A stretch of DNA of 19,134 nucleotides from an uncultured archaeon (GCA_964632315.1 CAZWEM010000062.1:1-19134), one strand, 5' to 3'. Shown: positions 1 to 19,134, counted from the stretch's first letter. Notes: generated from the sequence alone by a model not told the origin. Made by a program: numbers and translations.

Positions 1-137
1 CAATATTTTGAGTGAAGTAGTTTGAGTTAGTACACAAATGTTTCATTTACAATCTTAAATTTTCAATTAATTTGCGTAATTTTATCAGTACAGTTTTTAT
101 AGTATTCTGATCTAATATAAATATAGATTTATTTCTA

Positions 138-821
138 GTGAAGAATTTGAATATTAATGAGCTAAATTTTGAAAAGAGCATTCAAGTTGATTCAAGTGAT
201 GCTCTAATAATCGTGGACGTTCAAAATGACTTTTTACCGGGGGGTACTTTAGCTGTTAGGGAGGGAGATCAAATTATCGAAGGAATCAATTATGTGGCTG
301 AACTTTTTAGAAAAAAAAAAGCACATATTATTTTCACTCAAGATTGGCATCCTACAGATCATCTGTCTTTTGCTAGTAGTCACCCTGGAAAAAGTCCAGG
401 TGATGAATTCCAAACGAACGCAATTGGCCCAGTTCTTTGGCCAGATCATTGTGTTCAAGGCACTTTTGGCGCAGGATTCCATAATGACTTAAAAGTAGAG
501 TATGGTCATGTTATAATTCGAAAGGGTTATAATCCAAAAATAGATAGTTACTCTGGATTTTTAGAAAATGATAAGAAGTCAGAAACTGGTCTTGCTGGAC
601 TATTAAAGTCCCTTAAAATTAAACGGATATTGATATGTGGTCTAGCTTTAGATTATTGTGCTTATTATACTGCAATGGATGGAAAAGAATTTGGTTATGA
701 TGTCATTTTTTTGGTAAATTTAACTAGGGGGATTGACCTTCCAGAAGGAAACATATCGAGAGCACTCACAAATATGACAAAAAACGGAATAATGTTTGCT
801 AAAAAAGAGAGTTTAACATGA
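138..821 (+). CDS. pncA: Nicotinamidase/pyrazinamidase (isochorismatase family)
   Basis: Motifs VDVQNDF (catalytic Asp), QDWHP..H and WPDHC (metal ligands), RKG..YSGF (catalytic Lys) and GLALDYC (nucleophile Cys). GTG start; stop overlaps the next start (ATGA, 818-821). Confidence 0.93.
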   Translation: MKNLNINELNFEKSIQVDSSDALIIVDVQNDFLPGGTLAVREGDQIIEGINYVAELFRKKKAHIIFTQDWHPTDHLSFASSHPGKSPGDEFQTNAIGPVLWPDHCVQGTFGAGFHNDLKVEYGHVIIRKGYNPKIDSYSGFLENDKKSETGLAGLLKSLKIKRILICGLALDYCAYYTAMDGKEFGYDVIFLVNLTRGIDLPEGNISRALTNMTKNGIMFAKKESLT

Positions 822-1309
822 GATTCAGAAATTTTCCATACAAATCCGTGTTAGTCGTGTGCAGCGTCAATACTGCTAGGAGCCCTATGGCCGCAGGATA
901 TCTCAAATATTTTTTCGATAAAAATAAAATTGAAACAAAAGTAAATTCTGGAGGTATCTCCTCACATGCGAGAGATGGAATGTTAATTAGTTTAGACGCT
1001 AAATTAACAATGGAAGAAGAGGGAATCTACTTACCCGAAAATTACGTTTCTATAGACTTAAAAAAACATCCCGAGTTAATCCAAGATGCGGATTTGATTT
1101 TAACTCTCACAAGTACACATAAGAAAGAAATACTTCAATATATTGACGAAGATCAAAAAGATGTTTTCACTCTAAGTGAATTTGCTGGAGAAAAAGGTGA
1201 TATTGAAGATCCATCAATGAAGGGTTTGGAAGGATTTCGACAAGCTCGGAATCAAATCAAAACATATCTACTTAAAGGTTTATTAAAAAGGTGTGAGGAA
1301 AATGCTTGA
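818..1309 (+). CDS. Low-molecular-weight protein phosphatase family (LMW-PTP / arginine phosphatase-like)
   Basis: N-terminal P-loop VCSVNTARSPMA (CX5R-S), ADLILTL and DIEDP (general-acid Asp). No downstream redox Cys pair of the ArsC type. Confidence 0.85.
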   Translation: MRFRNFPYKSVLVVCSVNTARSPMAAGYLKYFFDKNKIETKVNSGGISSHARDGMLISLDAKLTMEEEGIYLPENYVSIDLKKHPELIQDADLILTLTSTHKKEILQYIDEDQKDVFTLSEFAGEKGDIEDPSMKGLEGFRQARNQIKTYLLKGLLKRCEENA

Positions 1310-2147
1310 ATATGTCATTTTAGCCATATTACAAGGATTAGTTGAATGGTTGCCAATTTCTTCTTCAGGGCAAGTAGTTATTTTTTCAATTAACATCCTT
1401 GGTATTTCCCCAGAAAATGCATTTACGATAAGTATTTGGTTGCATTTAGGCACTACTTTGGCAGTATTAGTAAAAATGAGAAAAGAATACTTTAATATAG
1501 TCAAAACTATAATCTTCAAAAAGGGTAGATATGAGGAAAGAGATGTTAAATTACGAAATTGGCTTATTTATGCTACCCTTGGAACAGCTGTTACCGCGCT
1601 TCCATTATATTTTGTATTAAGGTATTTTATTCTTGATTCTTTTTCTGCGATTAGTGGGGATATCTTAACCTTAATTATTTCAGGCTTATTAATTCTTACC
1701 GGTTTGGTATTATTTTTTCTCAAAAAAAGTTTTGGAAATAAATCGATTGAAGGTCAATCCTTTAAGCAGATACGTAAAGATTCCTCTATTTCTGGTCTTA
1801 TTCAAGGAATTGCCGTACTCCCGGGCATCTCTCGATCTGGATTCACTGTTTCAAGTATTCTTTTTGAAAAATATAACCAAGATCAGTCATTGAATCTTAG
1901 TTTTTTAATGTCAGCTCCAGTTGTAATTGCATCTATTGGTGTTGACGTCCTTTTTGGAGATGGTTCTGTTTTCGGTACCCTAGATCTCATCACGATTTTT
2001 ATCACGACGGCTATTAGTTTTGTGATTGGATACCTTACTATGGGAGGATTATTAAAAGTCGCTCAAAAAATAAATTTCAGCTATTTCTGTATTTTTTACG
2101 GGATAATAGCATTCATATTCATTGTACCCGTATTGATTGTTACTTAA
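1302..2147 (+). CDS. uppP: Undecaprenyl/polyprenyl-diphosphate phosphatase (BacA/UppP family)
   Basis: Motifs LQGLVEWLPISSSG, LHLGT, QGIAVLPGISRSG and SFLMSAP; multiple hydrophobic helices. ATG at 1302 preceded by GTGAGG; the ORF track starts at the in-frame GTG at 1293. Confidence 0.92.
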   Translation: MLEYVILAILQGLVEWLPISSSGQVVIFSINILGISPENAFTISIWLHLGTTLAVLVKMRKEYFNIVKTIIFKKGRYEERDVKLRNWLIYATLGTAVTALPLYFVLRYFILDSFSAISGDILTLIISGLLILTGLVLFFLKKSFGNKSIEGQSFKQIRKDSSISGLIQGIAVLPGISRSGFTVSSILFEKYNQDQSLNLSFLMSAPVVIASIGVDVLFGDGSVFGTLDLITIFITTAISFVIGYLTMGGLLKVAQKINFSYFCIFYGIIAFIFIVPVLIVT

Positions 2148-3040
2148 TTTTCTTTTATATAATTTATTAAATAATCAGCTAATATCTTGGGAGCATTTTT
2201 AATACCCTTAAACCCTGGAAAATCATTTAAATCAATTAGATAATATCGATCTTTACTATTCAAGGGTTTAATAAGGTCAAAACCGAAGATTTTAAGGTCA
2301 AGTTTTTTTGCTAAAATTTTTGCTAAGGATACCATCTCAACAGAAGGCTTAAACTCGCTCCTCTGAATCGTATCAACATCGATCTGAGGAGATTTATTCC
2401 TCATGTAAATGTAAATGGGATTTTCTCTTTTGATTCCAAATACTTTATCTCCTATCACGTATATTTTCCTATCAATTCCATCACATTCAATAAATTTTTG
2501 CACGTACACATCATAGTATATTAAGTGATTATATTTTTCATAGAAGGTTTCAAAATCCTCTTTCTTTTTTGCCAAGAAAGTAAATCGATTATATTTATCA
2601 TGCTGAGAATGGCTCTTAATGACTATTGGAATCTTTGGAATTCCCCATTTCTTAAATCTTTCCAGGTTTTTTGCATTCTGGTTCCATGATTGTGCTAGTG
2701 AAAATTTTTTTAATTCAGTTTTATTGTTTGTAAAAATGTTCCTCAAGGCATAATCTAAAGCGATTTTATTTTTACAAGTTAGGACCGTTTTTACACCATG
2801 CAAACACTTAATACCATGAATTTGTGCATAGTGTAATAAATCAACCGAAGAATCATTTCTAACCTTCACAATATACAAATCTGCCTCTTTAAACGCTCTA
2901 GGCATTCGAGTAAGATAAAAAAATTGTTTTGTGGGATCATGAAACGTGAATTCAATATCTTTACTCTGTTTTAGTATTTCCTCGACCTTTTGGATTACAT
3001 CGTGGTCTTTTCTCGCAGAGAATATTACTTTTTTTGGCAT
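2144..3040 (-). CDS. ATP-grasp protein, inositol-trisphosphate 5/6-kinase (ITPK1)-like (copy A)
   Basis: YVQKFI, RKIYVIGDKVF..KR, LKIFGFDLI and YYLIDLNDFPGFKGI resemble the ITPK1 motifs KV(F/Y)VVG, LFG(I/F)D and IDIN(A/Y)FPGY. It has D-x-N instead of the RimK E-x-N. The fold is certain; kinase function is inferred. Confidence 0.75.
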   Translation of the reverse strand: MPKKVIFSARKDHDVIQKVEEILKQSKDIEFTFHDPTKQFFYLTRMPRAFKEADLYIVKVRNDSSVDLLHYAQIHGIKCLHGVKTVLTCKNKIALDYALRNIFTNNKTELKKFSLAQSWNQNAKNLERFKKWGIPKIPIVIKSHSQHDKYNRFTFLAKKKEDFETFYEKYNHLIYYDVYVQKFIECDGIDRKIYVIGDKVFGIKRENPIYIYMRNKSPQIDVDTIQRSEFKPSVEMVSLAKILAKKLDLKIFGFDLIKPLNSKDRYYLIDLNDFPGFKGIKNAPKILADYLINYIKEN

Positions 3041-3131
3041 TCTACAGTTTTTTAATTTCCAAAATAATTTTTAATGTAAAATATTAAGTAAAATTAATTA
3101 GTTTTCATAAAAAAATTAATGGGATATTTAT

Positions 3132-4439
3132 ATGAGTGAAAAAGCTTTTCATGGAATTTTATTAAAACAAGTGTTGCTTATAGGAATACTATATATGGGA
3201 GATTACTTATTTTTCTTCTTTGAACAAAACTACTTCAACACGTATTTAGATCACGTGCTCTATCTTCCCGAGTTGTACATTTCTACCATGGTTTCGTTAT
3301 CCGCGACTGTTGGACTTATATCGATGTTTCTTTGGGGGATTATTAGTGATAATACACGTTCTAAGTTCGGGAGGCGGCGCCCTTATCTGCTTCTTGGGGT
3401 TGTTGCAGGAATTGGAATGATTCTCTATAGTTTCGCATTTCCATTGTTCGGTCGAACTTTAGACGCTTATCTTTGGTGTTTAATTATTGATGTCATTATT
3501 ATTGGGTTTTCATCAAATGCATATTTAGTGGCAGAAAGAGCATTAATACCAGATACTATTGAAATTGAAAAGAGAGGTAGAGCTAATGGAATTATTAATT
3601 CAATTAGCTACATTGGATTATTAATAGGTGTTGCATTCTTATTACTTGGAAACGAATTATTTGGCATACCTGACCCTCGAGATACTACTCTACCTATTGG
3701 AACCATAATCCCGGAATTTGGTCATTTTATATTACTCTCTTTTGGAGGAATTGTCTTTATAATAGTTTCTATAGTTGGATTTTTGTTCATCAGAGAAAAG
3801 CCAGTAAGTGAATTGTCCGAGAAAAAGAATTTCTTCGCTGAAATAAAACAAACTTTTAATATCAAGGAATTAAGGACTCAAAAAGAATTTTATAAAATGC
3901 TTATAGCTTTCGTTGTTTTTCAATCTGGAATTGCCTCTGTAATGCCATTTCTATTTATATTCATCTTTGGTTTAGGAATGAGTACAATTACTTTACTGAT
4001 CGGAATTGCGATTGCGTTTCCAATAGTATTCATTGCAACACTATATCTTGGAAAACTTGCTGATAAAGCGGGTAGGAAAAAGTATGTTCCATTAGCAATT
4101 ATAATCGTTAGCATCGGATTCATGATAATGCCATTTGCTGGGGTGTTTGGTAATATAATGCTATTCATGATAAGTTTGCCATTTGTCTTGGTGGGTGTTT
4201 TGGCATTAGTGACTCCTTTAAATGCATGGACTCAAGATTTATTGCCAGCGGATAAGAGAGGTAAATTTACGGGCATTTTTAATGTGGTAAATACCGTGTC
4301 TCAAATCATTGGGTCTTTTGCTGGTGGTATTATCTCAATGATTTTCGGAATATCGTGGATATTTGTGCTTGGACCCATATTTTTCTTGATTTCGATTCCT
4401 CTTTTCATGCGAGTAGTAGAAACAGTAAAAAAAGATTAA
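3132..4439 (+). CDS. MFS transporter, glycoside/sugar (GPH-like) type
   Basis: About 12 hydrophobic segments; loop motifs WGIISDNTRSKFGRRRPY and LGKLADKAGRKK; PD..EKRGRANG and LLPADKRGKFTG repeats. Confidence 0.9.
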   Translation: MSEKAFHGILLKQVLLIGILYMGDYLFFFFEQNYFNTYLDHVLYLPELYISTMVSLSATVGLISMFLWGIISDNTRSKFGRRRPYLLLGVVAGIGMILYSFAFPLFGRTLDAYLWCLIIDVIIIGFSSNAYLVAERALIPDTIEIEKRGRANGIINSISYIGLLIGVAFLLLGNELFGIPDPRDTTLPIGTIIPEFGHFILLSFGGIVFIIVSIVGFLFIREKPVSELSEKKNFFAEIKQTFNIKELRTQKEFYKMLIAFVVFQSGIASVMPFLFIFIFGLGMSTITLLIGIAIAFPIVFIATLYLGKLADKAGRKKYVPLAIIIVSIGFMIMPFAGVFGNIMLFMISLPFVLVGVLALVTPLNAWTQDLLPADKRGKFTGIFNVVNTVSQIIGSFAGGIISMIFGISWIFVLGPIFFLISIPLFMRVVETVKKD

Positions 4440-4440
4440 T

Positions 4441-4460
4441 CCTTTATTTTTTTATTTTAT
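4441..4460 (+). terminator. Probable archaeal T-rich terminator after the MFS gene
   Basis: CCTTTATTTTTTTATTTTAT directly follows the stop at 4439, in the gap between convergent genes. Confidence 0.4.
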
Positions 4461-4469
4461 CCAGATTTG

Positions 4470-5483
4470 TTAGATTCTCTGAGGTTCTACAATTAACTTT
4501 ATCCATTTTTCTCTATCATAAAATTCAAAAGCGTTTATTGCCTCTTCCAAGCTGATCCTTTTAGTTATTAAAGATTTAAGATCAAGAGTCTTTGATGCAA
4601 TCATATTCAATGCGTCATTCCAGTAATCTCTATCATGTTTCGAATTAACCATTGCTTCAGGATAAACTAATTCTACCCCTTTCTTTCTGCAATTAACATA
4701 CGGTATGTACTGCATCTTCTGCGCCCCAAACACGATGACTCGATGACCAGGTTTAACTAGATCTATTGCACTCAGTAATGTTTCGTTATGACCAACCATT
4801 TCGAATACAGCGTGCACTTCGCCAAATTTTTTAATTATTTCATCAACAACAGTATAATTTCCATAAGTGGAACGAGAAAATATTATTGGATCAAATACTT
4901 TAGCACCCCATTGTTCAGCAATTGATCGTTTATGGTGATAAGGTTCAGAAGCAGCAACTTCAATACCATTATTTAATAAAATTTTAGTAAGGATTAGCCC
5001 AATTGGTCCTAATCCCAGAACTACAGCTTTTGTTTCTCCATCGAGTCTATCTAACTCTGCCCGTTCGAAGCAATTAATTGCACAGCCAACAGCATCAGCA
5101 AAGGAAATCTCCTCCACCGTAAGATCATTTCTTACTATCGGAAATGCGTCCTCTTTTTCATATTTTCCATGACCTATTACATTGACGTGAGTAGAATATT
5201 CTGCATATCCATTACCCATCCGAGCAAGATGATCCCCTTCATTGATTCCTTCAACATCCTTTCCAACCTCAACAGCAATTGCTCCCGTTTCATGCCCGTG
5301 TCCTCCTGGTTCATGAGCTATGATCCAATGAGTTCCTTCAAAGATCCCCACATCACTACCACATATACCCACGGAAATTATTTTTGCTAAAACCTCTGAA
5401 GAGGCAGGTTTAGGAATCTCAACATTTACCATCTCAACTTTCCAGGGCTCTGGAAAGAGTAACGCTCTCATAGTTTCATCCAT
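4470..5483 (-). CDS. Zn-dependent medium-chain dehydrogenase (polyol/sugar/cyclitol dehydrogenase-like)
   Basis: GICGSD and GHE catalytic-Zn motifs, Rossmann GLGPIG, AVFEMVG and C-terminal KLIVEP. No 4-Cys structural Zn lobe. Confidence 0.88.
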   Translation of the reverse strand: MDETMRALLFPEPWKVEMVNVEIPKPASSEVLAKIISVGICGSDVGIFEGTHWIIAHEPGGHGHETGAIAVEVGKDVEGINEGDHLARMGNGYAEYSTHVNVIGHGKYEKEDAFPIVRNDLTVEEISFADAVGCAINCFERAELDRLDGETKAVVLGLGPIGLILTKILLNNGIEVAASEPYHHKRSIAEQWGAKVFDPIIFSRSTYGNYTVVDEIIKKFGEVHAVFEMVGHNETLLSAIDLVKPGHRVIVFGAQKMQYIPYVNCRKKGVELVYPEAMVNSKHDRDYWNDALNMIASKTLDLKSLITKRISLEEAINAFEFYDREKWIKLIVEPQRI

Positions 5484-5488
5484 TTAAA

Positions 5489-8281
5489 TCATCTCCCCTT
5501 AATACCATCAATTAAAATTCTAATCATATTTAACAATCCAATTTTGGTGATTTCTGATGATGTTTTTGGTTCTTTTGATTCATCAAAGTTTTCATTCACG
5601 TATTTTACCCAGTTTAAATAAGTTCGCTCCATAACCTCCTCAAGATTTTGGCTCTTTATTAGGGAAGTTATTTCTTTTGTATATTGTTCATAATTATTAT
5701 AGAGTAGCTTTTTATCCTTGTCTCCTATAAATACTATTGGGTTCAAAGAAAAGTGATCCAAGAAATTTTGAGTATCAACAGGAGGCTTATCTCCAATATA
5801 AGGCGCTAAAACTAATTCAAAAGAAAGATTTTTGCCACTATAAGTCGGTGCTGTTGAATAATTCGTTCCAATTAATCCAGAAGTTAACTTTTGGGCATGA
5901 CCATTTCCGTCACTCCAATAGTTAAAGATTTCTCCATAATAGGTTCCAAAAGGATTTATGCGAACTTGTTGTGCCTTTTTTTCGAGATCTCCAAAACCTT
6001 TGTCACGAACTTTAATCGGAGAAAAAGCAAAATTTGCGGCTTTCAGGGAATTAAATCCAATTCCTAGTCCTTTATTTTGATTTGAAAGCGCCATCCATCC
6101 ATCTGAGATATTTGCTACAAGGCAATCAATATTAGCATTCTTAAGATCTACTTCCTTCATATTAATCCTAAAATAATCGATAACTCCAAAGAAGTTTTTC
6201 TTCCAAATATTCAAAAAGGAATCCAAGCCAAAAATGTGAGGTCTTACTTCACATGGCATTATTTCTTGCCATCTATCATCATAGGCAATATCAACATAAT
6301 AAGTTGAACCATCCACTGATGATGATTCTCCCTTGATATCTGGTAGAGCCATTGAGACTTCTGCTATTAAATATGGTAAGTCTGAGTATAAAGTCAACTT
6401 CTTTTCTGCTTTAACTTTATGACCTCCAATAATTTCAAACTCACTATCAATTTTGATTGCGGCTGAAAAGCCATCACTTCCATCCCTTAGGATTGAAATT
6501 TTATCTGTTAATGAAGAATATTTAGATATTTTTCCAGTTTTTCCAAAAGTGATCGAAGTCTCCAAAAATTTAGGGCACGCAAATTCCATTTTAGCGAATT
6601 GAAATGATTTAATTTTTCCAAAAGTATCAAATTCAATGGTAATATATTCATTTCGGAGTAGAATTTGAGAAGCAGTAAGTTTTTTGGTACCAATTTCTTT
6701 AGTTGTTTCAATTTCATTAAATGTGAAAGTAGCATTATTATAATTCTTAAATTCTTCCGGAGAAATTATGGCTTCAAAACTAATATCTTCAGATTCATCA
6801 TAACTCCTAAAATTAGTGAATGATTTTCCCGAATAAATGTTTTGTAATGAAAAATTACTATAAGGGGGTAAACTTTTTTTTGGAATTTTTGAATTTAAGA
6901 GAATTGGAGAATTGATTGGGACTATCTCATTTTTGGAGATTCCACGGATGGTGATTGGGTTTATCAACAAAAATTTTCCTTGATTATTGTTCACATTCTC
7001 TTCTAATTTTGTTTGAATTGCCTCATTTATCGCCATTTCCGAAAATTGGTAAGCTTTTATAACATAATTCAATGCTGTTTTAAACCTATCTGGATGCAAG
7101 AAAGGCATCGCCATCCCAAAATTAGTCGTGGAGGCAAATAATATTTTATTTTTAAGGTAAGTATCTTTAGAGTCATCAACACTTCGAAGAAGGTTGTTCA
7201 CTTCTTCTATTGCCTGTGGATTATTAAAATTTGATATCATACTATCCGAAGCACATTTTAACCATCTAGCTCTTTGACCATAAGTCCAAAAGGTAGTGTT
7301 GTTATATTTTTGAGCCCAATTATAGAACCCATTCCACATTCCATCAGCAACATCTTCCCGTAGTTCTGCCTTATCGTGTACCTTAAGTTTTGGAATTAAG
7401 TCTATTAAAGTTGCAAACTCGACAAATTCGTATTTATCAACAGCTTCAGCAAATTCCATCAAACCTCCAGAATTAGGCATCCATTTTAAAAATTTAGGCA
7501 AATTTAGGTTAATCCAATTATCGGAATCCATATCAAAATTAAAGAATATTAAAGCATGCTCAGCAATTACTCCGCTTTCCTGCTTATTCCTTAAAAACTC
7601 AAACCATTTTTTCGTTGAGCAAAAATCAAGTCTGTCACCAAATCCATACATAGGTATCATTAAGGTGGATGCATTGGATATAGTTGATTGTAAACGAACT
7701 AATCCATATCTTTGGTTCCAATCCAAACGAGGGTTAATGTAAGGACGAGCGACATCAAACCCATACATTGAGTAATAAAGGCAAACCCCTTCAATACCTA
7801 GTTTATTGTACAACTCAATCATTCCTTGAGTAAACATAGTTTCTTGAGCTCTTACATATGGAGCAACCCTCCCAGGGAATAACTGATTTACACCTATACC
7901 CATTGAATTTTGTAGGAACCATTTATGATCTTGTATTAATTCTTCTGTATCTAATGATGCTTGAGCACAATTTCCCCATGACCCGATTAATACCTCATCT
8001 ATTTCTTGCTTGCACCTTTCAATTAAACGATCTAAGGTATCGTTCTGAAATTCTTTTTGCAATTGGATGGACCAAAATAGGTCTCCATAATCCCAGGAAA
8101 TAGGCATACTACTGAAAGAGAATTCTCTCTGTTCTATTTTATCTAATTCTTCAAAAATCTCATTGAAAATTCGAATATCTTTCCCAAAACCAGTTATCCC
8201 TTTAGAATCGCCCCTATAAGAGTGATAATAATTAATGTGTGGAGATAAAACTAAATAGATCTTTTTCTCATCAAGATGCAC
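5489..8281 (-). CDS. Large cytoplasmic glycoside-hydrolase-like protein (GH57/GH38-type barrel plus C-terminal beta-sandwich)
   Basis: 930-aa ORF with GTG start. The N-terminal PHINYYH, RAQE and FDMD segments fall where GH57/GH38 barrels carry conserved His/Glu/Asp. LRNEYITIEFD..GKIKSF resembles the start of the GH38 C-terminal sandwich. No signal peptide. It ends 5 bp upstream of the dehydrogenase. Confidence 0.55.
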   Translation of the reverse strand: MHLDEKKIYLVLSPHINYYHSYRGDSKGITGFGKDIRIFNEIFEELDKIEQREFSFSSMPISWDYGDLFWSIQLQKEFQNDTLDRLIERCKQEIDEVLIGSWGNCAQASLDTEELIQDHKWFLQNSMGIGVNQLFPGRVAPYVRAQETMFTQGMIELYNKLGIEGVCLYYSMYGFDVARPYINPRLDWNQRYGLVRLQSTISNASTLMIPMYGFGDRLDFCSTKKWFEFLRNKQESGVIAEHALIFFNFDMDSDNWINLNLPKFLKWMPNSGGLMEFAEAVDKYEFVEFATLIDLIPKLKVHDKAELREDVADGMWNGFYNWAQKYNNTTFWTYGQRARWLKCASDSMISNFNNPQAIEEVNNLLRSVDDSKDTYLKNKILFASTTNFGMAMPFLHPDRFKTALNYVIKAYQFSEMAINEAIQTKLEENVNNNQGKFLLINPITIRGISKNEIVPINSPILLNSKIPKKSLPPYSNFSLQNIYSGKSFTNFRSYDESEDISFEAIISPEEFKNYNNATFTFNEIETTKEIGTKKLTASQILLRNEYITIEFDTFGKIKSFQFAKMEFACPKFLETSITFGKTGKISKYSSLTDKISILRDGSDGFSAAIKIDSEFEIIGGHKVKAEKKLTLYSDLPYLIAEVSMALPDIKGESSSVDGSTYYVDIAYDDRWQEIMPCEVRPHIFGLDSFLNIWKKNFFGVIDYFRINMKEVDLKNANIDCLVANISDGWMALSNQNKGLGIGFNSLKAANFAFSPIKVRDKGFGDLEKKAQQVRINPFGTYYGEIFNYWSDGNGHAQKLTSGLIGTNYSTAPTYSGKNLSFELVLAPYIGDKPPVDTQNFLDHFSLNPIVFIGDKDKKLLYNNYEQYTKEITSLIKSQNLEEVMERTYLNWVKYVNENFDESKEPKTSSEITKIGLLNMIRILIDGIKGR

Positions 8282-8470
8282 TTTCTAAACCTTTTTTAAT
8301 TTGGTATTTTATAGATTTAGTAGGAGAGAAATCAAAAAATTTTCTAAATTTTTAGTTATAATGATAAAAATTTAAAATGATATTCTAATTTCAAGAATAT
8401 TATTAGATTCAAAAAAACTAAATAAATAGATGATACTTTATTTGTTAGCAAGCTAGTATGTTTTATATAT

Positions 8471-8475
8471 GGTGA
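8471..8475 (+). promoter_or_regulatory. Shine-Dalgarno-like site for ino1
   Basis: GGTGA 7 nt before the GTG at 8483. The same GGTGA precedes the TTG at 11653, and AAGGAG precedes the TTG at 10816. Confidence 0.5.
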
Positions 8476-8482
8476 TTATTAG

Positions 8483-9571
8483 GTGAAAAATATCAATGTG
8501 GCATTAATTGGAGTTGGTGATGTAGCTAGCGCTTTGGTCCAAGGGGTAGAATATTATAAAAAGTACCCAGAAAAAATTATTGGAATGCTCCCTGAAATTA
8601 CTCAATATTCGGTTGAGGATATAAAGTTCGTGTTAGGGATTGATGTTAATGCGAAGAAGATCGGAAAAGATTTGAGCAAAGCCATTTTTATTGAACCAAA
8701 TTGTAACTTAAAATCATTTGAACCCGAAAATCTAAATGCTCCAGTTATTAAAGGACCTATTTTAGACGGTTTAAACAGTAATATTAAAGATATAATTCCA
8801 GTTGATACGGATCAACCCATATCTAATGTTAAGCAACATCTCAAAGAAAAAATGGTAGACGTTGTTGTGATTCTTCTTCCAACTGGTTGTCATGATGCTG
8901 TTAATTTTTATGTTCACGCCGCTCTTGATTCAGGAGCATGTATTGTGAATGGAATGCCATCACACGTTGCTAAGGATCCTACAATTATTCAAAAAGCAGA
9001 AGAACTGGGATTATCCGTCATAGGAGATGATGTAAAATCTCAAATCGGAGCAACCATCATCCATCGATCTTTAGCTAATTTATTTCCCATGAGGGGAGCA
9101 ATATTAGATCGCACTATACAATTAGATTGGGGAGGTTCATCCGATTTTTGTAATTTACTAACACCAAAACCAGATGGAAAATTATATTACGAAGAAGGAA
9201 AAAGACAATCTAAAACGGATGCAGTTATAGCTAAATTACAAAATAAAGATGACGTAGAATGCCAGATTTCTGCCGTTGATTACATTCCATTTCTTAAAAA
9301 TCAAAAAGAAGCATACATGAGATTAGAAGGAAGGATTTTTGGGGGAGCCCCAGTTCGAGTGGACATAACTATGTTTGTAGAAGATGGCAATAATTCCGCG
9401 GGTATAATCGCTGATTGTATACGAGTCTCAAAAATAGCCAAAGACCGTTCTATTGGAGGCGTATTAGAATCTGCTTGTTCCTTTTTTAATAAACATCCTC
9501 CTGAACAGCTTGAAGATAATGTAGCAAAACAAAGATTGATAGATTTCGTTCAAGATAAAAGAGAGAGATAA
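8483..9571 (+). CDS. ino1: Myo-inositol-1-phosphate synthase (archaeal/actinobacterial type), divergent
   Basis: Motifs VALIGVGDVASALVQG, LPTG, GDDVKSQIGATIIHR, QL..GG..DF, SKT, DYIPFL..QK, ED..NSAG and KHPP. Confidence 0.92.
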   Translation: MKNINVALIGVGDVASALVQGVEYYKKYPEKIIGMLPEITQYSVEDIKFVLGIDVNAKKIGKDLSKAIFIEPNCNLKSFEPENLNAPVIKGPILDGLNSNIKDIIPVDTDQPISNVKQHLKEKMVDVVVILLPTGCHDAVNFYVHAALDSGACIVNGMPSHVAKDPTIIQKAEELGLSVIGDDVKSQIGATIIHRSLANLFPMRGAILDRTIQLDWGGSSDFCNLLTPKPDGKLYYEEGKRQSKTDAVIAKLQNKDDVECQISAVDYIPFLKNQKEAYMRLEGRIFGGAPVRVDITMFVEDGNNSAGIIADCIRVSKIAKDRSIGGVLESACSFFNKHPPEQLEDNVAKQRLIDFVQDKRER

Positions 9572-9579
9572 AATCGATT

Positions 9580-10488
9580 TTAACTTTTAATCATTGCAGT
9601 TTTACTTATTATTTCTTCTCTTATTTGAATCAAGTTATAAATCTGGTCTGAAATAAGACTTACCCCTTCTGGAATATTTCGAAAACTGGGAAAATCATTA
9701 ACATCTACGATGTAAGACTCTCCCATTGTTTCAATATAGTCCACTCCGAATACTGGCATCCCTAATCTTTTTCCCAGCCTTTTTATCCGCCGTTTTAATT
9801 TTTCATCTATTAGGGATCGAATATGGATTAATTCTAAGGGATTTAAATTCTTATTTTGAAGTCGGTTATGTGAAATTATCGATACAATCCAATCTCCAAT
9901 TACATATACCTTATTAATGACATCGAGTTTTCCCAAATATTGTTGAAAAAATAACTCATTTACATCATATCTTTCTATAAGTATTGCAAGTTCATGTACA
10001 GATTTTGCAATGCCTAATATCCGATCATTTTTAGGCAAGTCCGGAATGTTATGAGAATCTAATTTCACAATGATCTGAAACCCATCGTTCAATGCTTGCT
10101 TAGCCTCAGTAATAGTTTTGAAGAATTTAGGAATGTTTACTTTTTTAACGTTTCTCTCTATAAATTGAAAAGTAGCTTTTCTACTTTCACAGGTCCTCAC
10201 TGAAAATAAGCTATTTAAAATTGGGATGTTTGGAGTGACCCTTTTGATTATATCATAGATTTTCTGATTCTCTTTTTGAGATGTAAGCTTGACTATTAAA
10301 AAAACAATTGGATATTTCTTTAACCTTTTCTTATAATATTTTTCATTAAAAGCTTCTAATCCATGTTTCATGAAATCAATTAGTATAATATTATAATTTT
10401 TTGAAAGAAAGTTTTTGATTTGGTTTAAAACTTGGAGATCTCGATTGCAAATGGCACCTATATACTGTTTTTTAAGATTGTTTGCCAT
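9580..10488 (-). CDS. ATP-grasp protein, ITPK1-like (copy B)
   Basis: PILNS..SVRTCESR, FFQQYL, KVYVIGD, LGMPVFGVDYI and YIVDVNDFPSFRNIP; D-x-N-x-F-P signature. Confidence 0.75.
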   Translation of the reverse strand: MANNLKKQYIGAICNRDLQVLNQIKNFLSKNYNIILIDFMKHGLEAFNEKYYKKRLKKYPIVFLIVKLTSQKENQKIYDIIKRVTPNIPILNSLFSVRTCESRKATFQFIERNVKKVNIPKFFKTITEAKQALNDGFQIIVKLDSHNIPDLPKNDRILGIAKSVHELAILIERYDVNELFFQQYLGKLDVINKVYVIGDWIVSIISHNRLQNKNLNPLELIHIRSLIDEKLKRRIKRLGKRLGMPVFGVDYIETMGESYIVDVNDFPSFRNIPEGVSLISDQIYNLIQIREEIISKTAMIKS

Positions 10489-10815
10489 TTGAACACCAAC
10501 TCTTTCAGTTTAAATTGCATAAAGCTAAACATAGTATATAAAACTATTGATAAAGATTTAGCTGATTAATTAAAAAAATACCGGTTTCTCTAATCCCTAA
10601 ACTATTCCTCTTAATTTAAATATTAAATTAATGAGACTTATCTCCCGCTATTTAAATCATATAAAACTGAAGCTAAAAACTTATAAGAGACACTATTAGA
10701 AAGACATTTGTAGAGAACTTTTTTTTTACTCTTATTGATTTAAATTTAATGGAGATTATTACAATATAGACCCAAGAAAATCAGATTATGATTATTAAGA
10801 CAAAGGAGATATTTT

Positions 10816-11634
10816 TTGATAACGCTTGGATTAATTATTGACGAGTATCATCTGGAAAAAAAGGTCACCGAATTTTTAAATTACATGCGAAAAAAAGTAA
10901 AAGTAAATTTCTATGTTGAAGAAAGAGAGTTCATAGATTTTTCAAAACATGAGTTCAAGGAAGATATATTTTTTGTCAAGGCGAAAGGTGAATTAGTGTT
11001 AAATTTAGTTAAGCTAATAGAACATGAAACAAGCATCCCTGTGATAAATAGTTCCAAGAGTATATGGTTATGCTACAATCGATTCTTAAACAGCACGCTC
11101 CTAAAAAAAGTAGGGATAAATGTACCCGATTTCTCTCTTAATCCAATTGGTAATCTTCCTCTATTTAAGGATTACATTATAAAAAATATTAAAGATCAAA
11201 AAAATTATGCATTTAAGCCCATAATTAAAGATAATGAACAGGAAATACAAATTAGTGATGAAAGGGCATTGATTGAAGCAACAAGTGATAATTATAATTA
11301 TCGATTCCTATATTATCAAAGTTTTATCAAAAGTGAATGGGAATATAAGGTGTATTGTATTGGAGACGAACTCCTTTATTTTAAACAACTACCAGTTTTA
11401 ATTAATCCTAATAAAATGGAATCAAGGAAGAAGATAAAAGAAATAAAAGAATTACGGAATTATTCATTGAAGGCAGTTGAGAGTTTGGGTTTAAAAATTG
11501 CTTCTTTAGACTTTCTTAAGTCTGAAGGAGGAGATTATTATCTTACAGACATAAATTCTTCTCCAAATTTTGATTATATCACAAATGGCGCTAAGATTGT
11601 TGGAAATTATTTAATAAAGATAGCAAGGTCTTGA
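10816..11634 (+). CDS. ATP-grasp protein, ITPK1/RimK-like (copy C)
   Basis: PVINS..SIWLCYNR, GINVPD, YYQSFI, EYKVYCIGD, LGLKIASLDFL and YYLTDINSSPNF. TTG start with AAGGAG upstream. Confidence 0.72.
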   Translation: MITLGLIIDEYHLEKKVTEFLNYMRKKVKVNFYVEEREFIDFSKHEFKEDIFFVKAKGELVLNLVKLIEHETSIPVINSSKSIWLCYNRFLNSTLLKKVGINVPDFSLNPIGNLPLFKDYIIKNIKDQKNYAFKPIIKDNEQEIQISDERALIEATSDNYNYRFLYYQSFIKSEWEYKVYCIGDELLYFKQLPVLINPNKMESRKKIKEIKELRNYSLKAVESLGLKIASLDFLKSEGGDYYLTDINSSPNFDYITNGAKIVGNYLIKIARS

Positions 11635-11652
11635 AAAAAGGGTGAAGTCAAA

Positions 11653-12444
11653 TTGAAAATAGGAATTTTATCAAAAAGGAAAGAAATGTTTGCTGGTGAT
11701 TTAAGTAATTATTTGCAATCAAAGGGACATATAGTTGAAATTTTTACATTAAAGAATTTAATTATAAATAAAGAACTCTTAAAAAATGATTTATTTATTT
11801 TAAAATCGAAACAATTATTTTTTCTTTATGCGGGATATTTTATTGAATCTAACAATATATCCATATATCCTAGCACAGAAATTGCATTTAAAACTAAAAA
11901 TAGAATAGAAGCATACTTCCTCATAAAAAAAGCAGGATTGTTGAGTCCCAACATCTATCTTGGAACAAGGGATGTGCTAAATAGAAATCTCTTATTTAAT
12001 TCAGGTCCTTTTATTCAAAAACCTATTATGAGCTCTGGAAGTAAAGGAATTAAATTAATTAATGACCCCGAGGATATTGAAGCAGAAGAACACGAAATTC
12101 TTTATATAGAAAAATTCATCATTGGAATCCATTATTTAGCTTACTTTATTAATGATGAAATTCTGGTCTATGAAAAAGAACCACTATCTAATGAGCACGC
12201 TCACGTAAAAAAGACAGATCTCACTGAGGATCTTGAAAGTATAGTTTTGAAGTGGAAAAATGAAAATGGTCTTTTTTTTGGACATTTAGATCTTGTCAAG
12301 GAAGAGAATACAAATAAGTTTTATATTGTAGATACGGGTTGCTTTCCTGAATTTTCACATTGGAAAAATAGAATTGAAGCAGTAAAATCTATTTGGGATA
12401 TAATTCTAACTTTATATGAAAAAGATTTGAAAGTTAATAACTGA
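11653..12444 (+). CDS. ATP-grasp protein, RimK/ITPK1-like, degenerate metal motif (copy D)
   Basis: MKIGILS N-terminus, PFIQKPIMSSGSKGIKLI, YIEKFI, GHLDLV and FYIVDTGCFPEF. TTG start with GGTGA upstream. Confidence 0.7.
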   Translation: MKIGILSKRKEMFAGDLSNYLQSKGHIVEIFTLKNLIINKELLKNDLFILKSKQLFFLYAGYFIESNNISIYPSTEIAFKTKNRIEAYFLIKKAGLLSPNIYLGTRDVLNRNLLFNSGPFIQKPIMSSGSKGIKLINDPEDIEAEEHEILYIEKFIIGIHYLAYFINDEILVYEKEPLSNEHAHVKKTDLTEDLESIVLKWKNENGLFFGHLDLVKEENTNKFYIVDTGCFPEFSHWKNRIEAVKSIWDIILTLYEKDLKVNN

Positions 12445-12447
12445 AAT

Positions 12448-13422
12448 ATGAAAATGGCTACTAAAAAATATGCTAATGGGCTACCTGAACAGAAAGTTAG
12501 GTTATACAAAATCAAGCATTTTATTTTCGACTTTGGGGGAGTTTTAATTGAAAAAACTTTTGTCCTCGACAATTTATTCGATCTAATAGAACATGATTTG
12601 TCAATCAAAATACCAGAAAAAGATAGTAATCTTTTTCTTAGAAAAATTAGAAGAAGATTGAGTAAAGGCGTGATTTCAGCAAGAGATTTCCTTAATTTAG
12701 TAATAGATAGATATTATAAACCTGAGGAAAATGAATTAAGTGCATTGCCTCTGAAAAAAGTTAACATAGAATATTATTTGGAGTTATGGTTCAATCTTTA
12801 TACTAAAGTAACAAAAATATCATCTGATATGGCTTTAATAGTTGAAAGATTACATCAAGGAGGATATGTGGTTAGTTTAATGTCCAATACTTATGATATT
12901 TATGCACGATCTAATGATTTACGCGGTTTTTATGAAATTTTTGATCATGTCTTTTTATCAAATGAGATCGGTTTGATCAAACCGGATATGGACAAATATA
13001 AACATGTATTAAATAAATTAGAAGCAAAACCTAAAAATTGTGTATTTATAGATGACAAACTCAGAAATCTTATCCCCGCTCATAAATTAGGCATAATAGT
13101 AATAAAATTTGAATCTTTTGAAAAGTTTAATCACCAATTAAATGAATTAGGAATCTCTAAACTCAAAATAAACTTCAGAAAAGATATAAGAAAAAAATAT
13201 GAATACTATAAAAAAGTAAAAAAAGAATATAAAAAGGCTAAAAAGGAATATAAGAAAGCTAAAGAAGATTACCTTAATAAGAAGCATGCTAAGAAAAAGC
13301 GTGGAAAAAAAAGAGAGAATTTTGAACTAAAAAGAGAATTTTATAAAGAGAAAAAAAGAAAATATAAATCTGAGAAGAAGAGAAAGAAAAATGAATTAGA
13401 AAGTGAAGTAAAACTAACCTAA
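12448..13422 (+). CDS. HAD-superfamily phosphatase (subfamily IA, YihX-like) with C-terminal Lys-rich coiled-coil extension
   Basis: Motif I FIFDFGGVL, motif II MSNT, motif III KPD and motif IV FIDD. The last 81 aa contain 32 Lys and 7 Arg. Starts 3 bp after the previous stop. Confidence 0.88.
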   Translation: MKMATKKYANGLPEQKVRLYKIKHFIFDFGGVLIEKTFVLDNLFDLIEHDLSIKIPEKDSNLFLRKIRRRLSKGVISARDFLNLVIDRYYKPEENELSALPLKKVNIEYYLELWFNLYTKVTKISSDMALIVERLHQGGYVVSLMSNTYDIYARSNDLRGFYEIFDHVFLSNEIGLIKPDMDKYKHVLNKLEAKPKNCVFIDDKLRNLIPAHKLGIIVIKFESFEKFNHQLNELGISKLKINFRKDIRKKYEYYKKVKKEYKKAKKEYKKAKEDYLNKKHAKKKRGKKRENFELKREFYKEKKRKYKSEKKRKKNELESEVKLT

Positions 13423-13456
13423 AGAAATAAATTTAAAATAATCCAAAAACAAAAGA

Positions 13457-14539
13457 TTATTCTTCTACTTGTTCGTTCTTCTCTTCAAATTCTTTAACTT
13501 TTTCTTCTACAGATTCTTTCGCGGCTGGAACTGTCATTTTTTCATAAACTTCAATAAATTTCACGTTATTTATCTCATCATCCATATTGGTTTGCAAATC
13601 CATAGCTAAACCAAATTTCACATACGTGAGATTTTGAAATAAGAACATTTTTGGGATGGTAATTTCCAAATCTTTTGTTTGTGAATCATAAGAAATTTGG
13701 AATTCTGAAACTTGATCTTTTGGAATTCCTTTTGATATCATAAAATATTCTATTTTATCATCGAAAGATTCAATTTTATCAATGACCTCAACGTTATAAT
13801 CTATTGATTGACCCGCGAGGGGATGGTTATAATCAACAATGACTTTCCCTTGAGTAATATTAGTTACTACTCCCCTTTGCCCCGTTCCTTTTTTAACGAA
13901 ATCTTGACCAAATTCTGGATTTTTGCCGTCATTCAATTTCCGGAATTTAGCAATGCCAATTCTCTCAATCTTTTGGGGATCTCGCTTTCCAAAAGCTTTT
14001 ACTGGAGGAACTCTTACTGATTTTTTTTCAAAATAATTCATGTTTTCTACGGTCTCAGTTAAACCCTCATTTAAAAATCCAGGCTTTCCAACAATGACAA
14101 ATTCAGGAGTATAATATCCTTGTTTTGCCTTTTCTTCATCATAAATTCCAGCTTTCTTTGCATCTTCTTCTGAAGATACTCTGAAAATCGTTCCTTTTTG
14201 AGTCCGACCCGTTATTTTCACTAATACGAAATCACCAGATTCTATTTTCTTACCCATTAGCTCCTTGCGCTTTTCTTCTTCTTTAGCTAAATCTTCCTCA
14301 GCTTTCTTAAGTTCTTCACCTTTCTCTGCCTCTTCATCATGAGGCTCTCCTCCTTTTTCCTCTAATAATTCCTTAGCGCTATCAATAATTTTTCCAGCAG
14401 ATGTTTTTCCAATTCCCTTGATGTCAATTAGATCCTCTGCTTTGCTCTTCGCTAATTTTTCTACAGTATCGATCCCTGCTTCTCTGAGATTTTCTGCTTT
14501 TTTTCCTAAGCCCTTGACATCCTCTAGTTCATAACTCAT
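13457..14539 (-). CDS. Long-type archaeal FKBP/SlyD-family peptidyl-prolyl isomerase/chaperone with N-terminal helix-hairpin-helix domain
   Basis: FKBP motifs GDFVLV..TGR, AKKAGIY, VPPVKAFGKRD and VDYNHPLAG. The N-terminal VKGLGK...IKGIGK is a double HhH. ATG at 14539 (track: TTG at 14542). Confidence 0.88.
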   Translation of the reverse strand: MSYELEDVKGLGKKAENLREAGIDTVEKLAKSKAEDLIDIKGIGKTSAGKIIDSAKELLEEKGGEPHDEEAEKGEELKKAEEDLAKEEEKRKELMGKKIESGDFVLVKITGRTQKGTIFRVSSEEDAKKAGIYDEEKAKQGYYTPEFVIVGKPGFLNEGLTETVENMNYFEKKSVRVPPVKAFGKRDPQKIERIGIAKFRKLNDGKNPEFGQDFVKKGTGQRGVVTNITQGKVIVDYNHPLAGQSIDYNVEVIDKIESFDDKIEYFMISKGIPKDQVSEFQISYDSQTKDLEITIPKMFLFQNLTYVKFGLAMDLQTNMDDEINNVKFIEVYEKMTVPAAKESVEEKVKEFEEKNEQVEE

Positions 14540-14679
14540 CAATTTTACACTTTTAAATGTAATTTACTTAGTTAAAACGATAATAAGTTGAAAATAGGAA
14601 TAATCCATAGTTTTTAGATTTTTCGATGAAGTTTTAAAAATTAGTTTTATGAGTTTAAATTCCAAATGAGAATAAAATT

Positions 14680-15792
14680 TCATGATACTGGCTTATATAG
14701 GATCCCTAATTTATCTGCATAGATTTTTACTTCATTTATTTCATTAGGAGTGGGTCTTCTGTTAATTTCTTCGTATTTGTATGCTAAGTATTCGGGTCGG
14801 TACTGTCCCATAATGTTTACCACGCATTTAGGAACTTCTCTTGAAATGAAATCTAAAATAGGTTTTGAACAGCATTCAACATGATTTGGCATCACGAGAT
14901 GCCTAATAATAATTTCACCACTACCTTCATTGTGAATTAGTTTGAGATTTCTCGTTAGAACATCGTAATAATTTTCAATTTTTGACAATTTTTTCGCACA
15001 TTCATTATTACCATATTTAAAATCAGGCAACCAAAAATCCATAAGATCAATTATCAAAGAAAGAGATTCTAGAGTGCTATAGAAATTTGAGTTCCATAAC
15101 TGGCATATATTTGAATTCTGATGATTTAGACTACCTACTATTGTGTGGATGTTCGGAATAGGATCACCACCCACATAATTGATATTTATTGCACCCCGAT
15201 CAGAAAGTTTATCAGCCAATTCAGCAAGACTTTTCTCATCAACATTTTGTGCTATTAGTTCAATATCTTTTTTTCCCTTCCATGCTTGTGATATATCAAA
15301 ATTTTGGCAAAACACACATCCAAAATTACAACCTTGAAAAAAAATCGTACCACTTGGTACCAATACACTTTCTTCGCCCATATGGAGAAATGCCGATGAA
15401 ACATATGATTCATTCGTTAAAAAGCAAAATCCTTTTTCGTCAGCATTCCTATTTATCTCACATTTTCTTTCACAGAATACGCACTTTTCAAGGTACTTTT
15501 GCGAAATCTTGGACACAAGATCAATAAAATTTGGAGATTGAACCTCTCGATTTTTCTGGGTATCACAATCGAGATCGAGTAATTTTTTAAACTCTAAAGA
15601 TTTTTCTTGCAGAAGTTTTTCCAAATTTGATATCGATAGATCCTTACCAAACTCAACGGAGAGACTTTTTGCGAGTAGATAGCGAGATATGTGAGTTCCA
15701 TCCAAGATCCCTCTATACCTTGAAAATCTTTTTAATATGTCCTCATTCTGCCAAGCAGTTTTGGAATCAGGACGAATTATGCGAAAACTCAT
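14680..15792 (-). CDS. Radical SAM protein, PflX family (pyruvate formate-lyase activating enzyme-like)
   Basis: CNFGCVFCQNFDISQ (CxxxCxxC), N-terminal CVFCERKC..NR, HMGEE..LVPSGTIFF, GGDP, PDFKYGN, RHLVMPNH and NIMGQYRP. Confidence 0.9.
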   Translation of the reverse strand: MSFRIIRPDSKTAWQNEDILKRFSRYRGILDGTHISRYLLAKSLSVEFGKDLSISNLEKLLQEKSLEFKKLLDLDCDTQKNREVQSPNFIDLVSKISQKYLEKCVFCERKCEINRNADEKGFCFLTNESYVSSAFLHMGEESVLVPSGTIFFQGCNFGCVFCQNFDISQAWKGKKDIELIAQNVDEKSLAELADKLSDRGAININYVGGDPIPNIHTIVGSLNHQNSNICQLWNSNFYSTLESLSLIIDLMDFWLPDFKYGNNECAKKLSKIENYYDVLTRNLKLIHNEGSGEIIIRHLVMPNHVECCSKPILDFISREVPKCVVNIMGQYRPEYLAYKYEEINRRPTPNEINEVKIYADKLGILYKPVS

Positions 15793-15805
15793 TTTAATTT
15801 CTTAG

Positions 15806-16537
15806 TCACGTTTCGAATGATAACCATCGAATTACATTTTCTAAAAATTTGAGATTGTCACCAGCATCTAATCCAAAATCAGAATCTTCGATCATAAAAT
15901 CTGAAGATCCAATAGTTACACAGCGCCCATTATAAAATTCAGAAACCACGCAAATCGGAACTGGTCCGATCGCTCCAGTCTCATCATCTAGATAATATTT
16001 AAATTCCGCCTTTTCAGAGGTAATTATGATATCTTCCACATCTTCTTCAGAAATCGTAAAAAAAGTGCAATTAGGAAGCACTAGTTCTGTTACACCATCA
16101 GTAATTGGATGATTAAATAGATCATTAAGCAATAAGTTACTCCTACTCACTAAAAAATTTGAAGTCGCTTCTTGTATGATACCATTCCAGAACCTGCGAA
16201 CTCCTGTTATTTTATATAAAACACGAATAGAACCTTTTTTCATTGGAATATCTTTGTCTCCCCCATCTCCAGTGGTTAATAATAAACCACCTCCTTCTCC
16301 CACAAATTTTTTAATTGCAAGTAATTCATTTTGCGTGAATTTATCAGCTTTGCTATCCGCCGTTTGTTGAATGTTTCCCATAAATAAAACATCGTAATCT
16401 TCAAGCATTTCAAATTCGATGGGTCCTTCATTCTTGTCAATATAATCTACATCGAAATCATCTTCTCCTAAGGCAAACTCCGGAAATTCTTCGATCTTTT
16501 CTTTATGTGACAAGTCGCATATAATAGAGTAACTCAT
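15806..16537 (-). CDS. Stand-alone GIFT (GldG/IFT52)/DUF4350-like domain protein, class I glutamine-amidotransferase-like fold
   Basis: IICDLSHKE, KFTQNELLAIKKFVGEGGGLLL, HPITDGV, GRCVTIGSS and DNLKFLENVIRWL. Acidic, with no signal peptide. Confidence 0.7.
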   Translation of the reverse strand: MSYSIICDLSHKEKIEEFPEFALGEDDFDVDYIDKNEGPIEFEMLEDYDVLFMGNIQQTADSKADKFTQNELLAIKKFVGEGGGLLLTTGDGGDKDIPMKKGSIRVLYKITGVRRFWNGIIQEATSNFLVSRSNLLLNDLFNHPITDGVTELVLPNCTFFTISEEDVEDIIITSEKAEFKYYLDDETGAIGPVPICVVSEFYNGRCVTIGSSDFMIEDSDFGLDAGDNLKFLENVIRWLSFET

Positions 16538-17190
16538 TCTAGTGCTCTGCCTCTCACTTAATATCTTTTTTGATAATCGATTGTAGCAAGCGATCTATTT
16601 GATGCTAGTACTTATAATTTAACTATAATATGTAATTTATCTTTTTAAAGATTTCTAAATCCTCTCTTTTAAAGTTTATTCTTATGATATATTTAAATTA
16701 ATTGAGAAAAAAGAATGAAGAAAAAATTAAGTTAACCATTTATATAATTGTTTCTCAAATGGGAATCAACTCCCTTTCTGTAAATTATTTTTTCTCGATG
16801 ATTTGTATGTGTATATGTAAAAATTAGAGAGGAAATTCAAGAATTAAGAAAAAACTAAATCATTTTTTTATAAAATCATAAGACATAAAAATCGAATATA
16901 AAGTAGATTTTTATTAAAACTAAGATTTTTTATTCAATGTGAAAATAGTTATCCTAGAAGTAAAATTGGCATGAATATGCTCTGAAATATTTCCGAAGAT
17001 TGAGAGAGAATAGATTTTTCCTCATGCGGAATGGTAAAAAAAAATAAGGGATTAAATTTATATAAAAGTTGCATCTATATTGTGATTTTGGTCTAAATTA
17101 AGTACTTTTGCTATGTAAGGGAGAATTGAATATTATACAGAAATACTTACTAATATTAGAGGAAAATCACTTAAAATATAGATCAAAATT

Positions 17191-17202
17191 AAAAAAAAAA
17201 AA
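17191..17202 (-). terminator. Probable oligo-T terminator of the NosD-like gene
   Basis: Run of 12 A on the + strand (T12 on the - strand) 8 nt beyond the stop codon at 17211. Confidence 0.5.
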
Positions 17203-17210
17203 TAATAAGT

Positions 17211-18113
17211 CTATTGTTCAGAGAAGTTATTCTTCCTTCGGTATCTCTTAAATGATGTGAAACAGAGGATCCCAAGTATTCCTAAGATCATTATTAAGTT
17301 ATATCCTGGGATTGCTTCACCTTCAGAAATTCCTACTATTTGGTAATTATTAGCATCTTCTATTAATGGATAATAATCTACATTTAGAATGGTTGAATCA
17401 TAAAATTTATGAATGGTATCACCAATTCCATCTCCATCATTATCATTATCATTATAACCACTCCAATAGTTCCCTAAGTAACTCGTATACGTATTTTCAT
17501 TATAGATGTAAATAAATTTTTTAGGAGATCTACACGAAAAAGTTGTATTCCGTAGGTAGAGATTTAATGAAGTACTTTTAAAGCTATTGAGATAAATCAA
17601 AGCATTATCAGAATAGAGAATTCGAAGATCACGATCATTAGAACAACTATTTTTCGAGATTATGAAGTTAAGAGAAATGTCAATATGAATTCCAACATGA
17701 TTGTCAATCAGAGTATTATTAATAATTTGGGCATTGCTAATATTGGTTAATTGTACCCCAGCATCTCTTTCTGCTGAACCTGAATTTATTAAGGTGCAAT
17801 TTCTGATGATAAAATGTTCAGTCGAGTTTTCAATGATTATACAACTGCCTACTGTTTGAGCATTAATTTCTAAATCTTCTATGACATAAGGATTTGAAGA
17901 TGTACCTTCCCCAGTACATATTCCTGCTGTTCTTGTAGCCGTCCAATTATCATTTACATGAATTTTATTAAATATTACTGACGTTTTTGGCGTTATATCC
18001 TGAAATTTCGAGACCAAATTAGTATCATTAGGTACGTTCGCTAAAATCAATATTAAAGTGAAAAATCCTATTAAAACCGACACTACAAGTTTTCTCTTGA
18101 GATTTAAATACAT
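17211..18113 (-). CDS. Cell-surface parallel beta-helix (NosD/CASH-like) protein with Loki-CTERM-like sorting signal
   Basis: N-terminal basic plus hydrophobic signal; G.GT..NPYVIE; I.N repeats; GNYWSGY..DNDGDGIGD; C-terminal IPGY, TM helix and basic tail KRYRRK. Confidence 0.82.
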   Translation of the reverse strand: MYLNLKRKLVVSVLIGFFTLILILANVPNDTNLVSKFQDITPKTSVIFNKIHVNDNWTATRTAGICTGEGTSSNPYVIEDLEINAQTVGSCIIIENSTEHFIIRNCTLINSGSAERDAGVQLTNISNAQIINNTLIDNHVGIHIDISLNFIISKNSCSNDRDLRILYSDNALIYLNSFKSTSLNLYLRNTTFSCRSPKKFIYIYNENTYTSYLGNYWSGYNDNDNDGDGIGDTIHKFYDSTILNVDYYPLIEDANNYQIVGISEGEAIPGYNLIMILGILGILCFTSFKRYRRKNNFSEQ

Positions 18114-18542
18114 TTAAATTTCACAATTATGAAAAATGGATTATTAAACTTTGATTATGGTAAATTTATATATCTTACGCCTTTTGATCTGTAGAGCTTT
18201 CTCTGTATTTTATTTGAAAAACAATAAAAACTGAATATATTAGTTAAAAAGTTCTTATGGATTCTTGGGCAAAGATTTAAATGGTGACTATAGATCCTAT
18301 TTATAATAATGGTATCAAATAATACTGCTACAAGAATAATGGTGCGGAAATTATTATCCATTATTATTATTATCGTAGTAGTAATTATTATCTAGGCGGA
18401 ACAAATCCACCTTCTCTTTTTCTAATAAATTTTCCTCGGATTTGTCTGCTACGGGTACAATATTTATTTGAAAAAGTAATTGGTAGGTTCGTTTCATTAT
18501 AACTATTATGAAAGAAAAATATTAAAATGAAGAGAGAAAAAA

Positions 18543-19134
18543 ATGGAAATGAATATTCAAGATAAGGAGACAAGGATTCAGCTAATTGATTACTTACAAT
18601 CTTATTTTCTTGGAGTGGGATTCAATGAATTAAAGGATCTTATAATAGACAAGAATAATTGCATTTTATGTGGTACATGCACCTCTTTATGCCCCCGTAT
18701 TGGTATGAATGAAAAAGAACCTACACTTTTAGGTTATGACCCAGAGTGCTCTACATGTTTTAGGTATTGTCCAAAAACATACTTTCCCGAAGATCTATTT
18801 GCCGGAGAATTATTCCATAATGGAGTAAATAAAAGTTATGCTCTCGGTTTTTATCAAAGATCTGTTGCTGCTAAAACTAATGATGGAGATGTATTAGATC
18901 TTGCTCAGAATGGAGGGATTGTCTCTACATTACTAATACATGCTTTAAAAACAGGATTAATAGATGGAGTTATTCTTACTGATAAAGATAAAAATTGGTA
19001 TCCAAAACCAAGAATTGCTCGAACTCCTGAAGAAATTTTATCCTGTGCTGGTTCTAAGTATACAATAGCTCCATCAGTTGTTCCTTATAGAGATGCTGTA
19101 TATGATCTAAAACTAAAAAATTTAGCATTTGTGG
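18543..19134 (+). CDS. Coenzyme F420 hydrogenase/dehydrogenase beta-subunit family (FrhB/FpoF-like) with N-terminal ferredoxin domain; truncated by the window end
   Basis: Manual translation from ATG 18543 (or 18549) stays open to the window edge: MEMNIQDKE...CILCGTCTSLCP...DPECSTCFRYCP...AQNGGIVSTLL...IDGVIL...CAGSKYT...LAFV. Not in the ORF track. Confidence 0.9.
   Translation, partial: MEMNIQDKETRIQLIDYLQSYFLGVGFNELKDLIIDKNNCILCGTCTSLCPRIGMNEKEPTLLGYDPECSTCFRYCPKTYFPEDLFAGELFHNGVNKSYALGFYQRSVAAKTNDGDVLDLAQNGGIVSTLLIHALKTGLIDGVILTDKDKNWYPKPRIARTPEEILSCAGSKYTIAPSVVPYRDAVYDLKLKNLAFV

Follow-up and report, generated by a model that had tools for sequence, protein, structure and literature searches.

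According to the main text of the report by Desfougeres et al. (2019, PNAS, PMC6900528), homologues of ITPK1 flank the inositol-phosphate synthase of Lokiarchaeum in a 'kinase-synthase-kinase' arrangement, and a Lokiarchaeal homologue, LcIKC, partly restored InsP6 in yeast plc1-delta, without phospholipase C. The locus considered here lies in a window of 19,134 nucleotides that makes up an entire contig of a Lokiarchaeial (Promethearchaeota) genome obtained from salt-marsh metagenomes, and it resembles the Lokiarchaeum LcIKA-D/IPS loci in that kinases flank the synthase, the same order recurs on Loki's Castle contigs, and g1 shares 60% identity with the LCGC14 protein P0108. It differs in belonging to another genus and in carrying an insert (MFS transporter, dehydrogenase and GH57/38-like protein) between g1 and the gene for myo-inositol-3-phosphate synthase (MIPS). 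The core locus is a relative's copy of the already published Lokiarchaeal layout, and the original prediction was right to suspect that Loki ITPK1-like kinases were not new (PMC6900528).

Nine genes of the predicted families were found exactly in the interval 2144-13422 (Table 1). They are contiguous, yet form at least five transcription units with alternating strands, and the only operon-like arrangements among them are g4 followed by g3 (gap of 5 bp) and g7-g8-g9 (gaps of 18 and 3 bp). The gene g6 is convergent with g5, while g7 opens the g7-g8-g9 operon, which is transcribed divergently. The four ATP-grasp proteins (g1, g6, g7 and g8) are distant paralogues with 23-26% identity to one another. 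As had been noted, neither a CDP-alcohol phosphotransferase nor a cytidylyltransferase occurred among the 17 open reading frames of at least 80 aa in the window.

Table 1. Genes of the locus, with their coordinates in the window and the match on which each assignment is based.
Feature	Position	Strand	Basis
g1, ITPK-family ATP-grasp, predicted inositol-phosphate kinase, 298 aa	2144..3040	-	PF05770 Ins134_P3_kin
g2, MFS transporter	3132..4439	+	MFS_1 at 1e-50
g3, polyol-dehydrogenase-type Zn MDR, 337 aa	4470..5483	-	ADH_N + ADH_zinc_N
g4, GH57/GH38-like protein, 930 aa	5489..8281	-	fold level
g5, myo-inositol-3-phosphate synthase (MIPS)	8483..9571	+	PF01658 at 73 bits
g6, second ITPK-family ATP-grasp, 302 aa	9580..10488	-	PF05770 at 31 bits
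g7, diverged ATP-grasp paralogue, 272 aa	10816..11634	+	hhalign to g1 profile
g8, most diverged ATP-grasp, 263 aa, D-x-G for D-x-N	11653..12444	+	ATP-grasp_3 at 0.005
g9, HAD-IA phosphatase, YihX / sEH N-terminal type	12448..13422	+	PF00702 at 55 bits
polybasic C-terminal tail of g9	about 13177-13422	+	Lys/Arg content

Enzymes of the MIPS family convert glucose-6-phosphate into inositol-3-phosphate. The assignment of g5 to this family rests on a PF01658 score of 73 bits against a cut-off of 27 and on an end-to-end match to Ino1 of M. tuberculosis (1gr0, residues 3-356, 1.2e-82), although the protein falls below the TIGR03450 equivalog cut-off (310 vs 638). It is the single PF01658 match in the 4.45-Mb genome, hence the sole MIPS detected there, and four CDP-alcohol transferases are encoded elsewhere in the same genome; g5 is therefore not a pathway-dedicated copy, any inositol lipids must also draw on it, and its position is no proof of dedication to inositol phosphates. 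A genome search for IPK gave no match, and the search for IP5 2-kinase was blank but was silent on its own controls too; InsP6 itself may be out of reach by the canonical route in this genome.

The two genes flanking g5, which adjoin it immediately in genera g12 and g17 as well as on the Loki's Castle contigs (genus labels are distinct from gene labels), encode the proteins closest to known inositol-phosphate kinases. PF05770 was matched by g1 with 59 bits and by g6 with 31.4 bits (gathering cut-off 23), the match of g1 covering only positions 122-200 of the 201 in the profile. When orthologue profiles were compared with the PDB, g1 matched ITPK1, ITPK4 and PPIP5K alone (best 7e-11), and g6 matched ITPK1, ITPK4 and EhITPK alone (best AtITPK4, 5e-7). 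Aligned to potato ITPK1 (StITPK1, 8oxe), g1 retains the KxYVxGD...KR strand, FxFD and DxN; its residues K192, R205, D255, D270 and N272 are invariant in 19 orthologues, and it thus holds the metal ligands (D, D-x-N) and the Lys and Arg equivalents of human K199 and R212, numbered as in the main text of PMC6900528. In g6, K193, D250, D262 and N264 are conserved and aligned to their ITPK counterparts. Like eukaryotic ITPK1 and ITPK4 (2q7d, 8oxe, 7pup), g1 and g6 are ATP-grasp proteins with the D...DxN ligands and the Lys of human K199, g1 also keeping the R212 equivalent; unlike them, they are 30-40 residues shorter, align by sequence only over the C-terminal third to half, and do not clearly retain the His of the substrate loop that follows the ATP-binding Lys (human H162/H167). 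The N-terminal half of g1, left unaligned to ITPKs by HMMER, includes a loop, KSHSQHDKYNR, in which H147 is near-invariant and R152 invariant. Judged by their sequences, g1 and g6 are members of the ITPK family that keep the ATP/Mg and the Lys/Arg substrate-contact residues, and their kinase activity is a prediction here; they are also the only two of the four ATP-grasp proteins that are demonstrably ITPK-like on these grounds. The other two, g7 and g8, scored best against ArgX, LysX and RimK in profile and fold searches.

Six genera of one Lokiarchaeial family (g1, g12, g16, g17, g20 and g22) share the core order g1-MIPS-g6-g7-g8; in another family, f3, g6-like and g7-like genes are adjacent. 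The identical core (HAD-g8-g7, g6, MIPS, g1, UppP) was found on contigs of a marine sediment metagenome (run SRR1555744, project PRJNA259156), retrieved with a g1 homologue labelled LCGC14 in NCBI. The flanking genes for isochorismatase, LMW-PTP, UppP, FKBP26 and a radical SAM protein are equally syntenic across the family, and synteny is therefore weak evidence at this locus. In the relatives compared, MIPS of the g5 type (75-84% identity) was present only where g6-g8 were present; genomes of genera g13 and g14 without g6-g8 retain the g1-type kinase and carry MIPS paralogues just 35-42% identical, on other contigs. Among 250 other Asgard genomes, PF05770 was found in 49 of the 54 from the host family, in one of five from a sister family, and in none of the 191 from 26 further families. 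Because the domain was almost confined to one Asgard family in this sample, the suggestion that the cluster was ancestral to eukaryotic InsP signalling is weakened.

We consider it fairly probable that the window holds a Lokiarchaeial kinase-synthase-kinase inositol locus into which an unrelated cassette was inserted. In such a locus, g1 and g6 would add phosphates to Ins3P step by step, giving higher soluble inositol phosphates, and the g7-g8-g9 operon would extend or trim the pathway, with g7 most likely acting as a further kinase-like paralogue and g8 as an atypical partner whose metal site is altered.

The position of g7 and g8 is the less straightforward part of this reading. No Pfam model, PF05770 included, matched g7, and its nearest detectable relative is the g1 group; it was considered a paralogue of an ITPK-like protein because hhalign aligned it with the g1 profile near full length (Prob 97.9, E 4e-13). 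It retains D-x-N and lacks the Gly-rich loop. Against the PDB, however, the g7 profile matched ArgX best (1.4e-4; EhITPK 0.08), and the AF2 model (pLDDT 89.6) gave Z scores of 22.8 with ArgX, 22.0 with LysX/ArgX, 21.9 with RimK, 20.4 with PPIP5K2 and 19.1 with human ITPK1 (18-19 over the ITPK1s). All these matches extend over about 250 residues (3.2-3.6 A), and the gap of about 2-4 Z units between ligases and kinases lies within one fold. The more diverged g8 was recognised in Pfam only as ATP-grasp_3 (0.005), and its profile matched ArgX (7e-6), PurK and LysX. In place of the ITPK D-x-N metal site it has D227-x-G229, invariant in 21 orthologues and with counterparts invariant in distant bacterial relatives, and it retains a glycine-rich loop, KPxxGSGSKG, typical of ligases. 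In fold, g7 and g8 are no less similar to RimK/LysX ligases than to kinases.

These scores and the loop of g8, together with the name 'RimK family alpha-L-glutamate ligase' given by PGAP to the g7 orthologues, are what favours the view that g7 and g8, perhaps along with the HAD protein, are RimK/LysX-type carboxylate-amine ligases. The locus would then build an inositol-derived conjugate, for instance a head group, solute or cofactor, or else the two proteins would act on some peptide or metabolite with no link to inositol. Distant relatives of g8 point the same way: their neighbours, in operons that look like small-molecule biosynthesis, include AMP-binding, GHMP-kinase and Rieske genes, in one case MIPS and in another a DAHP-synthase-like gene. 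Like RimK, LysX and ArgX, both proteins are about 270 aa long and have a compact fold of three domains. They nevertheless fall far under the curated cut-offs, as rimK_fam scored 42.9 bits on g7 and 24.5 bits on g8 against 143.4 and the MptN, LysX and CofF models behaved likewise; g7 is loopless and closest to the ITPK-like g1, and g8 reads D-x-G where the ligases have E/D-x-N. Neither a LysW-like carrier protein nor a lysine, arginine or other amino-acid pathway gene was found near g7 and g8 among the open reading frames of the window. We regard the ligase interpretation as rather unlikely, while acknowledging that grouping with RimK and LysX, which the original prediction had named, along with a lack of kinase activity, as fatal to it, was in part observed: the profile and fold scores of g7 and g8 lean that way, those of g1 and g6 do not.

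The third member of the operon, g9, passed the Pfam HAD models (PF00702, 55 bits) and matched best, in the PDB, the phosphatase domain of sEH (3e-10) and YihX (1.6e-9), the alpha-D-glucose-1-phosphate phosphatase of E. coli. It shares with both the HAD-IA core. Its motif I does not read DxDx(T/V) but D-F-G-G-V, FDFGGV aligning to FDLGNV of YihX, so that a Gly replaces the second Asp in a variant shared with that phosphatase; the missing general-acid Asp would fit substrates with good leaving groups. Beyond the region compared, and unlike YihX and sEH, g9 carries a conserved tail of 80-97 aa, about 40-50% Lys/Arg, which could bind polyanions; 13 orthologues retain both the D-x-G motif and the tail (31-43 K/R). 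In plants, ITPK4 occurs as a natural fusion of a HAD-like domain and ITPK (PMC7614388), a parallel to the HAD gene at this locus, but its HAD-like domain, capless and atypical, differs from g9. Of about 20 relatives with contigs spanning that position, 5 had no detected HAD gene at the locus.

Since unrelated neighbours are as syntenic as the cluster, adjacency might also be inherited collinearity with no shared function, the ATP-grasp proteins not acting on inositol compounds in vivo. Genera g13 and g14, which keep g1 with MIPS elsewhere, and the housekeeping, single-copy nature of the g5 MIPS would agree with this. Four paralogues of one fold around the sole MIPS are, however, unlikely to have come together by chance, g5-type MIPS co-occurs with g6-g8, and a published Lokiarchaeal homologue showed InsP-kinase activity in yeast. 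There is moreover an independent case of an ATP-grasp gene next to MIPS, in which a bacterial-looking operon has a distant g8 relative directly adjoining the MIPS gene. Inherited collinearity alone is in our judgement very unlikely.

The cassette g2-g3-g4 behaves differently from the core. The best PDB matches of g3 were ketose reductase (1e3j, 3e-18) and sorbitol and threonine dehydrogenases, and its best NCBIfam match was scyllo-inosose 3-dehydrogenase IolM (1.1e-21), tied with threonine dehydrogenase and scoring 77 bits where the cut-off is 450. No Pfam or NCBIfam model, including those for GH57 and GH38, matched g4 at E <= 0.01, and the 'GH-like' label was borne out at the level of fold: the AF2 model (pLDDT 88.4, pTM 0.92) retrieved GH38 alpha-mannosidases over the full length in Foldseek (1e-21), and VIA aligned it with GH57 enzymes (Z 20-23.6, residues 5-412) and GH38 (Z 19-20, about 670 residues). 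The model has the architecture of GH57 enzymes (4-alpha-glucanotransferase, amylopullulanase, branching enzyme) and GH38, namely a seven-stranded barrel catalytic domain together with helical-bundle and C-terminal beta-sandwich domains, but identity is 9-14%. The g4 family comprises 152 proteins at E <= 1e-5 and is found nearly exclusively in Asgard archaea, to which nearly all its named members belong. E147 is near-invariant and N248, D250 and D252, at strand ends, are invariant; E147 and D250/D252 are our guess for catalytic candidates.

Between g1 and MIPS, the MFS-ADH-g4 trio occupies the slot in genera g1, g16, g20 and g22, g2 being the only gene there, duplicated or absent in relatives. 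None of the three is present at this place in genera g12 and g17 or on the Loki's Castle contig. In the same genus, g4 was found in only 7 of 24 genomes; decayed remnants of g4 and of the ADH persist in the slot, and other relatives hold different genes there, carbohydrate genes among them: GH2/URO-D-like genes, SBP_bac_5 or an unknown 812-aa gene. The g4-ADH pair occurs in Lokiarchaeum ossiferum without inositol genes, and in family f2 the trio stands beside GH2/URO-D-like/GlmS genes with no MIPS or ATP-grasp. The three genes are not part of the inositol module but a variable, dispensable insert, which may represent a separately inherited glycoside/polyol utilisation cassette in a recombination-prone slot, unneeded for the inositol pathway. 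The original notion of one nine-gene module that would make, phosphorylate, dephosphorylate, oxidise, deglycosylate and transport soluble inositol phosphates or a modified cyclitol is thus highly improbable, given this patchy occurrence of the cassette, its existence apart from MIPS, the low IolM score and the inconstant HAD gene, even if the trio may be old in the four genera that share its slot and IolM ties for the best match of g3.

The conserved neighbourhood that had been proposed stood for MIPS and the ITPK kinases, over six genera of one family, and not for the g2-g4 cassette, and the claim made for the locus is, overall, real, mostly known and partly over-read. What is already known is the kinase-synthase-kinase core; for the g7-g8-g9 operon beside it no published description was found, the main text of PMC6900528 covering only the IPS-flanking kinases. 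That this conserved operon extends archaeal inositol-phosphate metabolism in a way not yet described, with two neofunctionalised ATP-grasps beyond ITPK1 chemistry, one having the D-x-G metal site in common with bacterial relatives encoded next to MIPS or DAHP-synthase-like genes, and a general-acid-less HAD whose tail binds a polyanionic product, is a tentative idea that we hold to be doubtful. If true, the candidate reactions of g7 and g8 would be phosphorylation of a position inaccessible to ITPK1, phosphoanhydride formation, or ligation to a cyclitol phosphate.

The nine genes that had been read as one module for making, phosphorylating, erasing and transporting soluble inositol phosphates were found by ORF listing and Pfam/NCBIfam scans in the place and of the families originally assigned; the observation is confirmed, and its interpretation partly supported. 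The window is the entire contig C62 of a 4.45 Mb genome in 119 contigs, its G+C content is about 31%, and the named homologues of its proteins belong to Lokiarchaeota/Promethearchaeota MAGs. The sequencing-run search listed the locus in DNA runs, from salt-marsh and marsh metagenomes, and in no RNA run. The nine genes span at least five transcription units, operon-like gaps being confined to g4 to g3 and g7 to g8 to g9, and neither Rfam families nor tRNA genes were found in the window. A gene whose synteny with those for the radical-SAM protein and FKBP26 extends through the family encodes a 243-aa protein with a borderline match to the IFT52 GIFT domain (26.8 bits, cut-off 27.2).

Features of the window and of related loci (L, loci; G, genomes; G000, own genome)
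Feature	Position	Description
g1	within 2144-13422	ATP-grasp, PF05770 59 bits
g2	within 2144-13422	MFS transporter (Pfam/NCBIfam)
g3	within 2144-13422	MDR dehydrogenase (Pfam/NCBIfam)
g4	within 2144-13422	930 aa; no Pfam/NCBIfam match
g5	within 2144-13422	MIPS
g6	within 2144-13422	ATP-grasp, PF05770 31 bits
g7, g8	within 2144-13422	weak ATP-grasps
g9	within 2144-13422	HAD hydrolase
g9 tail	13177-13422	C-terminal, Lys/Arg-rich
One flank		isochorismatase, LMW-PTP, UppP
Other flank		FKBP26, radical-SAM, GIFT-like, NosD-like, FrhB-like proteins
GIFT-like gene	15806-16537 (-)	243 aa
PI-PLC-X match	G000:C11:48142-48585	marginal, 296-aa frame
Tandem MIPS paralogues	L032:5993-9453	G075
Operons of distant g8 relatives	L069:3040-8673; L075:1812-6825	metagenome contigs
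Tailed HAD orthologues	L023:6954-7652:-; L049:1265-2233:-	examples
GH2 and URO-D-like pair	L033:13070-16007; L019:11558-14792	GH2 is beta-galactosidase-like
Slot protein	L025:11586-14024:+; L026:4107-6548:+	812-813 aa; G018, G010
Inserted ORF	L018:6938-11245:-	1435 aa

The kinase-MIPS core is genuine and is conserved inside a single family; as the original prediction had suspected, it is already in the literature, where four ITPK1 homologues of Lokiarchaeum, LcIKA-D, have been reported (Desfougeres et al., 2019; PMC6900528). In the proposed comparison with the published loci, Loki's Castle contigs bearing the g1 homologue P0108 (run SRR1555744, project PRJNA259156, marine sediment metagenome) presented the order HAD(322 aa)-g8-g7 / g6 / MIPS / g1 / UppP-LMWPTP-isochorismatase, which is that of the window minus g2-g4. 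PRJNA259156 is the project of the study that first described Lokiarchaeota, and given this shared order, g1 and g6 may be read as the orthologues of those kinases that flank the synthase gene in the published loci. Arg156 of LcIKC, in the numbering of that paper, matches R156 in g6, but in the gene call for the Loki's Castle orthologue that Arg is residue 153, and no mapping is drawn from the match.

The four ATP-grasps share 23-26% pairwise identity and differ in their likeness to kinases and ligases. Profiles of orthologues drawn from related loci were searched against the PDB, where g1 matched inositol-phosphate kinases only (StITPK1, ZmITPK1, HsITPK1, AtITPK4, Vip1 and EhITPK; best 7e-11), its alignment to ITPK retaining the K-strand, R, FxFD and DxN, and g6 matched ITPKs only (best AtITPK4, 5e-7). 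Assignment to the proposed kinase family is supported for this pair; for g7 and g8 the best match was ArgX (g7, 1.4e-4, with EhITPK at 0.08; g8, 7e-6, with PurK and LysX also at the top). In profile-profile comparisons g7 was linked to g1 over nearly its full length (Prob 97.9, E 4e-13), the link of g8 to g1 being weaker (Prob 92.7). The AF2 model of g7 (pLDDT 89.6) retrieved, always over about 250 residues, ArgX, LysX/ArgX and RimK at Z 22.8-21.9, PPIP5K2 at 20.4 and ITPK1s at 18.4-19.1, a ranking that does not separate kinase from ligase. According to the orthologue profiles, g7 keeps D-x-N without the glycine-rich loop, and g8 carries a ligase-like KPxxGSGSKG loop, yet its D-x-G is invariant. 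Among the 120 matches listed, the g7 profile found nothing beyond orthologues, and protein-atlas look-ups of g8 and g1 showed neighbours of both RimK and PF05770 type, with no cluster of eukaryotic proteins.

The g8-like family is small (295 proteins at E <= 1e-3 when the g8 HMM profile was run against the full library), and its mid-range members match RimK and PF05770 about equally. In a bacterial-looking subgroup the D-x-G is invariant, and a K-x-R-x-x-H-G motif, which resembles the ITPK1 substrate loop, is largely conserved. Operons of these distant relatives run GHMP kinase-(MDR dehydrogenase)-Rieske-AMP-binding-ATP-grasp, followed once by MIPS and once by a DAHP-synthase-like gene, and this recurring arrangement looks like an undescribed small-molecule pathway; a related-locus search from the same relatives, with a narrower alignment, returned one short Betaproteobacteria contig.

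Over its whole length the MIPS encoded by g5 matches M. tuberculosis Ino1 (1e-82), and its alignment with the Archaeoglobus type is far poorer (6e-6). A paralogue dedicated to the cluster was rejected, g5 being the sole PF01658 match in the genome. Elsewhere the genome encodes four CDP-alcohol phosphatidyltransferases and has two genes of the IMPase family, so this enzyme is housekeeping as well as clustered; within the window no CDP-alcohol transferase or cytidylyltransferase was found, as had been claimed. The genome search gave no match for IPK, and that for the IP5 2-kinase family was blank but uninformative, its controls being silent too. The sole PI-PLC-X match in the genome was marginal (E 5.9e-4; 24.3 bits including neighbouring pieces, cut-off 23.1). 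In a genome of genus g16, three tandem MIPS paralogues, 32%, 45% and 76% identical to g5, stand beside g4 and the dehydrogenase.

The order isochorismatase-LMWPTP-UppP / g1 / MIPS / g6 / g7-g8-(HAD) / FKBP-rSAM-g12 (here a gene, not a genus) recurs in six genera of the window's own family, f1 (29 related loci). Conservation of the neighbourhood extends to the core order but not to the variable g2-g4, and because unrelated flanks are equally conserved, it reflects collinearity and not selection for clustering. More telling are the adjacency of g6-like and g7-like genes in another family, f3, and the absence of the block MIPS-g6-g7-g8-HAD from genera g13 and g14, where g1 stays beside FKBP (L037) and MIPS paralogues only 35-42% identical lie on other contigs.

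The transport, oxidation and deglycosylation genes g2-g4 are a dispensable insert, separate from the inositol core. The g4 gene was found in 7/24 same-genus genomes and in 2/11 of the sister family f2. The slot that separates g1 from MIPS has no gene in genera g12 and g17 and on the Loki's Castle contig, and is occupied in others by MFS alone, MFS with an 812-aa gene, an SBP_bac_5 gene, or MFS, GH2 and URO-D-like genes; G081 still has remnants of g4 at this position, and G148 those of the dehydrogenase. Of the proposed nine-gene module the kinase-MIPS core stands, but the insert is absent, decayed or replaced in some relatives. In Lokiarchaeum ossiferum g4 and the dehydrogenase are neighbours and inositol genes are absent from the 8 kb around them, the trio adjoins GH2, URO-D-like and GlmS genes in one f2 genome, and g4 is next to MFS and URO-D-like genes in another Asgard genome. 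The GH2 and URO-D-like pair recurs, once in the slot and once by the trio, and at L056 a URO-D-like gene neighbours g4. The 812-813-aa protein, which two genomes of the same genus encode in the interval from MIPS to MFS, has no similarity to g4 and no Pfam family; one same-genus genome has an ORF, likewise without Pfam family, inserted in the g4-MIPS interval.

The confident model of g4 (pLDDT 88.4, pTM 0.92) combines a GH57-like catalytic barrel (Z 20-23.6) with a GH38-like overall architecture (Foldseek 1e-21; Z 19-20 over about 670 residues). As modelled, g4 is a well-folded, Asgard-centred GH57/GH38 relative without a sequence family, with the conserved E147, D250 and D252 as candidate catalytic residues. 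The g3 protein belongs to the polyol-dehydrogenase branch of MDRs, and the most economical reading of g2-g4 is a predicted cassette for glycoside or polyol uptake and breakdown.

Among solved structures, g9 comes closest to the N-terminal phosphatase of sEH and to YihX; the motif I of g9, FDFGGV, aligns with FDLGNV of YihX, indicating that g9, like that Glc-1-P phosphatase, lacks the general-acid Asp. Both the D-x-G motif I and the tail (80-97 residues, 31-43 of them Lys/Arg, with KKEYKKAKK-type repeats) are kept in 13/13 orthologues examined, across genera, and the HAD gene was undetected at the locus in five relatives. Plant ITPK4, a natural HAD-like and ITPK fusion (PMC7614388), provides an independent, weak hint that such a pairing is meaningful. 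The conserved g7-g8-HAD operon is the remaining part worth experiment, its candidate chemistry being that of a kinase or a ligase.

Soluble inositol phosphates count as a hallmark of eukaryotes, and the case for an origin before eukaryotes rests chiefly on the Lokiarchaeal ITPK homologues. Orthologues of g6 were found in 116/131 f1 genomes sampled. In a separate sample of 250 Asgard genomes, g7 was detected in 43/54 from f1 and 0/196 elsewhere, and PF05770 in 49/54 from f1, 1/5 from f2 and 0/191 from 26 other families, these being six-frame searches in which zeros are not proof of absence. Such a distribution is very narrow for a trait proposed as ancestral to eukaryotes, and weakens that idea. 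The conserved unit can now be defined as MIPS, two ITPK-like kinases, two more ATP-grasp paralogues and often a tailed HAD phosphatase, set apart from a hitch-hiking sugar cassette; the five to six proteins of this unit form a concrete set with which to attempt reconstitution. Within the genomes sampled, the kinases were almost confined to one Lokiarchaeial family, and any claim of vertical descent to eukaryotes must account for that.
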